Positions 1 through 64,000 of a stretch of 64,000 nucleotides of DNA are shown piece after piece (position 1 is the stretch's first letter; each line of letters starts with the position of its first letter). Source of the DNA: a virus; the IMG/VR virus record IMGVR_UViG_3300028920_002953, positions 7,848 to 71,847 of that record; one strand, 5' to 3'. The notes beneath the pieces are model-generated. The model was not told the origin of the DNA. It worked only from the letters and a program-made list of their open reading frames with translations, and did not search any database. The position numbers were made by a program, and so were the translations under genes.

Positions 1-653
1 TTACGATAAATTCAATGTTCAATACGGGCGCTTGTTATTTTACTGATCTCACTGTCAGTGGCACTCTGTCCGGTTCTGTGCGCTTTACAACTTGTGTACT
101 TGGAAGATTGACAAGCTTTGACGGAGGCGCAAAGAACTGCCTGTTAACCGGTGATATAGACTTGACTGGAACCAATGCCAATTATTTTACTGAGTGCGAT
201 ACTTACATGGTAGACGACACGTATAAAACCATCAGTGTTGGCACAAGCAATTTGAACTTGATAAAATGCAGAGGCGCATGGGAGATTGCTGATCTTACAG
301 GCATTCAGCAAATTGCTTGTGATTTAAACGGCCATTTTCATATTGCTGATACGTGTGTCTCTGGTTTGGTTGCTGCTGCTGGCAATATGCGGTTGCGCGA
401 TGACAGTGGCGCTGGTTGCACTGTCATTGATGGCTCCTTGAACGTAAGTAAAATTGGCGAAGGCGTTTGGGCTGATCCAAATGGTTTGTCTGTTATGTCT
501 GATCTGTCTTTTATCAAGGGTATAGAAGGAGGCCGTTGGATTATCTCGGGTGGTCAAATGATATTCTATACAGATGATAATATAACCGAGTTGGCAAGGT
601 TTGACCTAACATACGATGCCAATCAGAATCCAGTTGAAAGAACACGCATATGA
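1..653 (+). CDS. virion structural protein, 5' partial (beta-rich, possibly beta-helix)
   Basis: Frame is open to the window edge upstream of ATG 15; Gly/Thr/Cys-rich beta-strand pattern; first gene of the + strand structural operon. Confidence 0.6.
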   Translation, partial: TINSMFNTGACYFTDLTVSGTLSGSVRFTTCVLGRLTSFDGGAKNCLLTGDIDLTGTNANYFTECDTYMVDDTYKTISVGTSNLNLIKCRGAWEIADLTGIQQIACDLNGHFHIADTCVSGLVAAAGNMRLRDDSGAGCTVIDGSLNVSKIGEGVWADPNGLSVMSDLSFIKGIEGGRWIISGGQMIFYTDDNITELARFDLTYDANQNPVERTRI

Positions 654-808
654 GCGGCCACATTATCACACGAGGTTTTATTGGCGGCACAATGATTACT
701 CGCGGTTATGGTGTAAATTCGTTTACCGCTATTATCATCAGAGAGATACTTAGATTGTACTCTCATATCAAACAAACCTTAACCATTGAGAGCCGATTAT
801 GGCAGTAG
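650..808 (+). CDS. small hypothetical protein (52 aa, MSGHIITRGFIGG...), not in ORF track
   Basis: ATG overlaps the previous stop (ATGA at 650-653); fills the gap exactly; ITRG repeated twice. Confidence 0.65.
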   Translation: MSGHIITRGFIGGTMITRGYGVNSFTAIIIREILRLYSHIKQTLTIESRLWQ

Positions 809-972
809 AATTACTGGCATTGGAGAGCTTCATAACTACCGGCATTGATTTAGTTTCTGACCCTGTGGAAACTATTGATTTAGTGTCACAACCCATATAT
901 AATGTAGCACTCGAAAGCTACTATGATAATACAATCGCAGTAGAATCTCGCATTTATTTGGAGGAAATTTAG
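799..972 (+). CDS. small hypothetical protein (57 aa, MAVELLALESF...), not in ORF track
   Basis: Overlaps the previous ORF, ends 1 nt before the next ATG, 10-residue internal periodicity. Confidence 0.65.
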   Translation: MAVELLALESFITTGIDLVSDPVETIDLVSQPIYNVALESYYDNTIAVESRIYLEEI

Positions 973-973
973 C

Positions 974-1258
974 ATGATACCTTATGTTTTTCTCAACGAT
1001 ATTGGCACCTTAATCCGAGTGGATGTGGGATCAGATGTTACTGGAGCTACGATCAAGCAGATCAAATACATAAAACCTGATGGTGATTCTGGCAATTGGG
1101 ATGCTACGGTTAACGGTCAATATCTTGAATATACCACCGTGGATGGTGATTTAGATCAAGAGGGGGAATGGATAGTACAGGCCAAAGTGGCAGTGACAGG
1201 TGGTACATGGCACGGAGAAATCACACGGTTTGAAGTTCAAAAACCCATTTTTGCGTAA
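974..1258 (+). CDS. BppU N-terminal-like Ig-fold virion protein
   Basis: Pattern DIGT...KPDG...YTTVDGDLDQEGEW..QAKV typical of BppU_N-like domains; GGAGG RBS upstream. Confidence 0.6.
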   Translation: MIPYVFLNDIGTLIRVDVGSDVTGATIKQIKYIKPDGDSGNWDATVNGQYLEYTTVDGDLDQEGEWIVQAKVAVTGGTWHGEITRFEVQKPIFA

Positions 1259-1267
1259 GGAGATAAG

Positions 1268-1984
1268 ATGAGTACCTATGCTTCCAACAGTGAAATCAAG
1301 TTTGACACTGGCCGAGCGATCACCACCTTATTAGATGAGGAACTCTCTGCAAACGAGCAGCAAAACGTGATCCGTGTTGCTCGTGAAAGGGCATACAATC
1401 GCATCAATGCCAAGTTGCGTGGCAAGACCGCTATTCCGGCATTTCACGTACCGTCTTTAAAACAAGTGGAGATTGATTATGTTATCTCCGATCTTGTAAC
1501 TGGTGCATATACTTTGGAGGTTGTCAACCAAAGTGAATGGGCTGAAAAGTACATGGAACGTGCCGATGAGGTTTTAGCCACGTTGGTATTTGAAGCAAGT
1601 GCCGAAAGGCCGGTTGCTGACCGTTCTAACGTGGGTGATGGCACACTCAAAATCATTGATGTTTTCTCAGAGTATGCCAAAACAGAAGTTTGGACATTTA
1701 CTGCAACAAGCTCCACTGAATTTAGCGTGTATGGCAGTGTGTCCGGCGCATTCCCTGCCTTGACCGTAGACACTGAATATCCTGAGAGGGAATGGGCAAC
1801 TGGTATAGGCAATGATTATGGACTGCAGCTACAAGCTTACCCTGCACCCGGAAGAACACCGTTTAGCTGTAAGATCAACGAAGGGAATACGCCTTTTGAA
1901 AAGTACGATGTCTTTACGGTGAAAATCTTTGCCTCTGAGGAAAGTCGCCAAAACATCAGTAGTGGAAAACTTGTGAGGGCATAA
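1268..1984 (+). CDS. head-tail adaptor-like protein with C-terminal extension
   Basis: Helical N-terminal ~110 aa (YAS..EI...RAYNRINAKLRG...P..LKQ) like connector proteins; operon position; AAGGAG RBS. Confidence 0.55.
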   Translation: MSTYASNSEIKFDTGRAITTLLDEELSANEQQNVIRVARERAYNRINAKLRGKTAIPAFHVPSLKQVEIDYVISDLVTGAYTLEVVNQSEWAEKYMERADEVLATLVFEASAERPVADRSNVGDGTLKIIDVFSEYAKTEVWTFTATSSTEFSVYGSVSGAFPALTVDTEYPEREWATGIGNDYGLQLQAYPAPGRTPFSCKINEGNTPFEKYDVFTVKIFASEESRQNISSGKLVRA

Positions 1985-2610
1985 TGGCAATCCAATTATT
2001 TGCACAATTAGCCGCTGGTGGTTCTGTACTCCGAAGGGTGGCTTCACGGGAAAACGCAGAATTACGCCGAGAGACATTAAGGGCAGCTATGGAGGATTCT
2101 TTGCAGATTATCTTGCAAAGTACCCTTATGGGTTATGTTAAGCGCCAAGCACCAGATGGCACTCCCTGGCGGCCGAATGCAGCATGGTATTCGGAGATGA
2201 AAGGTGGGGGTTCACCGAATGTTGGGCCAATTTCCAAGAACATCCAAGGTGGTCCGCTTGCCGGAACATATGAGTTTTCACAGGTGAATCGTAAACGCAT
2301 GATGCATTCCTTGATGAAAACCAACAATGTTACCAGTGGTGTTGTGCAGTATGAACAAGCGGCTCGACAACGTGCAGCATTAACCCAAAATGGAGGTTCA
2401 TCAGAAATACGATTGGTGCGTAAAGCTGGTGTGGGTCCTGGTCCGGGTCAAGATTTGGTTTTTAATGTTCAGAGTATTGAAAGACCGCACCTTGGCGTTG
2501 CCACGTATCCAAGAATTGGAAGCAGAACTGATGCACAATGGATTGAGCATTATTTTGGGGAAGAGGTCGAAACGCAACTTCGAGACACACTTGGTTATAC
2601 CGGAGAATAA
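1984..2610 (+). CDS. virion morphogenesis / tail completion protein (Mu gpG/Phage_tail_S-like)
   Basis: RQAPDGTPWRP motif and C-terminal RPHLG motif; TAATG translational coupling. Confidence 0.65.
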   Translation: MAIQLFAQLAAGGSVLRRVASRENAELRRETLRAAMEDSLQIILQSTLMGYVKRQAPDGTPWRPNAAWYSEMKGGGSPNVGPISKNIQGGPLAGTYEFSQVNRKRMMHSLMKTNNVTSGVVQYEQAARQRAALTQNGGSSEIRLVRKAGVGPGPGQDLVFNVQSIERPHLGVATYPRIGSRTDAQWIEHYFGEEVETQLRDTLGYTGE

Positions 2611-2613
2611 CAA

Positions 2614-3441
2614 ATGTCATTCAAAACAGTTTATAATGCCGTTTATGATCAGTTGCTCGCAGATACAACCCTTATCAGTTATGTTAAGGCCAGTGATTTT
2701 GTTAGGGGTTTCAAGGAAGTATTACCTGCGAAAAAATATATGATTATCTTTGAACCCGGACAGGAAACAGAAGTCACAAAACGGCAGGATGTGCAACAGG
2801 TTCTCGAAATCCAATATGAAATTCAGTTATACTGCCGATTGCTTTTAACTTCCAGTAAAGTAGAATCTGCCATTCTCGGTAATACAAGCAATAAAGGCTT
2901 GTTAGATTTTGTTGACGATGTAAAGGCAGCTATTAGGAAGGACATGAGTTTTTCCTATAATAACTTTGGACGGTCACTATCGGGGGAGAACGCCGCTGCT
3001 TCATTCGATCTGACCAGTTCAAACCGGTATCTAACCGTGAGTATTGATGGCAATACACCAACGGGATATGATGCCATTGACTGTGGTTCATCCACATTGG
3101 CCGGTGCGGACGTGGCAGTTAACATCCAAAATGCTTTGAGAGCATTGGGGAGGTATGCCGGTGACGGCTATTACGAAGCGACCTGCACCTTTAACTCGGT
3201 GAACAACCAGTTTACCATTAACTCAGAAAACATTGGCCCAAAGGCGACAGTAGAGGTAAGTGCTGGTGCCACTGATGATGCTTCGACGGTGCTTGGTTTT
3301 GATACACCAACGGAGTACAGTGGCACTAACATTATCAGAACGCAAATCGAATCGGTTACAGTGGAAAACTCAGCCTTTCCAGTTAGGTATCGCATGCTTC
3401 CACTATTAGTGACCGAAGAAACTCTTATAGGAGGACAATAA
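2614..3441 (+). CDS. tail terminator-like protein with an inserted beta domain
   Basis: N-terminus (VYNAVYDQLLADTTL...) and position just before the tail tube gene. Confidence 0.5.
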   Translation: MSFKTVYNAVYDQLLADTTLISYVKASDFVRGFKEVLPAKKYMIIFEPGQETEVTKRQDVQQVLEIQYEIQLYCRLLLTSSKVESAILGNTSNKGLLDFVDDVKAAIRKDMSFSYNNFGRSLSGENAAASFDLTSSNRYLTVSIDGNTPTGYDAIDCGSSTLAGADVAVNIQNALRALGRYAGDGYYEATCTFNSVNNQFTINSENIGPKATVEVSAGATDDASTVLGFDTPTEYSGTNIIRTQIESVTVENSAFPVRYRMLPLLVTEETLIGGQ

Positions 3442-3443
3442 AT

Positions 3444-4478
3444 ATGGGTAGAAAAACTGGTGCAAATGCAAGTGTCCAAATCGAACTCGGGAGCGTGTCT
3501 TATCCGATGGCAGCATTGTCTTCGGTAAGCTCTCCTGCGTCTGAGGTAAACAAGAAGTTTCTTACTCAGGCTGAATACATCTCTGACCTTGCCGGTATCC
3601 AAGCCGAGGTGAGACTGGATGGTGTTATTTCCGGTTTCGCCTTAACTCCGGGGTCCGGTTTCAATGAAGTGGACTATTCCGCTGGTTCCCTGTATATCAA
3701 GGGTCAACTGGTTGAAGTTGAAGCAGGAACCATTTCCAACATTACACGGCCGACCAGTGTGGGTGAAGTACTTGTAACCGCATTGACCGTGAATGCGTCC
3801 GGTACGGTAAGTGCGACGCCCAATACCGAAGGTGCCACAAGTACGACCCGTGGTTCTGCTGGTGGGCCTCCGTTCTTGCCGGTGGATGAAGTGCTTATTG
3901 GCTATATTACCGCCACGTACTACGAAGGTTCTGCCTCCGGTGAAAAAGTGCTTACCGTTGGTGAAATCGACTCCTACACCAAAGAGTATGCGGCCATTCC
4001 TTCCGCCAAAGTCATTTTCCATGATGAGGATCAGGATTATGGTTGTATCGAACTGGCAAATGTACTTCCGGAGATTCATGCTGCAACTGCTGCCGGTCCC
4101 GGCACCGCTGTTCGCAATGTCTATGCGTCTTACTACGAGCCGGAATTTGAGGAAGTGCCGGACGCAAAAGACTTCTCCTTTGACGAGGATGTGTCCACTT
4201 ACAAATCCAAGGCATACAAGGATGCTTCCGAGGAAACCGCACTTGGCACACCTTCGTGGTCTGGTTCCTTTGATGCGTACTTTTCCACTGTTGAGGATAT
4301 CCTCAACTTGGTTAAAAACAGCAAGCGTTGGGTAAAACACTTCCCCGATGCTGACCTGACGCCTCATTGGTCGGGCATGTGTATTGTCAAGGTGTCTCGT
4401 GAAACACCGGTTGAAAATAACATGATGGCGAGCGTTACCCTTGAAGGATCGGGTAAACTCTATCCGAAATCTGCGTAA
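3444..4478 (+). CDS. major tail tube protein (siphoviral, TP901-1-like C-terminal part)
   Basis: C-terminal DFSFDEDVSTY...SWSGSFDAYF...WSG...SVTLEGSGKL pattern of tail-tube folds; strong RBS; precedes chaperones and TMP. Confidence 0.75.
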   Translation: MGRKTGANASVQIELGSVSYPMAALSSVSSPASEVNKKFLTQAEYISDLAGIQAEVRLDGVISGFALTPGSGFNEVDYSAGSLYIKGQLVEVEAGTISNITRPTSVGEVLVTALTVNASGTVSATPNTEGATSTTRGSAGGPPFLPVDEVLIGYITATYYEGSASGEKVLTVGEIDSYTKEYAAIPSAKVIFHDEDQDYGCIELANVLPEIHAATAAGPGTAVRNVYASYYEPEFEEVPDAKDFSFDEDVSTYKSKAYKDASEETALGTPSWSGSFDAYFSTVEDILNLVKNSKRWVKHFPDADLTPHWSGMCIVKVSRETPVENNMMASVTLEGSGKLYPKSA

Positions 4479-4494
4479 GGAGGACTATTAGATA

Positions 4495-4947
4495 ATGGGC
4501 GAAGGTAAGAAAATTCTCGACAAGAAAGTTCTTCGGGACAATCTTGTCGAGAGGGCAGAGAAAGAAATTGAGGTTCCTGAATTGAATGCGTTGATGGGTC
4601 TTGACGACGGTGAAATGGCTGTCGTCAAGATTCGTCAATTAGACTTGGATGAATACTTGGGCTGTCAAATGATGCAGGAAGATCAAATGCGTAATTTGAT
4701 AGAGGGCGTAATTACTGCCGCAGAAAAACGTGGAGAAGTTGAAGAGGAGATCTTAGCGGCATACAAAGGGTTGTCACCACAGGCACAGTATTATATTGAC
4801 CTTTGTATAAAAGGCACTATTGAACCAATCATGCAGCGGAATCATTGGGTGTTTATGGCAAAGCGCTTCCCATTGGTTATTGAACGCATTGCATCGGAAA
4901 TAATTTTACTGACCAAAGGTGGCGCTGATTTAAAAAAAAATTCTTGA
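4495..4947 (+). CDS. tail assembly chaperone (gpG-like)
   Basis: Between tail tube and tape measure; ends in slippery T TTA AAA AAA AAT. Confidence 0.8.
   Translation: MGEGKKILDKKVLRDNLVERAEKEIEVPELNALMGLDDGEMAVVKIRQLDLDEYLGCQMMQEDQMRNLIEGVITAAEKRGEVEEEILAAYKGLSPQAQYYIDLCIKGTIEPIMQRNHWVFMAKRFPLVIERIASEIILLTKGGADLKKNS
4929..4941 (+). other. programmed -1 ribosomal frameshift site
   Basis: X XXY YYZ heptamer T TTA AAA (4929-4935) in the chaperone frame followed by an A run; the -1 frame is open into ORF 4944-5207. Confidence 0.8.
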
Positions 4948-5207
4948 AAATGGCACATGATGAAATGTTGTGGCTTTTGTTTCAATTATGTGATGATAAG
5001 GATAGATTCGTATATGAAATTACGCCGATGTTTGGTAAAATTTTGACCATTGAAGAAATGGAATACTGGATTGTCTACAACATTATTCAAAGGGCCAAGG
5101 TAAACGAAGTAGAGTATCAAGCGTTACCAATGACTGAAGTTATCCGCTTATGTGACGAGGCAGAGAGCAAAAAGAGGGCAAAGTATGCGAAAAGTACCGC
5201 TAAGTAA
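4944..5207 (+). CDS. frameshift extension of the tail assembly chaperone (gpT-like)
   Basis: In the -1 frame relative to 4495-4947 with no intervening stop; no clear RBS of its own. Confidence 0.75.
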   Translation: MKMAHDEMLWLLFQLCDDKDRFVYEITPMFGKILTIEEMEYWIVYNIIQRAKVNEVEYQALPMTEVIRLCDEAESKKRAKYAKSTAK

Positions 5208-5652
5208 TAAACGTCTTATGGCTTATGCCAAGGGTTTTAAAAAAGAAGAGGATGTGGAGTTTCCGGAGTTGACCGGTAAAATGGGTTTTTCGGATGATGT
5301 TACCCCTGTTTTAAAAATCAAAGCTGCGAGTCTCGATGATCAATTACGGGCTAATACTATTGCTGAACGTGCCTCTATTATGGGTATTCAAATTTTTGAG
5401 GCTATGCAATCTGGTAATTTCAAAAAGTTCACCAGTATAGATGAATTAAACAAAGAACTTAGAGAGCCGACCAATCAGAAGACTTATTTGGAAGTTTCTT
5501 TGTTTCATCGATGTGTTGTCAAGCCCAAATTTACAATGCGCGAGGCTTTTTTGATATCGGCAGCTCTACCGGAAGTTGTTAACAGGGTGGCAGCACAAGC
5601 TTTGTTAATGTCTTCATTGGAGAATGTAGATGCCAATTCAGAAGGAAGTTAA
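5185..5652 (+). CDS. second, paralogous tail assembly chaperone-like protein
   Basis: Aligns by eye along its whole length to 4495-4947 (DVEFPELTGKMGFSDD..VLKIK..LDD vs EIEVPELNALMGLDDG..VVKIR..LDE); ATG 5185 has a GAGGG RBS. Confidence 0.65.
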   Translation: MRKVPLSNKRLMAYAKGFKKEEDVEFPELTGKMGFSDDVTPVLKIKAASLDDQLRANTIAERASIMGIQIFEAMQSGNFKKFTSIDELNKELREPTNQKTYLEVSLFHRCVVKPKFTMREAFLISAALPEVVNRVAAQALLMSSLENVDANSEGS

Positions 5653-8380
5653 AGTTGTAATATCTGCTGTCGACCAGTATTCCGCAGGGATGTTGGGGTT
5701 TGGTGGTCAAGCTTTAAAAATAATAGGTTGGGTTGAGGCCATTGCTGCTGCAATGGTCGCCGCTTCTATAGTTGCGGGTAAATTTGCTGCTGATCTTGGT
5801 CAAAATATTTGGAAATCTGCAACGGACTTTCACGATGCGATATATAACGTTGAAGCTGTTGCACAGTCTTTTGGTACGACAGGCCAAGAGATTAGTGATA
5901 TTCTTGACGACCTCACGCAAAAGTTTCCTGTTACCGGAAAACAAGCTGGCGAATCTATGCAGTTGATTGCGCAATTGGGTTATGGTAGTGCCGAAGAATT
6001 GCGTAATATGTCTGAGGCAGCAAATACACTCGCCATTGCCACTGGTACAAATTTACAAACTGGTGTAATGGGAACATTGGCGATTCTTAACTCATTCAAC
6101 CTTGAATCATCCGAAGCAACAAGAATTATTAACTTGCTTGCTGCTGCCTCATTCTCCTCTGCTGCCAATGTTGAGGATCTTGGTATTGCCTTGCGTTATG
6201 CTGCTCCAATTGCTTCATTGATGGGTGTATCCGTTGAAGAAACGGTTGCTGCATTGGCAGTTCTCCGTGATCGTGGTTTGGAGGCAAGTCAGACCGGTAC
6301 AACTCTGCGTATGGCGCTTATTCAACTTGGTAAGGAGACCAAAGCAAAGGCAGAAGTCCTTAGACAATATGGATTGACATTCAAAGAGGTCAACCCTGAG
6401 GTGGTTGGTTTAACCGGTGTTGTCGAGGCGTTTAACGGCCAAATGCTTAAGGGTTCTGATGCTGCAGTCCTATTCGGTACTCGTTCTGTTGCAATGGCGA
6501 ACATTATTAACATGGGTGCTGATTCTTGGAATAATTATCGTTCATCTATAACCGGCACCAATGCAGCATATGATGCCATGGAGAAAAAGCTTGAAACGTG
6601 GACTGTTGTACAGAAAAACGTCATTGGCAACTTAGACCTATTTGCAAAGACCATAGGTGGCGACACCATAGCCAGTATTTTGCACATGATTGGCACAACC
6701 GAGGATGAAGGGTTGCGTGGCGTAATTAACTACCTTACCAAGCTTGAGGAACGCACAGGCACGTTGAATGAAGCATTCGTAGGGCCGATTCAGTACGCCA
6801 TGAACTTAGTCAAGGAAATATTCGACGAGCAGTTTGATAATCGGTTGACTAATGTTTATGACTTTATGGGCATGATCGCGCTGGCCTTGTCTGAAAACCT
6901 TAAGCTCCTTATGGATTGGGGTAGTTTCTTTGGTATCGTTGCGGGTGATATGGTCAACGAAATGGAAGACATCCAAAATGGTTTGAAGTTGATAAACATT
7001 GCTTTTGGATTGGTGGCAGGGCCGCTTGCTCTTGTGCATGATACTTTTGCACTTTTTGTCAATACTTTTAATGGTGCTATCGCCATTATCAAGGCTGATC
7101 TTATTCGTCTAAAAATTGCATGGAAAGATATCCAAATAGCCATTGCCTCTGTGATCGGTATGATTCCTGGATGGAGCGATTCGATGGAAGACTTTATCGC
7201 TCAAGCAGAAGAAAAAATTAAGGAGTACAAAGGGGAAATTGTTGCTGTTAAAAATGAATGGGAGGATAACGAATACATAGATTTTGTTCTCGATGATGTT
7301 GTTAGAATGATTGATCAGATGAACGAAAAAATCAACAACTTGGAAGCGCCCACACCTGCATTAGATACTTTTTGGCCTGAAGAAACCGTTGCCAAGGTAG
7401 AAGACGATCTTGCCAAGATAGCTGAGGGTTTTCAGGTATTGGATGACGAAACATTAGCATATGCCGATACTCTTAATACAGAACTTGCATCACCTATAGC
7501 AGTGCATAAAGAGGCAATGAAGGACTTTGGTACGCTTGTTAAAGAAATGGGTGATGACACTAAAAATTATTTCAGTCAATTTTCTAACATTGCTAATGAT
7601 ACGGGTATTACCGGTCTTAATACAGAATTGGAAAAGCAAAGAGACATCATAACTGAAGTAGACACCCAATTTATGTATTATGGTATGGGTTTGGAAAAGG
7701 TTGGTGATGCGGCCGAAGAACTTGAAACCAAAATCAAAGATATTCGTGCTCCCGGTGACTTGATTTTCAACACTATTACCGGCGAAGCCATTCTTATGAG
7801 TGGTGCTATTAACGAGGGTCTTGAGGAGATTAAAGTATTAGACAAGACCATTGATGAAATGTCAGATCGTGAGTTTAAGATTCATACGGAACAACTGCAA
7901 CATAATCTTAAGATGGCGGAAGACGACGCCAAACGCACCCATGAAATTATTAAGCAAAAGGTTGAATGGAAGGCCAAACTTGATATTGCTCAGGTAGAGG
8001 CAAATGCAGAAGTGCTTAAAGCGGCATTTGAAGGTGTTGGAAAGTCTGTTGAGGCGACAGCAAGTGCTGCTGGCACCATGTTTGATAAACTGCTCGATTT
8101 CCAAGGTTCAATGAGCGACAAGTGGTTGTATCAAGAAATTCTACAAGAACAGATGGCCTTACAGAAGCAAGCACTTGATCAACAAAAAGCACTTAATGAT
8201 GCCGAGATTGCATTTTTAAAGGCCAAAACCGAATTGCTTAAAACTGAGGATGCGGCTAATTTAATACAGGTGCAAGTGGTGGGTGAGACGGAACCTTGGC
8301 TCAAAGGTTTGTTGGAATCATTGTTTAAAGAACTGCTTATCAAGGCAGCAAACGAGCCCTTTAAAGTGTTTGGAGCTTAA
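5630..8380 (+). CDS. tail tape measure protein
   Basis: 916 aa, helical and Ala/Gly-rich; TP901-family core (LRYAAPIASLMGVSVEETVAALAVL.DRG.EASQTGTTLR). Confidence 0.92.
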   Translation: MPIQKEVKVVISAVDQYSAGMLGFGGQALKIIGWVEAIAAAMVAASIVAGKFAADLGQNIWKSATDFHDAIYNVEAVAQSFGTTGQEISDILDDLTQKFPVTGKQAGESMQLIAQLGYGSAEELRNMSEAANTLAIATGTNLQTGVMGTLAILNSFNLESSEATRIINLLAAASFSSAANVEDLGIALRYAAPIASLMGVSVEETVAALAVLRDRGLEASQTGTTLRMALIQLGKETKAKAEVLRQYGLTFKEVNPEVVGLTGVVEAFNGQMLKGSDAAVLFGTRSVAMANIINMGADSWNNYRSSITGTNAAYDAMEKKLETWTVVQKNVIGNLDLFAKTIGGDTIASILHMIGTTEDEGLRGVINYLTKLEERTGTLNEAFVGPIQYAMNLVKEIFDEQFDNRLTNVYDFMGMIALALSENLKLLMDWGSFFGIVAGDMVNEMEDIQNGLKLINIAFGLVAGPLALVHDTFALFVNTFNGAIAIIKADLIRLKIAWKDIQIAIASVIGMIPGWSDSMEDFIAQAEEKIKEYKGEIVAVKNEWEDNEYIDFVLDDVVRMIDQMNEKINNLEAPTPALDTFWPEETVAKVEDDLAKIAEGFQVLDDETLAYADTLNTELASPIAVHKEAMKDFGTLVKEMGDDTKNYFSQFSNIANDTGITGLNTELEKQRDIITEVDTQFMYYGMGLEKVGDAAEELETKIKDIRAPGDLIFNTITGEAILMSGAINEGLEEIKVLDKTIDEMSDREFKIHTEQLQHNLKMAEDDAKRTHEIIKQKVEWKAKLDIAQVEANAEVLKAAFEGVGKSVEATASAAGTMFDKLLDFQGSMSDKWLYQEILQEQMALQKQALDQQKALNDAEIAFLKAKTELLKTEDAANLIQVQVVGETEPWLKGLLESLFKELLIKAANEPFKVFGA

Positions 8381-8382
8381 CT

Positions 8383-8823
8383 ATGTTGGCAGCTATTTTA
8401 TGTACCAAACAACGTGTCAGTGGTGAGTCGTCTATTCAATTTATGATTGATGAAAATGACTACTCAGATTCTGCTTCGAGACAGATCACCAAAGTTGATA
8501 CCCTTAATGGTAATGTAATCACTACCGATTGGGGTTTTGCTGAAGGAAGGAGGGAGATCAGGATCATCACTTGGCTGACTCTCGATGAATATGAAACTCT
8601 TATTTCCTTCAAAGAGGATAATGATTCAACATTCATTTATTGCTATCTCACTTCAATATGGAGAGTTATCATTCGATCTGCTTCTGGTTCTCCAGATGGA
8701 GAGAAGATCAAGACATCAATTCAATTATCAGTAGTCGAAAAACTACTGGGAGATGGTGATTATCAATTCACTTCATCCTCATCCTCGAGTACTTCCTCAT
8801 CCTCATCCTCGAGTTCAGCATAA
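8383..8823 (+). CDS. distal tail (Dit-like) protein with C-terminal poly-Ser tail
   Basis: Follows TMP; RQITKVDTLNG..ITTDWGF motif; ends in SSSSSSTSSSSSSSSA. Confidence 0.55.
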   Translation: MLAAILCTKQRVSGESSIQFMIDENDYSDSASRQITKVDTLNGNVITTDWGFAEGRREIRIITWLTLDEYETLISFKEDNDSTFIYCYLTSIWRVIIRSASGSPDGEKIKTSIQLSVVEKLLGDGDYQFTSSSSSSTSSSSSSSSA

Positions 8824-9905
8824 TGAAATTGACGATACCATATGAGATGAGATTTTTTGACTCCTCATTTTGTGATCTCATCTTCAAAGGGAAATTGCAT
8901 ATGCCATCCGCATCTATTAGAATAAACAAAGGGAACGAAGCATATATCGATATGCCAACCGTCACGAATTTCTCAATCAGTCTTGATCGTTCAAACCCTC
9001 TTTCCACCTTCACCTTCAATATATCGAAGGCATCAGAATGGAATCCAAGATTGAAAACAGATCTCTTGGTTCCTTACATTGGGAATGAAGTCGAGATCTT
9101 TTATGGTAGGGGGGACATCCAATCGATTCAAGTCATGATCGGGTTGATTAGGAGCGTATCGGAATCTTATGTCTCCGCCGCAACTAATTCCATCAATATT
9201 TCCGGAGTGAATCTTGCGAGGCGATTGGAATTGTCGAAAGATCTATGGTCATCTGATGAATATACGGGTTATTCGAAAGCACTCGTCGAGTATTGGTGCG
9301 AACAGGCGGGAATAGAGTATGCTCTATCCTTCACCGATTATCTCTCGCTCACGTCGTTCTCACTGAGTTATCAGAATGCTCTCGCCGGTTTGAATGATAT
9401 GAGGACATCATGGGGTCCAGATGTAGAAGCGTATATTGATTCATTCGGAAAACTGATCGTTCGTGATGTCGCAGAATCGTCACCAGAGTTTTACTACGAC
9501 GAAACTGACATAACTCAGATCGACATCGTTGGGTCCTCAGAAGATGTGTATACCAAAGTAGAAGTAACAGGAGCAACCGACCCGATCTATGCTGAAGCGA
9601 TTGCCTCGTCTTCTTATCTTTCTAAATACGGTACAGTCACGTTTTCAATTTTTACCTCACTCGTAGAAACCCAGACTCACGCAGAGAGATTGGCCGATGC
9701 TTATTTACGGGAGGGATTAAGACAAGGAAGTCAAATTAAATTTACGTCTCTTCTCAATCCTTATCTTACAGTAGGTAGCGTTATCTCTATCAAAGATAGT
9801 CGCCTCTCCGGCATTGGTCGGCAATCCGTGAGGGTAACAAAGATCACTCATGGGTTTACTTCCAACAGGAATCATTCCTCTACGGTGGAGGGTTATTTCA
9901 TATGA
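8823..9905 (+). CDS. baseplate hub / Tal-like protein
   Basis: Hub-like pattern (YIDSFGKLIVR...YTKVEVTG...SKYG...NPYLTVGSVI...VTKITH). Confidence 0.65.
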   Translation: MKLTIPYEMRFFDSSFCDLIFKGKLHMPSASIRINKGNEAYIDMPTVTNFSISLDRSNPLSTFTFNISKASEWNPRLKTDLLVPYIGNEVEIFYGRGDIQSIQVMIGLIRSVSESYVSAATNSINISGVNLARRLELSKDLWSSDEYTGYSKALVEYWCEQAGIEYALSFTDYLSLTSFSLSYQNALAGLNDMRTSWGPDVEAYIDSFGKLIVRDVAESSPEFYYDETDITQIDIVGSSEDVYTKVEVTGATDPIYAEAIASSSYLSKYGTVTFSIFTSLVETQTHAERLADAYLREGLRQGSQIKFTSLLNPYLTVGSVISIKDSRLSGIGRQSVRVTKITHGFTSNRNHSSTVEGYFI

Positions 9906-12541
9906 GTTATGCCGTCATCACTTATGCCGACTCGGCAAACAATCTATATCAAATAAAATTTCCGGGTAATAACTTTGCCTACTGGGCAAAAGGAATCACC
10001 AAGGATGAACTCGAAGAGGGAGCCAAAGTCAGGGCAGTTGATATCAATAATTGGTATCCCGAAAAGTCAAAGCAGATTGGCGATTCTTATATCCGCTTGG
10101 TTCCCAATGTTGGAGCTTATTCTCAAACTCCTGATCGGAGATGGGCCGATCCTATTGATTTGATCAAGCAGAAGAAAGCAGAAGCCGGATCTGTTCTCTT
10201 TTATATCTTCTCACATAAAGACAATCCCAGATGGCAGGAAGAGTATCCCCTTTATCGTAAGGGTAAAATAATATCCAAGATTGACACCAAGAATGTTGAG
10301 GTCAGATTGGATGCTTCCGTCTTCTCCCCAGAGAGAGAAGTGATCCAATGCCCGGTCAATTACATGCAATGCGATGCTGAAGCCTTTGACGTAGGAGATA
10401 CCGTAGTTGTTCAATATGCTAATCAAGTCCTCCGTCATCCTCGAGTGATCGGTTTCTGGGATGATCCAAAGTCCTGTGATAAAGTTCCCCTCCTCATTCT
10501 CATTGGTAATGATGGAATTGGATATGATTGGTTCGTTTATTCTATTGGAGATAATCAACTTCTTACTGGGTATAAACATAGCCACACTCTACAGGATGTC
10601 TTTAAGCAGTATGCCCCCGTCGTAGAGGCGGATGATATCTATGTTTTCAGAGGGAGACATGGGATTGAAGATAGTGATCTTGAAAGTACAAATCCCTGCG
10701 TAATTGGAGAGAATGCCTGTGATGGTTGTAGCGAAGTCTATCGTCACAATGAGATTCATCAGGGAGATAATAAAAATCGGCAGGCAGTTCAAACATTCAC
10801 TACTTGGTGGGAAGATGACTGTGACGATAAGGGAGGGTATCCGGCCATCCCAGCAGGAACAGTATCTTATAGAGGAACGAGGAAACTAAATCACTGTAAG
10901 GATTTCACGAATGGATTGATGGGAGGATTGGCTCCTGTGATCAAGACTCCTCAGGGATTCAATACCAAGGCCATCTTCCAGAGTAATCAATGGACTGAGG
11001 AATTCTCCAACGCTTACTATGATGCTTATGCCAACGCCGATTATTTCCTTCGTTCCAATATTCAATTGATCACTCCCATTGGTATTGAAGACTTTGAGGA
11101 TCATGATGAGACAGCAGAGTTCGGAAAGGATGATAGCAAAACTCCATGGGTTCCATTCGCTGCTCCAAAGTCTTATAAGCAGGATACTCTTCTGAGAATT
11201 CCAAACTTATCAGGATTACCCAGAGCCAAGTGGTGGATGCAATCGAAGTTCACTACAGAATGCATGTATCAATTATATGTCTGGCATGGAGTGATGAGAA
11301 GAAAGAGCGTATACTATAGTTGGCATAATGCTCTTGATAATCATTGGATCTGTTCTTGGTATAAGTTGATCAATAACAAAGGAGAATTAACTGGGACAGT
11401 ATCTCCTCCAATAGCATCGGCAGAACTTTGGTTTAATGAGTTATCTCTGGGGTCGGCGATGATTGCGGGGGTCGTTGGAACTACTCCCGTCAATGAGCAG
11501 GTGATGTCTAAAAATGGGAGGATGTTGGAAGTTTCTTTATCTTCTAATGGAAACTATCGAGTATCTGGGGAACCATGGACATATCCCATTGCTATCCTCT
11601 ATACCTACAAGGTTTCATGGGAGGATTATGATCCATCTTTCCTTGCGCCAAATGATCTGGCGATGGCAGACTATCGGACTTCTATTGATGGAACAAGAAC
11701 TTCTTATACTGAGAGTTTCTTCCGCCAAACTAAAGTCATGGCTGCAGCCGATATAGTTGACGTTGATCCTGTCGATCCATTAAGCCAATCTCGGTTGGTT
11801 ATTCTTGAAGAGGCTATTGAGGGGCTAATAAATTATTCCGAGCAAAGACAGGTGGCTGCCGGCGTTATTGAATCCAACCAGACAATCGGAGGAACCCTTG
11901 ATACATTCGTTGTAGAGTTCGTGTCCTCATCCTCTTCTTCTTCCAATTCATGGTCATCCACCTCAGTATCAAGCAGTTCTAAGTCGTCATCCTCATGCTC
12001 CTCATCCTCTACATCATTTTCCCTTTCAAGTTCATCTGAGTCGTCCTCCTCGAGTTCTTCGTCATCTACATCAATCAGCGTATCCTCCTCATCCTCATCC
12101 TACGCGGGTGATCGATTGGGATTGATGTTCGAGTTTATCGATATCATGAATGCTGAGAGAGATTTACTGAATCTCAGTCCTTGTGTCTATAATCCTAATC
12201 TTACTCTTGCCGCTAAAAGGCATGCTCTGGATATGGCGGACAGGCAGGACATCAGTCATCAGGGATCAGATGGAACTTGGCCACCGGAGAGAATAGAGGA
12301 TGCTTTTTATAATGACGGAGGAGATACTTTCATCGTGGGTGAGAATGCTGCCTACGGAGGATCGTCTGCTCAGGATGTTTTCGATATATGGAAGGATTCC
12401 CCTCCCCACTATAATGCGATGGTAGATGGGAGGTTCAAAGAGGTAGGGTTCTATTTCCAGATCAATCATGACGATGGGCTGATCTATTGGTGCTTGACAT
12501 TTGGTACTCACGCAGAACACAAATGCACAGTTGAAAGGTAG
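9902..12541 (+). CDS. tail spike/tip protein with poly-Ser linker and C-terminal CAP (SCP) domain
   Basis: N-terminal OB/spike-like segment; 59-aa Ser tract; CAP motifs AAKRHALDM..SHQGSDG..GENAAYG..W.DSPPHYNAM..EVG. Confidence 0.75.
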   Translation: MSYAVITYADSANNLYQIKFPGNNFAYWAKGITKDELEEGAKVRAVDINNWYPEKSKQIGDSYIRLVPNVGAYSQTPDRRWADPIDLIKQKKAEAGSVLFYIFSHKDNPRWQEEYPLYRKGKIISKIDTKNVEVRLDASVFSPEREVIQCPVNYMQCDAEAFDVGDTVVVQYANQVLRHPRVIGFWDDPKSCDKVPLLILIGNDGIGYDWFVYSIGDNQLLTGYKHSHTLQDVFKQYAPVVEADDIYVFRGRHGIEDSDLESTNPCVIGENACDGCSEVYRHNEIHQGDNKNRQAVQTFTTWWEDDCDDKGGYPAIPAGTVSYRGTRKLNHCKDFTNGLMGGLAPVIKTPQGFNTKAIFQSNQWTEEFSNAYYDAYANADYFLRSNIQLITPIGIEDFEDHDETAEFGKDDSKTPWVPFAAPKSYKQDTLLRIPNLSGLPRAKWWMQSKFTTECMYQLYVWHGVMRRKSVYYSWHNALDNHWICSWYKLINNKGELTGTVSPPIASAELWFNELSLGSAMIAGVVGTTPVNEQVMSKNGRMLEVSLSSNGNYRVSGEPWTYPIAILYTYKVSWEDYDPSFLAPNDLAMADYRTSIDGTRTSYTESFFRQTKVMAAADIVDVDPVDPLSQSRLVILEEAIEGLINYSEQRQVAAGVIESNQTIGGTLDTFVVEFVSSSSSSSNSWSSTSVSSSSKSSSSCSSSSTSFSLSSSSESSSSSSSSSTSISVSSSSSSYAGDRLGLMFEFIDIMNAERDLLNLSPCVYNPNLTLAAKRHALDMADRQDISHQGSDGTWPPERIEDAFYNDGGDTFIVGENAAYGGSSAQDVFDIWKDSPPHYNAMVDGRFKEVGFYFQINHDDGLIYWCLTFGTHAEHKCTVER
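11924..12100 (+). repeat. poly-serine coding tract
   Basis: About 59 codons, mostly Ser, mixed TCN and AGY. Confidence 0.95.
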
Positions 12542-12546
12542 AGACT

Positions 12547-13620
12547 ATGGAATCGAATAAAAATATCAAGCGCATAATGATCGAGCAATGGGATGGCAAG
12601 TCTGACAAGGAATTTGACCCATGTTCACTGTACAATTGGCGCTTAGATTGGCTTGAGAAGAAAGTCAAACAACATCGTGACCGTGGGTTAGAACATAGTG
12701 ATGCGCAATACCAACGCTGGTGGGATGAGGAACACAAGGTTTATCAAAACAATGATCGTGATTTAAAGTCTGCTCAAAGACTGAGAAAGAAAGTGGCAAT
12801 TATTGTTCCATCCCATTATTATCAAGTGAAATGGTTGGGTGCTTGTCTCGATTCATGTAGGAAAACCGGATACTTTACATTGTTGGCATACGACAACCCC
12901 TTCTATGCAGAAAACCTACAGGTTGAAAGAAGGATGCCGTCTACGGCTACATTGATGAAAGCCGATGCTTTAATGATGAAACACAAAACATGGGCCTCTG
13001 GTGTGGGCATTCCCCATGCATGGAATATGTGGTATGGCTTGAAAATGCTTTGGTCGATGGGGTTTGAATATGTATTTAACCTTAACGGTGATTGCATTTT
13101 GGAAAAACCCGAGAACTTTTACATGTTGTTTGAAATGCTTGAATATCACGACATGGTAACTTGCGAGTATATCCCAAAGAAAAACTATGCCGGTACGATG
13201 GCATGGTTGACCAAGATAGATATTGCAATGGATATATGGGATACCTATGTGCGCAAGATTTATACTTTCAATGTAGGCAATGCAGAGGCCCGTATGGGCA
13301 AACACTGCCATGAAAACGGTTACAGAATTAGAATAGTTGACAATCCGTATGAAGCCCATTTCAAATGCTTTCCTCCGGGTGACGAAAAGAATGAAATAAC
13401 AGAGAGGTCAACGTTTCGCAAACACTTTGGGCTTAGACATTTGCATGCTGAGCACAAGGTAAGGCGTGACTTTAGAATGGAACCGGTGGAACGCAAGTAT
13501 TGTGATTTTGGCCCCAATATGATATTCCTCAACCGTTCTGAACAAACAACCTTAGTCCCTTATTGGGAAACTGGCGATAAGAAGTATCTTGAAGGGTGGT
13601 GGGATGGTAAAGTACTTTAA
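12547..13620 (+). CDS. putative GT-A fold (GT2-like) glycosyltransferase
   Basis: VAIIVPSH...LGACLDSC...LLAYDNP nucleotide-binding start and FEYVFNLNGDCIL DxD-like strand. Confidence 0.6.
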   Translation: MESNKNIKRIMIEQWDGKSDKEFDPCSLYNWRLDWLEKKVKQHRDRGLEHSDAQYQRWWDEEHKVYQNNDRDLKSAQRLRKKVAIIVPSHYYQVKWLGACLDSCRKTGYFTLLAYDNPFYAENLQVERRMPSTATLMKADALMMKHKTWASGVGIPHAWNMWYGLKMLWSMGFEYVFNLNGDCILEKPENFYMLFEMLEYHDMVTCEYIPKKNYAGTMAWLTKIDIAMDIWDTYVRKIYTFNVGNAEARMGKHCHENGYRIRIVDNPYEAHFKCFPPGDEKNEITERSTFRKHFGLRHLHAEHKVRRDFRMEPVERKYCDFGPNMIFLNRSEQTTLVPYWETGDKKYLEGWWDGKVL

Positions 13621-13637
13621 TAGAACGGAGCGAGTGA

Positions 13638-14576
13638 ATGGAACGTAAGATTTACTATTACTTGGATAAAGTGGAGCGGTTAGTTAAAGGTGAACCAACG
13701 ATGCCGGTGTCAGTGGAAATTGATCCTACCAATCGTTGTCAGTTGATGTGTGACTTTTGCATGTTTGCCAAAGTACGAGAGAGTAATCCTAAAGATTTAC
13801 CAATGGATTTGTATCGGTATCTGTTGTTGGATTTGAAAAAAGTATTTGTGCGATCTATTACATTCACAGGTGGTGGAGAACCTACGCTTCATAAAAACTT
13901 TCACGATATGGTAGACTATGCCATAGCGTTAGGTTTTGAAGTTGGTTTGGTCACAAATGGTTTAAGAATCGATGGTATACCAAGGCCAGACCGGTTCAAA
14001 TTTATTCGAGTGTCTTTGGATGCTGCAACGCCAGAAGTCTATCACAAAGTAAAAGGTGTTGCATGCTTTGAAAGAGTCATATCAAATATCAAGATAGCGA
14101 AGAGCCACGGAGCGCTGGTTGGCATTTCTTTTGTTGTGAATGAAACCAACAAGGTTGACATACCCAAAGCGCAAGAACTGGCTAAGGAATTGGACGTTGC
14201 TTACATTCAATTCAAGCCAGCATGGTATAACGGGAGCAAATATGATGACTACGTTATTCCGGGTGTTCAAGAGAACAAAACAATCAGGACGGATAGATAT
14301 GTTGCTGTTGATGATCTGCCTTGTGCTATTGCTGGCCTCGTTGGGATTGTATGTGCTGATGGAAAAGTATACTATTGTTGTCAGTATCGTGGCATTGATC
14401 GGTTTTGTCTTGGTGATCTTCGGAGTGGTTCGTTTGCTGACATCTGGGATCGACGTGTAAATATGCATCCTGACTTTGAACGCTGTCCTCATTGTCGTTA
14501 TATGAATTATGCAAAGGCATACAAAGACTTGGTGGAAGGTGGCACCATGTTTTTTAAGCATCGTAACTTCTTATAG
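13638..14576 (+). CDS. radical SAM enzyme with C-terminal SPASM/twitch domain
   Basis: CQLMCDFC (CxxxCxxC), TGGGEP, VTNG, RVSLDA, then C...ADGKVYYCC...LGDL...CPHC. Confidence 0.92.
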   Translation: MERKIYYYLDKVERLVKGEPTMPVSVEIDPTNRCQLMCDFCMFAKVRESNPKDLPMDLYRYLLLDLKKVFVRSITFTGGGEPTLHKNFHDMVDYAIALGFEVGLVTNGLRIDGIPRPDRFKFIRVSLDAATPEVYHKVKGVACFERVISNIKIAKSHGALVGISFVVNETNKVDIPKAQELAKELDVAYIQFKPAWYNGSKYDDYVIPGVQENKTIRTDRYVAVDDLPCAIAGLVGIVCADGKVYYCCQYRGIDRFCLGDLRSGSFADIWDRRVNMHPDFERCPHCRYMNYAKAYKDLVEGGTMFFKHRNFL

Positions 14577-14585
14577 GATAAGATA

Positions 14586-17500
14586 ATGGTAGCTTGGGCC
14601 GGAGTAGGTATCAACCTTATAGGATCATCTGCTTACGCAATAAGCGGAACTCAGATTACATGGACTTGGAGAAATAGTAATCAAGCTTCTGCATTCTTGG
14701 ATGTTGTTCTTGATAGCGGTCAATGGTATATGGAGTTCCAAGCTGGATACTCCCTTACTCATAATGTGGGTGTTCGCCTATCCACAATGAACTTTCCATT
14801 TGGTGATCAGCTTGGTGATTACCGGGACAATGAAGCATGGCAAGAACATCCAGATCATATATCTTATCGTGGTGATGGTCAACTATGGTATGACCAATCC
14901 GGCAATACTTTTGGAAGTGCTTACACCGGCAATGATATCATTGGTGTGGCTATTGATGCCACCGAAGGTAAGATATGGTTCAGTAAAAACGGTGTTTGGC
15001 AGGGTAGTGGTAATCCAGCGACAGGAGCAAATCCGGCTTATACTTATGGGCGTGGTTATTCATTCCGTGTTGGCATATCGACCAATGTTACTAATGGTTG
15101 GTATAAACATCAGGCAACCGAAGCTCTCTGTGATTACAGCGCACCAAGTGGATTCTACTATTTGGATGAAAGTTCCAGTTCATCGTCATCTTCTCTTTCA
15201 TCTTCCAGTAGTTCCCGTTCATCCTCTTCTCGTTCACTTGTTACAGGCAAATGGGATTCCAGCAACCTAACGCCAGAGGCTCATTCTCTATCTAATAAAG
15301 ACAGAACGGTCACTCATTCCGGCACATCAGATATATCTGCCATTATGGGTCTCCCATCGAAGAGTGCGGGCCGGTGGTACTTTGAAACAAAGTTTACTAC
15401 CCACGGAGCATTCCAAGTCATAGGTATTGCCAACGAATCCTATGTTTTCGATGATGAATATACTCCCGGTGGTACTGCTTATGAATGGGTCTTCCGCACC
15501 GACAACCGAAGATACTACAATGACAATACACAAACAGGAAGTATTGGAAGTTCATTAGTCGATGGTGATATTGTTGGCGTAGCCTTTGATATCAGTAGAG
15601 GGAGAATTTGGTTTAGTGTAAATGGTGTTTGGCAGAATTCTCCAACTGAAGGACAACCGGGAGAGCCTCACAATAATAAGTATCCGGCAATGACCGGTAT
15701 CACTGGAAACTCATTTACTCCTGTTGCATGTACTTATATTGATGGCGATGTAATGGAGATGCAGGGTGACTGGTATGATCAAACATACAGCGCACCCACA
15801 GGGTTTCTTGACTTCTTCCCTATGGATTGGAGTTTCTCAAGTAGCTCATCCAGTTCCACTTCAAGTTCCAGTTCATCCCGTTCCAGTTCATCAACTTCTG
15901 AATCAAGTTCTTCCCGTTCATCGAGTTCATCATCAAGGTCTTCCAGTAGCCGTTCATCCAGCTCAAGTAGCCGTTCATCCAGTTCAAGTAGCAGCAGCAG
16001 TCGGTCATCCAGTTCATCCAGTTCAAGTTCTTGTCGATCATCAAGTTCATCGTCACGATCCAGTAGCAGTAGTTCAAGCTCATGTAAATCCAGTAGTAGT
16101 AGCTCTGCTGCTATTTATGATATTAAGGATGGGTGGGAAATTGGCAATGCCGGTATCTTTGTTGGCAACAATGATCGTGTTGCAACTATGCTTTCCAGCA
16201 ATTCCCATTCGTGTTTGTCCAAATGGATTCACTCACATGGAAAGTTCTATTGGGAAGTAGACTTTCCGGTTAGTACTTATGCGGCAAGTTTTGGGATTGC
16301 TCTGCGCAACCAACCCTATGAAGAAGATGATTGGGGCATGATCCTTAATTTTAATTTACAGGATCAAACGGGTACAAAGCGATCTTATGCTTGGCATATG
16401 GCGTCTGGATATATTTGGTCAAATTACATGTTGAAGTATGATCCGGGTGCAGTTTATATGGGGAGGTATTCATTTACTACTGGTTTAGGATACAATGATC
16501 CGCACACCTTGATGATGGCCCTTGATATAGACAGGGGAAGATTTTGGGTGGGGGTAGATGGTGATTGGATTGGTGATGGTGGTAATCCAGAGACCCCTGC
16601 CGATCCTGAGACCGGTTTCTATCCAACATATCACAAGCATACTTTTGACCCTTATAGTTGGAGCGGTATTTATCTTTATGATCTTGAATACAGGGATTAT
16701 ACTTGGGATCGCCCAATTGATTTCAAATACAAACAAGTCTCTGCTGCCGTTACGTTGGGCAACGAAAGTAATATTGCCAAGTCGAGATTTGCTGATTGGC
16801 AATGGGAATATGAAGCACCCGAAGGGTTTGTATCACCTTTGACTTTACCGGTAGATGTGAGTTCATCTTCGAGCAGTTCAAGTTCTGCTTCTACTTATAG
16901 TTCATCGTCTTTTTCCAGCAGTAGTAGCTCCTCCCGTTCATGTTATATGGATCATGCGTTGCATACCTTTACAGGTAATGACGGTGACAGGGCAAACAAT
17001 AACATGTGGGATACGGTAGAAGTTGGTAGAATCCCGCACCAATTAAGAATCAAAGACAACCAGTTAAGATTTATTTCTCCTGTTGGCCCCGATAAATATG
17101 AATCATATATCCAATCGCGTTTTACTATTAGTGGTGATTTTGATGTCAGGGTTGAGTTTGGCGTTGAGGAGTACTTGCTTACAAATGCCGCTGTTGATAT
17201 ACCCAATGGGGATTCTGTGTTTCCCGAACTGGCGGTCTACTCTGTCAATGGTGATAACAAGCTTGGATCAATCAAACGCTTTTTCTTCTATGAAGATGCC
17301 GTTGATGAGTACGATGGTTACGAATGGTTTAATGGTCAGGACTCTGTAGGTGGCACATATTACACCGATCACCCATCATTGATCTTTTATGGCACACTTA
17401 GAATTGTCAGGGAGTCAGGTGTAATCAAGTGTTGGTATCACGATCCACGCTATGAGAACCCTTGGGCATTTGCTGATAACTTTGATCCGATAGAACTCAA

Positions 17501-18917
17501 TCGTGATGGTGTTGTATTATTTGATGGGTATAGCTTGGATGTTTACTTTAGAGTTTACTTCTCTCGATATGATGTGGATGATCCAGACAACGAAAACAAT
17601 TGGGGTTATGTCGATGCGTGGGCTGACAATTTTCAAGTCTATAGTGCTGATAATATTAACTGTTTAGGTAGTTTGTCATTGTCTTCGAGTAGCTCCTCTC
17701 TCAGCACATGGTCTACAAGTAGCTCGTGTTCATGTTCATCATCTTCTACCTCTTGGTCTTCATCCTCATCTTCTTTCTCAACGCCAACGGAAGGTTTGAG
17801 TTCTTACATACTTAGTTTAGACCCCGAAGTATATTATAAGTTTGATGAGACATCAGGCACAACAATGGTGGATGCAGCTAACAAATTTGGTGATAACCGC
17901 TACGATGGTTTGTATTCTGGCGACTATACTTTGAATCAAACATCATTGGTTGGGGATGGGCAAGCATCTGTTGATTTCAGTGATGGTCGTGGTTGTATCT
18001 CTGCTATTACAATGGACAGGGACAATCCCGGAACATGGGCCATTGCTGGTGTTTTTAAACCTACGACAGTAGAAGCTGGTATGATTATTGCTTCGTCTAA
18101 TGAAGGAGAAGAGGTAACATATTATACTCAGGCCCGTATGATTATTGGTATTGATCCAGCTCCAGAACAAATGAACTTGGAAGACAATCTGTTGTCGGTG
18201 TCTTACTTTCATAGAATAGATCCAGATACCCAACTTTCAAACAGAACAGTAGTAAAAAGCACAACGCCGATTGTTGCGGGTAACACGTATGCCTATGCCG
18301 TTGTATGCAATGGAGAATCAATCAAGCTGTATTTGAATGGCGTGTTGGAAGGTGAATCTTTCAGAACAGGTTATACTCTTAGCCTTGAGTTTAGTGCTCG
18401 TTTATGCTTTGGCGATGCATATGTATTTGAGGATTATAGTAGAAGTTTCCAAGGCACAATGGATGATTCATGCAGCTTTTTCAGAGAACTAAGCTACATG
18501 GAAGTTTCCACCATTGCATACAAAGCAGGATTGATGGACACTACGGATGGAAGACATTGGGGTTGGACGCCACCTTCCCCAAGTGGGTATGATACCTTGC
18601 AATGGTCTTTGTGGAATTTTAAAGGGCATGATGATAGCGAAGCCCGTTATGATACCGTTTATGGTAGTCTCATGCTTAATACGGGTGAAGAAGTTGTTTC
18701 CAATGTAGTTGACTTTGGCGATTTTGAGGAAGGCAGATACAAAGAAATTGTCATTGATAAGGATCAACAATCAACCGGCAGAGGCAATGCATCTATTCAA
18801 TACAGATTGTCAAATGATCTATTCACTGTAGATGCCAGTTCCCCATCTTGGCAAAACTACACTGGTGAAATACACATTACTTCGAGATACTTTCAAGTGA
18901 AAGTGACGGCCCTGTAA
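14586..18917 (+). CDS. modular tail fibre/adhesin: 3 SPRY domains, lectin-like domain, LamG domain and C-terminal domain, with poly-Ser linkers
   Basis: SPRY signatures G.WY.E and GD.IGVA.D...GKIWFSKNGVW repeated; LamG signature YYKFDETSG...KLYLNGV...FQGTMDD. Confidence 0.8.
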   Translation: MVAWAGVGINLIGSSAYAISGTQITWTWRNSNQASAFLDVVLDSGQWYMEFQAGYSLTHNVGVRLSTMNFPFGDQLGDYRDNEAWQEHPDHISYRGDGQLWYDQSGNTFGSAYTGNDIIGVAIDATEGKIWFSKNGVWQGSGNPATGANPAYTYGRGYSFRVGISTNVTNGWYKHQATEALCDYSAPSGFYYLDESSSSSSSSLSSSSSSRSSSSRSLVTGKWDSSNLTPEAHSLSNKDRTVTHSGTSDISAIMGLPSKSAGRWYFETKFTTHGAFQVIGIANESYVFDDEYTPGGTAYEWVFRTDNRRYYNDNTQTGSIGSSLVDGDIVGVAFDISRGRIWFSVNGVWQNSPTEGQPGEPHNNKYPAMTGITGNSFTPVACTYIDGDVMEMQGDWYDQTYSAPTGFLDFFPMDWSFSSSSSSSTSSSSSSRSSSSTSESSSSRSSSSSSRSSSSRSSSSSSRSSSSSSSSSRSSSSSSSSSCRSSSSSSRSSSSSSSSCKSSSSSSAAIYDIKDGWEIGNAGIFVGNNDRVATMLSSNSHSCLSKWIHSHGKFYWEVDFPVSTYAASFGIALRNQPYEEDDWGMILNFNLQDQTGTKRSYAWHMASGYIWSNYMLKYDPGAVYMGRYSFTTGLGYNDPHTLMMALDIDRGRFWVGVDGDWIGDGGNPETPADPETGFYPTYHKHTFDPYSWSGIYLYDLEYRDYTWDRPIDFKYKQVSAAVTLGNESNIAKSRFADWQWEYEAPEGFVSPLTLPVDVSSSSSSSSSASTYSSSSFSSSSSSSRSCYMDHALHTFTGNDGDRANNNMWDTVEVGRIPHQLRIKDNQLRFISPVGPDKYESYIQSRFTISGDFDVRVEFGVEEYLLTNAAVDIPNGDSVFPELAVYSVNGDNKLGSIKRFFFYEDAVDEYDGYEWFNGQDSVGGTYYTDHPSLIFYGTLRIVRESGVIKCWYHDPRYENPWAFADNFDPIELNRDGVVLFDGYSLDVYFRVYFSRYDVDDPDNENNWGYVDAWADNFQVYSADNINCLGSLSLSSSSSSLSTWSTSSSCSCSSSSTSWSSSSSSFSTPTEGLSSYILSLDPEVYYKFDETSGTTMVDAANKFGDNRYDGLYSGDYTLNQTSLVGDGQASVDFSDGRGCISAITMDRDNPGTWAIAGVFKPTTVEAGMIIASSNEGEEVTYYTQARMIIGIDPAPEQMNLEDNLLSVSYFHRIDPDTQLSNRTVVKSTTPIVAGNTYAYAVVCNGESIKLYLNGVLEGESFRTGYTLSLEFSARLCFGDAYVFEDYSRSFQGTMDDSCSFFRELSYMEVSTIAYKAGLMDTTDGRHWGWTPPSPSGYDTLQWSLWNFKGHDDSEARYDTVYGSLMLNTGEEVVSNVVDFGDFEEGRYKEIVIDKDQQSTGRGNASIQYRLSNDLFTVDASSPSWQNYTGEIHITSRYFQVKVTAL
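15831..16106 (+). repeat. poly-serine coding tract
   Basis: About 92 codons of Ser punctuated by R, T, E, C and K. Confidence 0.95.
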
Positions 18918-21439
18918 TGGCACATAACTGGAGTAGTACTTATAAAGATGCAAATATCAGCCTCAGTCTTAGTGATTCCAGAGCCACCAAAATTACTAAC
19001 AATGCTTATCACGTTGTCGCAGGGGAAGATGAAATAACATCTGGCAAGTGGTATTGGGAAGTATATTATGGTGGTGGTGGTTCGCACGAAGTCTTTGCCG
19101 GTGGCCTTATTAGTCCAGACTTCAGTTTTCCATTTACGAATTACTTAGGATATGATGTTGCCGAAGACTCCATTGGTTATTACAACAATACTGGCGGTAT
19201 ATTCTTTGGTGGCTCTGGAAGTAGTTTTGGAAGTACTTATTCCTTTGGTGATACTATTGGTGTTGCCTTGGATGCCGACACTGGCAAGGTTTGGTTCAGC
19301 AAGAATGGCGTTTGGCAAAACTCAGGTGATCCAGCTAATGGAACCAATCCAGCAGCAACACTTTCTTGGTCTTCTTTCCGACCTGCCGCCTCTATCTTCT
19401 ACAGCGGTCATTATCTGGATGAAGCATTCAATGAAGCTGATTGCTCGTACTCTGCTCCATCTGGATTCAATTATTTAGATTATGAGTCATCATCGTCATC
19501 GTCTTCCAGTTCTCGTAGTAGTTCATCCAGCTCCTCTAAAAGTAGTTCATCAACCTCTGAATCGTCAAGCTCGTCAAGTAGCTTCTCTGTAGAGTCAAGA
19601 TCAAGCTCCAGTTCTTCGTCTTCTTCTGAGGAACGTAGTTCATCGTCTTCAAGCAATTGCAATTCATCTTGTAGTTCATCGTCTTCGTCATGTTTGAGTG
19701 AATCCTCGTCATCGTCTTCAAGTTCGTCACGTTCATCGTCATCAACTTCTGTATCTTCATCGTCAAGTTCTCGATCCAGTAGCAGCAAATCCAGTAGCAG
19801 TACATCTACCTATGTACGTGTAGCGGATATAACACTCAACATAGATTGGCGCAGCTCCTCCTCTTCCTCCAGCTCCAGTACTTCTGTTTCTGAGTCAAGC
19901 TCTTCGAGAAGTTCAAGTTCATCGTCAGAGAGTTCATCAAGCTCTCGGAGTAGTTCGAGCCTGTCAAGTTCTTCTCGTTCCAGCTCTTCCTCTTTCTCTC
20001 TCATTCAAATATTGGGAGTTGGCACTGCATTTGGAGAAGAGAATCCACCAGCACAGTTTGATGCATCGTCTTGGGCACTCTGGTCTGATGGGGCTGGTGG
20101 ATCTCCTACCATATCCGGTGATTCAGATTGGGGCCAGATATCTCTTCAGCAAGGAGAGATTGGTCACTCTCCGGTAGTAGACACAGAGAACAACTACAAC
20201 GAATTTGACCTAACATTTGATGCCTTTGGATCTCTCGGTGGGTCTGGCATATTTGAAGTATATATTCGTGGAAGTGCTACTTCTTTCACACAAGATTCAA
20301 CGAGCATAAGTTGGGAGTCTTGGGCAGGAGTAAAGAAGCTCAGGTCATGGAACTATGTTCAAGTAAAACTTATTGGGTATGCAGATCAAGCAAACCTAAC
20401 AGATGACCTTACATTGTCTTGGACTGAGGAGTCATCTTCCAGTTCCTCCTCCAGTTCATTCTCATCCTCGAGTTCATCCAGATCATCCTCTTCCAGATCC
20501 AGCTCATCCTCTTCAACATCCTCCTCAAGCGAATCCTCATCGTCATCCTCGTCCCTTTCTTCCGCATCCTATGGGACAGCCCCAGAGACGACGAGAGGGA
20601 TTATTGATATCGTGTATGATGGATCTCAATCTGAGAAATATATCTGGATCTCCAACTATGGGGATGACGATCTGATCAATCTCAAATTGACGATCGGCAC
20701 TTCAAATCGGCAGTTCTCCGGACAGACATATTCAAAGGGACAAAGAGTCGTCTCAGAAAAATGGATCAGAGCCCGTTCCTCTGGTGTTCGAGGATCAGGA
20801 ATAATAGATGATCTTCAATCCAATTACAAACCAATTGGAGGGGGCTGGAGTCGGTCTGATGATTATCTGAGCATTGGTGATATTCCATCAGGGACATCGA
20901 GGCGCATTTATATTGAAATCATATATCCCATGGATATACCGAGTCATGAAATAATCATCCCTCAATTTATGCTCGATTATGAAGTTGATGTCTCTTCCTC
21001 CTCTTCAAGCAGTCGGAGTCTTTCGGAATCTTCCTCTTCCTCCAGTGTATCCTCTTCCACCGCTTCGATATATGGATGGCATTATGGAGCGAGACCTCCT
21101 CAGGATTACGATTTGAATGATTGGTTGGAATGGACTGTCGAAGGGGAATTGACGCAAGCTCGCATTACCATGTATGGCACAGAAACTCTGAGATTCGATG
21201 ATATCATTTTAGGAGGAGGAGAATCATTCGTCTCTCCGGTTATGGATACTGGGGATACTAATCAGAAATTTATCAATCTGAGTTACAATCAAGATGATTC
21301 CGGAGTAGGGACTCCAACTATAAGCGTGAGAGGGCAGTCTGATTCTTTTGATCAGGATGCAGCTTCTCCATCATGGCAAGCCTATAGTGGAAGTACCGTG
21401 GTGGATTGGAGATATATTCAAATCAGGGTATCAGGGTGA
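18917..21439 (+). CDS. modular tail fibre/adhesin: SPRY plus repeated beta domains with poly-Ser linkers
   Basis: SGKWYWEV...GDTIGVALDADTGKVWFSKNGVW; two copies of the domain that ends 14586-18917. Confidence 0.78.
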   Translation: MAHNWSSTYKDANISLSLSDSRATKITNNAYHVVAGEDEITSGKWYWEVYYGGGGSHEVFAGGLISPDFSFPFTNYLGYDVAEDSIGYYNNTGGIFFGGSGSSFGSTYSFGDTIGVALDADTGKVWFSKNGVWQNSGDPANGTNPAATLSWSSFRPAASIFYSGHYLDEAFNEADCSYSAPSGFNYLDYESSSSSSSSSRSSSSSSSKSSSSTSESSSSSSSFSVESRSSSSSSSSSEERSSSSSSNCNSSCSSSSSSCLSESSSSSSSSSRSSSSTSVSSSSSSRSSSSKSSSSTSTYVRVADITLNIDWRSSSSSSSSSTSVSESSSSRSSSSSSESSSSSRSSSSLSSSSRSSSSSFSLIQILGVGTAFGEENPPAQFDASSWALWSDGAGGSPTISGDSDWGQISLQQGEIGHSPVVDTENNYNEFDLTFDAFGSLGGSGIFEVYIRGSATSFTQDSTSISWESWAGVKKLRSWNYVQVKLIGYADQANLTDDLTLSWTEESSSSSSSSSFSSSSSSRSSSSRSSSSSSTSSSSESSSSSSSLSSASYGTAPETTRGIIDIVYDGSQSEKYIWISNYGDDDLINLKLTIGTSNRQFSGQTYSKGQRVVSEKWIRARSSGVRGSGIIDDLQSNYKPIGGGWSRSDDYLSIGDIPSGTSRRIYIEIIYPMDIPSHEIIIPQFMLDYEVDVSSSSSSSRSLSESSSSSSVSSSTASIYGWHYGARPPQDYDLNDWLEWTVEGELTQARITMYGTETLRFDDIILGGGESFVSPVMDTGDTNQKFINLSYNQDDSGVGTPTISVRGQSDSFDQDAASPSWQAYSGSTVVDWRYIQIRVSG
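19328..19350 (+). repeat. 23-nt exact direct repeat, second copy at 31568-31590
   Basis: gatccagctaatggaaccaatcc in two paralogous SPRY domains. Confidence 0.9.
19487..20000 (+). repeat. two poly-serine tracts flanking a 14-aa peptide
   Basis: Ser tracts on both sides of YVRVADITLNIDWR (19811-19852). Confidence 0.92.
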
Positions 21440-21450
21440 GGAGATCTCTA

Positions 21451-21576
21451 TTGCAAAAGTGCGTCTGTTCTAATTGTAGAAAGTATCGAGTGATAGTTAA
21501 AAGAATCAGCACAAAAGAGAAGTATTGCGTTTATTGTATGTCGGCAGCATTTTTTAGGGAAAGGAAATATAAATGA
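21451..21576 (+). CDS. small zinc-finger protein (CxxC...CxxC), not in ORF track
   Basis: GAGGAG 7 nt before TTG 21451 (alternative GTG 21436); CSNC...CVYC; stop overlaps the next ATG (ATGA). Confidence 0.55.
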   Translation: MQKCVCSNCRKYRVIVKRISTKEKYCVYCMSAAFFRERKYK

Positions 21577-22775
21577 CTTTAGCAAGTGTGGTCGGTTATT
21601 ATGCGTCTGATACTCAGGATGCGATTGATAAAATCAAAGACACCTTGGTATCCGCTGGTTGGACTTTGGAGGACACAACCTCCACCAATTATGGTTACGT
21701 TTTATCATCCTCAGGTGAGTCGGGTAATGAACAGAAAATATATGTTTGGATTCATCAGGATACTAATGTTATTGAAGTGTTTGGGTGTGCTGGATGGGAT
21801 GGCGTGAGTCATGCCCAAACTTATTATTTTGGCAATGCTACTTATTCTCATATTGACTTTGATGACGATGGTCCTGGTTATGTGTGGGCATCTGCTACCA
21901 AGGATGGATTTATTATTTGTTCTTATCACGACCAAGCTACGGAAGCTGATGGCATTGTTTTTGGTTTGTTCACTCCTTGGTATGAGGAAGCAATTGGTAC
22001 ATTGGCATCGGGTGTATCATCTGGAAGTAGTGTGGTTATAACTCTTGGTTCTGGTGAAGCGGATGATTTCACTGTTGGGAATGAGTACAAGATATTCAAT
22101 GAAGATAATAGAGAACTCTGCACAGTTACAGCAGTGAACTCTGGATCGGATCAAATTACTGTTGATTCGTTAACTTATTCTTATGATTCTGGTGATAAAA
22201 TTGGAACATATCCATGTAAGTGGGCAATGGCCTTAACTGATTATAATTACGCGTATAATTTTTGGTATGCAACCGAGGGTACTGGGCCTAATACCGATTA
22301 CAACGCTCCGCAAAACCCCATTAACCCAGGGGCGATGGATCCTGATCCAGCGCAACAAAATATGTATGGTATGGCTCCTTGGGCGGTATATAATGGTGAT
22401 AATTGTTATGGTGGGCCTTTTCATAAAGACTGTCCATTTCTTAGGGTTCAATGTGGCAACACTCATGAAACTACTATTTCCGTGGGTGATATAGACACAG
22501 GAACGTCGTCTGGATCGAATACATCTACAACATTGAATGATACCACTAAGTCGTGGACTAATGATGAACATATTGGTAAGGTTTTAATCATCACTGGAGG
22601 AACGGGTGCTGGTCAATTCAGAGCGATTACTGATAACGATGGAACATCATTAACGGTAGCAGCTTGGGATACAACTCCTGATGGTACTTCAACCTATACC
22701 ATTTGTGACGAAGGTTGGTTATATATGTATTGCAATGCCAATGTTAGTAATTCGCTCGCAATGAGGGTAATTTAA
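21573..22775 (+). CDS. virion structural protein (tail appendage-associated)
   Basis: In the fibre operon; Gly/Thr/Tyr-rich; IKDTLVSAGWTL and ITGGTGAGQ.R.I motifs common in virion proteins. Confidence 0.6.
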   Translation: MTLASVVGYYASDTQDAIDKIKDTLVSAGWTLEDTTSTNYGYVLSSSGESGNEQKIYVWIHQDTNVIEVFGCAGWDGVSHAQTYYFGNATYSHIDFDDDGPGYVWASATKDGFIICSYHDQATEADGIVFGLFTPWYEEAIGTLASGVSSGSSVVITLGSGEADDFTVGNEYKIFNEDNRELCTVTAVNSGSDQITVDSLTYSYDSGDKIGTYPCKWAMALTDYNYAYNFWYATEGTGPNTDYNAPQNPINPGAMDPDPAQQNMYGMAPWAVYNGDNCYGGPFHKDCPFLRVQCGNTHETTISVGDIDTGTSSGSNTSTTLNDTTKSWTNDEHIGKVLIITGGTGAGQFRAITDNDGTSLTVAAWDTTPDGTSTYTICDEGWLYMYCNANVSNSLAMRVI

Positions 22776-22933
22776 TGGCACACGTAAAGGGATATAAGGC
22801 GGTTTATGTTTTTAATTTTACTGGTGTTGTGAAGTATGGCAATGCTAAACCGAATAAATGGTCAAATAATGGTAGGTATCCATCTGTTAGAGCTTATAAG
22901 GCATTTAAGCAATTAAAGACGAATGGTAAGTAA
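22775..22933 (+). CDS. small basic protein (52 aa, MAHVKGYKAVY...), not in ORF track
   Basis: TAATG coupling at 22773-22777; TAA at 22931-22933 directly abuts the ATG of the giant gene, in frame. Confidence 0.65.
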   Translation: MAHVKGYKAVYVFNFTGVVKYGNAKPNKWSNNGRYPSVRAYKAFKQLKTNGK

Positions 22934-25900
22934 ATGGCGCATGTAAAAGCATATCGACTGTGGTTTGAGGAGTCGAGCAGTTCAAGCAGTAGTAAATCTT
23001 CAAGCTCTCGATCTTCCTCATCGTTGAGTAGTTCAAGCTCTACTCTTCCCGGCACCAAGTTGCGCTTTCTGTTTGATGAAGGATCATCATCTTTCCGTGG
23101 TTATGTAGTACTTACCAAAATACTTATATCCGAAACAATAGGTGGCAGTCAAGCTATGTCTGAAGCAAATGGCGTTGCTTCTGCCTCCTCTGAATACAAC
23201 GACAGTAATCCTGCCGAATATGCTCTTGTTGATTCCGGTATGTGGCACTCAGGCTACGATACCCCAATAACCGATCATTGGTGGATGTTTGAATTCAATG
23301 ACGGCATTCAAATTGATCCAGTTTGGTATCAAATCCAAGCCAGAGGCGGCAGCTATTCAGACAATGACGCACCTGTTGGTTGGCGCTTACAGGTTTACAA
23401 CGAGAGTACTTCTCAATGGGATACAATAGACACCGTATCAGGTGAGCCTGACTTTGGTGATGCAGAGATAAGATCATACAGAGTGGGATACAACGGCTCA
23501 TCCTCTTCCTCTTCGGAGAGTAGTTCATCAAAGTCTTCATCCAGCTCTTCGGAGAGTAGTTCATCCAGTTCATCATCGGCAGTACCACCACCAACCTCTC
23601 GCTCAATCTATTATACCATTGACTCGACAAAGGTAGACTCTGACCTCTCCAACTTTCCGGTAGCAGTAAAGATTGAAGAGAGTTCATTCTTTACTGATCT
23701 TGATGATCAAGATTGGGAGTACTTAAAAGCAACTGTTGGTGGAACTGAGTGTTACATAGAAGTAGATAAATGGGATCCAAATAATGATGAAGCAGTTCTC
23801 TGGATAAGAGTCCCAAGTGTCTCCTCTTCTGAAGATACCGTCATCACTATCACTACTCTCTCATCCATTAACCTCTCCTATGTAGGTTGGGTAGGTAGTA
23901 CTCCCGGCCAAACGGTATGGTCTGCGTTTACAGCAGTCTATCATATGTCAGAAGATCCATCTGGCACTGCTCCACAAGTCAAAGATTCCAAGGGAAGTTA
24001 TAATTTGACTTCAAATGGAACAATGACTGACACCGATCTCGTTGACGATGATTGGAACAAGGGCATTGCCTTTGATGGAGATAATGATTATCTCTCCAAT
24101 AGTAGTCTACAACTTGGCACAAACTTTACTGTCATTGCCAAGATGAATTTCTCCTCTGCTACTCACACCAGTTCCAGATCGATCACCCACCAAGGTCACT
24201 TCGGAACATCCGGTCAGCAAGGTGTCAGCATTCTTATAAGTGGTACGAGTAGTTTTGTTCGTTGCACCTACCTAAGAAGTGTATGGAGAAATGTAGACTC
24301 AACCAACCTTATCTCTTCCGGTGACAACATAATAGGTGTTGGGTTTGATTCATCAGGAAGTAATGTCCACTACAACATTAACGGAAATGCGGAAGATGTA
24401 GCCCAACCATATGCATACAACCAAACTCCTTCACAACCATTCCATGTAGCTGCAAGAAACTATACTGATAGTCAAGATCTTTTCAGCGATGGCACATATG
24501 ACGAACTCTTTATAGCAACAAGTGTTCTCTCTGATGATTTCATTCAAGCGATGTACGAGAACTTGAATGGATCATTGATTACACATACCCCTCCAGATGA
24601 AAAGATTTACTATACCATTGACAGTAGTAAAGTTGATTCTGAGCTTACTGACTTTCCGGTGGGTATAGAGATCAATGCTGAAACTGGATTTGTATTTGGT
24701 CGGTCATCTACTGATTGGCGCAACATTAAGGCAACGGTAGAGGGAGAAGAGTGCTATGTGGAAGTGGTTGATTGGGATACTACCAATCAAACAGCTACTA
24801 TATGGGTCAAAGTTCCAACGGTATCAAGCACAGAAGATACATGTATCACCATTGAACTATTAGGAAGTAGAAATGATGAAGTAGAAGTATCCAGCCAGAC
24901 GGTTTGGGATGATTTTACAGGAGACGATGGCGACACTCCTGATACTTCTCTTTGGTATCAAAGTACAACCGCTGGAACAACCTATCTTAGCATTCAAGAT
25001 AACAAACTCCATTTCGATGCTACTTCTGTATCAACAATGACGCAGGAGAGGTTTCAATCAAAGTTCGGCTTTACCGGCGACTTTGATATTCAATTAGATG
25101 TTGATGTCATCGAGAATGGTGTTCCATCTACTAATGTAAACTATGCCCCTACACTCTCTGTAGTTGCTTATGGTTGGGTTGCTTCTATAAGTGTTTATAG
25201 AAGTGTAAGTGAAAGAAGGATTGACGCTCGAAGTACTGATGTATCACAAGATCATTTTACCCCTCCAAGTGAACCTTATTCTACTAAGTTGAGGCTCAGA
25301 AGGGTAAGCGGAGTTGTTGCTGCTCAATGGTATGATCCGGTAAGTGACAGATGGGAATGGGATGGTGTTGCTGGTGCTTGGTATTCTCTCGGAACCAAAA
25401 CGGGAGAAATGCAGGTTCAGATTACTTTTGAGCAGGAAGTAAATGGCGAAGTTGAAGTTGACATCGATAACTTTACTATCAACTCAGCCGATGGTGTAAC
25501 CGCATATGTTGGCTACACTGGTGGCATAGCTGGTAGACAAGTATGGTTAGAGAAGTATATCACTGTTCACCACATGGCACAAGATCCAAGCGGTGGAACA
25601 GATTGCATCCTTGATTCAAATCGCACTCGCCATCTTACCCCTTATGGTTCAATGGTTGCTGGTGATCTTGTTGATGAAGGTTTCGGCAAAGCACTTGACT
25701 TCAATGGAACATCGCAGTACTTACTTGCGTCAGCTTTTAGTAGAGAAGACACACCAATCTCGATTGAAGCCTATATTAAGGCTGAAACACAAGGTGCTAC
25801 TCACGGTGGGTGGATAGCTAACCAAAGGGATGCAAGTACTGGAGATCAGTGGCAGATTGCAATCTATCCTCCTACCTCTGATGATGATGTACTTCTCGAT

Positions 25901-28900
25901 GTTTTTAGTGGGGCTTCAACTCGATGCGGTAGAGGACAGTTTGACGGTATTGACGGTGGTGGGTGGAAGTATTTAGCTTTTGAAACCGATGGGGGAAATG
26001 GAGACACTCTTACTCCTTATGAAGATGGTGTAGCTGGAACAACAGATACATTAACAGCCGATGTTACTCTTACATCCATAGCTATGTATGTGGCGAGAAG
26101 AGGCTGGGACCCATCCGGTTACTTCAAAGGTAAGATAAGTGAACTCAGAGTATCCAGAGATGTCAAAGGTTCTGCTTGGATAAAGGCAACTGCTGCTGTA
26201 TACGATGGAACACTTTTAGAATTTGATGCCAGTAGTTCATCCTCTTCCTCCTCTCGTTCATCTTCGTCAAGTAGCATATCATCCTCATCCAGAAGTAGTA
26301 GTTCATCTGTGGGCGTACCAAGCTCAAGAGAAGCATGGTATTCAATAGACTCCACCAAGATCGATGCAGAACTAACTGACTTTCCAGTAGGTATAAAGAT
26401 AGAAGAATCAAGTTTCTTCTCTACTCTTGGGGAAGATTCATGGCAGTATCTTAGGGCGACAGTAGATGGAGAGGAATGTTTTGTAGAAGTAGATGTATGG
26501 GACCCTGCTAATGACGAAGCGGTAATATGGGTCAAAGTTCCAACGGTTTCTAACACTGCCGATACGGTCGTCAAGATTGAAACAATTACCCGGCGAAATG
26601 ATGATATTGAAATCACGTCGCTGGAAGTATTTGACGACTTCACCGGGAATGACGGTGACGAACCGAACGCGACTCTTTGGACAAAAACGGTTTCGGGCGG
26701 CGACGATTGTCTTTCGATTCAAAGCAATGCCTTGAATTTTGATTCGCCCGGAAATTCGTCGGAACATAATAATTATGTCACTTCTAACTTTGAAATCGAA
26801 GGCGATTTCGACGTTGAGGTTTCATTTGAAATCACGACCGAAAACGATGGGACAAGTTCTTTGAACTACATGCCGACGATGATGGTGAGAAAATCGTCGG
26901 ACGACTCAACGTTGGGACAAATCGGCGCGATTCAGACAGCCGATAATGTTAAACGGTTACAATGCACCGGAACCGATATATCGACGACCTATATTTCAAG
27001 GACGGCGACAAGTGGAAAGTTACGGTTGACGCGGGTTTCGGGCGTTATCACGGCATATTATGACACGGGTTCTGGATGGGAATGGGACGGAAGTCCATCC
27101 GGGCTTGCCTTGGACAACAGCGAGACCGGCGATGTTTATTTCATTATTTATTTCAGACAAGATCCAAACGGCAAGGTCAACGCTTCCGTCGACAATTTCA
27201 CGATAAACAGCGCCGATCAAGTTCTCACAGACGGGACCGCCACCGGGTACGTCGGCAAGACCGTCGACGCGGCGGCACAGAATGTTTGGGATGATGACTT
27301 CGTTGGCGTTTGGCACATGTCGCAAGACCCAAGCGGTGGAACCAATGCGATAAAAGATAGTACGTCGAACGCGAATCATGGGACGCCCGCAGGGTCAATG
27401 ACGTCCGGGGATTTGGTTGACGGCGATTTCGGCAAGGCAATTGATTTTGACGGGTCGGACGACGTCATAAATGTTTCGGCCTTGGGGTCCGCGTTTACGG
27501 AATGGACGGTTGAAGGCCATGTCAACCCGGACGCGCTTGGAGCCGACAAAACTATTCTTACGAATGACTTGCCCGGCTGGAATGATGATGTCTTGATCGG
27601 CTTTGACCCCGAATCGGCGGGCATTGATTTAGATAACGATGTTCTTTCGGTTTCGCACCAAGATTCAACCGACGAAATTCGCACAACGGTCACGAATTCA
27701 ACTTCTTTGACGATCGGAACCGCCTTTGTTTTCGGGGTCACAGCGACAAGCGCCGACACCTTGAACATTGTCGTCAACGGCGGGACAGTCGCCTATGATA
27801 CCAAGGAAGGCGACGCGCTAACATTCGGGAATAATGCGATTCAAATCGGGTATAACGCGAACGGCGCGCGAGCTTTCGACGGAAAAATCAGCGAACTAAG
27901 GATTTCAAATTCCGCCCGATCCTACGCATGGATCAAAGCCACTGCCTGTGTTATGGATGGCACCCTATTAACTTACTCTGCTGATGAACCTTCATTGTCT
28001 TCATCCTCTTCGAGTAGTGCCAGTGGGGTATCTGTTTCTTCAAGTAGCAGTTCAAGCTCTTCTCGTTCATCTTCATTGTCGAGTAGTTCAAGTTCAAGCT
28101 CAAGCTCTTATGTACCTGTATATGAATACACAGCTAAATCCTTGGTATTAGATATAGCCACCAACCATGGAGACGCTTCTTACATAGAAGTCAGACAAAT
28201 AGACTTCTGGTATCAGGGAACTAAGTTAACTCTTGGCCCATCTGATTATACTTGTTATGGTCAATATTATAGTTATGGACTTGAAACGCGCAATATATAC
28301 GACACAAGTAGTAGTAAAACCGGCTCTACAAACTATAATGGATGGGTGCGTACAGGAGCTTCAAATCAGAGATCAACTGTAGTATTTAACACTCCAATTA
28401 CGTTTGATGAGATTAGAGTAAACAACGGCCATCATTTTGGGGGCAATACTACCAGAGGTGTTAATGCGGTAGTAATGACCATATCTTCTGATTCAATAAC
28501 TTCAACAACATATGAAGCAACGATAACAAATGCTACTGTAATATTTGATGGTAATTGGGATGAACATGTTGGTTCAGACGTTGAAGATGAGCAGATTTTA
28601 TTCGATATAGCTTCATCCAGTTCTTCCTCCTCCTCATCCTCAAGCTCATTCTATCTGAGTTCCTCCTCATCGTCAAGCAGTAGTTCCAATTCATCGTCAA
28701 ACTCATCTTGTGAATCAAGCTCAAGCTCATCCTCAAGTAGCAGCAGCTCCGAATCATCAAGCTCCTCTGAAAGTGCGACATTAGACCTTAGCAATGGTCT
28801 CCAGGCGTATTATTCATTTGAAAATAATTGTAATGATAGACTTGGCAACTATGACGGTACAGGTAATGGAGTTGACTATTCCACTGGTAAGATTGAACAA

Positions 28901-31900
28901 GCAGTTTTATTTGATGATACCACGGACTATGTCAGTCTTGGTAATTCAATACTTAATGATTGGACTCAATTATCAATATCGATGTGGGTTAACTTTGAAA
29001 CCCTCCCATCTCACGATGAAGATTTAATTAGAAAAGGCGCTCATGATAGCGGATCTTCATTTGTATTTTGGAGAGATTATACAGCAACAGAAAACACCAT
29101 CGCATTTCTTATTAACGACGGTTCGGATTACTCTGGTGTTTATTATTCCGATACGAATATATCTACCGGTTGGAATCACATTGTATTTACTTTTGATGGA
29201 AACAATGAGTCGAGACTTTTTATCAATGGGTCAGAGGATTCAAACTCCCCATTTGATATGTCGAGCATTGATTTTATTGAATCAGATGGCAACAGTACAG
29301 TTCTCGGTAAAGATACAGATTCTAACAAGACACTTGATGGTAGTATTGATGAATTAGGAATATGGAACAGGATACTTACTGCTAATGAAATAGCAACATT
29401 ATATAACAGTGGTGATGGTATATCCTATTGGGATATACAGGGTTCTTCATCCTCATCCAGAAGTAGTAGTTCATCGTCTACGGCAAGTGGGGTATCTTCG
29501 TCCTCATCGAGTTCTTCCCGATCATCCTCAAGCAGTTCCAGTAGCTCCAAATCATCCAGCTCAAGCAGCAGCAGTTCCCGATCATCCTCAAGCAGCAGTA
29601 GCTCCGAATCATCCAGCTCAAGCAGCAGTAGCTCCGAATCCTCGTCCTCATCTTCGGAATCCAGCTCTTCGTCCTCAGAATCGAGTGTCTCCTCTTCAAG
29701 CAGTTCTGAGTCGTCCTCAAGCAGCTCAGAATCCAGTTCCAGTTCCTCGAGTAGTTCAGAATCAAGCTCATCGGAATCTTCAAGCTCACGGAGCTCGTCA
29801 AGTAGGTCTTCATCAAGCAGCTCAGCATCAGTATATCTCTATGTGGCAGACATCACCTTAGAAGTGGAGCGGAGTATATCTTCAAGCTCAAGGTCGTCAA
29901 GTTCCAGTAGCCGATCATCCAGCTCTTCCTCCAGTTCTCGTTCATCCTCTTCGAGTTCAAGTAAATCTTCATCATCAAGTTCTCGGAGTAGTTCACGATC
30001 CAGCAGCTCTTCGAGCCTGTCAAGTTCCAGCCAGAGTGTCTCAAGCTCTTCCTCTTCTTTTACTGAGTCCAATAAAGTCTATTATACGGTAGATTCCACC
30101 AATGTGGATTCTGACTTGACAAACTTTCCTGTAATGATAAAGATTGATTCTGCTGATACTGACTTCCTTGAAGGTGTTACTTCATCTTCATGGCAGTACT
30201 TACACGCCACAGTTGACGGAGAAGAATGCTATGTAGAAGTAGATGTTTGGGATACTATTGCAGAAGAAGCTTTACTTTGGGTCAGGGTGGATGATTTATC
30301 ATCAACTGTAGACACTGCCATTACTCTGGAAATGCCTGGAACACTTAACACCGATAATGTTGGAAAGGCAGGAAGTACTCCTTCTCAAAATGTATGGACC
30401 TATAACTATGCCGGTGTTTATCATATGTCAGAAGATCCTTCTGGGACTTCTCCGCAACTATTAGACTCAACACCAAATGGAGATGATTGCATTTCTTCTG
30501 GGTCGATGACTTCCGGTGATTTAGTTGATGGTGATATCGGCAAGGGTATAGACTTTGACGGCAATGATGATTACTTCTATAATGATGATCTGAGATTTGC
30601 TTTTAATGGATCATTCGAATTCGCATTAAATGTATCCTCTCTGCCATCCAGCGATGAGACTATAATGCACTCCGGTGATTCATTCAATGGAACCAGAAGT
30701 AGAATGATAAGGCTGACATCCACAGGGAAGATCGCCTTCAGATATTATAGTGTAAGCTCTTGGCATTCGGCTGTATCCACTACTTCTATTTCAACAACGA
30801 GTACTAACATAATATCAATCTCTATCAATGATGGCGATAGTGAGGTGACATTCAATATAAATGGTACTGAGAATGTAGTCTCTCTGCCTCAAAGCCTCTC
30901 CTCTGTTAGCAACTATCCGTTCAAGATTGGCGCTGATAAGAGTATAACAATGGGCAACTTCTTCACAGGGAGAATGGATGAAGTCAGAGTATGTACGCTT
31001 CAAAGGGATAGTGCTTGGCAGAAAGCAACATACCACTCTCTGAATGATAGTCTTCTGACATTTGCCTCTTCTTCCAGCTCCTCTTCGAGAAGTTCATCTT
31101 CAAGCTCTTCTTCTTCGGAGTCTTCCAGCTCATCATCTTCAAGTGCGGTACTAACTGAGCAAGCCAAGGCGTGGGATGACACAAATATCGATTCGAATAT
31201 AGCACTGAGCATCGGCAACAAGAGGGCAACCAAGACTACTTCGGATGGATGGGTCGCAGTTGTTGGAGATACTGCTGTAACCACCGGTAAGTACTATTGG
31301 GAGATAAGTGGATATCAATCTGGAAGTCAAGCACATAGTATTGGAGTTGTTAATGAAGACTTCTCTTTCCCATATGGTATTCTCCTTGGAACTGATGGCT
31401 CCGGCGATTCATTTGGATTCTCCAGTTTCGATGGAAAGCTAAGAAAGGGCAACACTCAATACTTTTATGATAGTTTCTATCTTGCTTCAAATACTATTGG
31501 AGTTGCACTTGATTGTGATACCGGAAAGATTTGGTTTAGCAAACAAGGCACTTGGTTACAAAGTGGAGATCCAGCTAATGGAACCAATCCTGCCTTTACT
31601 CTTTCGGACTTCTCTGAGTTCAGACCGGCTGTAGGATTGTTTAGAAACACCGATTATTTAGATGCTCTATTCAACGAAGCGGATATGACATATACTCCTC
31701 CATCTGGCTTCGACTATTATGGCGCTGAGATATCATCAAGCTCTTCCTCTTCATCATCATCTTCTCGGTCAAGCTCTTCTTCTTCAAGCTCTTCTTCCAG
31801 CCGGTCTTCTTCCAGCTCCTCTTCGAGAAGTAGCTCAAGCAGCTCTTCTCGTTCATCCTCGTCGAAGTCAAGCTCAAGCCGATCATCGTCAAGCTCTTCT

Positions 31901-33040
31901 TCAAGCTCTAATCCTGCGGCAGAGTCTACCATAGAGATTCAAAGAGGTACAGTGAACGTAGGAAACACAGGCACAACTGATTCTCCTACAACCAACTTCG
32001 ACTCCCTTGACAAAGCGTTTGTACTCTTCAAGAGTAATCGATTCTCATCCGCTGGGCCAAGTACTCCGAGTGGAACCAACCGTCTTGTTGATGATGTATC
32101 TATGGCAGTTAGGTTAACTGCTACAGATACAATAGCTATTGACCGCCTCTCCGGTGGCGACAATCAAAACTATAGATGCGAGTGGGAGTCTTGGGAGTAT
32201 ACAGGTGGAGCCGGAGGAGCCAATGAGTTCAAAGTAATCGGGAGAGCTTCTGTAACGCTAACAGCAGGTACAAGAAACACAACGGTATCTTGGACAGGAA
32301 GTAATGCATCAAACGCCGATGACTGTATCCCATTCATCACCGGTATAACTAATACACAGGCTACAACCGATAGTAATGGGCTCACTGCTTACGCCAAGCT
32401 CACGAGTACTTCTCAGGTGTTTGTAGAAAGAGGAGGAAGCCTTGGAACGACAGTAGTAGAAATAACAATAGTAGAGTTTACCGGCTCCAACTGGACTGTG
32501 GGACACTCCTTTGTATCTCAGACTACTTCAGACAGCGGAACAGCAACGTTGTACTCTAACAAGGATGGAGTGACAACAACCCTAACACTAACAAGTATAG
32601 ATAATGCATTTCTCGCCTCTGTTGGATCAAGAGGAGATACAAATGATGCTGATGAAGCTCTCGCTGATAACTGGCCGAATGCTTATCTCAGTAGTACTAC
32701 TCAAATCAGTTGGGCCTTTGATGCGAACCACGCTGTCACTAACGGCAACGCCCATTTCTTCCACGTACTCTACAACGCTGATATAGATGTAACAAGGTAC
32801 ACAGATACACAAAGCCTCGGCGGAGATATGAATGTAAACATTACTACTGCCGGCCTAACAGATCTGAGTAAGTCAGCGATATTCGGCACGAGGATTACAT
32901 CCGGTACAGGAACAGCATTTCCAAGAGGAACTATGACATACAAGCTTGATACTACCACTCAGGCGGTGCTATGGTGTACAAGATCTGGTAATACAATATC
33001 TTCGAGAATAGAGATAATTGATTTGAGCGGGCTGTCTTAA
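22934..33040 (+). CDS. giant (3368 aa) modular tail fibre/adhesin: discoidin-like, 4 DUF2341-like/LamG units, LamG and SPRY domains with poly-Ser linkers
   Basis: Four repeats starting YY[TS][IV]DS..[VI]D..L..FPV with VYHMSEDPSG..DS..G.M...DLVD..GK..DFDG; a standalone LamG; SPRY near 31165-31725. Confidence 0.85.
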   Translation: MAHVKAYRLWFEESSSSSSSKSSSSRSSSSLSSSSSTLPGTKLRFLFDEGSSSFRGYVVLTKILISETIGGSQAMSEANGVASASSEYNDSNPAEYALVDSGMWHSGYDTPITDHWWMFEFNDGIQIDPVWYQIQARGGSYSDNDAPVGWRLQVYNESTSQWDTIDTVSGEPDFGDAEIRSYRVGYNGSSSSSSESSSSKSSSSSSESSSSSSSSAVPPPTSRSIYYTIDSTKVDSDLSNFPVAVKIEESSFFTDLDDQDWEYLKATVGGTECYIEVDKWDPNNDEAVLWIRVPSVSSSEDTVITITTLSSINLSYVGWVGSTPGQTVWSAFTAVYHMSEDPSGTAPQVKDSKGSYNLTSNGTMTDTDLVDDDWNKGIAFDGDNDYLSNSSLQLGTNFTVIAKMNFSSATHTSSRSITHQGHFGTSGQQGVSILISGTSSFVRCTYLRSVWRNVDSTNLISSGDNIIGVGFDSSGSNVHYNINGNAEDVAQPYAYNQTPSQPFHVAARNYTDSQDLFSDGTYDELFIATSVLSDDFIQAMYENLNGSLITHTPPDEKIYYTIDSSKVDSELTDFPVGIEINAETGFVFGRSSTDWRNIKATVEGEECYVEVVDWDTTNQTATIWVKVPTVSSTEDTCITIELLGSRNDEVEVSSQTVWDDFTGDDGDTPDTSLWYQSTTAGTTYLSIQDNKLHFDATSVSTMTQERFQSKFGFTGDFDIQLDVDVIENGVPSTNVNYAPTLSVVAYGWVASISVYRSVSERRIDARSTDVSQDHFTPPSEPYSTKLRLRRVSGVVAAQWYDPVSDRWEWDGVAGAWYSLGTKTGEMQVQITFEQEVNGEVEVDIDNFTINSADGVTAYVGYTGGIAGRQVWLEKYITVHHMAQDPSGGTDCILDSNRTRHLTPYGSMVAGDLVDEGFGKALDFNGTSQYLLASAFSREDTPISIEAYIKAETQGATHGGWIANQRDASTGDQWQIAIYPPTSDDDVLLDVFSGASTRCGRGQFDGIDGGGWKYLAFETDGGNGDTLTPYEDGVAGTTDTLTADVTLTSIAMYVARRGWDPSGYFKGKISELRVSRDVKGSAWIKATAAVYDGTLLEFDASSSSSSSSRSSSSSSISSSSRSSSSSVGVPSSREAWYSIDSTKIDAELTDFPVGIKIEESSFFSTLGEDSWQYLRATVDGEECFVEVDVWDPANDEAVIWVKVPTVSNTADTVVKIETITRRNDDIEITSLEVFDDFTGNDGDEPNATLWTKTVSGGDDCLSIQSNALNFDSPGNSSEHNNYVTSNFEIEGDFDVEVSFEITTENDGTSSLNYMPTMMVRKSSDDSTLGQIGAIQTADNVKRLQCTGTDISTTYISRTATSGKLRLTRVSGVITAYYDTGSGWEWDGSPSGLALDNSETGDVYFIIYFRQDPNGKVNASVDNFTINSADQVLTDGTATGYVGKTVDAAAQNVWDDDFVGVWHMSQDPSGGTNAIKDSTSNANHGTPAGSMTSGDLVDGDFGKAIDFDGSDDVINVSALGSAFTEWTVEGHVNPDALGADKTILTNDLPGWNDDVLIGFDPESAGIDLDNDVLSVSHQDSTDEIRTTVTNSTSLTIGTAFVFGVTATSADTLNIVVNGGTVAYDTKEGDALTFGNNAIQIGYNANGARAFDGKISELRISNSARSYAWIKATACVMDGTLLTYSADEPSLSSSSSSSASGVSVSSSSSSSSSRSSSLSSSSSSSSSSYVPVYEYTAKSLVLDIATNHGDASYIEVRQIDFWYQGTKLTLGPSDYTCYGQYYSYGLETRNIYDTSSSKTGSTNYNGWVRTGASNQRSTVVFNTPITFDEIRVNNGHHFGGNTTRGVNAVVMTISSDSITSTTYEATITNATVIFDGNWDEHVGSDVEDEQILFDIASSSSSSSSSSSSFYLSSSSSSSSSSNSSSNSSCESSSSSSSSSSSSESSSSSESATLDLSNGLQAYYSFENNCNDRLGNYDGTGNGVDYSTGKIEQAVLFDDTTDYVSLGNSILNDWTQLSISMWVNFETLPSHDEDLIRKGAHDSGSSFVFWRDYTATENTIAFLINDGSDYSGVYYSDTNISTGWNHIVFTFDGNNESRLFINGSEDSNSPFDMSSIDFIESDGNSTVLGKDTDSNKTLDGSIDELGIWNRILTANEIATLYNSGDGISYWDIQGSSSSSRSSSSSSTASGVSSSSSSSSRSSSSSSSSSKSSSSSSSSSRSSSSSSSSESSSSSSSSSESSSSSSESSSSSSESSVSSSSSSESSSSSSESSSSSSSSSESSSSESSSSRSSSSRSSSSSSASVYLYVADITLEVERSISSSSRSSSSSSRSSSSSSSSRSSSSSSSKSSSSSSRSSSRSSSSSSLSSSSQSVSSSSSSFTESNKVYYTVDSTNVDSDLTNFPVMIKIDSADTDFLEGVTSSSWQYLHATVDGEECYVEVDVWDTIAEEALLWVRVDDLSSTVDTAITLEMPGTLNTDNVGKAGSTPSQNVWTYNYAGVYHMSEDPSGTSPQLLDSTPNGDDCISSGSMTSGDLVDGDIGKGIDFDGNDDYFYNDDLRFAFNGSFEFALNVSSLPSSDETIMHSGDSFNGTRSRMIRLTSTGKIAFRYYSVSSWHSAVSTTSISTTSTNIISISINDGDSEVTFNINGTENVVSLPQSLSSVSNYPFKIGADKSITMGNFFTGRMDEVRVCTLQRDSAWQKATYHSLNDSLLTFASSSSSSSRSSSSSSSSSESSSSSSSSAVLTEQAKAWDDTNIDSNIALSIGNKRATKTTSDGWVAVVGDTAVTTGKYYWEISGYQSGSQAHSIGVVNEDFSFPYGILLGTDGSGDSFGFSSFDGKLRKGNTQYFYDSFYLASNTIGVALDCDTGKIWFSKQGTWLQSGDPANGTNPAFTLSDFSEFRPAVGLFRNTDYLDALFNEADMTYTPPSGFDYYGAEISSSSSSSSSSSRSSSSSSSSSSSRSSSSSSSRSSSSSSSRSSSSKSSSSRSSSSSSSSSNPAAESTIEIQRGTVNVGNTGTTDSPTTNFDSLDKAFVLFKSNRFSSAGPSTPSGTNRLVDDVSMAVRLTATDTIAIDRLSGGDNQNYRCEWESWEYTGGAGGANEFKVIGRASVTLTAGTRNTTVSWTGSNASNADDCIPFITGITNTQATTDSNGLTAYAKLTSTSQVFVERGGSLGTTVVEITIVEFTGSNWTVGHSFVSQTTSDSGTATLYSNKDGVTTTLTLTSIDNAFLASVGSRGDTNDADEALADNWPNAYLSSTTQISWAFDANHAVTNGNAHFFHVLYNADIDVTRYTDTQSLGGDMNVNITTAGLTDLSKSAIFGTRITSGTGTAFPRGTMTYKLDTTTQAVLWCTRSGNTISSRIEIIDLSGLS
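24800..24822 (+). repeat. 23-nt exact direct repeat, second copy at 26525-26547
   Basis: atatgggtcaaagttccaacggt (IWVKVPTV) in DUF2341-like units 2 and 3. Confidence 0.9.
29444..30058 (+). repeat. two poly-serine tracts (first about 129 aa) flanking a 14-aa peptide
   Basis: Ser tracts on both sides of YLYVADITLEVERS (29834-29875). Confidence 0.92.
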
Positions 33041-33131
33041 TTGGAGCAGACCTTCTCTATATTCATCATAGGGATGCCATGGCAATTGTTACCGTGGTGA
33101 TAGAGGTTTCCAACATTTCTTCATCATTGAG

Positions 33132-33383
33132 TTAATTACGAGATACAAGTGTACCATCAAGCATAATAAGACCCGGACAGTTATCACCTTTCGCTTCAAA
33201 TTTGTCTGCTAAGAAGTCTATTTGTATCCGTATACGGTCTTCTAATTTAGCACAAACAAGACCATGTTGGCCGGACACAAGGTATCTGCAACACTTTGCT
33301 CCTTGACCAACACGGCACCATTTAGATGTCCAGTCGTCTTCGAGATACAGTCGGGGTGCGAGGTTTAAAACGATCAGCTTCAT
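33132..33383 (-). CDS. small Cys-rich hypothetical protein
   Basis: CRVGQGAKCCRYL...CAK...C; AAGG RBS; last gene of the minus-strand module. Confidence 0.6.
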   Translation of the reverse strand: MKLIVLNLAPRLYLEDDWTSKWCRVGQGAKCCRYLVSGQHGLVCAKLEDRIRIQIDFLADKFEAKGDNCPGLIMLDGTLVSRN

Positions 33384-33894
33384 CCTTAACTTCCTTTACC
33401 ATTTCAGCTATTCTTTGTCTGTATTCCACATCTTGATTCATGCTTTGATATTCTAAAACCATCGCCCGTATATCTGCATAACTACGTGTTCTTAGAAGTT
33501 CTGCACTTGCTTGCCATTCACATTGTTGACATTCCCCGACATCAATGCTCTCCATAATGCGCCAAGTGGTTCTCTGCGTACATTTGGGGCAATGACTTGG
33601 ATATGCCCTTGACCGTATTGTTGCCTCTCCGGATTTTCTATCCGGCCAGTTTGATGCAGTGGTGTTCATGTATTCCTGCCTAAATACTTCCTCGAAGTCT
33701 TCATGTTCTGGTCTTGGAGTCCATATCCTACTTGGTTCTATTGGCAAATTTGTTCCTGAGAAATTGCCTTCGTTATCCTCTACCTCTTGCAACGCCCCTT
33801 TTGCATTCTTGAATGCCCTCATTGCTTGTTTGGTAGAAATGCCAAATGTTCTTGCAAGGGAAGTAAAACTGAGTAGGTCTTTTAGGTAAGTCAC
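33322..33894 (-). CDS. hypothetical protein with HTH-like N-terminus and zinc ribbon
   Basis: Likely GTG start 33894 after AAGGAAG; CPKC...CQQC. Confidence 0.6.
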   Translation of the reverse strand: MTYLKDLLSFTSLARTFGISTKQAMRAFKNAKGALQEVEDNEGNFSGTNLPIEPSRIWTPRPEHEDFEEVFRQEYMNTTASNWPDRKSGEATIRSRAYPSHCPKCTQRTTWRIMESIDVGECQQCEWQASAELLRTRSYADIRAMVLEYQSMNQDVEYRQRIAEMVKEVKDEADRFKPRTPTVSRRRLDI

Positions 33895-33910
33895 GCCATA
33901 CTTCCTTGTT

Positions 33911-34180
33911 TTAATTATTGCCACCCTTTTTGTCTTTGTCTTTGTCTTTGTCTTTGTCTTTGCCAAAGAACTCCTCCTTCTTTTCCTTCTCCTTACGCTT
34001 GTCAACCTGTTTCCAATTGGTATAACAATTCTTGCAGACGGAAAAGGTATTGAAGTCGATGTTGATTTCTTTCAAGTAGTGTTGGGCCTTTGCCAACCAA
34101 CCCTTGCGGTTAGGTGAACCGGTTAATTCAACGGTGGTTTCCGAAGCGCACTTGTCACAAATATAAGTTACTCGTATCAT
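33911..34180 (-). CDS. zinc-finger hypothetical protein with DK-repeat tail
   Basis: CDKC...CKNC; ATG 34180 just after the endolysin stop. Confidence 0.6.
   Translation of the reverse strand: MIRVTYICDKCASETTVELTGSPNRKGWLAKAQHYLKEINIDFNTFSVCKNCYTNWKQVDKRKEKEKKEEFFGKDKDKDKDKDKKGGNN
33929..33958. repeat. hexamer microsatellite (TTTGTC)5
   Basis: Five perfect copies; encodes DKDKDKDKDK on the minus strand. Confidence 0.95.
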
Positions 34181-34182
34181 TT

Positions 34183-34791
34183 TTACACCTTTGCAATTTC
34201 TACACGTTTTAGCCAACCAACCAAGAACTCAGCTTGCCGGTAGTCCTTTTCAATATATCTCAGGTAGTGGTTGCCCTGCATTATATTCATCATCTTGTAT
34301 AATGTAGGTACATGTTTTGGGTTGATCTTGGTCAAGGCAGTGTACGTTTTGTTGCCGAATACACCATCTTCGATCAATGGGGTTGTGGTGGTGACAGATT
34401 TGCGCAATCCTATAGCATTCAAGGATTTTTGCAAAAACAAAACAGCCCTCTGTACACCCATGTTGACACCAGTATCGAACAGTTCTTCGGCGATCTTTTG
34501 ATATGATGGATCAAGTAAATCACCAAGGAACACATCCCAATAATAAAGCTTGTAAAATATGGGTATGCATGCTTGCAACTCATCATAGTCTTTCAAATGG
34601 TCAACAAACGCCGCACCGTGTTTCCCCTTGGCATGATCAATGATCTTCCAACCTTCCCATTCTGGATGAAATACGCGAGAAATACCTTTGTAAGTTTCAC
34701 CACCTACATCTCTTGGGTTTTTTGAATAGGCAGCAACTTTACTGGCCTCATGTTTCATAGTTTTTTCATATGCTCTCCCAAAGTCTGCCAT
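34183..34791 (-). CDS. endolysin, glycoside hydrolase family 108 with peptidoglycan-binding C-terminus
   Basis: MADF..AYEKT.KHE...NPRDVGGETYKGIS; ELFDTGVNMG; EDGVFGNKT; FLVGWLKR. Confidence 0.92.
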   Translation of the reverse strand: MADFGRAYEKTMKHEASKVAAYSKNPRDVGGETYKGISRVFHPEWEGWKIIDHAKGKHGAAFVDHLKDYDELQACIPIFYKLYYWDVFLGDLLDPSYQKIAEELFDTGVNMGVQRAVLFLQKSLNAIGLRKSVTTTTPLIEDGVFGNKTYTALTKINPKHVPTLYKMMNIMQGNHYLRYIEKDYRQAEFLVGWLKRVEIAKV

Positions 34792-35159
34792 TATTGTACT
34801 CCTGTTGTTATATGGTTTAACTGCATTTTTTGTGTGGCATTTCGTCTGAATTCTGAAAATCTACTCGTATGCTTTGGGCTTAGAATAACATCCATGTCGA
34901 TGCCGTATTCAAGCAGTTTCTTTTTTACAAACTCATCTGACTTGTGTGAATACAAGACAAATATTGCTGTTATTCTGGATGTCCAATGAAAAGAGAACGG
35001 GTCACATATGCCGTGAATACAATCATCAGCTAATTCATCCGATATCTGTTCTGCGTCTTCCTCTTTGTTGTTTTCTTCGATCTTGTATTTTGCGCCTATC
35101 GGTACAAGATACTGAACAATTATGCTCGACTTCAATTCGATTAAGTTCCGCACATACAT
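34791..35159 (-). CDS. hypothetical protein
   Basis: Stop overlaps the endolysin ATG (TAATG); start uncertain. Confidence 0.5.
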   Translation of the reverse strand: MYVRNLIELKSSIIVQYLVPIGAKYKIEENNKEEDAEQISDELADDCIHGICDPFSFHWTSRITAIFVLYSHKSDEFVKKKLLEYGIDMDVILSPKHTSRFSEFRRNATQKMQLNHITTGVQ

Positions 35160-35239
35160 AGACGATGGTTTCCAGTGGTAACTTTACCCTTATTCCGTGC
35201 TCGTGGCAATATTTGAGTGCCTCTAAGCGTTCTGCCATT

Positions 35240-35713
35240 TCAGATTTCATTGATCTTTCTCCTCAATGCCTCTGCTGCCTTTAAGCACAGATCGTCTTTG
35301 TCCTCCCATTTGCCCTGTTGGTCTATCCGTCTTACAAGACCGTTGATCTTGTACAATAACTTGTTAAACAACCGTTGTTTTTCACCTTTGGTAATGCTGA
35401 TTTGATATACCACCATATCAACAAAGATTGCAATACCCATCATAGGGGTGAAATGTTTGCCGCTTATTAGGAAAGTATTTTTCATATAGTCGATGGCAAC
35501 TTGCACTTTTTTAATGTCTTTTGTTGTTAAATGCCCACCCTCCTTTGTAAGGAATGCACGAATAATGGCACACCGTTCTTTAATCATCCTCATATCGTTT
35601 TGAAATGTGGCGTTGCGTTTTCGATGTCGATAATCTTGCTCCCATAGCATATCAAGCAACCCTTCTACTAATGCAATGGTCACATGTTGTCTGAGTGCTG
35701 ATTTGCTTGGCAT
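35240..35713 (-). CDS. hypothetical helical protein
   Basis: 157-aa ORF coupled to its neighbours. Confidence 0.65.
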   Translation of the reverse strand: MPSKSALRQHVTIALVEGLLDMLWEQDYRHRKRNATFQNDMRMIKERCAIIRAFLTKEGGHLTTKDIKKVQVAIDYMKNTFLISGKHFTPMMGIAIFVDMVVYQISITKGEKQRLFNKLLYKINGLVRRIDQQGKWEDKDDLCLKAAEALRRKINEI

Positions 35714-35994
35714 TATATGTTATCCCTTAGTTTGTTAACATACTCTCTGAAACGTATTATAAGTTTCTTTTCAACGGGCCTTGTTATTTCCACAACGTAA
35801 ACAGTGGAGTTGATATCGCTCACAGCATTGCGAAGACCGGTGATAGTACCATCGTAGATATTCACATGGCCCTTTTTTGCTTCTGAAAAGACACGGTGAG
35901 CAATGTCAACTGTAAGATCATTAGAGGAGTACTTTGGTTCCTTGTTGAACAGTCTTAACCAAAGGGTTTTTATTTTTAGGAAAAGTCTTCGCAT
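35713..35994 (-). CDS. hypothetical protein
   Basis: 93-aa ORF, TAATG coupling with the next gene. Confidence 0.55.
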   Translation of the reverse strand: MRRLFLKIKTLWLRLFNKEPKYSSNDLTVDIAHRVFSEAKKGHVNIYDGTITGLRNAVSDINSTVYVVEITRPVEKKLIIRFREYVNKLRDNI

Positions 35995-36850
35995 ATTTAA
36001 TGCCTTTTAGAAACTTGAGGTCTTGTATCATAATTGAATGGTCAGTGCGCTCCACGATGATTGGCGTTCGTGGCTTTATACGTTTGATAATATCCAGTAC
36101 AAATTCAACGCCATGCTTACTCTCGATCAATGGTGTAAGACTATGCCGATCCAAATGGAAACCAAACCGTACATTCCTTGGGATAGCATTCATATGTATA
36201 CAGTCCATGCTGTGCATATCAATGGACTGCAGGTGTTCACCGGCAGCATAAGCATGCTCTGTGTCAAAGCAAATACCAATGTCAATCTTACGATCACGCA
36301 AATAGTATTTGATTCTATCAAGCCAAACTGTCGTAGGTGCAGGGTTAGTTTTGCCTCCAGCATCATTTTCCAACAATAGCCTTAAATTGGGGCATACCTT
36401 TGCAAACCGCATGGCATTGCGTTTGATAGCGAGCTTGGTTTGCGTCGGAGTTTGATGGATACCCTTGCAGTGTACCACTACATCCGTCCTATCTTGATAT
36501 CGCATCCAGAACTTGTTTAACTCCATGAATCGTTTTGCATGAACTGGTTTGGGTTTCAAAAGCAAGTGATAGTAAAACGGCATATGCAAGATGATATTGC
36601 ACTCGCTTGCCAAAGTGGTAATGGTTCTATGGGGTTTGAGATATTTACCCCATTTGTTAAAATCAGCGACCACTTGAAAGTTAGTTACATCCTCTTTTAT
36701 GTAGTCTTCTATTTCACTGATCTTAGGATTGCTGCTAACTGTGACGCCGAGATTGAGTTTTCTTTGTTCAGGTTTTTGCTTCTTTTGAACTTTAGTTTTC
36801 TTCCGAGCATTGACCGCCATATCCACCCCATATAGGTTTCTCTGGCCCAT
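35921..36850 (-). CDS. endonuclease IV-like AP endonuclease (TIM barrel)
   Basis: Metal-ligand motifs HMPF, VVHC, LLLEND, ICFDTEH, CIHMN, DRH, IIVE; start may be 36820. Confidence 0.8.
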   Translation of the reverse strand: MGQRNLYGVDMAVNARKKTKVQKKQKPEQRKLNLGVTVSSNPKISEIEDYIKEDVTNFQVVADFNKWGKYLKPHRTITTLASECNIILHMPFYYHLLLKPKPVHAKRFMELNKFWMRYQDRTDVVVHCKGIHQTPTQTKLAIKRNAMRFAKVCPNLRLLLENDAGGKTNPAPTTVWLDRIKYYLRDRKIDIGICFDTEHAYAAGEHLQSIDMHSMDCIHMNAIPRNVRFGFHLDRHSLTPLIESKHGVEFVLDIIKRIKPRTPIIVERTDHSIMIQDLKFLKGIKYAKTFPKNKNPLVKTVQQGTKVLL

Positions 36851-36919
36851 CGCATTTCCATAGTGCGCTTATTTAAAACCATCACGCTGTATGAAAACAA
36901 TCGGCGTTTGTAATAGTGT

Positions 36920-37789
36920 TCAAACATCTTTTAATATTGTAGCCAAGTATTCTGTAAATCTATGGTTTTTGTAAATATCCTCGAATGAATACTTAGCAAA
37001 TACATGCCTAAAGTCTTCGTGTTCAAGATACCATTTTAGGTGATCCTTTAATTCCCTTGACTTGCACACCATAAAGTGCAATCCGTTTTGGTATGGTGTA
37101 AAGTCTTGTTCTGTATCACTGACGACCAGCGTGAACTTTTTATTGGCTAATATTTGCATCAGATGCATAGTTGGTATAAGGTATGGTTCCCATGCTGGAA
37201 TAAATAGGTTGACTTTCGAGAATAGTATATTGTCGTACTTTTTGTGTTGATGGTGATCGTTTCCAAAAACACTGCTTTTGGTGGTGGGTTCAATAACATC
37301 TCGCCATATTTGTTGACGGTATTTGGTTCTCGCACCAAACATGTAACAATCTTGGTCGCATTTTCCATCAGGAATATGATCCTTAACAGGGTTATAATGA
37401 TATCCCATGTTATAACCGATAGGGAAAAACTTCACGTTGTCTTGTGAAAACCGTTGCACGTTGTCTTGAAACACATCCATTACGAGGTCCCACGGTTCAC
37501 TGTGTGGCATAGAATTAAATTCACGCAACTTTGCATACTGTTCACTTTGAAACAGTATATTGATGGCGTGTGCAGGGAGTATATCAGGGTGAAACTCTCT
37601 CTGCGCTTTCATCACTATGTTAATATCATGCGACAAAGGTTTTTCAATGGGTTTCTTAAATGCCCTTTCCGTAGTGATTCTGGATGCACCCAAACTACTG
37701 AATGAATGATATAAGCTTTGTATAGCTTCATCGTATATCGTGGGTGTTGCAATACATAATATATGGACGTGTTTACCAAGTATTTTCAT
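36920..37789 (-). CDS. glycosyltransferase, GT-B/CgeB (Glyco_trans_1_2)-like
   Basis: MFGART.YRQ...SKVNL...MQILA...NGLHF...LKWYLEHEDFR..FA C-terminal pattern. Confidence 0.65.
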   Translation of the reverse strand: MKILGKHVHILCIATPTIYDEAIQSLYHSFSSLGASRITTERAFKKPIEKPLSHDINIVMKAQREFHPDILPAHAINILFQSEQYAKLREFNSMPHSEPWDLVMDVFQDNVQRFSQDNVKFFPIGYNMGYHYNPVKDHIPDGKCDQDCYMFGARTKYRQQIWRDVIEPTTKSSVFGNDHHQHKKYDNILFSKVNLFIPAWEPYLIPTMHLMQILANKKFTLVVSDTEQDFTPYQNGLHFMVCKSRELKDHLKWYLEHEDFRHVFAKYSFEDIYKNHRFTEYLATILKDV

Positions 37790-38541
37790 TTGCTTCCTAT
37801 GTGTAGATAGAAATGGAAATTGAAGTTCCCCTCTACCCTTAACACTGGTACGCTATCGACATCTTTGATTGTGAAACTGATTGGCGTTTCATGTTTGATC
37901 TTGTCGCCTCCGGGTGGCGTTTTCTTTTCCTCTTGTTCTATGCGTGTATCAGTTTCAACTTGTTCTCTAATTGATTCAGCCTTTTGGCGTACCTTTGTCA
38001 ATTTACATGCTTGGTCAAAGGTGAGGTATTCTTTGCCATGTAGATAATACCTTGCTCGTAGTCCTCTTTTTCGTTCAACCTCGATATAATCACCAAGTTG
38101 GCTTTTACATACTTTGCCGATGTAGGTGCGTATGCTGTAATTGTTAACCTTCATGGGTTTGCCAACTTTGACAAGGCGCTCTGCCTCTTGATTAAGCCTA
38201 ACTGCTAATTCCATATATGTAAGTGGTTTGTCTTCGGTTAGCAGAATGGCGGCAACCATCTGTTTGGGATCACTGCTTCGTAATGCCTGTTTGAAGTAAT
38301 TGTCTCTGTTCTTTGCGTGAATTTCCTCTTTGCTTACTTGTGTCACTGGCCCGTTCTCCTCTCTATGGTCTTGATACTTTAACCGCTGTGGTGGATGATA
38401 AAGGTTGCCCTTGCCTTTAGCTTCATCTACCATTTTGCAGACTTCCTTTCCGATCTTGATGTTGGTTAATTTTTCAAGGTAATTGCACAAGGGTATATTG
38501 CCAGATATAGTTATACCTTTAAGCCTTTCCTCGTCGTTCAT
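37786..38541 (-). CDS. hypothetical protein, possible winged-helix DNA-binding
   Basis: KPLTYMELAVRL...SIRTYIGKV...YY pattern; coupled ORF. Confidence 0.55.
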   Translation of the reverse strand: MNDEERLKGITISGNIPLCNYLEKLTNIKIGKEVCKMVDEAKGKGNLYHPPQRLKYQDHREENGPVTQVSKEEIHAKNRDNYFKQALRSSDPKQMVAAILLTEDKPLTYMELAVRLNQEAERLVKVGKPMKVNNYSIRTYIGKVCKSQLGDYIEVERKRGLRARYYLHGKEYLTFDQACKLTKVRQKAESIREQVETDTRIEQEEKKTPPGGDKIKHETPISFTIKDVDSVPVLRVEGNFNFHFYLHIGSK

Positions 38542-38546
38542 TGTTC

Positions 38547-39257
38547 TTATCCTCTGCGCTTGATCTTTCGTCGTTTAGGTATTTCTTTGGCCTTAGATCG
38601 TCTTTTAAGTCTTCTGCCTTGACTACCTTGACTTTCTTTTTGCTCATACGGTTCTCCTTTCTGTCGTCTAATGGTTTTACGGGTTAATGTTTCCGGTTCA
38701 CACCACTCTAAGAAGTCTTCGAGTTGCATAATGCGCAACTCGAGACCATTGGTGTATATGGTTGCATTTGGCCCAAACGGAGGCCAATAGTATTTCTTTT
38801 TATTTCGGCGGTTAAGATAATCAAACGTACTTGTATGCATTGCAATGCAAGCGTTCTTGCGGTCCCGTTTAAAGATGATAAAGCCAAACTTGCGTTTGTG
38901 CGTCTTTAATTCCTCGATTAACTTTGTCCACCATTCAACAAGGATAGGTGGCTTTTCAGCCGTTAGTTTGTCAATGATTGTAAGCAAGCTGATACCACGA
39001 TTGCTATTCTTAGCAGAATAACCACGTTTCAATTCCCATATCGAAATGCGAGTGAAACATTTGGCAGAGGGGTGTATAGCACATATATCCCCTGCACTAT
39101 CAGCGGTCATTAAACCTTGTTTTGCCCTGCATGTTGCACGAGCGCCACTGCCAGCAGTTCTCCAAAAGATATCATCACGTTCACCATGAGAGAACCACAA
39201 TGAAAGCTGTTTGCATGTGTCACGTTCAAAGGCGGAACCTTTTTTACTCTTTCCCAT
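38547..39257 (-). CDS. Holliday junction resolvase (Hjc-like PD-(D/E)xK)
   Basis: KKGSAFER...RTAGSG...GDI...WELKRGY. Confidence 0.85.
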   Translation of the reverse strand: MGKSKKGSAFERDTCKQLSLWFSHGERDDIFWRTAGSGARATCRAKQGLMTADSAGDICAIHPSAKCFTRISIWELKRGYSAKNSNRGISLLTIIDKLTAEKPPILVEWWTKLIEELKTHKRKFGFIIFKRDRKNACIAMHTSTFDYLNRRNKKKYYWPPFGPNATIYTNGLELRIMQLEDFLEWCEPETLTRKTIRRQKGEPYEQKESQGSQGRRLKRRSKAKEIPKRRKIKRRG

Positions 39258-39663
39258 TGCCCCCCCTTTGTTGTATGTCAAGTTGGCGTTGTAACATATG
39301 TGGTCTATCGTCTATCTCCTCACCCCTTGTTTCTAATGATTGTAGCATGCACAAAATAGAAAACAGTGCGCCTCCTAAGTGATGTTTGGTGATACCTAAC
39401 TTTGCTGCGTCTGGATCGTAGTCTTCTCCTTTGTAAAAGAAGTCTGTTAAATGGCGTGTTGTTGCGTCGTACATATCACTGACTTTAAATCCTTGCCGCC
39501 ATGATTCTCGGTAGTATTTAATCAACCCTTCTCTGTAGGCCGGTTCAAGGTATTTACCAAGTACATCAAAGGGTATTAGACTGAATTGCGTCTTGTCTTC
39601 CTGCTTATTGTTTTTGGGTGCTGTAACCATCGTGTCTGTTGGCACCCCATTTCCGTCCGTCAC
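39244..39663 (-). CDS. dATP/dGTP diphosphohydrolase-like (DUF5664) protein
   Basis: K.DKTQFSLIP...GLIKY..ESWRQG...DA..RHL..F..GEDYDPD...HHL; GTG 39663 follows AAGGAG. Confidence 0.8.
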   Translation of the reverse strand: MTDGNGVPTDTMVTAPKNNKQEDKTQFSLIPFDVLGKYLEPAYREGLIKYYRESWRQGFKVSDMYDATTRHLTDFFYKGEDYDPDAAKLGITKHHLGGALFSILCMLQSLETRGEEIDDRPHMLQRQLDIQQRGGNGKE

Positions 39664-39982
39664 GTCTGCGTCTCCTTGGTTGGTACATATACTCGAAGAT
39701 TTGCTGTTGAGTATAGGTGCGACCTTTTTTGATGTTTCTGTTGATAATGGTTGCCCTGCCACTGAGCAGACTTGCGTGAATAGTACAGTACCGAGCCGTA
39801 ACTGTCATATTGCCACAACCATCGGGCCATTCGCATTGGTGTTGCCGTAAGTCTTGATAATCAACCTTGTGTGGCTGAAAGTGCATCTTCTTCCCCCAAC
39901 GTTTCTCACAATTGACGCACTCATCAAAGGTCTTTTTATCTTTGTTGATCCATTCGCACCCTCTGCATGGAGACTCGTTCAT
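39605..39982 (-). CDS. Cys-rich hypothetical protein
   Basis: SPCRGC...CVNCEKR...CEWPDGC...YCTIH. Confidence 0.6.
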   Translation of the reverse strand: MNESPCRGCEWINKDKKTFDECVNCEKRWGKKMHFQPHKVDYQDLRQHQCEWPDGCGNMTVTARYCTIHASLLSGRATIINRNIKKGRTYTQQQIFEYMYQPRRRRRDGRKWGANRHDGYSTQKQ

Positions 39983-40287
39983 TTTTTGCGCCTTTTGATA
40001 ATGCGTTTTGTGTGGGGTTTTGTTCTCCTTTTGATCTTCCGACCACCATGCTTTTTTAATTGTACGGCCCTCCTGTATTGCCGCCTTTCAATGCCTTTTT
40101 TGCTTGCTTGGTATCTTTTGTTTGCTGCCTGACGCTTGCGATATTGATCCGGTTGCTTGTTGTACTCAGCAATACACTTCTTACAAGGACGCCTGTAGTT
40201 GCCGACACGCTCCTCCCAATAAAACGCCTCGTCAGGGTTCTCATAAAAAGTATCGCAGCGATGACATAAAACACCATCTTTTGTCAT
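39979..40287 (-). CDS. zinc-finger protein (HNH/EndoVII N-terminal-like) with basic tail
   Basis: CHRC...F...CKKC; ATG 40287 after AAGGAG. Confidence 0.6.
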   Translation of the reverse strand: MTKDGVLCHRCDTFYENPDEAFYWEERVGNYRRPCKKCIAEYNKQPDQYRKRQAANKRYQASKKGIERRQYRRAVQLKKHGGRKIKRRTKPHTKRIIKRRKK

Positions 40288-40288
40288 A

Positions 40289-40558
40289 TCACTTCGCTCC
40301 TTGGATTCTACCTTGCTGTTGTTGCACATGCTTTTTGATTGCTTTGATCTTGTGTTTGTCAAGGAATACAATGCCACACTGAGGGCAAACTAAAGCGCCC
40401 AAGTTCTTATTAACCAAGTAGTTGTCAAAGTATTGGTTTTTCTTGCAGCATGGACATCGTATCTTTTCATTGTTCTCAATGTGTTTGCCAACCTTTTCCT
40501 GTTCCTTCTGTAGTTGTACTTCCTCTGGCGAGGGTGTACGTCCGGGTAGTCTTGCCAT
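40289..40558 (-). CDS. zinc-ribbon protein
   Basis: CPCC...CPQCG; GGAGG RBS. Confidence 0.65.
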   Translation of the reverse strand: MARLPGRTPSPEEVQLQKEQEKVGKHIENNEKIRCPCCKKNQYFDNYLVNKNLGALVCPQCGIVFLDKHKIKAIKKHVQQQQGRIQGAK

Positions 40559-40818
40559 TATTCAAGTACCTCCACCTTTTTAAAATGGTAACGTGGGTAC
40601 AGATCAAATACCGGCCCCGGACTACCACTGCCAAGGTTAACACGTTCAAAATCCAAGTCCTCCAATTGCACCACCAAAGAAACTGGCAATGCTTCATTGA
40701 CCAGTTGCTCCAGTGCTGCCACCACATGCAACGTGTCTCGTTCTGTAAGCTTGTCAGTGTCCAGTTCTGATGATTCAATCTTTACTTGTACGTTTGCCTT
40801 AAACTGTACTCTTTTCAT
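40558..40818 (-). CDS. hypothetical protein
   Basis: ATG 40818 with AGGAGG RBS, coupled to the upstream stop. Confidence 0.6.
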   Translation of the reverse strand: MKRVQFKANVQVKIESSELDTDKLTERDTLHVVAALEQLVNEALPVSLVVQLEDLDFERVNLGSGSPGPVFDLYPRYHFKKVEVLE

Positions 40819-40970
40819 TACATCCCTCCTAAGATTAAGTGTTTTACGCCTTGGATGCACATAGCAATGACCCACATTGTCCCCACCAGTATTGCGGTAC
40901 ATATAGCCGCACCAATTATCAATGCTGCCAATTTCTTGTATGCTAATTCTACTTCTCTTGGTAATGTCAT
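40818..40970 (-). CDS. small single-pass membrane protein (50 aa), not in ORF track
   Basis: MTLPREVELAYKKLAALIIGAAICTAILVGTMWVIAMC...; overlaps both neighbours. Confidence 0.6.
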   Translation of the reverse strand: MTLPREVELAYKKLAALIIGAAICTAILVGTMWVIAMCIQGVKHLILGGM

Positions 40971-41596
40971 TTAGGCACCCTTATCTCTGCTATGATTTTT
41001 GTTGCTATATCTCCTGTGTCAACCATTGCCTTAACACGTTTGGGCGTAGCAATATCTAAACGACGTGCTTGCAAGAACTGACTTACTCTTTCCTCTGGCG
41101 TTGTTTGAAAACGTGCCAGTAATTCTAATGCTTGTTCCTGCGCTTCATGTGGAATTACAATTCTCGTATCACATGAAGATTCATACTTGGCAAAAAAACC
41201 ATCGATAGAATATGGGTCAGCTATCGTGATGTGATCTGCCATATCTACTATTTCACTCACCATGCTAACCGGTCGAAATGAACGTTCTGACACTTTTAAT
41301 TCATGTACCAATCGCATATGTATTGGGCCAAGTGTCGGAGAATCTACACGATTATGATCCATTAGCAATCTTGTGCTAATGTTGTCTGAAATGCCATGTG
41401 CTTTGAATTTCTCGTGGCGCATGATAACCACAAAGGATAAATCGTAATCACATTGCTCCACTGCGAATTCCCAACCCTGTGATTGCAATTCGTGACTATG
41501 AGCTTGAAATCCAGCCCATATAATACGCATAGGTGGTGACAACACTCGTAAGTTTTGATCCCACGGTTTTTCTGTTCTTGCAAATATGTTTGCCAT
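40967..41596 (-). CDS. hypothetical protein
   Basis: ATG 41596 coupled to the upstream stop (TAATG). Confidence 0.65.
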   Translation of the reverse strand: MANIFARTEKPWDQNLRVLSPPMRIIWAGFQAHSHELQSQGWEFAVEQCDYDLSFVVIMRHEKFKAHGISDNISTRLLMDHNRVDSPTLGPIHMRLVHELKVSERSFRPVSMVSEIVDMADHITIADPYSIDGFFAKYESSCDTRIVIPHEAQEQALELLARFQTTPEERVSQFLQARRLDIATPKRVKAMVDTGDIATKIIAEIRVPK

Positions 41597-41736
41597 TATT
41601 CTATCCACCAAGGATGGGTTACAAACAAGAGAAACCCTACAACAAGGCATATCCTAACAACATGCTCCATAGGGTGCCATTTATATTTGCGTTCAAACTT
41701 CATGGTCGCATAATTGTATTTGTAATATTTTATCAT
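41596..41736 (-). CDS. small membrane protein (46 aa), not in ORF track
   Basis: MIKYYKY...VVRICLVVGFLLFVTHPWWIE; ATGA and TAATG overlaps on either side. Confidence 0.55.
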   Translation of the reverse strand: MIKYYKYNYATMKFERKYKWHPMEHVVRICLVVGFLLFVTHPWWIE

Positions 41737-42077
41737 GGGTTGTACTTTCCTCCTCTTGGTAGGTATACATCATTTCTGCAATCATATACCCTACACAAGT
41801 TAGGCCGGTTCTTGTAACAGCCGCAACCCTTTTTGGTTAGCTGAGGGCAGGGAGAAAATACTGCAACTACCATAATAGTGCCTTGTGCTGTTACTTTGCA
41901 ACCTCTGGTTCTAAAGTAGTCGGCCTTGTCTTCTATTTGTCTGTCAGATAGATTGGAAGTACTAAAACCAAAAGACATATATTCGCAGCAATGAACACAG
42001 TTGCCGCAATCCATACTAACATGCTCACTCGTCGATGTGGCAGTTGTTTGCTTCTCTCCAGTTCCATTCTTCATCAC
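41733..42077 (-). CDS. YkgJ-family CxxCxxCC cysteine-cluster protein
   Basis: CGNCVHCC...CPQL...CGCYKNRPNLCRVY. Confidence 0.8.
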   Translation of the reverse strand: MMKNGTGEKQTTATSTSEHVSMDCGNCVHCCEYMSFGFSTSNLSDRQIEDKADYFRTRGCKVTAQGTIMVVAVFSPCPQLTKKGCGCYKNRPNLCRVYDCRNDVYLPRGGKYNP

Positions 42078-42222
42078 ACTCCTCTATGATGTCCTTTTTG
42101 AAACGGGTGTCTTCATCCCAGTTTTCAGCAACATAACGCAAGTAGTTAGACGGTATCACATCAATATACTTGTCCTTGTACTTGCCCCACGGCATTCGCA
42201 TTCTTTGCAATTGGCGTTTCAT
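42025..42222 (-). CDS. DUF3820/ExoX C-terminal-like small protein
   Basis: MPWGKYK...DVIPSNYL.Y motif. Confidence 0.65.
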   Translation of the reverse strand: MKRQLQRMRMPWGKYKDKYIDVIPSNYLRYVAENWDEDTRFKKDIIEECDEEWNWREANNCHIDE

Positions 42223-42671
42223 TACTTGTACACCAAGTCCCAAGTGATAATGTAAGGCTCCTCTTTCTTATATTCCTTTACAAATTCGTCAAATGCCTCT
42301 TTTTTGGAATTATAGCGTTTGTGCAATGGGTACTCTGAATGCAACCAAAAGAAGTTAATCTTAGCACGAGTGAACATTTCAAAGACTTCTTTGGGTGTGT
42401 CAATGAAAACACGTTGGCCCCTTTTGGGTACGTATCCGGGCAAGCATTCATCGCCCTGCCAATCAATATGCATCATATTGCCTTTACAATCACGGCAGTT
42501 GATAATAAATGGCGTTACACCATCCCGTGAATTGTAAAGGCGTTCTCTTGTGCCGCAACTTTCGCACCGGTAAATCATCAGTGCAAATGCCTCTGAGTGA
42601 TGGAATCCATGTGGTGTCAATTTCATTTCCTCTGCCGTTTTGGTCTCCGGAATGTCTTTGCCCTCGATCAT
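42222..42671 (-). CDS. zinc-ribbon hypothetical protein
   Basis: EAFALM.YRCESCG...NSRDGVTPF.INCRDC; GGAGG RBS. Confidence 0.7.
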   Translation of the reverse strand: MIEGKDIPETKTAEEMKLTPHGFHHSEAFALMIYRCESCGTRERLYNSRDGVTPFIINCRDCKGNMMHIDWQGDECLPGYVPKRGQRVFIDTPKEVFEMFTRAKINFFWLHSEYPLHKRYNSKKEAFDEFVKEYKKEEPYIITWDLVYK

Positions 42672-42679
42672 TTCCCCTC

Positions 42680-43114
42680 CTAAACTAAGTAAAGATTACG
42701 TTTGCCCAACTTCAAGAACTTCTTTATCGTGTCCTCCGCTCCTCCGGTTCTATCACTTGCCACACATGCAATAAGTATATCACTGTCCTTGGCGATAAGA
42801 CCATTGCGCATGAAACCAGCAGACCGGCCATAAGTCTTCCAGTCAGCCGGATGCCATATATAATCAGTAAAATATAACTGAGACAATATAACAGCAAACC
42901 TGTCGCCGCCTTTAGAGCAGAGGCCGCTACAGATACTATCACCCAAATGGTAGTGTAAACGAAATTCTCCATGAACCAAGTCGAAATCTTCGAGTTCATC
43001 GCGTCTCCTTGTGCCTATAACACCAATGACACGTTTACGTCTTTTAATGCTGCTTTTTCTTATGAAGTCGTCCACCGGTACACCGTTGTACTTGATGTGG
43101 ATGTGTCGCCCCAA
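42680..43114 (-). CDS. SLOG/DUF2493 (YspA-like) protein
   Basis: IGVIGTR...SG..SKGGDRFA...ADW..YGRSAGFMRN..IA...TGG..DTI. Confidence 0.75.
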   Translation of the reverse strand: MGRHIHIKYNGVPVDDFIRKSSIKRRKRVIGVIGTRRRDELEDFDLVHGEFRLHYHLGDSICSGLCSKGGDRFAVILSQLYFTDYIWHPADWKTYGRSAGFMRNGLIAKDSDILIACVASDRTGGAEDTIKKFLKLGKRNLYLV

Positions 43115-43407
43115 CCAAAGTTAACACGCACATACATTGGCATGGGCCGTTGTGGTATTTCAACCACCCGAACGTTTTTCATTAACCACTCGTAGACATT
43201 ATTTAAATGTTGAAAATCCTCACGATTGCCACCTTGATCGGGGTGCGTTTTTAATGCCTGTTTACGATATGCGCTTTTAAGTTTTTGGCGAAATGTATCG
43301 CATGCCTCTTGTGCCTTGCCTCTGGTTTCAAAACGGCCAAAGACATAAGGGGTGTCTTCGTCAAGGCCAAACAGGTCAAGGATTTGCTGCCAACTGATTT
43401 TCTGCAT
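43060..43407 (-). CDS. J-domain (DnaJ-like) protein
   Basis: LKSAYRKQALKTHPDQGG..EDFQ.LN..YE with intact HPD. Confidence 0.85.
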   Translation of the reverse strand: MQKISWQQILDLFGLDEDTPYVFGRFETRGKAQEACDTFRQKLKSAYRKQALKTHPDQGGNREDFQHLNNVYEWLMKNVRVVEIPQRPMPMYVRVNFGWGDTSTSSTTVYRWTTS

Positions 43408-44039
43408 TACTTTCTCCGCTTTATTTTTCTGCCACCCTTAACCAATGTAACCACCGAGTGTTGCCCGTTGTGTTTCACACCATACACTCGGTCACAAATG
43501 TCAATCAGTTCATCATCGTGTGATATCATAATCACTTGAAAGTCAAGTTCTTGTGAAAGGTATTTTAGCATATAACCGGCCTTTTTTACCAATCGGCCAG
43601 TGAACCTAAACGGTTCATCAACAATGAATATATTGCGTTTTTTAGGCTCCTCCATAGACCATAACACAATTTTCAATGCTAATGCAACAATATCAACCAT
43701 ACTTCCACCGAGATCTTCTTTGATATTGTCATACTCGTGTTCACCTTCAATGATGACGGGAGTGGCATAAACCCTGTTTGCCTTGGTTTCAAATCGAAGC
43801 TGAAAAGTGAACTCGCGTTCAAAGATGGAGCGTATTGCCAGTGTGACAAGCTTTTCAATCTTGTCTTTTATTTCCTCCTGTGTTGCTCTGGCAACTTCTG
43901 TGAACACCCACAATGCCTTTTGGTGGTGAATGATCTCCTTCTTTATATACTCCTTATCATCCTTAGCCTCCAGCAAAAACTTACGGGCATCTTTAAAACG
44001 CTTTTCCAACGTTTTGAATTCATCAATGATATCATCCAT
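43407..44039 (-). CDS. sbcC: Rad50/SbcC C-terminal half (ABC signature, Walker B, H-loop)
   Basis: LGGSM signature, FIVDEP, MISHD; no Walker A. Confidence 0.85.
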   Translation of the reverse strand: MDDIIDEFKTLEKRFKDARKFLLEAKDDKEYIKKEIIHHQKALWVFTEVARATQEEIKDKIEKLVTLAIRSIFEREFTFQLRFETKANRVYATPVIIEGEHEYDNIKEDLGGSMVDIVALALKIVLWSMEEPKKRNIFIVDEPFRFTGRLVKKAGYMLKYLSQELDFQVIMISHDDELIDICDRVYGVKHNGQHSVVTLVKGGRKIKRRK

Positions 44040-44280
44040 CTTGTGCGGCCCTTTTCATGGTTCTCTTGATCTTGTCGAGAATAACCTTGCGACGCCTGTC
44101 TACATGTTCAAGTTCATCAATAACAGCATCTAACTCTGCCTCAAGATTATCAAGCGAATAACCACGTTCTGATATTTTTTGTTTGATATCTTCGATGTTC
44201 TGTTCATAGATAGTAAGTGTCGTCTTAGATGCTTGCACCCGTTCTGCGATGTCTTCCAATTGTTGAGTCAAACTTGCCAC
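44032..44280 (-). CDS. small coiled-coil protein, possible missing arm of the split Rad50
   Basis: Heptad pattern over 82 aa; GGAGG RBS; sits between SbcD and SbcC-C. Confidence 0.65.
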   Translation of the reverse strand: MASLTQQLEDIAERVQASKTTLTIYEQNIEDIKQKISERGYSLDNLEAELDAVIDELEHVDRRRKVILDKIKRTMKRAAQDG

Positions 44281-45187
44281 GCATAACCTCCTTTATGATT
44301 CTTCTTACACGCCTTGATTTAACGTTTGCCCTCACAAACTTTTTGAGCTTGGCATCCCTGTTTTGGGTCATGGATGTCATTGTCTTGATTGAATTAGCAA
44401 ACTGCTCTAATTCTGTTGAAGATATGTTTTTCTGTACAATATGTTCCCGAGTCAATACCTTTTTGCTTGGTGCATGTGGAATGATAACCTTCTCGATGCT
44501 GTTATCATTTGTGTCGTACACGTAAAAACAAGGCTTATGGCGCATCATATATCGAGAAGCTTCAAGACGCAGCACGGGACCCGTATTGATGACATAACGT
44601 CTGTCCATAAGGTATTTGCCTGTTACATAGCAAAAGTGCCTGTGAACATCACCAGCGAGCACCAAATCAAAACCTTTATGGCGTTCTAAGAATTGATCTG
44701 GATCAGTGAAGTCATGGCCCGGATACTCGGCCCTACGTGCTATGGGTGCATGCAATACCAAAACGTTACGTTTTTGACCTCCGGGTTTTACTTTAGGAAT
44801 AGGACCGTTCCAACTCGAACCATAAATAGCTACATTGTTCATATGAACCGGTTGCTTCCCTAACTGCATCATTTGGGTACTGTGCATCAAAACTGACAAT
44901 GCAGTGGGCGTCTCGTCTGGATCACGACGCATGTAAAGGTCATGTTGCCCATAAACCCCTAACATTATTACTTGATACTGCCTTAAAACGTTTATCATAT
45001 AATGCAGTACTTCCCAATTGCGCGAGGTATCCCCCAAATCACCGGCTTGCAGAATAACACACCCATGTTCCTTGGCGTATCGAAATACAAAATCTATCTT
45101 CTGCTCGAATGCCTCACCTACTCTATCCTTTCTGCTAACCGGTGTTTTGTATGTACCGTGGACATCACTTAATAAGAGCAAGTTCAT
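44225..45187 (-). CDS. sbcD: Mre11/SbcD metallophosphoesterase nuclease
   Basis: LSDVH, QAGDLGD, YGQHD, VLH, AGDVH, NTGP motifs. Confidence 0.9.
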   Translation of the reverse strand: MNLLLLSDVHGTYKTPVSRKDRVGEAFEQKIDFVFRYAKEHGCVILQAGDLGDTSRNWEVLHYMINVLRQYQVIMLGVYGQHDLYMRRDPDETPTALSVLMHSTQMMQLGKQPVHMNNVAIYGSSWNGPIPKVKPGGQKRNVLVLHAPIARRAEYPGHDFTDPDQFLERHKGFDLVLAGDVHRHFCYVTGKYLMDRRYVINTGPVLRLEASRYMMRHKPCFYVYDTNDNSIEKVIIPHAPSKKVLTREHIVQKNISSTELEQFANSIKTMTSMTQNRDAKLKKFVRANVKSRRVRRIIKEVMRGKFDSTIGRHRRTGASI

Positions 45188-46127
45188 TTTGTATCCTTCT
45201 CAGCATGTCTGGTTTGACTTTGGAGTAGCATGTGGGGCATTTGCCACTTTCTTCAAGCTTCTCTATGTATCGCTCAACCAATTTCCTGTGCTCCCGTTTG
45301 GCTAACTTGATTAGCTTCTCCTGATCTGCAAGCCCTTCCAACAAGTCTGCTGTTTCATTAAGCTCGTCAATTTTAACTTGCAGTTTGCGAATCAAATTGA
45401 CTTTGCGTTCAAGCCGAATAATACGTTTGTGATATCTTACCTTAGACTGAAAGCCTAAATATAAACCTTGCCACTCTGTAAGATCGTCAAAGTCTTTTTG
45501 TAGCTTCAGACGGCTTTTAGAAATGCGTCTGTATTCTATGACGTACCGGCGAAGCTTGGTGTAGTGTTCTGATAGACGTTCACGTTCAAGCTTGTACTTT
45601 TCCTCCCTGTACTCAGCATCTTTCAGCGCAGATTTTAAATGTCTTATACGACTTGAACAATTGTTGATCCATGTGTCAAGGTCTTCGGCCCCTGTGGTAC
45701 TGTTGATAGTTCTTGAAATCTCACCAGGACTGGAGAAGATTAAGAATGGCCCTTCAAATTGACCATGAAAGTTAATGTCAGATAGATTTAACGTGTTTAT
45801 AATATCTTCTGGAACATGTGTGCCAAACTTGCGAAACTCTTTTGCTCGTACTTTGTATTTAGCTTGTCTGCCTGTTTTGCGATATGAAACGTTGGTAACA
45901 TTATTACCATCCTGCCACTCGGTTTCAACTGCCATTGCTTTTGTTTTGACAAATCGACTGATATAACCATCACCCAATGGTCGGTTAGTGAAAAGCAATT
46001 TGATTGCCCTGAGAATATTTGTTTTGCCAGATGAACCAAGACCAATGATGCCATTGATACCTTTAACAAAATCAAGGCGTGTTAATTTGTGACTCCGAAA
46101 ATGCTTTAATGTTATGCTTTTTAACAT
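45165..46127 (-). CDS. sbcC: Rad50/SbcC N-terminal half (Walker A, coiled coil, zinc hook)
   Basis: LKHFRSH, GLGSSGKT, Q-loop, long coil, CPTC near the C-terminus. Confidence 0.88.
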   Translation of the reverse strand: MLKSITLKHFRSHKLTRLDFVKGINGIIGLGSSGKTNILRAIKLLFTNRPLGDGYISRFVKTKAMAVETEWQDGNNVTNVSYRKTGRQAKYKVRAKEFRKFGTHVPEDIINTLNLSDINFHGQFEGPFLIFSSPGEISRTINSTTGAEDLDTWINNCSSRIRHLKSALKDAEYREEKYKLERERLSEHYTKLRRYVIEYRRISKSRLKLQKDFDDLTEWQGLYLGFQSKVRYHKRIIRLERKVNLIRKLQVKIDELNETADLLEGLADQEKLIKLAKREHRKLVERYIEKLEESGKCPTCYSKVKPDMLRRIQNELALIK

Positions 46128-46359
46128 TTCTGCCTCTGTATCTTATGTAGTCGGTACGCCCACGTTTCTTTTTTATCTCGTTGGATGTCTTCGCCATATC
46201 TTTGATCATAAAATCTACTTGCGCCTTAACTAAGCGCAAGCCTTTACGTGCTCGCAATCCTGCTGCCAAGTTCTCTTTGTCTACAAACTTGCCACAATCC
46301 TGTTCTAAATCAGCAAGTTGCTGCATCACCATTGCCAGCATGATATCTGCTCGTGCCAT
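46072..46359 (-). CDS. histone H1-like (Hc1-family) nucleoid protein
   Basis: LEQD..KF.DK.N.AAGLRARK motif; GGAGG RBS. Confidence 0.65.
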   Translation of the reverse strand: MARADIMLAMVMQQLADLEQDCGKFVDKENLAAGLRARKGLRLVKAQVDFMIKDMAKTSNEIKKKRGRTDYIRYRGRNVKKHNIKAFSESQINTP

Positions 46360-46364
46360 GCATG

Positions 46365-46667
46365 CTACCTCCACATATCTATGTATTGGTGCAAGCTATT
46401 CCAAATAATATCCTCACACTCTTTGCTGCAACACCAAGGTTCTATGGGTTGACCATGACAGCCACATTGAATCCCACTACAACACATTGCCGGTTCATAG
46501 TCTGGCATTTCACATTTGCATGCCATGCAACGCCATCCATACCGACTACTTATTTTCAAGTGAAATTCATATGTGAATCTTCCATTACCATTGGTCCATT
46601 CAATTGGTGCCATAGGCAAGTCTTCAAATAACCACTCATCATCAAATAGATTAAGTTGATCATTCAC
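46365..46667 (-). CDS. Cys-rich hypothetical protein
   Basis: CMAC...EPAMCCSGIQCGCHGQPIEPWCCSKEC; N-terminal QLNLF. Confidence 0.65.
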   Translation of the reverse strand: MNDQLNLFDDEWLFEDLPMAPIEWTNGNGRFTYEFHLKISSRYGWRCMACKCEMPDYEPAMCCSGIQCGCHGQPIEPWCCSKECEDIIWNSLHQYIDMWR

Positions 46668-47568
46668 AGAAATGCTCCTTCCACTGGAACAGTTTGTCTC
46701 GGTTTACAAATGATCTGAATCCATAGTATTCAAATATGCGAATAAAAGCTTTGATGTCATATCGATTGCGACGGCGGATCATACGGGGCATAAGTTCTGG
46801 TTTGTATGGTGTGGTAACTATGGGCAAGTTCTTTTGTATGCATTTTTGCCCCTCGTCACTTTCAATACGGTCATAAATCACGCCTTTGGTTAGTTGGCCT
46901 GTCAAATACTTCAAAACCTTACTGGTGGGTTTCTTAGGGTCCGCTGCACCGGTAATACCTACAACATTGTCACCATCGCAACCACCAATAGCTTTTGCCA
47001 TTGCCCATTGATCTGCGGTAATGCCGTATTGTTCTTGTAAGTCTTTGTGAGTGAATAGCTTCTTTTTGCTCGGTGAAAACATATCACAACAATCAAGCAC
47101 TTGGTACATGTCCTGATCGCTTGTGACCATGATAACATCTTTGCCTTGCTTGTGAAGACGACGTACCCAATAAGCCAGCAAGTCATCTGCTTCGTAAAGA
47201 TCACAAAGGTAGTTGTTTTTAAAACCCATAGCAGGGAGAACATCGTCACGCAGCAAAACAATTTGTTCTAAGAATGATTGTCGGGCCTCCAATTCGGATT
47301 CTGACATTTCAGCACGTTTGTCGTGCCGTTTCTTTTTGTAATCCTTGTAATCTCTTGCTCTGTGAGTATGTTCGCTATCCCAACACATAATAAAATCATT
47401 GGATTTGAATCGTCTCGACAAGTCAAGTGTTCGCTGTAAAAACCCATATATTACTCCTGTGTCTGTTCCTGCATATGATAAATGTCCAAAGGCATAAAAT
47501 GCGGCATAGGCAAGTGCCGAACAATCAACTACGATTGATGTTTTTGTTGGGTTATTCATAATCACCAT
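46660..47568 (-). CDS. 5'-3' (flap) exonuclease
   Basis: VVDC, CWD, YK..R, YEADDLL, TSDQDM, GCDGDNV.GI motifs. Confidence 0.92.
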   Translation of the reverse strand: MVIMNNPTKTSIVVDCSALAYAAFYAFGHLSYAGTDTGVIYGFLQRTLDLSRRFKSNDFIMCWDSEHTHRARDYKDYKKKRHDKRAEMSESELEARQSFLEQIVLLRDDVLPAMGFKNNYLCDLYEADDLLAYWVRRLHKQGKDVIMVTSDQDMYQVLDCCDMFSPSKKKLFTHKDLQEQYGITADQWAMAKAIGGCDGDNVVGITGAADPKKPTSKVLKYLTGQLTKGVIYDRIESDEGQKCIQKNLPIVTTPYKPELMPRMIRRRNRYDIKAFIRIFEYYGFRSFVNRDKLFQWKEHFCE

Positions 47569-47875
47569 TGCTTTTCATTTCTTCTATCATTTCATCCCAT
47601 GTTGTAATGTCTTTGCTGTCCCTGTAACAAATGACACCAATACCGACTTCATTACCATCGTTCATGTATGAGAAGTCAAGCTGTGAAAAAATATCAATCT
47701 GTTCCTTTTTCAATGCTTGGTTCATTACCTTTTGCATCAGCTTGTATCTCGCCCTAACCATTTGGGTAAACGTAACGGGTGATGGCCCGAGTGATACTGC
47801 TACGCGGAACCAGTATGGCCTAAAATCTTGGTTTCCTCTCGCTGACCTCTTTTTCAAACTCTGCTTCGATTTCAT
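47552..47875 (-). CDS. hypothetical protein
   Basis: Fills the gap between RecA and the exonuclease with short overlaps. Confidence 0.55.
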   Translation of the reverse strand: MKSKQSLKKRSARGNQDFRPYWFRVAVSLGPSPVTFTQMVRARYKLMQKVMNQALKKEQIDIFSQLDFSYMNDGNEVGIGVICYRDSKDITTWDEMIEEMKSNGDYE

Positions 47876-48938
47876 ACCATACCCTTGTAGTTTCTTCTAT
47901 GAGTGCATCTTCCAAGTTATTGTCTTCGATGTATTTGACAAATGATGGTCGGGTTTTGAATGTTTCACCGTTAAATCGTATAGTCTTTGTACCCCACAAG
48001 AAGTCTGCCATCGAGTTAATGTCATCGACTCCATAATCATAAAGGATAGTAAATCTGGCCTCTCGAAATGGTTTCGCAACCTTAGACCGTTCAATCTTAG
48101 CCTCAGACCGTATCCCATATACTCGCTTGTGTCCCCGCTTTGTTTTGCGTAATTTTTCCTGTTCTCTAATCCAAGCAACTTGGTGGGTATAAAAATCGAG
48201 AGCCTTGCCTCCGGCCCTGTAGGTCTTTTTGCCAAACATAGCACCAATTTTCGTCCGAACCTGAGATACAATGAATAGGGTGGCATCGACCTTGTTATTT
48301 TCCATTTCGTCGCACGTTCGAGAAAAAAACTTTCCAGCAAACTTTTGTTTTTCGAGGTTATAGCTACCACTTTCCTCCTTCCCACTTTTCAATGCATCAT
48401 CGAAACGCTTTTTGTCTGCCGCTGAATACAAAGCATCCCATGAATCAACCACATAAAGTAACGCCTCACCCTTGGTTAAATTCTGTACACGGTTGATATA
48501 GTCCCTGCCAAATGCCTCAATTTCTTTAATACATATCCACTCAACTGCTTCGACGAACTCTTTGCCGTACATGCGCTCTAATGGAAAGTCCATGACGCCT
48601 TCGCAGTTGTTATATACAATAGTTATTTTGGTTACCCGAGGAAATATTTTGGATTTGATTTTCTTAATCTGTTTCCATACCCAAAAGCAACACTCCAAGG
48701 CACATACGGTCTTGCCGCTTGAACCATCGCCAACTACATTATCGACTCTTGCTCTGGCCCAACCACCGTCTTTGCCTTTACCGCTTAGTGCAAGGTTGAA
48801 AGTAGTACACCCCGAATGAATGAATTCAACCTTTTCCCTCTCTTTCTCATTCGGGGTTCTTTTTCTGCGGCTCGATCTTCTAACACTGTTTGCCATGTTA
48901 TTTGGCAAGTCAAGTCTTCTGCGTTTAATCTTTCTCAA
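47820..48938 (-). CDS. recA: RecA/UvsX-like recombinase
   Basis: HSGC..FNLAL, GDGSSGKT, YVVDS, VSQVRTKIG, GGKALDFY, KVAKPFR; TTG start after AAGGAG. Confidence 0.92.
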   Translation of the reverse strand: MRKIKRRRLDLPNNMANSVRRSSRRKRTPNEKEREKVEFIHSGCTTFNLALSGKGKDGGWARARVDNVVGDGSSGKTVCALECCFWVWKQIKKIKSKIFPRVTKITIVYNNCEGVMDFPLERMYGKEFVEAVEWICIKEIEAFGRDYINRVQNLTKGEALLYVVDSWDALYSAADKKRFDDALKSGKEESGSYNLEKQKFAGKFFSRTCDEMENNKVDATLFIVSQVRTKIGAMFGKKTYRAGGKALDFYTHQVAWIREQEKLRKTKRGHKRVYGIRSEAKIERSKVAKPFREARFTILYDYGVDDINSMADFLWGTKTIRFNGETFKTRPSFVKYIEDNNLEDALIEETTRVWYEIEAEFEKEVSERKPRF

Positions 48939-48962
48939 TATTTTTCTCCTTGGGGTAAAGGT

Positions 48963-49251
48963 GGGTGCGGCCCATTGTTGGCCTATCCAACAAGCGCGTT
49001 ACGGTTCGATAACACGTAAAGACCGCACCCTGAGGCAAATGTTTGACGCACCCGAATTTGCGTTATCAACGGTTTGCCTCAAATTGGATGGGTGTAGATG
49101 GGGACACTCACCAACCCTGATAAATGTCTTTGCGGCTCCCTATGAGCCTACCAAAACCCCATCTACACCCGAAGGGCATGTTCTTCTACCATGCTCGCTG
49201 CTGTAAAAGGTAATAAAACCAACAAGCATGGGTCACAGAAGACTACCATGC
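48963..49251 (-). ncRNA. putative structured RNA / cis-regulatory element between ssb and recA
   Basis: Five consecutive helices including a perfect 14-bp (49090-49103/49157-49170), a perfect 9-bp and a 10-bp stem; two hairpins share an AUAGG loop. Confidence 0.6.
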
Positions 49252-49259
49252 CACAACTG

Positions 49260-50624
49260 TTAATCTTCTAAACCAAGCTCCTCAATTACCAAGTCTTGCA
49301 AATCTTCAAGGTCTTGGGCATCGTCAGGGTCAACATCCAACTTCTGTTTACGAATAAACGCTTTCAGCTTGCGCATGTTCATGTCTTCGATGTCTTCAGT
49401 TGTGACTTTAGATTTTCCATGCTTACGAGACCGGCGGCGACCACGGCGAGGACTTTCTTCCTCATCCTCCTCGTCCTCGTCTTCGTCCTCATCATCTTCA
49501 TCCTCGTCGTCATCCTCGTCTTCATCCTCGTCGTCGTCATATCTGCCTTTCCGACGCCTCTTACCACTGCGCCGGTCGTCATCATCGTCATCATCGTCAT
49601 CATCGTCGATGTCATCTTCAAACATTTCTTCGATGGCATCTTCAATCTTTTCCACGTTGTCGTCAAAGAAACGCTTGCCACCTTTAAGTCTTACCTTGAT
49701 ATCATTGTCAGAGCAGAATGCTCTCAACTCTTTGAGTGTTTCCAATTCAGACAGTTCGTCGAGCAGTTCATCTTTTTCACTGTCTTCACTGTCATCGTTG
49801 TCATCATCGTCAACGTCATCGTCTTCATGCTTGTATTTGCCCTTGGCCTTAGAACCCCAATATGCCTTTTCCAATTCCTCGTAAGTGGGGCGTTTTACCA
49901 GTTCATCCAAGCAGTGTGCAGCATCAAGGATATCCTCATCGATAATGTAGTCACGTTCATCAAACGAATGTCCGACAAACTTAGGAAAGTCTTCTTTGCT
50001 TTTGGGTGGTTCAATAGTGAACGAAACTGACTTGCCCTCTTCCTCATCAAAAAAGACAACGGTTTGCTCTGGCCCACCACGCCGAGAAGGTTTCTTGGAC
50101 AGTGCCAGTACAAGCTTTTCAAAGTAATGGTAACTCACATCCCACACTTGAATGCCTTTTTTCTCCTCGCCTTTGTCATAACAAATGACATTATAAAGGT
50201 TGCGTTCCTTGGTGTTCAGTGGGGCAATCTTGGTATCATAGTCGGCACCTTTTTCAACCAACTGCGCTCTGTGTTCACAAATGGGGCAATCATCCCCCCA
50301 TGTTCTCGCAGGGCATATATACCAATCATTGTTAGGCCCAACGTTTTTATGAATGAAATAATGAAAGGTATAATGTACCTTGGCAGTGCCAATGCGGTTT
50401 TTGCCGGTTTCGTAAGGGATGATGTCAATGATATGTGAACCATCTTTAGGACGCCACACGTTTACATCTACATCAGGCTTGAGAATACTAATGCCACCAC
50501 CCTCAGCTTGTTTCTGCGCATCTTTCACACGCTGTATCAATTGATCCTTTTGATACCGGCGCTTTGACGAACCCCTTTTGCGCTTGCTTACATCGATTCT
50601 TCTACCACTACGTTTTCTCACCAT
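49260..50624 (-). CDS. single-stranded DNA-binding protein (T4 gp32-like) with long acidic tail
   Basis: IH...CP...CPICE zinc site, RNLYNV, GIQVW, FD.EEG; Asp/Glu-rich C-terminus. Confidence 0.85.
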   Translation of the reverse strand: MVRKRSGRRIDVSKRKRGSSKRRYQKDQLIQRVKDAQKQAEGGGISILKPDVDVNVWRPKDGSHIIDIIPYETGKNRIGTAKVHYTFHYFIHKNVGPNNDWYICPARTWGDDCPICEHRAQLVEKGADYDTKIAPLNTKERNLYNVICYDKGEEKKGIQVWDVSYHYFEKLVLALSKKPSRRGGPEQTVVFFDEEEGKSVSFTIEPPKSKEDFPKFVGHSFDERDYIIDEDILDAAHCLDELVKRPTYEELEKAYWGSKAKGKYKHEDDDVDDDDNDDSEDSEKDELLDELSELETLKELRAFCSDNDIKVRLKGGKRFFDDNVEKIEDAIEEMFEDDIDDDDDDDDDDDRRSGKRRRKGRYDDDEDEDEDDDEDEDDEDEDEDEEDEEESPRRGRRRSRKHGKSKVTTEDIEDMNMRKLKAFIRKQKLDVDPDDAQDLEDLQDLVIEELGLED

Positions 50625-50625
50625 G

Positions 50626-51108
50626 TTACCTCCTTCTGATTTTACGGTTAGCTTTCTTGACTAATGTTTCACTTTGATTGTCTAATTCTAAATTCCTCCT
50701 TTGTTCACCCTTGGGTGTTGAGAAATGCATTTGTATATTGGTAGTCACTAATCCTTCCAAAGACTTCTTGCGATGTTCCATTGATTTAACTGCACTTTCA
50801 AGCAATCGTTTAGTTCTCAAGGCTCTAAGGTATCGTGAATTATCACGTTTGACCTTTGGGTGTGTACAGACTGCGGCCTTGACAAGTGCTTCCTTTGGGT
50901 TACTTGGTAGATCATACGCTTCGGGGTTTCTTCTAATGCGTATTTCTATTTCTGATTTGGTAATCTCCACCCTGTCTTTTGCCCTTGCTGCCTTATCAGA
51001 AGCAGTTACCTCTGCCTTGGCCCATTTATAAAATAGCTGTGGTTGTTTGACTAACTCTTCGTCAAGCCGGTACTTGTTGATATAGCAGTCATCATCAAAT
51101 TCACTCAT
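50626..51108 (-). CDS. UvsY-like recombination mediator
   Basis: INKYRLDEE..KQPQLF..W...S.EHRKKSLE; next to SSB and RecA. Confidence 0.7.
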   Translation of the reverse strand: MSEFDDDCYINKYRLDEELVKQPQLFYKWAKAEVTASDKAARAKDRVEITKSEIEIRIRRNPEAYDLPSNPKEALVKAAVCTHPKVKRDNSRYLRALRTKRLLESAVKSMEHRKKSLEGLVTTNIQMHFSTPKGEQRRNLELDNQSETLVKKANRKIRRR

Positions 51109-54100
51109 CGTTTGTACCTCTGAAGTGTAAACTACGCAGCAGGGTGCAGAAGCTTTTCATACCACTCTCGTAGAATACTTTGTTATCTGGATTGTGTAAA
51201 CTGGCAGCAGGATGCATACAAAAGCAAATCCAAGCATTATGTTTTTCACTCCACTGTACCTTGCCACTCATGCTCATAATGCCTGTCTTTTGACCAGTAA
51301 AGAAGTACAAACCCGTATTGCCAAAGGCAAGGATCACCTTGGGTTGCACTTTCTTTAGTTCCTTGTCTAAGTAGGTTCTACCACAAATGCCAATCTGATC
51401 GGCGTTGGGTTTTCTGCTATCTTTTGGATAACACTTGGCGACGTTTGTAACGTGAAAGAAGGGGCGTTCATAACCATACTTAGCTAAGTACTGCCATACT
51501 TTTTCACCACTGCGCCCGACAAACCCTTCTCGTTGTTCATCTTCATCTTTGCCCGGAGCTTCACCAATTATAGCTATGTTATACAACCCCGGACTACTAT
51601 GCACTGGTGCTAAACATTCTTTACGAAGGGAGCATTTCTTGCAACCTGTCAGGTTTTTGTTTTTGTATTCAAAGCCAACCTGTTGTATGATTCCTTTTCG
51701 TTTGGTGAGCTTTTTCAAAACCCTGCTATCGCCCTCCAATACAGGGTCTAAATAGTTCAAGCGCAAGTTGTTATTGAAAAGGGTGTACAGCTTTTGGTAT
51801 TCGACGGTAGGGTTAGCAGTAATTCTGAATTTGAACATGTCCTTAACTTCTGCCGTGACATTGAAACGCTCGTGTGATTCATAAGCACCAATCTTGTCGA
51901 GCAGTTCACCAAAAGCGCCACCAAACTTTTCAATTTGTTCTTCGGCACCTTTTTGAAAGAACTTGCGGATGTTATTCTTTTGTGGTTTTGCACTGGCCGC
52001 TTGCTCTGCTTTCTTTGGCCCAATGCCATTGGTTTCTATGAAGGGTATTTTCAACCTACGATCATCAACTTGCCATTTGGTAGCATGGGACAGCCCAACT
52101 TTAGGTAACACAAGGGTTAAGCCTAACCTGTATGCCTCCTCAATAAGCTCGGCTTTCTTGTCTTGTGCGCCATATGTCAACGATCCACAGATAAACTCAG
52201 TAGGGAAATACTTTTTTAACCATGCACACCAATAACCGAGCATGGCATATTCTACCGAATGACTACGGTTAAATCCGTACTTACTCCACTTCTCAAGTCC
52301 ATCCCAAAAATTGATTGCTTCACTGCGGTTGAAATAGCCTGTTTTCTTGCAACCCCTAATAAACATGCGCTTGTACTTCTCGAACTCTTTGACGTTGCGT
52401 TTCTTGCCTATGATCTTGCGCACCTTGTCGGCAGTGCTATATGGCAAGTCAGCAATCTCGGAAACCACTTGCATTACCTGTTCTTGGTAGACAAGTAGTC
52501 CGTATGTGTCATCTGTGATCTTTTCATAAATCTTATGCATGGGTTCCCAGCTTGCACCATGTTTGCGCTTTATGTACTCTTGTGTCATACCCGAGTTTGC
52601 TGGCCCCGGACGTACCAAGGCAACAGCATCGCTAATGTGCTTGAAAGTACTGACACCCATTTCTTTTATTAGGTTGGTCATGGCCCATGTACCAAGCTGA
52701 AACACACCGACATTGTTACCGGCATTTATTTCTGCGAGAACATCAGGATCATGCAAATTGATTTTGGTTAGATCAACAGAAACGTTTTGGTTGGTTTCTG
52801 TTAGGCGAACTGTTTCTGCAAGTATAGACAACAGTTTCAAACCCAATGCATCGAGCTTCATTAAGCCAACATATTCGGTGTCTTCCTTCTCCCAATTAAC
52901 TAAGGTGGCACCGTCTTTATTGGTAATGAGGTTGCAACGGCCAGAGTGTCCAATAGGGTCTTTTGAAACTACTAAAGCAGCAGCATGCTGACTGTAACCA
53001 CGCACTGTACCCTCAAGCATCTTGGCAAGCTTGATAACTCTTGGGTACTGCGCAGCAAAGTTAGCACATTCTTCGTATGTGTCTATTGCATCTTGAATGC
53101 CGGTATGTTCGTCGTTGTCTTCAACCAGTTTGGTAAACGCATCAGTTTCACGCCAATGTATGCCAAACACACGACCAACATCTTTAACAACTGCTCTGGC
53201 TTTCATGCGGTTGAAAGAAGATACACCGGCAACATTATCTGCTCCATATACATCTTCAAGATGCTGCCTTACCAAATGCCGTTTACTATCCTCAAAGTCA
53301 ATATCGATGTCAGGATAGTCAATACGATCCTCGTTGATAAACCGGCTAAAGAGTAGATTATGTTCGATTGGATCAACCGTAGTGATTCCAAGCAAATAAG
53401 CAATAAGTGAACCACCAACACTGCCACGACCGGGACCAACAAGTATTCCATTTTCTTTACACCAGTTTATGAGTTCATAGACCATGAGAAAGTAACGTTG
53501 AAAGTTCTTGTGTGTGATCAGTTCGTATTCTTCTACCAGTCGTGCATGGTAGACTTTATCATCTACAATGCTTTTGTTAAACAATCTTTGAAATGCCATT
53601 GTACACAAACGCCACAAGACATCCTTCTCATCACAATGGGCTGGAATACCTCTGGTTTTGGGCAATTTGATTTTAGGCAAGTCAATGTCACGCTTCGGTA
53701 TAGTATAGCTGCCACACTTTTCAGCTACTTCAAGGGTGGTAGTTAGATACTCGGGTTTATACTGGTTATATTCCCTTAACCCTTTTATCATTTCCTTTAC
53801 TGTTTTCATATGAAAGGTGCGCAAAGAAAATCTAAATCGGTCTTTGTCTGTCCACTCAGCTTTGCGTTGTATTGCCAGCAATACCTCTTGAGCTACCGCC
53901 TCTGTACGTTTGGGGTAGTGACAGTCGTTGCTTGCATAACATTTGATACCAAACCGCTTTGCAAGTCTTATTACTTTGCGATTCCATATGGGTTGTTTTT
54001 TGATACGGTGAGGCATAATCTCGGCGTAAAGATCATCCCCCACCGTATCGTACAGGTCTGCAAGAAACTTCATGCCATTAGGTAAGATACGGGCAAACGA

Positions 54101-54523
54101 GATAAGACAAGCAGTGGAGAAGACTAATCCTTCTGTGTGGGGTAGAAGTGTGGCGTAGTCTACTCGTGGCTTGTAATAAAAACCGTCCGTATTGGCAAAG
54201 GTGAGAAGCTTCGTTAGGTTTTCAAACCCGACCTGATTCTTTACATGAACTTGAATGTGACCACGTACTTTCGACTTTTCAGCTTTGGTCTTCTCAGCAT
54301 CCTCCACAATATATAACTCACAACCAAGAATAGGAATAATGTCATGTTTTTTACACGCCTTTTGGAACTTGATTAGACCATCAATGTTCGCATGATTTGT
54401 TAGGGCAAGATACTTAAAGCCCAATTGCTTTGCTCGTTTGGCATAGTCTTCCCCTGTACCCATACCATCGAGTTGTGAAAATTCGTTGTGTACATGAAGA
54501 TGCACAAAATCACTATTGTTCAT
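51101..54523 (-). CDS. dnaE: DNA polymerase III alpha (DnaE) fused to a C-terminal family-4 uracil-DNA glycosylase
   Basis: PHP HLHVH, GPGRGSVGGSL, PDIDIDF, KLDALGL, YQEQVM, YGFNRSH; then CKKCSL..IGEAPG..FVGRSG..NVAKCYP..HPAA. Confidence 0.95.
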   Translation of the reverse strand: MNNSDFVHLHVHNEFSQLDGMGTGEDYAKRAKQLGFKYLALTNHANIDGLIKFQKACKKHDIIPILGCELYIVEDAEKTKAEKSKVRGHIQVHVKNQVGFENLTKLLTFANTDGFYYKPRVDYATLLPHTEGLVFSTACLISFARILPNGMKFLADLYDTVGDDLYAEIMPHRIKKQPIWNRKVIRLAKRFGIKCYASNDCHYPKRTEAVAQEVLLAIQRKAEWTDKDRFRFSLRTFHMKTVKEMIKGLREYNQYKPEYLTTTLEVAEKCGSYTIPKRDIDLPKIKLPKTRGIPAHCDEKDVLWRLCTMAFQRLFNKSIVDDKVYHARLVEEYELITHKNFQRYFLMVYELINWCKENGILVGPGRGSVGGSLIAYLLGITTVDPIEHNLLFSRFINEDRIDYPDIDIDFEDSKRHLVRQHLEDVYGADNVAGVSSFNRMKARAVVKDVGRVFGIHWRETDAFTKLVEDNDEHTGIQDAIDTYEECANFAAQYPRVIKLAKMLEGTVRGYSQHAAALVVSKDPIGHSGRCNLITNKDGATLVNWEKEDTEYVGLMKLDALGLKLLSILAETVRLTETNQNVSVDLTKINLHDPDVLAEINAGNNVGVFQLGTWAMTNLIKEMGVSTFKHISDAVALVRPGPANSGMTQEYIKRKHGASWEPMHKIYEKITDDTYGLLVYQEQVMQVVSEIADLPYSTADKVRKIIGKKRNVKEFEKYKRMFIRGCKKTGYFNRSEAINFWDGLEKWSKYGFNRSHSVEYAMLGYWCAWLKKYFPTEFICGSLTYGAQDKKAELIEEAYRLGLTLVLPKVGLSHATKWQVDDRRLKIPFIETNGIGPKKAEQAASAKPQKNNIRKFFQKGAEEQIEKFGGAFGELLDKIGAYESHERFNVTAEVKDMFKFRITANPTVEYQKLYTLFNNNLRLNYLDPVLEGDSRVLKKLTKRKGIIQQVGFEYKNKNLTGCKKCSLRKECLAPVHSSPGLYNIAIIGEAPGKDEDEQREGFVGRSGEKVWQYLAKYGYERPFFHVTNVAKCYPKDSRKPNADQIGICGRTYLDKELKKVQPKVILAFGNTGLYFFTGQKTGIMSMSGKVQWSEKHNAWICFCMHPAASLHNPDNKVFYESGMKSFCTLLRSLHFRGTNDE

Positions 54524-54933
54524 TTATCATCCTTATCTGGAAAACGTTTGCGTTTTTTTCTTTGTTTAGCAATCTCCTTGTTAATGTCAATGCCCTGTTC
54601 TGCAAATTCCCTTTCGGTTCTTTTCTTTTGTAGTATATTAGCCGTAGCATGCGCACGACGAAGACAAGCGCAACACCACATTACTGTCTCTTGCAGTTTG
54701 AACAATGCTCGTGCTTTTTCAATGCGTTGAGCTGGCAGCCTTTCAAGTATGATTTGTGCAAGCTCTTGTGTTTTCTCCATGATTTCAACTGCCGCTTCAT
54801 TGTCGCATTTCTTACCTGTACATCCGTTGATAGGGGTAAACCATAATTCCAGTATCTCCTTGTTGGTGAAAGAGTCTATTAAATCCATATTAGCATCATG
54901 TTGCATGCAAAAACCTTTACATTCTCTATCCAT
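54520..54933 (-). CDS. Acb2/Tad1-like helical hairpin protein (candidate anti-defence sponge)
   Basis: EK..ELA..I...LP..R.EK..AL.KLQE.VMW hairpin pattern. Confidence 0.5.
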   Translation of the reverse strand: MDRECKGFCMQHDANMDLIDSFTNKEILELWFTPINGCTGKKCDNEAAVEIMEKTQELAQIILERLPAQRIEKARALFKLQETVMWCCACLRRAHATANILQKKRTEREFAEQGIDINKEIAKQRKKRKRFPDKDDK

Positions 54934-54954
54934 TTGAACTTGTTACTTTCTTCC

Positions 54955-55533
54955 TCAGTAGATGATGATCTGCCGCCCGACTTTCTTTTGTTCTTTTACT
55001 GCTGGCCCATCTTCTTTGTACTTCACAACGAAACAAAGTTTTTTCATTTGTTGTATGTTTTTTATGGGATCAAGCGGTAAGCCAGCATGCCGCAAGGTGG
55101 CATAAACATTGATACAAAACCCTTCGGTAATACCGGCATATTGCCCCCATAAACCCTTGCGCCTAAACCACTCGTGTACCCTTTCATTACGTTTCTTTTT
55201 AACTGCTCCTTGCCAGTACAACACATTGCGGCATTGATGCTCTGTCCAATCTGGATGGGCTTCAAGCATTCTTGCTGCATGTGCTGCAAGATCAAACTCC
55301 TCCCATACACACCAACCAACTGCTTTGCGGTCAAAACAATCATCGAATGTGTGTGTCTTCCTAAATGCGGTGTCACAATTCTTTTTCTTGTTTTGCCACA
55401 TGTTACAACCTTTAGGATGCCCATGATACGGTAACCGGCACCAACTTCTGTATGTTTGTAATCCTACGGTAACCCAGTCCGTAGGATAGATTGCGATCAC
55501 GTTTTCTCGTCTTCTTATAGTTCTGCGTTTCAT
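54955..55533 (-). CDS. DUF2284-like predicted metal-binding protein
   Basis: WCRLPYHGHPKGCN.W....C; C-terminal EG.CINV.ATL..AG. Confidence 0.55.
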   Translation of the reverse strand: MKRRTIRRRENVIAIYPTDWVTVGLQTYRSWCRLPYHGHPKGCNMWQNKKKNCDTAFRKTHTFDDCFDRKAVGWCVWEEFDLAAHAARMLEAHPDWTEHQCRNVLYWQGAVKKKRNERVHEWFRRKGLWGQYAGITEGFCINVYATLRHAGLPLDPIKNIQQMKKLCFVVKYKEDGPAVKEQKKVGRQIIIY

Positions 55534-56180
55534 ATGCGTTTGTAATTCCTTGGGAGTAGTTTGTTGTTGTGCTGTATTATACCACTTTTTAATAAGAATT
55601 TCACATCCTGAAATGGGTCTTTATAGTCAAGTATTTGAATGAGCATATGGCTGTTCGCACTATCCAGAGCCGCCTTAGACCGTATACGGCAAATAGATTT
55701 GTACCTTGATACAAAGTTAGCTATGAATTTGTCGCCTTTTGCTTTTCGCAGTGATCCCTTGATATTGTTACGTTTCTTTAAACGTTTGATGTTCTCCCTA
55801 AACGGTGGCGTAATGAAACACATTATCAAACCTTGTGGTTTTTCACCTAATTCCATTTGAACGCCCTGTAATCTTTTGGAAAAATCAAGCCAGCGATCAT
55901 AAGAGTGCGATATAAGCAACCCCTCGAATATCACTGTGGGCCTCACCTGCAAAGCCTTGACAATAGCGGATTCAACATAACTTATTTTCTTGATTGCATC
56001 AACACCACCAAAGTTGCTACCTTCCCTGTACGGGCCGATGATAGCGCAGTCCGTTGAATAATGCCCAACTACACCTTCGGAAATGGTCAAGGGTGGTGAA
56101 AATACTTGGTACTTCATTAGCTCTCTAATGATACTGGTTTTGCCGCTTCCCGTTGTGCCACGTATGTTTATGACATTCAT
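55530..56180 (-). CDS. P-loop nucleotide kinase
   Basis: INIRGTTGSGKT Walker A; GPY..G..FGGVD; VIFEGL. Confidence 0.8.
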   Translation of the reverse strand: MNVINIRGTTGSGKTSIIRELMKYQVFSPPLTISEGVVGHYSTDCAIIGPYREGSNFGGVDAIKKISYVESAIVKALQVRPTVIFEGLLISHSYDRWLDFSKRLQGVQMELGEKPQGLIMCFITPPFRENIKRLKKRNNIKGSLRKAKGDKFIANFVSRYKSICRIRSKAALDSANSHMLIQILDYKDPFQDVKFLLKSGIIQHNNKLLPRNYKRI

Positions 56181-56440
56181 TTCAACGGATCACCTTTCAT
56201 TACATGAAACTGCATTTTTTCATATGCAGGAATGCTTTGACGTTCACCAGTAAGACAGGTAAGGCAAAGCTCACTGTCCTGTACGGCAACGAAACGCTTT
56301 GCCATTGCCTTGTTACGTTCAACCTCCCTCTTGGTTTTGCCCTCGAAGCAGTACAGATATAGCTTCCCGCATTCCTTGCATTTGCCCGTAGCAGATAAAC
56401 GCTTAACCTTAACTCGTCTTTTGATCTTTCGTTTGGGCAT
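56177..56440 (-). CDS. zinc-finger hypothetical protein
   Basis: CKECG...CLTC; ATG 56440 after GAGGG. Confidence 0.6.
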   Translation of the reverse strand: MPKRKIKRRVKVKRLSATGKCKECGKLYLYCFEGKTKREVERNKAMAKRFVAVQDSELCLTCLTGERQSIPAYEKMQFHVMKGDPLK

Positions 56441-57224
56441 TGTTTCCCTCATATGTAAAACGAATATAGTTAGGCCCAAGTCTTGTTAAAACAGACTTTA
56501 ATGGTTGGTCTAACAAGTCCTGCGATATGGCCCCTCCAGCTTCTTCCATTGCCATGCATAATGAATGATACATTTCAATTGCGCCATCCATTGCAATTTG
56601 CTCTGTGAATACGTGATTGTTTTTACTTTTCAACTTATATTCCTTTTTAGCTTTAGCTTTTGCTTTTGCTTTTGATGTACGTCTTTTAATTGTGCGTGTA
56701 ACACAATTATCCGAATAGGTTACCTTGAATCCATAGTGTTGACGAACATACTTAACATGGTATGGTTCCGGTTCAACCGACAAAGGTTTAACCAACGAGA
56801 ACGCTTCAAAACGTGGCGTTGTTACTGTCCGCCATCTTTCGCCTTCCTTCTTTTGATTGGTATCCCACCCACGTTTTTTGAAATAGTCTATGGTGTGTTG
56901 GATGTCGTGTATGGTTCCAAATGCAAATGAACCGTTACCGTCTGTGCCAATGGGATATAGAAAGTCAATGTGCATTGTATGAAGACACGTTTTAACGGTG
57001 TTCTCATTGAAACGACGGTGGAAAGTGCCGCTTGATAAACATCTGTCTGCAATTTCTTTATGTGTTAAGGGTTGATTCCTTCCAACTTTTAAACAGTTGA
57101 AAATGGTCACCAAATCACGTTCATCCACACCACATCGTATTGATCTTAGTTTGTCTAAACCGTTTTTTCTTCGTCTGTACCATTCCTTTTCTTCCTCTGT
57201 TAATTTACGTGTTGGTCCACCCAT
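56409..57224 (-). CDS. winged-helix-like DNA-binding protein
   Basis: PLTHKEIA...ENTVKTCL...YPIGT.GNG pattern; AGGAGG RBS. Confidence 0.55.
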   Translation of the reverse strand: MGGPTRKLTEEEKEWYRRRKNGLDKLRSIRCGVDERDLVTIFNCLKVGRNQPLTHKEIADRCLSSGTFHRRFNENTVKTCLHTMHIDFLYPIGTDGNGSFAFGTIHDIQHTIDYFKKRGWDTNQKKEGERWRTVTTPRFEAFSLVKPLSVEPEPYHVKYVRQHYGFKVTYSDNCVTRTIKRRTSKAKAKAKAKKEYKLKSKNNHVFTEQIAMDGAIEMYHSLCMAMEEAGGAISQDLLDQPLKSVLTRLGPNYIRFTYEGNNAQTKDQKTS

Positions 57225-57235
57225 TATACCCTCCT

Positions 57236-58657
57236 TTACCTATCCATATTGATACCTTCATTCTTCCATCGAGCTTCATACTCAGATGGTTTATATGAAT
57301 AGACAAGATCATTGTTTTCATCCTTACGAATGGGAAGTATCTTGCCATGAAAATAGTTGCGCGGATTTGCAGGGGAGCGCAAGTTATTCCACGTATTGCG
57401 AGCATGACGAAAGTAATGCGCATCGTGACGCTCAGATGAACACATATCAGAAACGCATATATGATCTTGCCCAAAGACCACCGAATCAAGGTATGTGTCC
57501 TCTTGGTTATCAAACACATCAGAAAACTTCAATTGCACAATGCGACCTTTAGTGTGATATTCACGTCGGCAACGTGCAAGGTGATATGTCATTTGGTTCT
57601 TTGTCCAGTTTTCCAACTCTCTGTTTTCTGGAAATTCATCCGGCATTCCGCAGCAAGAACCCGACATGTTAAGTTCTTTAAAGTCTGGATCACTGCATGC
57701 AAAAAGGATGTCGTTGTCTACACAAAACTTGTAGACTGTTTTAACGTATGGTTCCTTGACCAATCTGTTAAGTCTTAGGTATCCACCACGTTCGACTGGT
57801 GATAGGTCACGAAAGTATTTCATAACGTGCGGAGTACCAATCAATTTCCCGAGCCATTCATACCGCTTCATCAAACCCTCGTTGCTACGGGTGTCTATAG
57901 CAACGAACTCCATGCTTACCGCCTTGATTCCAGCTTCAAGACAACGGTGCAAAAGTTCTTCGATACCATCGTCTGTAATGCCGATGATGTATGGGCGCAA
58001 ACGCAGGATGGTAAAATAACCCATATCACTTAGCATCTTGATTGCTTGAATACGCTTCGTTGTGCTCGGCACACCAATTTCAACTTTCTTAGCCATTTCA
58101 TCGCTTGGCGTGACGATGCTAATCTGGAAAGCAAAGTTTTTTTGGTGGGCGTAACGGCCAAATATACGGCTGAAACGCCTTTGGAATATGCCGTTGCCTT
58201 TAAAACTGAAAAGCGTTGGGTATTGGGCTTTAGCGAGGCCCTTAATGATGTCATAACCAATGTGGTTGGCACGTTCAAAATTGCAAAAGGGGTCTGCCAT
58301 GCCTCCCCAATGCAATAGAAAACGTTTTTGAAAGAAGTGCTTGTAAAATGATCGCATACGCACGTTGGTAGGTTCTCCGTTGATAGCTTTGATGATCTCG
58401 CCAGGACGGACACTATGTAGGAGGGATGAAAAGGAGGAGTTGTTTGTTTTGAACATGTAGGCAAAACAATAAGAACACCCAAGGGAACAGTGTGAATAGT
58501 GATCAAATGTCATGGGCATGCTGCAGTCCATGTATTCACTGCTGATCCGTGGGCTAACGTAACTTTGTACCTGTGAATCCTCAGGTATGATAACGTTTCG
58601 ATTGTTTCTTACAAACTGTAGGCTTTCACGTCGTATTTCTTTTTCGATATCAGTCAT
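57236..58657 (-). CDS. radical SAM enzyme (SPL/Rv2578c-like)
   Basis: MTFD.YSHCSLGCSYCF, WGGMADPF, E.GVPS...R..AIK.L, LRLRPYI, SCCG. Confidence 0.88.
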   Translation of the reverse strand: MTDIEKEIRRESLQFVRNNRNVIIPEDSQVQSYVSPRISSEYMDCSMPMTFDHYSHCSLGCSYCFAYMFKTNNSSFSSLLHSVRPGEIIKAINGEPTNVRMRSFYKHFFQKRFLLHWGGMADPFCNFERANHIGYDIIKGLAKAQYPTLFSFKGNGIFQRRFSRIFGRYAHQKNFAFQISIVTPSDEMAKKVEIGVPSTTKRIQAIKMLSDMGYFTILRLRPYIIGITDDGIEELLHRCLEAGIKAVSMEFVAIDTRSNEGLMKRYEWLGKLIGTPHVMKYFRDLSPVERGGYLRLNRLVKEPYVKTVYKFCVDNDILFACSDPDFKELNMSGSCCGMPDEFPENRELENWTKNQMTYHLARCRREYHTKGRIVQLKFSDVFDNQEDTYLDSVVFGQDHICVSDMCSSERHDAHYFRHARNTWNNLRSPANPRNYFHGKILPIRKDENNDLVYSYKPSEYEARWKNEGINMDR

Positions 58658-59052
58658 AGTCGTAACCTCGCACCGTTCTTTGTTTTCACATAGAAACGGC
58701 TTTCTTTGTAACTAAACTCTAATCGGCCCGACTCAAGAATGCGTATCAGTTCAACAAACAGTTCTGTGTGATACGTGTTGTTCGTGTTGTATTTGTTGAT
58801 CTTTACAAACTTTGCAAACCGATCAATGAATGTTTTGTTTTTGAAAACCAACAAAAGCGAGCGTTGTTTAAAACCAGTACGACCTGTCTTTGGCCCTTGG
58901 TAGGGTGGAATAGGTTTGGGTTTTAATAACCTGTGCTCAGCTTGCCTTATCTCTCTTACACTGGTTGCTTTATCGACCAGTTTCTTAAATTGAGCAAGTA
59001 TATCTTCTTCCCTTGATACCCTACCCAAAAACTTTGTAATGTCTTTGCCCAT
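58654..59052 (-). CDS. hypothetical protein
   Basis: Coupled on both sides (TAATG, ATGA). Confidence 0.65.
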   Translation of the reverse strand: MGKDITKFLGRVSREEDILAQFKKLVDKATSVREIRQAEHRLLKPKPIPPYQGPKTGRTGFKQRSLLLVFKNKTFIDRFAKFVKINKYNTNNTYHTELFVELIRILESGRLEFSYKESRFYVKTKNGARLRL

Positions 59053-59453
59053 TATTTGCCTTTTTTAAGTCCGTAGAAACTCTCGGGTTTGACTCCCTGC
59101 CTACGAAGCAAGTCAATTATTTGATTGGTATGATATGGTGCAGTACAAAACGTCTCGGATATCTTTTGTTTGAGTTTAACCTCTTCCTTTTTCTTGCGCT
59201 TGATAAATCGTAGCTGTCCGGGGTTCTTACGTCTTGGAACCCCATGCCACAAGATATAATTCATCAGGTACTTCGGCATACCGTTTGATAAATCGTTTAC
59301 CTGTATGGCAAGCAAGAAAGTTGCTGGAAGCATGGACAACAGCTTCACTACCAAAAAGGGGCGTATAACCTCTAAGCGTTCGTACTTTGTGAACAGTGCT
59401 TTGGTTTCGTCAAATGGATTTCTATCTGATGGCATGTTTGATCCTATCTGCAA
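59052..59453 (-). CDS. clamp loader small subunit (T4 gp62-like)
   Basis: NPFD...PFLV.KLLS....A.Q.N...L...VPRRK...FIK pattern; near the RFC-like gene. Confidence 0.65.
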   Translation of the reverse strand: MQIGSNMPSDRNPFDETKALFTKYERLEVIRPFLVVKLLSMLPATFLLAIQVNDLSNGMPKYLMNYILWHGVPRRKNPGQLRFIKRKKKEEVKLKQKISETFCTAPYHTNQIIDLLRRQGVKPESFYGLKKGK

Positions 59454-59715
59454 CTGCCCTGAATTTCAACTCATCTGGCAATTCAGCATAGTTATATTGA
59501 ACACCGTCCTTAAATGCCCTTGCCTTTAAACAACAGCCGTCACCTACTGGCACCAAACCACGCTCAGCCAGTGCGCAGTGTGCAATGCCACCATCGTCGA
59601 AGCCTAACGATGGGCATAGGTTATATTTGCCTATGCGGTGTATAGTTTGTCCAATAGGACACGTTTCTGCCAAGCAACACATTCCGCACCTACAACACTT
59701 TTTTGGATATTTCAT
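59422..59715 (-). CDS. CxxCxxCC cysteine-cluster protein
   Basis: CCRCGMCCLAETC...CPSL...C...GDGCC. Confidence 0.7.
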   Translation of the reverse strand: MKYPKKCCRCGMCCLAETCPIGQTIHRIGKYNLCPSLGFDDGGIAHCALAERGLVPVGDGCCLKARAFKDGVQYNYAELPDELKFRAVADRIKHAIR

Positions 59716-59724
59716 CTTGGCCTC

Positions 59725-60678
59725 CTAAAAAGGTGTCTTGAAGTCTATCTTCACCTCCAGTAGATTCATTATCTCAATCACGCAAGCAGTGAAGTTCAAC
59801 TCTCTGTCAGTGATTGTTTTGTCTTTGTACAAATAATCAGCAATGATCAACAATGCCTCTGCCCTTTGGTCATCCTCTAAACCAATGCGGCATTCTTCGT
59901 ACTGGCCTATCAAATTAGCAAGTGTTCTAAACAGTCTTGAAAAGTCTTGTGTTTCAGCATACAGACCACGAATGGCAAACAACAAACCACCTTGGATATA
60001 GTTGATGAACAGGTTAGCATCGAACTTGTCAAGGTAATCCGTTGTGTTAAGTGTCTTCGCATCATTGGTGCTGCATGCCTGTAGGTTATTGATAATAGAA
60101 CGCACATCGGGGTAGTACCGTTCCACCACAATGCGAACGTCTTTTGGTTTGTAGGCAATTTTTTCTTTGCGGAGGATACGACGGCAATGTTTTATGATTT
60201 CAGATTCAGGAGGGGTTTCAAAGTGGAGGGTGGTGCAACGAGACTTGATTGGTTCTATCACCTTGTCGATCTCATTACACGTAAAGATAAAGCGGCAATT
60301 TTGGTGGTACTTCTCGATGGTGTTTTTCAACGCCATTTGTGCATCGGCTGTTAAACCATCAGCCTCGTCAAACAAAACGACATTAGTCTTGCCACGTATC
60401 ATCGTTTTTGAACTGGCAAACTGTTTGACTTTGGTTTTGACTGTGGCGATACCACGATCATCAGAACTGGCATTAAGCAACAAACGCCCACTGGCAAGGT
60501 TCTTTATCAAAATGTTGGCAATAGTTGTCTTACCGCTCCCTGCTGGCCCGTAGAACAGCAAATGTGGTATTTCACCACTTTCCAAATAGGAGTCTAATTG
60601 GTTGCGGGTGGCATCCTTGAGTGCAAGCGCACCTATTCGTGTAGGCCGGTACTTCTCGTACCATATCAAATCTTGCAT
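59725..60678 (-). CDS. clamp loader large subunit (RFC/T4 gp44-like AAA+)
   Basis: WYEKYRP, IPHLLFYGPAGSGKT, LNASSDDRGI, DEADGLT..AQ.AL, SRC. Confidence 0.93.
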   Translation of the reverse strand: MQDLIWYEKYRPTRIGALALKDATRNQLDSYLESGEIPHLLFYGPAGSGKTTIANILIKNLASGRLLLNASSDDRGIATVKTKVKQFASSKTMIRGKTNVVLFDEADGLTADAQMALKNTIEKYHQNCRFIFTCNEIDKVIEPIKSRCTTLHFETPPESEIIKHCRRILRKEKIAYKPKDVRIVVERYYPDVRSIINNLQACSTNDAKTLNTTDYLDKFDANLFINYIQGGLLFAIRGLYAETQDFSRLFRTLANLIGQYEECRIGLEDDQRAEALLIIADYLYKDKTITDRELNFTACVIEIMNLLEVKIDFKTPF

Positions 60679-60690
60679 AATACCCTCTTG

Positions 60691-61053
60691 TTAAAAGTTT
60701 TGTGGGTGTTCAGCCGTTTCCTTGTAGTACCTGACCAAATAAGCTGGAACAGAGTTATTATTGAACCCTTGTTCAAATCCCATATGTTCCATGGTAGCCT
60801 CAAATTTTTCTCTTACGGTCAGTGATTCTGCCAGATGGTCTTCTGCATAAGTACCATCGATACCGTGTACATGTGCCATAACATGCAAAAGTATTGGCAC
60901 CACAGCATCCTCTCCAATTACTTCTTCGATGGCATCTATAAACAACATGCCATGTGTTGCGACTTCACTACGAGCTTGATCCTTGGCCTTTTGGAGAATA
61001 TTTTTTTCTATGAATCGGCTAATGTCATCCTGTATAAAGCGAAACCCTATCAT
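60691..61053 (-). CDS. hypothetical protein
   Basis: ATG 61053 after GAGGAGG. Confidence 0.6.
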   Translation of the reverse strand: MIGFRFIQDDISRFIEKNILQKAKDQARSEVATHGMLFIDAIEEVIGEDAVVPILLHVMAHVHGIDGTYAEDHLAESLTVREKFEATMEHMGFEQGFNNNSVPAYLVRYYKETAEHPQNF

Positions 61054-61054
61054 T

Positions 61055-61813
61055 TTATTCCTCCTCAAGTTCCTCAGACGGTGAAACTGCCCACATGCCC
61101 AATACAGAAGTGATAACAATTGGTGCATCTTCATCGCCAAAGTTAATGGTGGTAGGTTCCTCATCGTCGAATTCGATAGCTGAAAAGATACGGGCAAGAT
61201 ATTCCCCATTGACTTTCAACTGAAAAACATCATCGGAGGGTTCCTCAAGTTCTAATGACAACTTGAATTGATGCTCTGATTTAGGGCCGAGATCAAACCA
61301 AACATCATCACCATCGACACGGATAGTAACAATCTTGGTTTTCAAGGTTGCCATATAAGAACCGAAGTCTTTTACAAAACGTTCATCAAGCTCGGCTGTA
61401 TGTTCGATGGCATCTAAGAACTTTGCCTTGATATCCTCATCGTTGTCATCCATGCGCAAGCGGGTGGCAATAAGCTGTGGTTGACTTAACAAATAGTCGA
61501 GGCGTCGGCGAGCATCTTTACGGGCAAGTACCAAACGGTTCTCAGTTGTTTTGACATTAAGTTTGCTATCTTGCATCGTAGACAAAAACTTAATGATCAT
61601 ATCAAGATTGCCAAGGCCATATTCACCTTTAAACCTACGGGAGCCTATGTTCCCTTTTGCTATGAACACAACGGTATTGGTGATATCTATAGCCTCAATC
61701 AATCCTTTCCCCTTGTTGACGGTAAGCACACACTCATTGATAATGCCTCCCAAGTGTGTCTGTTTCAAAAGTGATAGCAAGTTGCTTGTACGAACATAAT
61801 CTTTCTCTGCCAT
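61055..61813 (-). CDS. DNA sliding clamp (PCNA/gp45-type, 252 aa)
   Basis: Two-domain clamp-like alpha/beta periodicity (INECVL...IEAID.TN...; VNGEYLARIF...APIVI); near the clamp loader; GGAGG RBS. Confidence 0.7.
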   Translation of the reverse strand: MAEKDYVRTSNLLSLLKQTHLGGIINECVLTVNKGKGLIEAIDITNTVVFIAKGNIGSRRFKGEYGLGNLDMIIKFLSTMQDSKLNVKTTENRLVLARKDARRRLDYLLSQPQLIATRLRMDDNDEDIKAKFLDAIEHTAELDERFVKDFGSYMATLKTKIVTIRVDGDDVWFDLGPKSEHQFKLSLELEEPSDDVFQLKVNGEYLARIFSAIEFDDEEPTTINFGDEDAPIVITSVLGMWAVSPSEELEEE

Positions 61814-61825
61814 TGTGGGCCTCCG

Positions 61826-61868
61826 TTTAAAGTAAAAGGCCACCGGCCCTTGGGAGAACCGGTGGCCT
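61826..61868 (-). terminator. intrinsic terminator after the acidic protein gene
   Basis: Perfect 10-bp stem aggccaccgg/ccggtggcct (61837-61846/61859-61868) followed by a U-rich tail (UUUACUUU) on the minus strand. Confidence 0.85.
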
Positions 61869-61898
61869 CAGATAAACTACATGCAGATAACTAAGTGG

Positions 61899-62909
61899 TT
61901 AGTCTTCCTCAACCACAAATACTGCATCACCCTCAGCACCGCTGGATGCATGGCGCTGTACGATGTTAGCACACTTGGCAACCTTACGGGCAATGGTGCG
62001 CTGTACAAAACCGTAGTAGGACAGGGGTTCTTTCACATTACCCTTGGCCTTGGCAACCATTGTAGCCAGAGACTTCATGGTGGCACCATCTTCCTCACCC
62101 TCGGCCACTGCCATATACAATTCAGCCGGGAGGGTGTTCTTGCGGAGACCCTTGGGAAGTTCCACATCGGGTTCTTTCTTGGTGGTCTTTTTGGTGCTGC
62201 CACGACGTGTGGTTTTCTTGGTAGATTTGCCAGTGTCTTTCTCTGCCGCACCCATCTTTTTGGCAACGATGCGTTTCAGACGTTTCAGCGGAAACCCTTC
62301 CTGACGTTCGGTCAGTTTGATGTCGTTCTCATCGCAGTATTCAAGGATTTCGTCAACGTCATCACAGGCTTCGAGATCAAACTCATCGCCTTCATCATCA
62401 TCCTCGTCATCGGCGCCGCCACCTTCTTCAACAAACTCAAGGATGGCGTCAACCACATCATCGAGATTCTTACGGGTCGGAGTAATGTCGATGTCAACGT
62501 CATTGTCCTTGATGTACTTTTTGATCTGGCGCAGATTCATATCGGCCAGTTCTTCTTCAAGGGAATCGAGGTCAACGTCACCGTCTTCCTCATCATCTTC
62601 ATCTTCATCATCTTCTTCGTCGTCTTCGTCCTCATCTTTCGCCGCTGCCTTTTTACGACCACGCTTTGTAGTTTTCTTTTCTTCCTGCTCCTCTTCGTCG
62701 CCGTCCTCATCGATCAGACCTTCATAGTAATCGATGATCGAATCAGGGACGTCGTCGATCTTGCCAGCGTCATCGATGTCCTCAATGGCAGAAATGAAAT
62801 CCTCCATGAGGTCCTCAACATCGCCCGTTACCGCAACCTTGTCGGTAAGCTTTTTTCTGTTGAGGGCTTTGATGTTCTTGACGAGTGCTGCCTTTGTTAC
62901 TTTTGCCAT
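61899..62909 (-). CDS. highly acidic multi-module protein
   Basis: ATG 62909 after AAAAGGAG; Asp/Glu tracts, basic patches and small helical modules. Confidence 0.8.
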   Translation of the reverse strand: MAKVTKAALVKNIKALNRKKLTDKVAVTGDVEDLMEDFISAIEDIDDAGKIDDVPDSIIDYYEGLIDEDGDEEEQEEKKTTKRGRKKAAAKDEDEDDEEDDEDEDDEEDGDVDLDSLEEELADMNLRQIKKYIKDNDVDIDITPTRKNLDDVVDAILEFVEEGGGADDEDDDEGDEFDLEACDDVDEILEYCDENDIKLTERQEGFPLKRLKRIVAKKMGAAEKDTGKSTKKTTRRGSTKKTTKKEPDVELPKGLRKNTLPAELYMAVAEGEEDGATMKSLATMVAKAKGNVKEPLSYYGFVQRTIARKVAKCANIVQRHASSGAEGDAVFVVEED

Positions 62910-62934
62910 AACCTTTTCTCCTTTTAAAGAGGTT

Positions 62935-62957
62935 AATAAAATGCCCACCATTGGGCA
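62935..62957 (-). terminator. putative intrinsic terminator closing the upstream RNA
   Basis: UGCCCA-AUGG-UGGGCA hairpin followed by UUUUAUU. Confidence 0.55.
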
Positions 62958-63130
62958 ACATTCCATAAGGAACTAATTGGTAGGTCGGGGCATGATGGCA
63001 ATCACACACTTAATAAAAGGAGGCAGTTGGTGTGCATGTAGCAAGCCGATTAGCTACGCAGGGGAGGCACCCCCTAACCAACTACAGATTATAAGTTACC
63101 CCGACCTACCAATTAGTCCCTTATGGGAAC
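62935..63130 (-). ncRNA. putative ~195-nt structured non-coding RNA of unknown family
   Basis: 28-bp closing helix (63099-63126/62963-62990), 9-bp inner helix and branched hairpins; non-Watson-Crick positions in the main stems are G-U only on the minus strand. Confidence 0.7.
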
Positions 63131-63136
63131 TGGTGT

Positions 63137-63147
63137 ATTATAGCACA
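63137..63147 (-). promoter_or_regulatory. sigma70-type extended -10 promoter
   Basis: TGTGCTATAAT on the minus strand; predicted start about 63130, at the foot of the RNA helix; no consensus -35. Confidence 0.7.
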
Positions 63148-63163
63148 TTAGATTCATTTTTTA

Positions 63164-64000
63164 CTAAGTGGCAAGATATTTTTTATTTAGGGTGAAATAC
63201 TTGCGTTCCCTGTTATTTTCAAAGATTCTTGTGCAGTCTAAGATAGGTTGACTTACCTCCAACCTCTGCGTGATAATAACCTCGTGACGTTCATTGAATG
63301 ACATGTGCCTATGAAACAAGCAATTGACTCGTGCTATATTAAAATCTTTTTCGTAGTCCGTTTGATTCAATGCAATGCGTATATCCAAATGGCCGTCCTT
63401 TGTCTTACTTTCACTGGTTGACATTTTATCAAGTGAATATTGGGAGCGGCCCATTTTGTTAGCTTGATCTGCATTCAATACCAAACAGTTAAGCTCACCA
63501 GCTAACTTACTGGCATTCTTCCATTTGTTATCAACGTCTAATCTAATCTCTGGATTCTCTTGTGCCATAATATCAAGATAGTCAAGTATGATAATATCAG
63601 GCACCCACTTAGTCCTGTCAATGTATCTTAGGATATACGCCCGGACTTCTTCAAAAGTGACTGAAAACCTTGGAAAACATTTCACACGATAGTTATCCAA
63701 TTGTGCAAATCGTTCATGCCTCTTGACGGCCCTTTTAACTATGCGTGGTGAAACTGTTTTTAAAACTGAATGATCGTACCATATGGTAGGCTGAAAGCGT
63801 TTGCTTGCTGTTGCATTGACTCGGACTTTTGGATTGTCTTTGCATATGTCACATGGAACCCACTTTGTATGATCTTCAAAGTATACTTGCTGTCCGGGGT
63901 TTTCAAATAAACGCTTTTTCTTTTCCCGAGCTTTGCGAAATGTAGATTCGCAAGTACCATGTTGATTGTTTTCGCAATCAAGAACTGGATAGATGTTATC
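63164..64000 (-). CDS. DnaB-like replicative helicase, 5' partial
   Basis: Frame is open from the window edge; PDIIILDYLDIM, LNCLV..ADQAN, SES..K...D..IALN motifs. Confidence 0.85.
   Translation of the reverse strand, partial: DNIYPVLDCENNQHGTCESTFRKAREKKKRLFENPGQQVYFEDHTKWVPCDICKDNPKVRVNATASKRFQPTIWYDHSVLKTVSPRIVKRAVKRHERFAQLDNYRVKCFPRFSVTFEEVRAYILRYIDRTKWVPDIIILDYLDIMAQENPEIRLDVDNKWKNASKLAGELNCLVLNADQANKMGRSQYSLDKMSTSESKTKDGHLDIRIALNQTDYEKDFNIARVNCLFHRHMSFNERHEVIITQRLEVSQPILDCTRIFENNRERKYFTLNKKYLAT

What the first reader, a model, noticed from the sequence alone, without database searches (positions are those of the whole stretch)
62935..63147. Stand-alone ~195-nt structured RNA with its own promoter and terminator
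Seen on the minus strand: extended -10 TGTGCTATAAT, then directly a 28-bp helix (63099-63126 with 62963-62990), an internal region, a 9-bp helix (63077-63085 with 63023-63031) and a three-way junction with two hairpins. A side hairpin repeats the UGCC loop of one of them, and a hairpin plus UUUUAUU follows. The non-Watson-Crick positions in these stems are G-U on the minus strand and A-C on the plus strand, which points to selection on RNA. The 5' internal strand contains UAUAAU. It is not a tRNA. Inference: an undescribed phage ncRNA. Its size and rod-with-bubble shape recall 6S RNA (RNA polymerase decoy); an attenuating leader is the alternative.
Basis: partly seen in the sequence, partly recalled or inferred. 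Interest (0 to 1): 0.85.

Follow-up and report, generated by a model that had tools for sequence, protein, structure and literature searches.

The report
Hairpin element inserted in phage leader
A 164-base hairpin-forming element sits inside the otherwise conserved leader in front of a phage replication operon; it is real and unlike any described RNA family, but it is probably a lineage-specific leader insertion and not an independent 6S-like RNA gene.

Summary
These are an extended -10 (63137-63147, minus strand), a 28-bp inverted repeat (63099-63126 with 62963-62990) around a 108-nt core, and a hairpin with a U-run (62935-62957). Only the inverted repeat exceeds chance. The core alone folds no better than 17 of 200 shuffles, and the G-U strand argument is not significant.

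Twelve related phage lineages keep the same gene order: helicase, slot, acidic protein, clamp, clamp loader. Eleven of them (12 of 13 lineages, window included) carry the same extended -10 a few bases after the helicase stop. Seven of 13 lineages (window included) have a G+C hairpin 31-43 nt before the start codon. What is new in this phage is a 164-nt insertion between them.

No relative, viral contig or genome holds a copy, and Rfam, including its 6S models, gives nothing. My best reading (0.4) is a leader-embedded RNA whose long duplex is an RNase III-type processing site. A trans-acting ~195-nt RNA and a purely DNA-level element remain open. The scan has not seen this element on other DNA. 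Transcription, processing and conservation are all untested.

The parts
63137..63147 (-). Extended -10 promoter (TGTGCTATAAT). It is orthologous to the promoter found in the same slot of related phages. The predicted transcript start is about 63130.
   Evidence: one of 3 TGNTATAAT sites in the window, all on the minus strand; the site at 55576-55584 shares the longer GTGnTATAATACA form and lies about 40 nt before a gene start; 12 of 13 lineages have such a site in the slot, at 5.4 per kb against 0.67 per kb outside the slots.
63099..63126 (-). 5' arm of the 28-bp inverted repeat. It begins about 4 nt after the predicted transcript start.
62991..63098 (-). 108-nt core. In the MFE fold it holds a 9-bp helix (63077-63085/63023-63031), two hairpins, a side hairpin (62992-63005), and a mostly unpaired CUCCUUUUA (63014-63022) complementary to the next gene's ribosome-binding site.
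   Evidence: for the fold; the fold is not better than shuffles (z = -1.49). for the 9-nt complement: 46 of 5000 shuffles reach it, and its first five bases have unpaired probability 0.88-1.0.
62963..62990 (-). 3' arm of the inverted repeat. The single non-Watson-Crick position (62971 with 63118) is G-U on the minus strand.
62935..62957 (-). G+C hairpin (62942-62957) followed by UUUUAUU (62935-62941). The hairpin is a conserved leader feature. The U-run is specific to this phage.
   Evidence: terminator-like; -9.2 kcal/mol; hairpin in 7 of 13 lineages, ending 31-43 nt before the AUG; no U-run directly after the stem in the six other hairpin-bearing lineages.
62907..62931 (-). Ribosome-binding site held in a small local hairpin (CUCUU 62927-62931 with AGGAG 62918-62922), plus the start codon 62907-62909 of the acidic-protein gene (61899-62909).
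   Evidence: Similar SD-sequestering mini-hairpins were seen by eye in the leaders of about six relatives.

Best explanation
The element is a lineage-specific 164-nt insertion (28-bp terminal inverted repeat plus a 108-nt core) into the conserved 5' leader of the operon that encodes the acidic protein, the sliding clamp and the clamp loader. The phage has a T4-like replisome.

Proposed mechanism:
1. The element is transcribed from the operon's own conserved extended -10 promoter. Because no terminator lies between the helicase stop and that promoter, it is probably also transcribed by read-through from the helicase gene.
2. In the RNA the two arms form a near-perfect 28-bp duplex starting about 4 nt from the 5' end.
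3. Such a duplex is a substrate for host RNase III. Cleavage would detach the core and leave an mRNA that begins just before the conserved G+C hairpin and the SD hairpin. This would set the message's 5' end, its stability and its translation.
4. The hairpin plus U-run may also stop a fraction of transcripts, giving a ~195-nt by-product RNA.

Shown: the sequence features, the synteny, the orthology of promoter and hairpin, and the absence of the element from relatives.
Inferred: transcription, RNase III cleavage and any effect on expression.
For: Synteny. The order helicase, slot, acidic protein, clamp, gp44-like loader is kept in all related loci that reach far enough.

Promoter. A TGnTATAAT-type site is present in 12 of 13 lineages, 9 of them exact. 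It starts 5-23 nt after the helicase stop in 9 of those 12 (window, L029, L030: nt 19), 8-fold enriched over the rest of the loci and aligned in 8 of 8 leaders.

Leader hairpin. A G+C hairpin ends 31-43 nt before the AUG in 7 of 13 lineages, with different stem sequences (GCCC/GGGC, GUGGC/GCCAC, GGCGU/GCGCC, UGUGG/CCACA).

Insertion. In the alignment the window differs from short-leader relatives by one large insertion between promoter and hairpin.

Strand and geometry. Both flanking genes and the downstream clamp and loader genes are on the minus strand. The duplex begins about 10 nt after the -10.

Duplex quality. 28 bp with one G-U, the best inverted repeat in 64 kb.

Known precedent. Hairpins of 26-bp inverted repeats in 5' leaders are RNase III substrates in Neisseria CREE elements (PMC2649163, abstract and passages).

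Reality. The element is identical in contigs of two other studies.
Against: - There is no direct evidence of transcription or cleavage.
- The host and its RNase III are unknown, and the 71.8-kb record encodes no RNase III.
- Relatives do without any long duplex in this leader, so processing is not a conserved need.
- The U-run after the hairpin occurs only in this phage (1 of 7 hairpin-bearing lineages). That fits a terminated, separate RNA better.
- The core shows no significant folding, so nothing shows that the excised part matters.
- No homologue exists, so there is no covariation test.
- A near-perfect repeat can equally be young or maintained at the DNA level.
Confidence: 0.4

Rival explanations
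1. Stand-alone, trans-acting ~195-nt phage RNA, running from 63130 to the U-run at 62935. It would be one of several RNA 'cargo' genes that this phage group places just behind the slot promoter. It would act through its long duplex and/or its exposed CCUCC-type loop, for example as a decoy for a host dsRNA-recognising enzyme or as a regulator of ribosome-binding sites.
For: - The hairpin is followed by UUUUAUU only in this phage.
- Sister lineages carry ORF-less structured cargo right after the same promoter. L005 has tRNA-like modules (Rfam tRNA 28.8 bits against a gathering score of 29; folds). L039 has a tRNA-like RNA with a T-arm and an ACCA end (z = -3.3).
- The 9-nt complement to the ribosome-binding site is mostly unpaired in the ensemble, and 46 of 5000 shuffles reach it.
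Against: - The promoter and hairpin are ancestral leader parts. If termination were efficient, the operon would lose this conserved promoter.
- The core fold is not significant.
- No homologue was found anywhere.
- No covariation can be tested.
Confidence: 0.2
2. A DNA-level feature without an RNA function of its own. Candidates are the remnant of a miniature inverted-repeat insertion, a recent inverted duplication, or a pair of protein-binding sites. The arm centres are 136 bp apart, about 13 helical turns, flanking the transcript start.
For: - Only the inverted repeat is beyond chance, and it is equally strong on both strands.
- Near-perfect arms suggest youth or sequence-level maintenance.
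- The size and layout (28-bp arms, 164 bp) match CREE-type elements (26-bp arms, 104-157 bp; PMC2649163).
- The slot is a hot spot for insertions: it ranges from 61 to about 760 nt among the 12 relatives (254 nt in the window), with unrelated contents.
Against: - The element is single-copy in the 71.8-kb record and absent from the 29-kb contig that overlaps the window-end helicase sequence (L004/L041).
- An 18-mer from the arm has 0 exact matches in the viral contigs and 0 in the genomes of 185,579 species.
- 0 of 61 Desulfobacteraceae genomes match.
- No target-site duplication is visible at the ends.
- The record holds no transposase-like serine or tyrosine recombinase.
Confidence: 0.27
3. 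A 6S-like decoy of RNA polymerase.
For: The size is about 195 nt, and a UAUAAU lies in the 5' strand of the internal region.
Against: - No 6S family model matches, even at E<=10 on a 701-nt search or at gathering score.
- The fold is a perfect 28-bp helix closing a multi-branch core, not an irregular rod with a large central bubble and a terminal loop.
- The UAUAAU is largely paired in the MFE fold.
- The element is absent from every related lineage.
Confidence: 0.03
4. A ligand- or signal-responsive attenuator (riboswitch-like): the structured domain would decide between the terminator hairpin and read-through.
For: The order promoter, structured domain, hairpin plus U-run, ribosome-binding site is the classical layout. 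The core forms a three-way junction in the MFE fold.
Against: - A 28-bp closing helix (whole element -82 kcal/mol) cannot plausibly open to exchange strands with a 6-bp terminator.
- No Rfam riboswitch matches.
- The core fold is not significant.
- The hairpin exists without the domain in relatives.
Confidence: 0.05

Closest known systems
Correia repeat enclosed elements (CREE / nemis) of Neisseria
   Same: Both have inverted repeats of 26-28 bp enclosing a core, total size 104-157 bp against 164 bp here. Both often lie 5' of genes and are co-transcribed. In CREE the hairpin in the mRNA is bound or cut by RNase III and changes expression (PMC2649163, abstract and passages).
   Different: CREE occur in more than 100 copies per genome with target duplication. 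This element is single-copy, shows no duplication at its ends, and has no other copy in any collection searched. It sits in a phage, and its host is unknown.
RNase III processing hairpins in phage early mRNAs (T7 R sites, lambda N leader); recalled, not read here
   Same: A long duplex within a leader or intercistronic region of a phage transcript, where cleavage defines mRNA ends and can change translation.
   Different: Those sites are roughly 40-60-nt hairpins with internal bubbles. Here a perfect 28-bp helix closes a 108-nt branched core, and cleavage is untested.
PeSL cassettes of T4-type phages
   Same: A strong sigma-70-type promoter combined with a stem-loop, sitting at points where cargo is inserted, deleted or swapped (PMC2839356 passages; PMC4122927 abstract). 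In L005 the slot promoter is duplicated around RNA cargo.
   Different: PeSLs are repeated many times per genome, and the stem-loop precedes the promoter as a terminator. Here the motif is not repeated (3 TGNTATAAT sites in 64 kb against 3.26 expected), and the hairpin follows the promoter.
6S RNA
   Same: Size, and a -10-like hexamer in an internal strand.
   Different: No model match, a different architecture, and no conservation.

Membership tests
6S RNA (Rfam 6S families) | Match to a 6S covariance model | tested here: not met
   No 6S hit at gathering score in the window and none at E<=10 in 62700-63400.
6S RNA (Rfam 6S families) | Irregular rod with a large central bubble, closing stem and terminal loop (definition recalled) | tested here: not met
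   The MFE and centroid folds show a perfect 28-bp helix closing a multi-branch core.
6S RNA (Rfam 6S families) | Binds RNA polymerase holoenzyme and templates product RNA | not testable with these tools
   Needs biochemistry.
Stand-alone sRNA gene | A promoter and an intrinsic terminator that serve the RNA alone | tested here: not met
   The promoter is orthologous to the operon promoter in 12 of 13 lineages. The hairpin is a leader feature in 7 of 13 lineages. Only the U-run is specific to this phage.
Stand-alone sRNA gene | A discrete transcript of the predicted size | not testable with these tools
   Only contigs of RNA runs were available, and they cannot show ends or levels.
MITE / CREE-like element | Terminal inverted repeats enclosing a short non-coding core | tested here: met
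   28-nt arms, 96% complementary, 108-nt core.
MITE / CREE-like element | Multiple copies in the genome or in host genomes | tested here: not met
   One copy in the record. None in the contig that overlaps the window-end helicase sequence (L004/L041). 0 exact 18-mer matches in viral contigs or genome contigs. 0 of 61 Desulfobacteraceae genomes. The host is unknown, so absence from the true host is not shown.
MITE / CREE-like element | Target-site duplication at the ends | tested here: not met
   The flanks just outside the arms share no direct repeat (read).
RNase III processing site | Uninterrupted duplex of about two helical turns or more in a transcript (definition recalled) | tested here: met
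   28 bp with one G-U, on the strand of both flanking genes and the downstream clamp and loader genes, downstream of a conserved promoter.
RNase III processing site | Cleavage by RNase III | not testable with these tools
   Needs an in vitro or in vivo assay.
tRNA / tRNA-like | Cloverleaf with a T-arm | tested here: not met
   ARAGORN finds 0 genes in the window. There is no tRNA-clan hit at E<=10. This differs from the cargo in L005 and L039.
PeSL cassette | Promoter plus stem-loop motif repeated across the genome | tested here: not met
   3 TGNTATAAT sites in 64 kb against 3.26 expected. The inverted repeat is unique.
Riboswitch / attenuator | Match to a known aptamer class, or mutually exclusive terminator and antiterminator pairing | tested here: inconclusive
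   No Rfam match. The 28-bp closing helix makes strand exchange implausible on energy grounds. Alternative pairings were not searched systematically.
Retron ncRNA / inverton | A partner enzyme nearby (reverse transcriptase; serine or tyrosine recombinase) | tested here: not met
   0 matches for PF00078, PF00239 and PF00589 in the 71.8-kb record. The record is not the whole genome.

The most novel reading that the evidence does not exclude
This phage group keeps a positionally fixed promoter between its helicase and clamp genes and uses the space behind it as a loading dock for unrelated ORF-less RNA cargo. Two sister lineages (L005, L039) carry tRNA-like modules without an anticodon arm. This phage carries a ~195-nt RNA with a perfect 28-bp duplex and an exposed anti-Shine-Dalgarno-like loop. 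On this reading the element is a trans-acting phage RNA of a new kind, for example a decoy for a host dsRNA-processing or dsRNA-sensing enzyme, or a sponge for ribosome-binding sites. It would be released by termination at the U-run that only this lineage has.
Probability: 0.15. Interest if true: 0.7.

Novelty: new variant of a known kind. Interest (0 to 1): 0.35.

Why it matters
If the long duplex is processed, this is a clean natural case of a phage rewiring the expression of its clamp and clamp-loader operon by dropping a hairpin element into a conserved leader. It comes with built-in controls, because sister phages have the same leader without the insertion.

The wider point may matter more.

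As it stands the element is one sequence without homologues, so its own weight is modest.

Tried and rejected
Homologue searches that found nothing:
- blastn against 50,697 phage records gave only 25-29-nt chance matches at E = 4.
- blastn and nhmmer against 22 related loci and blastn alone against 9 further loci gave nothing below E about 0.3.
- Five whole related records or genomes gave only 14-17-nt matches.
- The 29-kb contig that overlaps the window-end helicase sequence (L004/L041) has no match.
- 0 of 61 Desulfobacteraceae genomes match. That family was chosen only because one distant relative's contig is binned in such a MAG, so it is a weak host guess.
- An 18-mer from the arm has 0 exact matches in viral contigs and 0 in genome contigs. 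Exact-word scans miss diverged copies.
- The scan's own notes hold no look-alike on other DNA.

Closer relatives exist but their DNA could not be fetched. The two metagenome loci at 69% and 56% identity (L014, L015) end before the slot. No covariation test of the element was therefore possible, and I built no covariance model, because a single-sequence model would add little to BLAST.

RNA evidence. Two salt-marsh metatranscriptome runs (X14, X15) gave contigs only over 62161-62565, inside the acidic-protein gene, and none over the element. Contigs cannot show absence, ends or levels, and DNA can be present in such libraries. This counts neither for nor against transcription of the element. 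The DNA runs X5 and X6 showed no variant and no inverted form of the core, but contigs drop rare variants.

GC skew shows no turn at the element, so it gives no support for an origin.

A weak Rfam hit to freshwater-2 (18.9 bits against a gathering score of 49.9) covers the hairpin plus ribosome-binding site at 62907-62958. None of 12 related loci reaches any Rfam gathering score, so it was not pursued.

Rejected ideas:
- phi29 pRNA-like, Y RNA/YrlA-like, and retron ncRNA: no Rfam hits at E<=10, and no reverse transcriptase in the record.
- CRISPR-repeat mimic: the arm 18-mer occurs in no genome.
- Small ORFs in the core: only 6-11 codons, without a ribosome-binding site (read).

One literature search failed on a syntax error and was not repeated. 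Supplementary files of papers were not consulted.

Full report
**What is there**

On the minus strand, the 254 nt between the stop of a DnaB/gp41-like helicase gene (63164) and the start of an acidic 336-aa protein gene (62909) contain four features in order:
- an extended -10 (63137-63147);
- a 28-nt arm (63099-63126), a 108-nt core, and the complementary arm (62963-62990), with one G-U;
- a 6-bp G+C hairpin (62942-62957) followed by UUUUAUU;
- a strong ribosome-binding site.

The inverted repeat is the best in the 64-kb window. Contigs of two other studies carry it without a difference, so it is not an assembly artefact.

**What exceeds chance**

The 206-nt stretch folds far better than shuffles on both strands (z = -7.1 and -7.7). 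That only restates the inverted repeat.

The 108-nt core alone is unremarkable. It gives z = -1.49 on the minus strand, with 17 of 200 shuffles as good, and z = -0.28 on the plus strand.

The resulting 4.9 kcal/mol advantage of the minus strand is matched or exceeded by 16% of composition-matched shuffles. I take the strand from the genes, not from the pairs.

**Context**

The neighbours are a helicase (PHROG 19), the acidic protein (no Pfam family), a gp45-type clamp, a small protein, and a gp44-type clamp loader (PHROG 168, E = 4e-71).

The window is bases 7848-71847 of a 71.8-kb viral record. The same clamp protein also sits on a 113-kb contig. The nearest cultured phages are cyanomyoviruses at 37% identity or less in the clamp loader, so this is an uncultured lineage. 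Pieces of this stretch of its DNA, without a difference, lie in contigs of a marine-sediment run and a microbial-mat run.

**The comparative result that decides most of the question**

Clamp and helicase alignments brought in related loci from viral, metagenome and genome collections. After collapsing duplicates, I compared 12 lineages that cover the slot, plus the window. L042 and L025 were left out because they lack the acidic-protein gene or the slot. All 13 keep the order helicase, slot, acidic protein; where the locus reaches further, clamp and loader follow. Among the 12 relatives the slot varies from 61 to about 760 nt (254 nt in the window).

Promoter. Twelve of 13 lineages have a TGnTATAAT-type site in the slot. 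Nine are exact. The thirteenth, L011, has TG abutting TATAAT. The site starts 5-23 nt after the helicase stop in 9 of the 12 (nt 19 in the window, L029 and L030); in L005, L031 and L040 it lies further in. Its density is 5.4 per kb in the slots against 0.67 per kb elsewhere in the same loci, and it aligns in 8 of 8 leaders.

Hairpin. Seven of 13 lineages have a G+C hairpin ending 31-43 nt before the AUG, with stems that differ in sequence. Each hairpin alone is not rare: 17-26% of shuffles have one. It is the common position that carries the weight. After the hairpin, most leaders share a UAACC/AAUCC stretch, and about half hold the Shine-Dalgarno sequence in a small hairpin (read).

In the alignment, the window differs from the short-leader relatives by a single large insertion between promoter and hairpin. 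Only the U-run directly after the hairpin is peculiar to this phage (1 of 7 hairpin-bearing lineages).

**Is the element found anywhere else?**

No. It is single-copy in its record. It is absent from:
- the contig that overlaps the window-end helicase sequence (L004/L041);
- all related loci and five whole related records;
- 50,697 phage records;
- 61 genomes of a tentative host family.

At the level of an exact 18-mer of the arm, it is also absent from the viral contig collection and from the genomes of 185,579 species. The closer relatives that could settle conservation are known only as proteins, and their DNA could not be fetched.

**Known families**

Rfam gives nothing at gathering score in the window or in 12 related loci. 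At E<=10 the only real hit is a generic long-hairpin match to a microRNA precursor model. There is no 6S, Y RNA, pRNA, tmRNA, riboswitch or ribozyme model among the hits, and ARAGORN finds no tRNA. The record encodes no reverse transcriptase, RNase III, or serine or tyrosine recombinase.

The closest described thing is the Correia repeat enclosed element of Neisseria. It has 26-bp inverted repeats around a core, measures 104-157 bp, often lies 5' of genes, and its hairpin in the mRNA is an RNase III substrate (PMC2649163, abstract and passages). Membership fails on copy number and target duplication.

PeSL cassettes of T4-type phages (PMC2839356 passages; PMC4122927 abstract) resemble the slot's behaviour as an exchange point, but they are repeated motifs with the opposite order of parts.

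**How it most likely works**

Both flanking genes and the downstream clamp and loader genes are on the minus strand, a conserved promoter lies 10 nt upstream, and no terminator separates the element from the helicase gene. I therefore take transcription of the element as very likely (inference, about 0.85). The RNA then starts with a near-perfect 28-bp duplex about 4 nt from its 5' end.

From general knowledge (recalled, not read here), duplexes of two helical turns or more are cut by bacterial RNase III. Phage leaders such as those of T7 and lambda use such cuts to set mRNA ends and translation. I therefore commit, at 0.4, to a cis-acting leader element whose duplex is a processing site. The cut would release the core and leave the message beginning at the conserved hairpin.

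The phage-specific U-run, and the ORF-less RNA cargo found right behind the same promoter in sister lineages, keep a trans-acting ~195-nt RNA alive at 0.2. The core's CUCCUUUUA is mostly unpaired and perfectly complementary to the next gene's ribosome-binding site (46 of 5000 shuffles reach 9 nt). It could serve either reading, but relatives already sequester that site with a local hairpin.

A DNA-level origin without RNA function stays at about 0.27, because only the repeat itself is significant and it is nearly perfect. 6S-like action is very unlikely (0.03).

**Verdict**

The feature is real, undescribed, and without relatives, but it is not the stand-alone 6S-like gene proposed. It is best filed as a new variant of hairpin elements embedded in 5' leaders. 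Its interest is moderate, and it is raised somewhat by the finding that the slot carries different RNA cargo in different lineages.

Noticed in passing
L005:3337-4000 (+) (same in L006, L008, L013, L016): The equivalent slot of a sister lineage holds three tRNA-like modules. Each has a 7-10-bp end pairing and a canonical T-arm, but 50-150 nt stand where the anticodon arm should be. ARAGORN calls none. Rfam tRNA scores 28.8 bits against a gathering score of 29 for 3371-3479, with a 52-nt insert. The third module folds as a class-II-like cloverleaf without an anticodon loop (z = -2.8). Two modules follow identical copies of the slot promoter. They may be tRNA mimics.
   Followed up: partly
L039:3390-3565 (+) (similar contig in L043, binned in a Desulfobacteraceae MAG): Another lineage carries, behind the same promoter, a tRNA-like RNA with an acceptor stem, a T-arm, an encoded ACCA end, and a long arm of about 85 nt in place of the anticodon arm. 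The fold gives z = -3.3. Rfam sees only the T-arm. The MAG binning is the only, and weak, hint at a host.
   Followed up: partly
It is a second long structured intergenic region in the same replication module. I saw no clear sequence likeness to the element studied here.
   Followed up: partly
window 62907-62957 (-) and the leaders of L029, L030, L036, L021, L026, L011, L010: The acidic-protein gene has a conserved leader architecture across lineages: extended -10, a G+C hairpin with varying stem sequence, a UAACC/AAUCC stretch, and a small hairpin that pairs the Shine-Dalgarno sequence with a UCCU-type word just upstream. This could be a translational operator. The SD hairpins were judged by eye only.
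   Followed up: partly
window 55576-55584 (-): A second extended -10 shares the longer form GTGnTATAATACA with the one at 63137-63147. It lies about 40 nt before a gene start, which suggests a phage promoter class.
   Followed up: no
L010:3920-3945 (+): In this complete 87-kb relative, which has direct terminal repeats, the leader contains a strong Shine-Dalgarno sequence followed by a two-codon mini-ORF (Met-Glu-stop) upstream of the acidic-protein gene.
   Followed up: no
window 63164-64000 and L004/L041: The helicase gene runs off the window and record end. A 29-kb viral contig matches the first 73 residues of the helicase fragment at the window end at 100% and extends beyond them. The record is labelled provirus, yet it holds no integrase or resolvase family match.
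   Followed up: no
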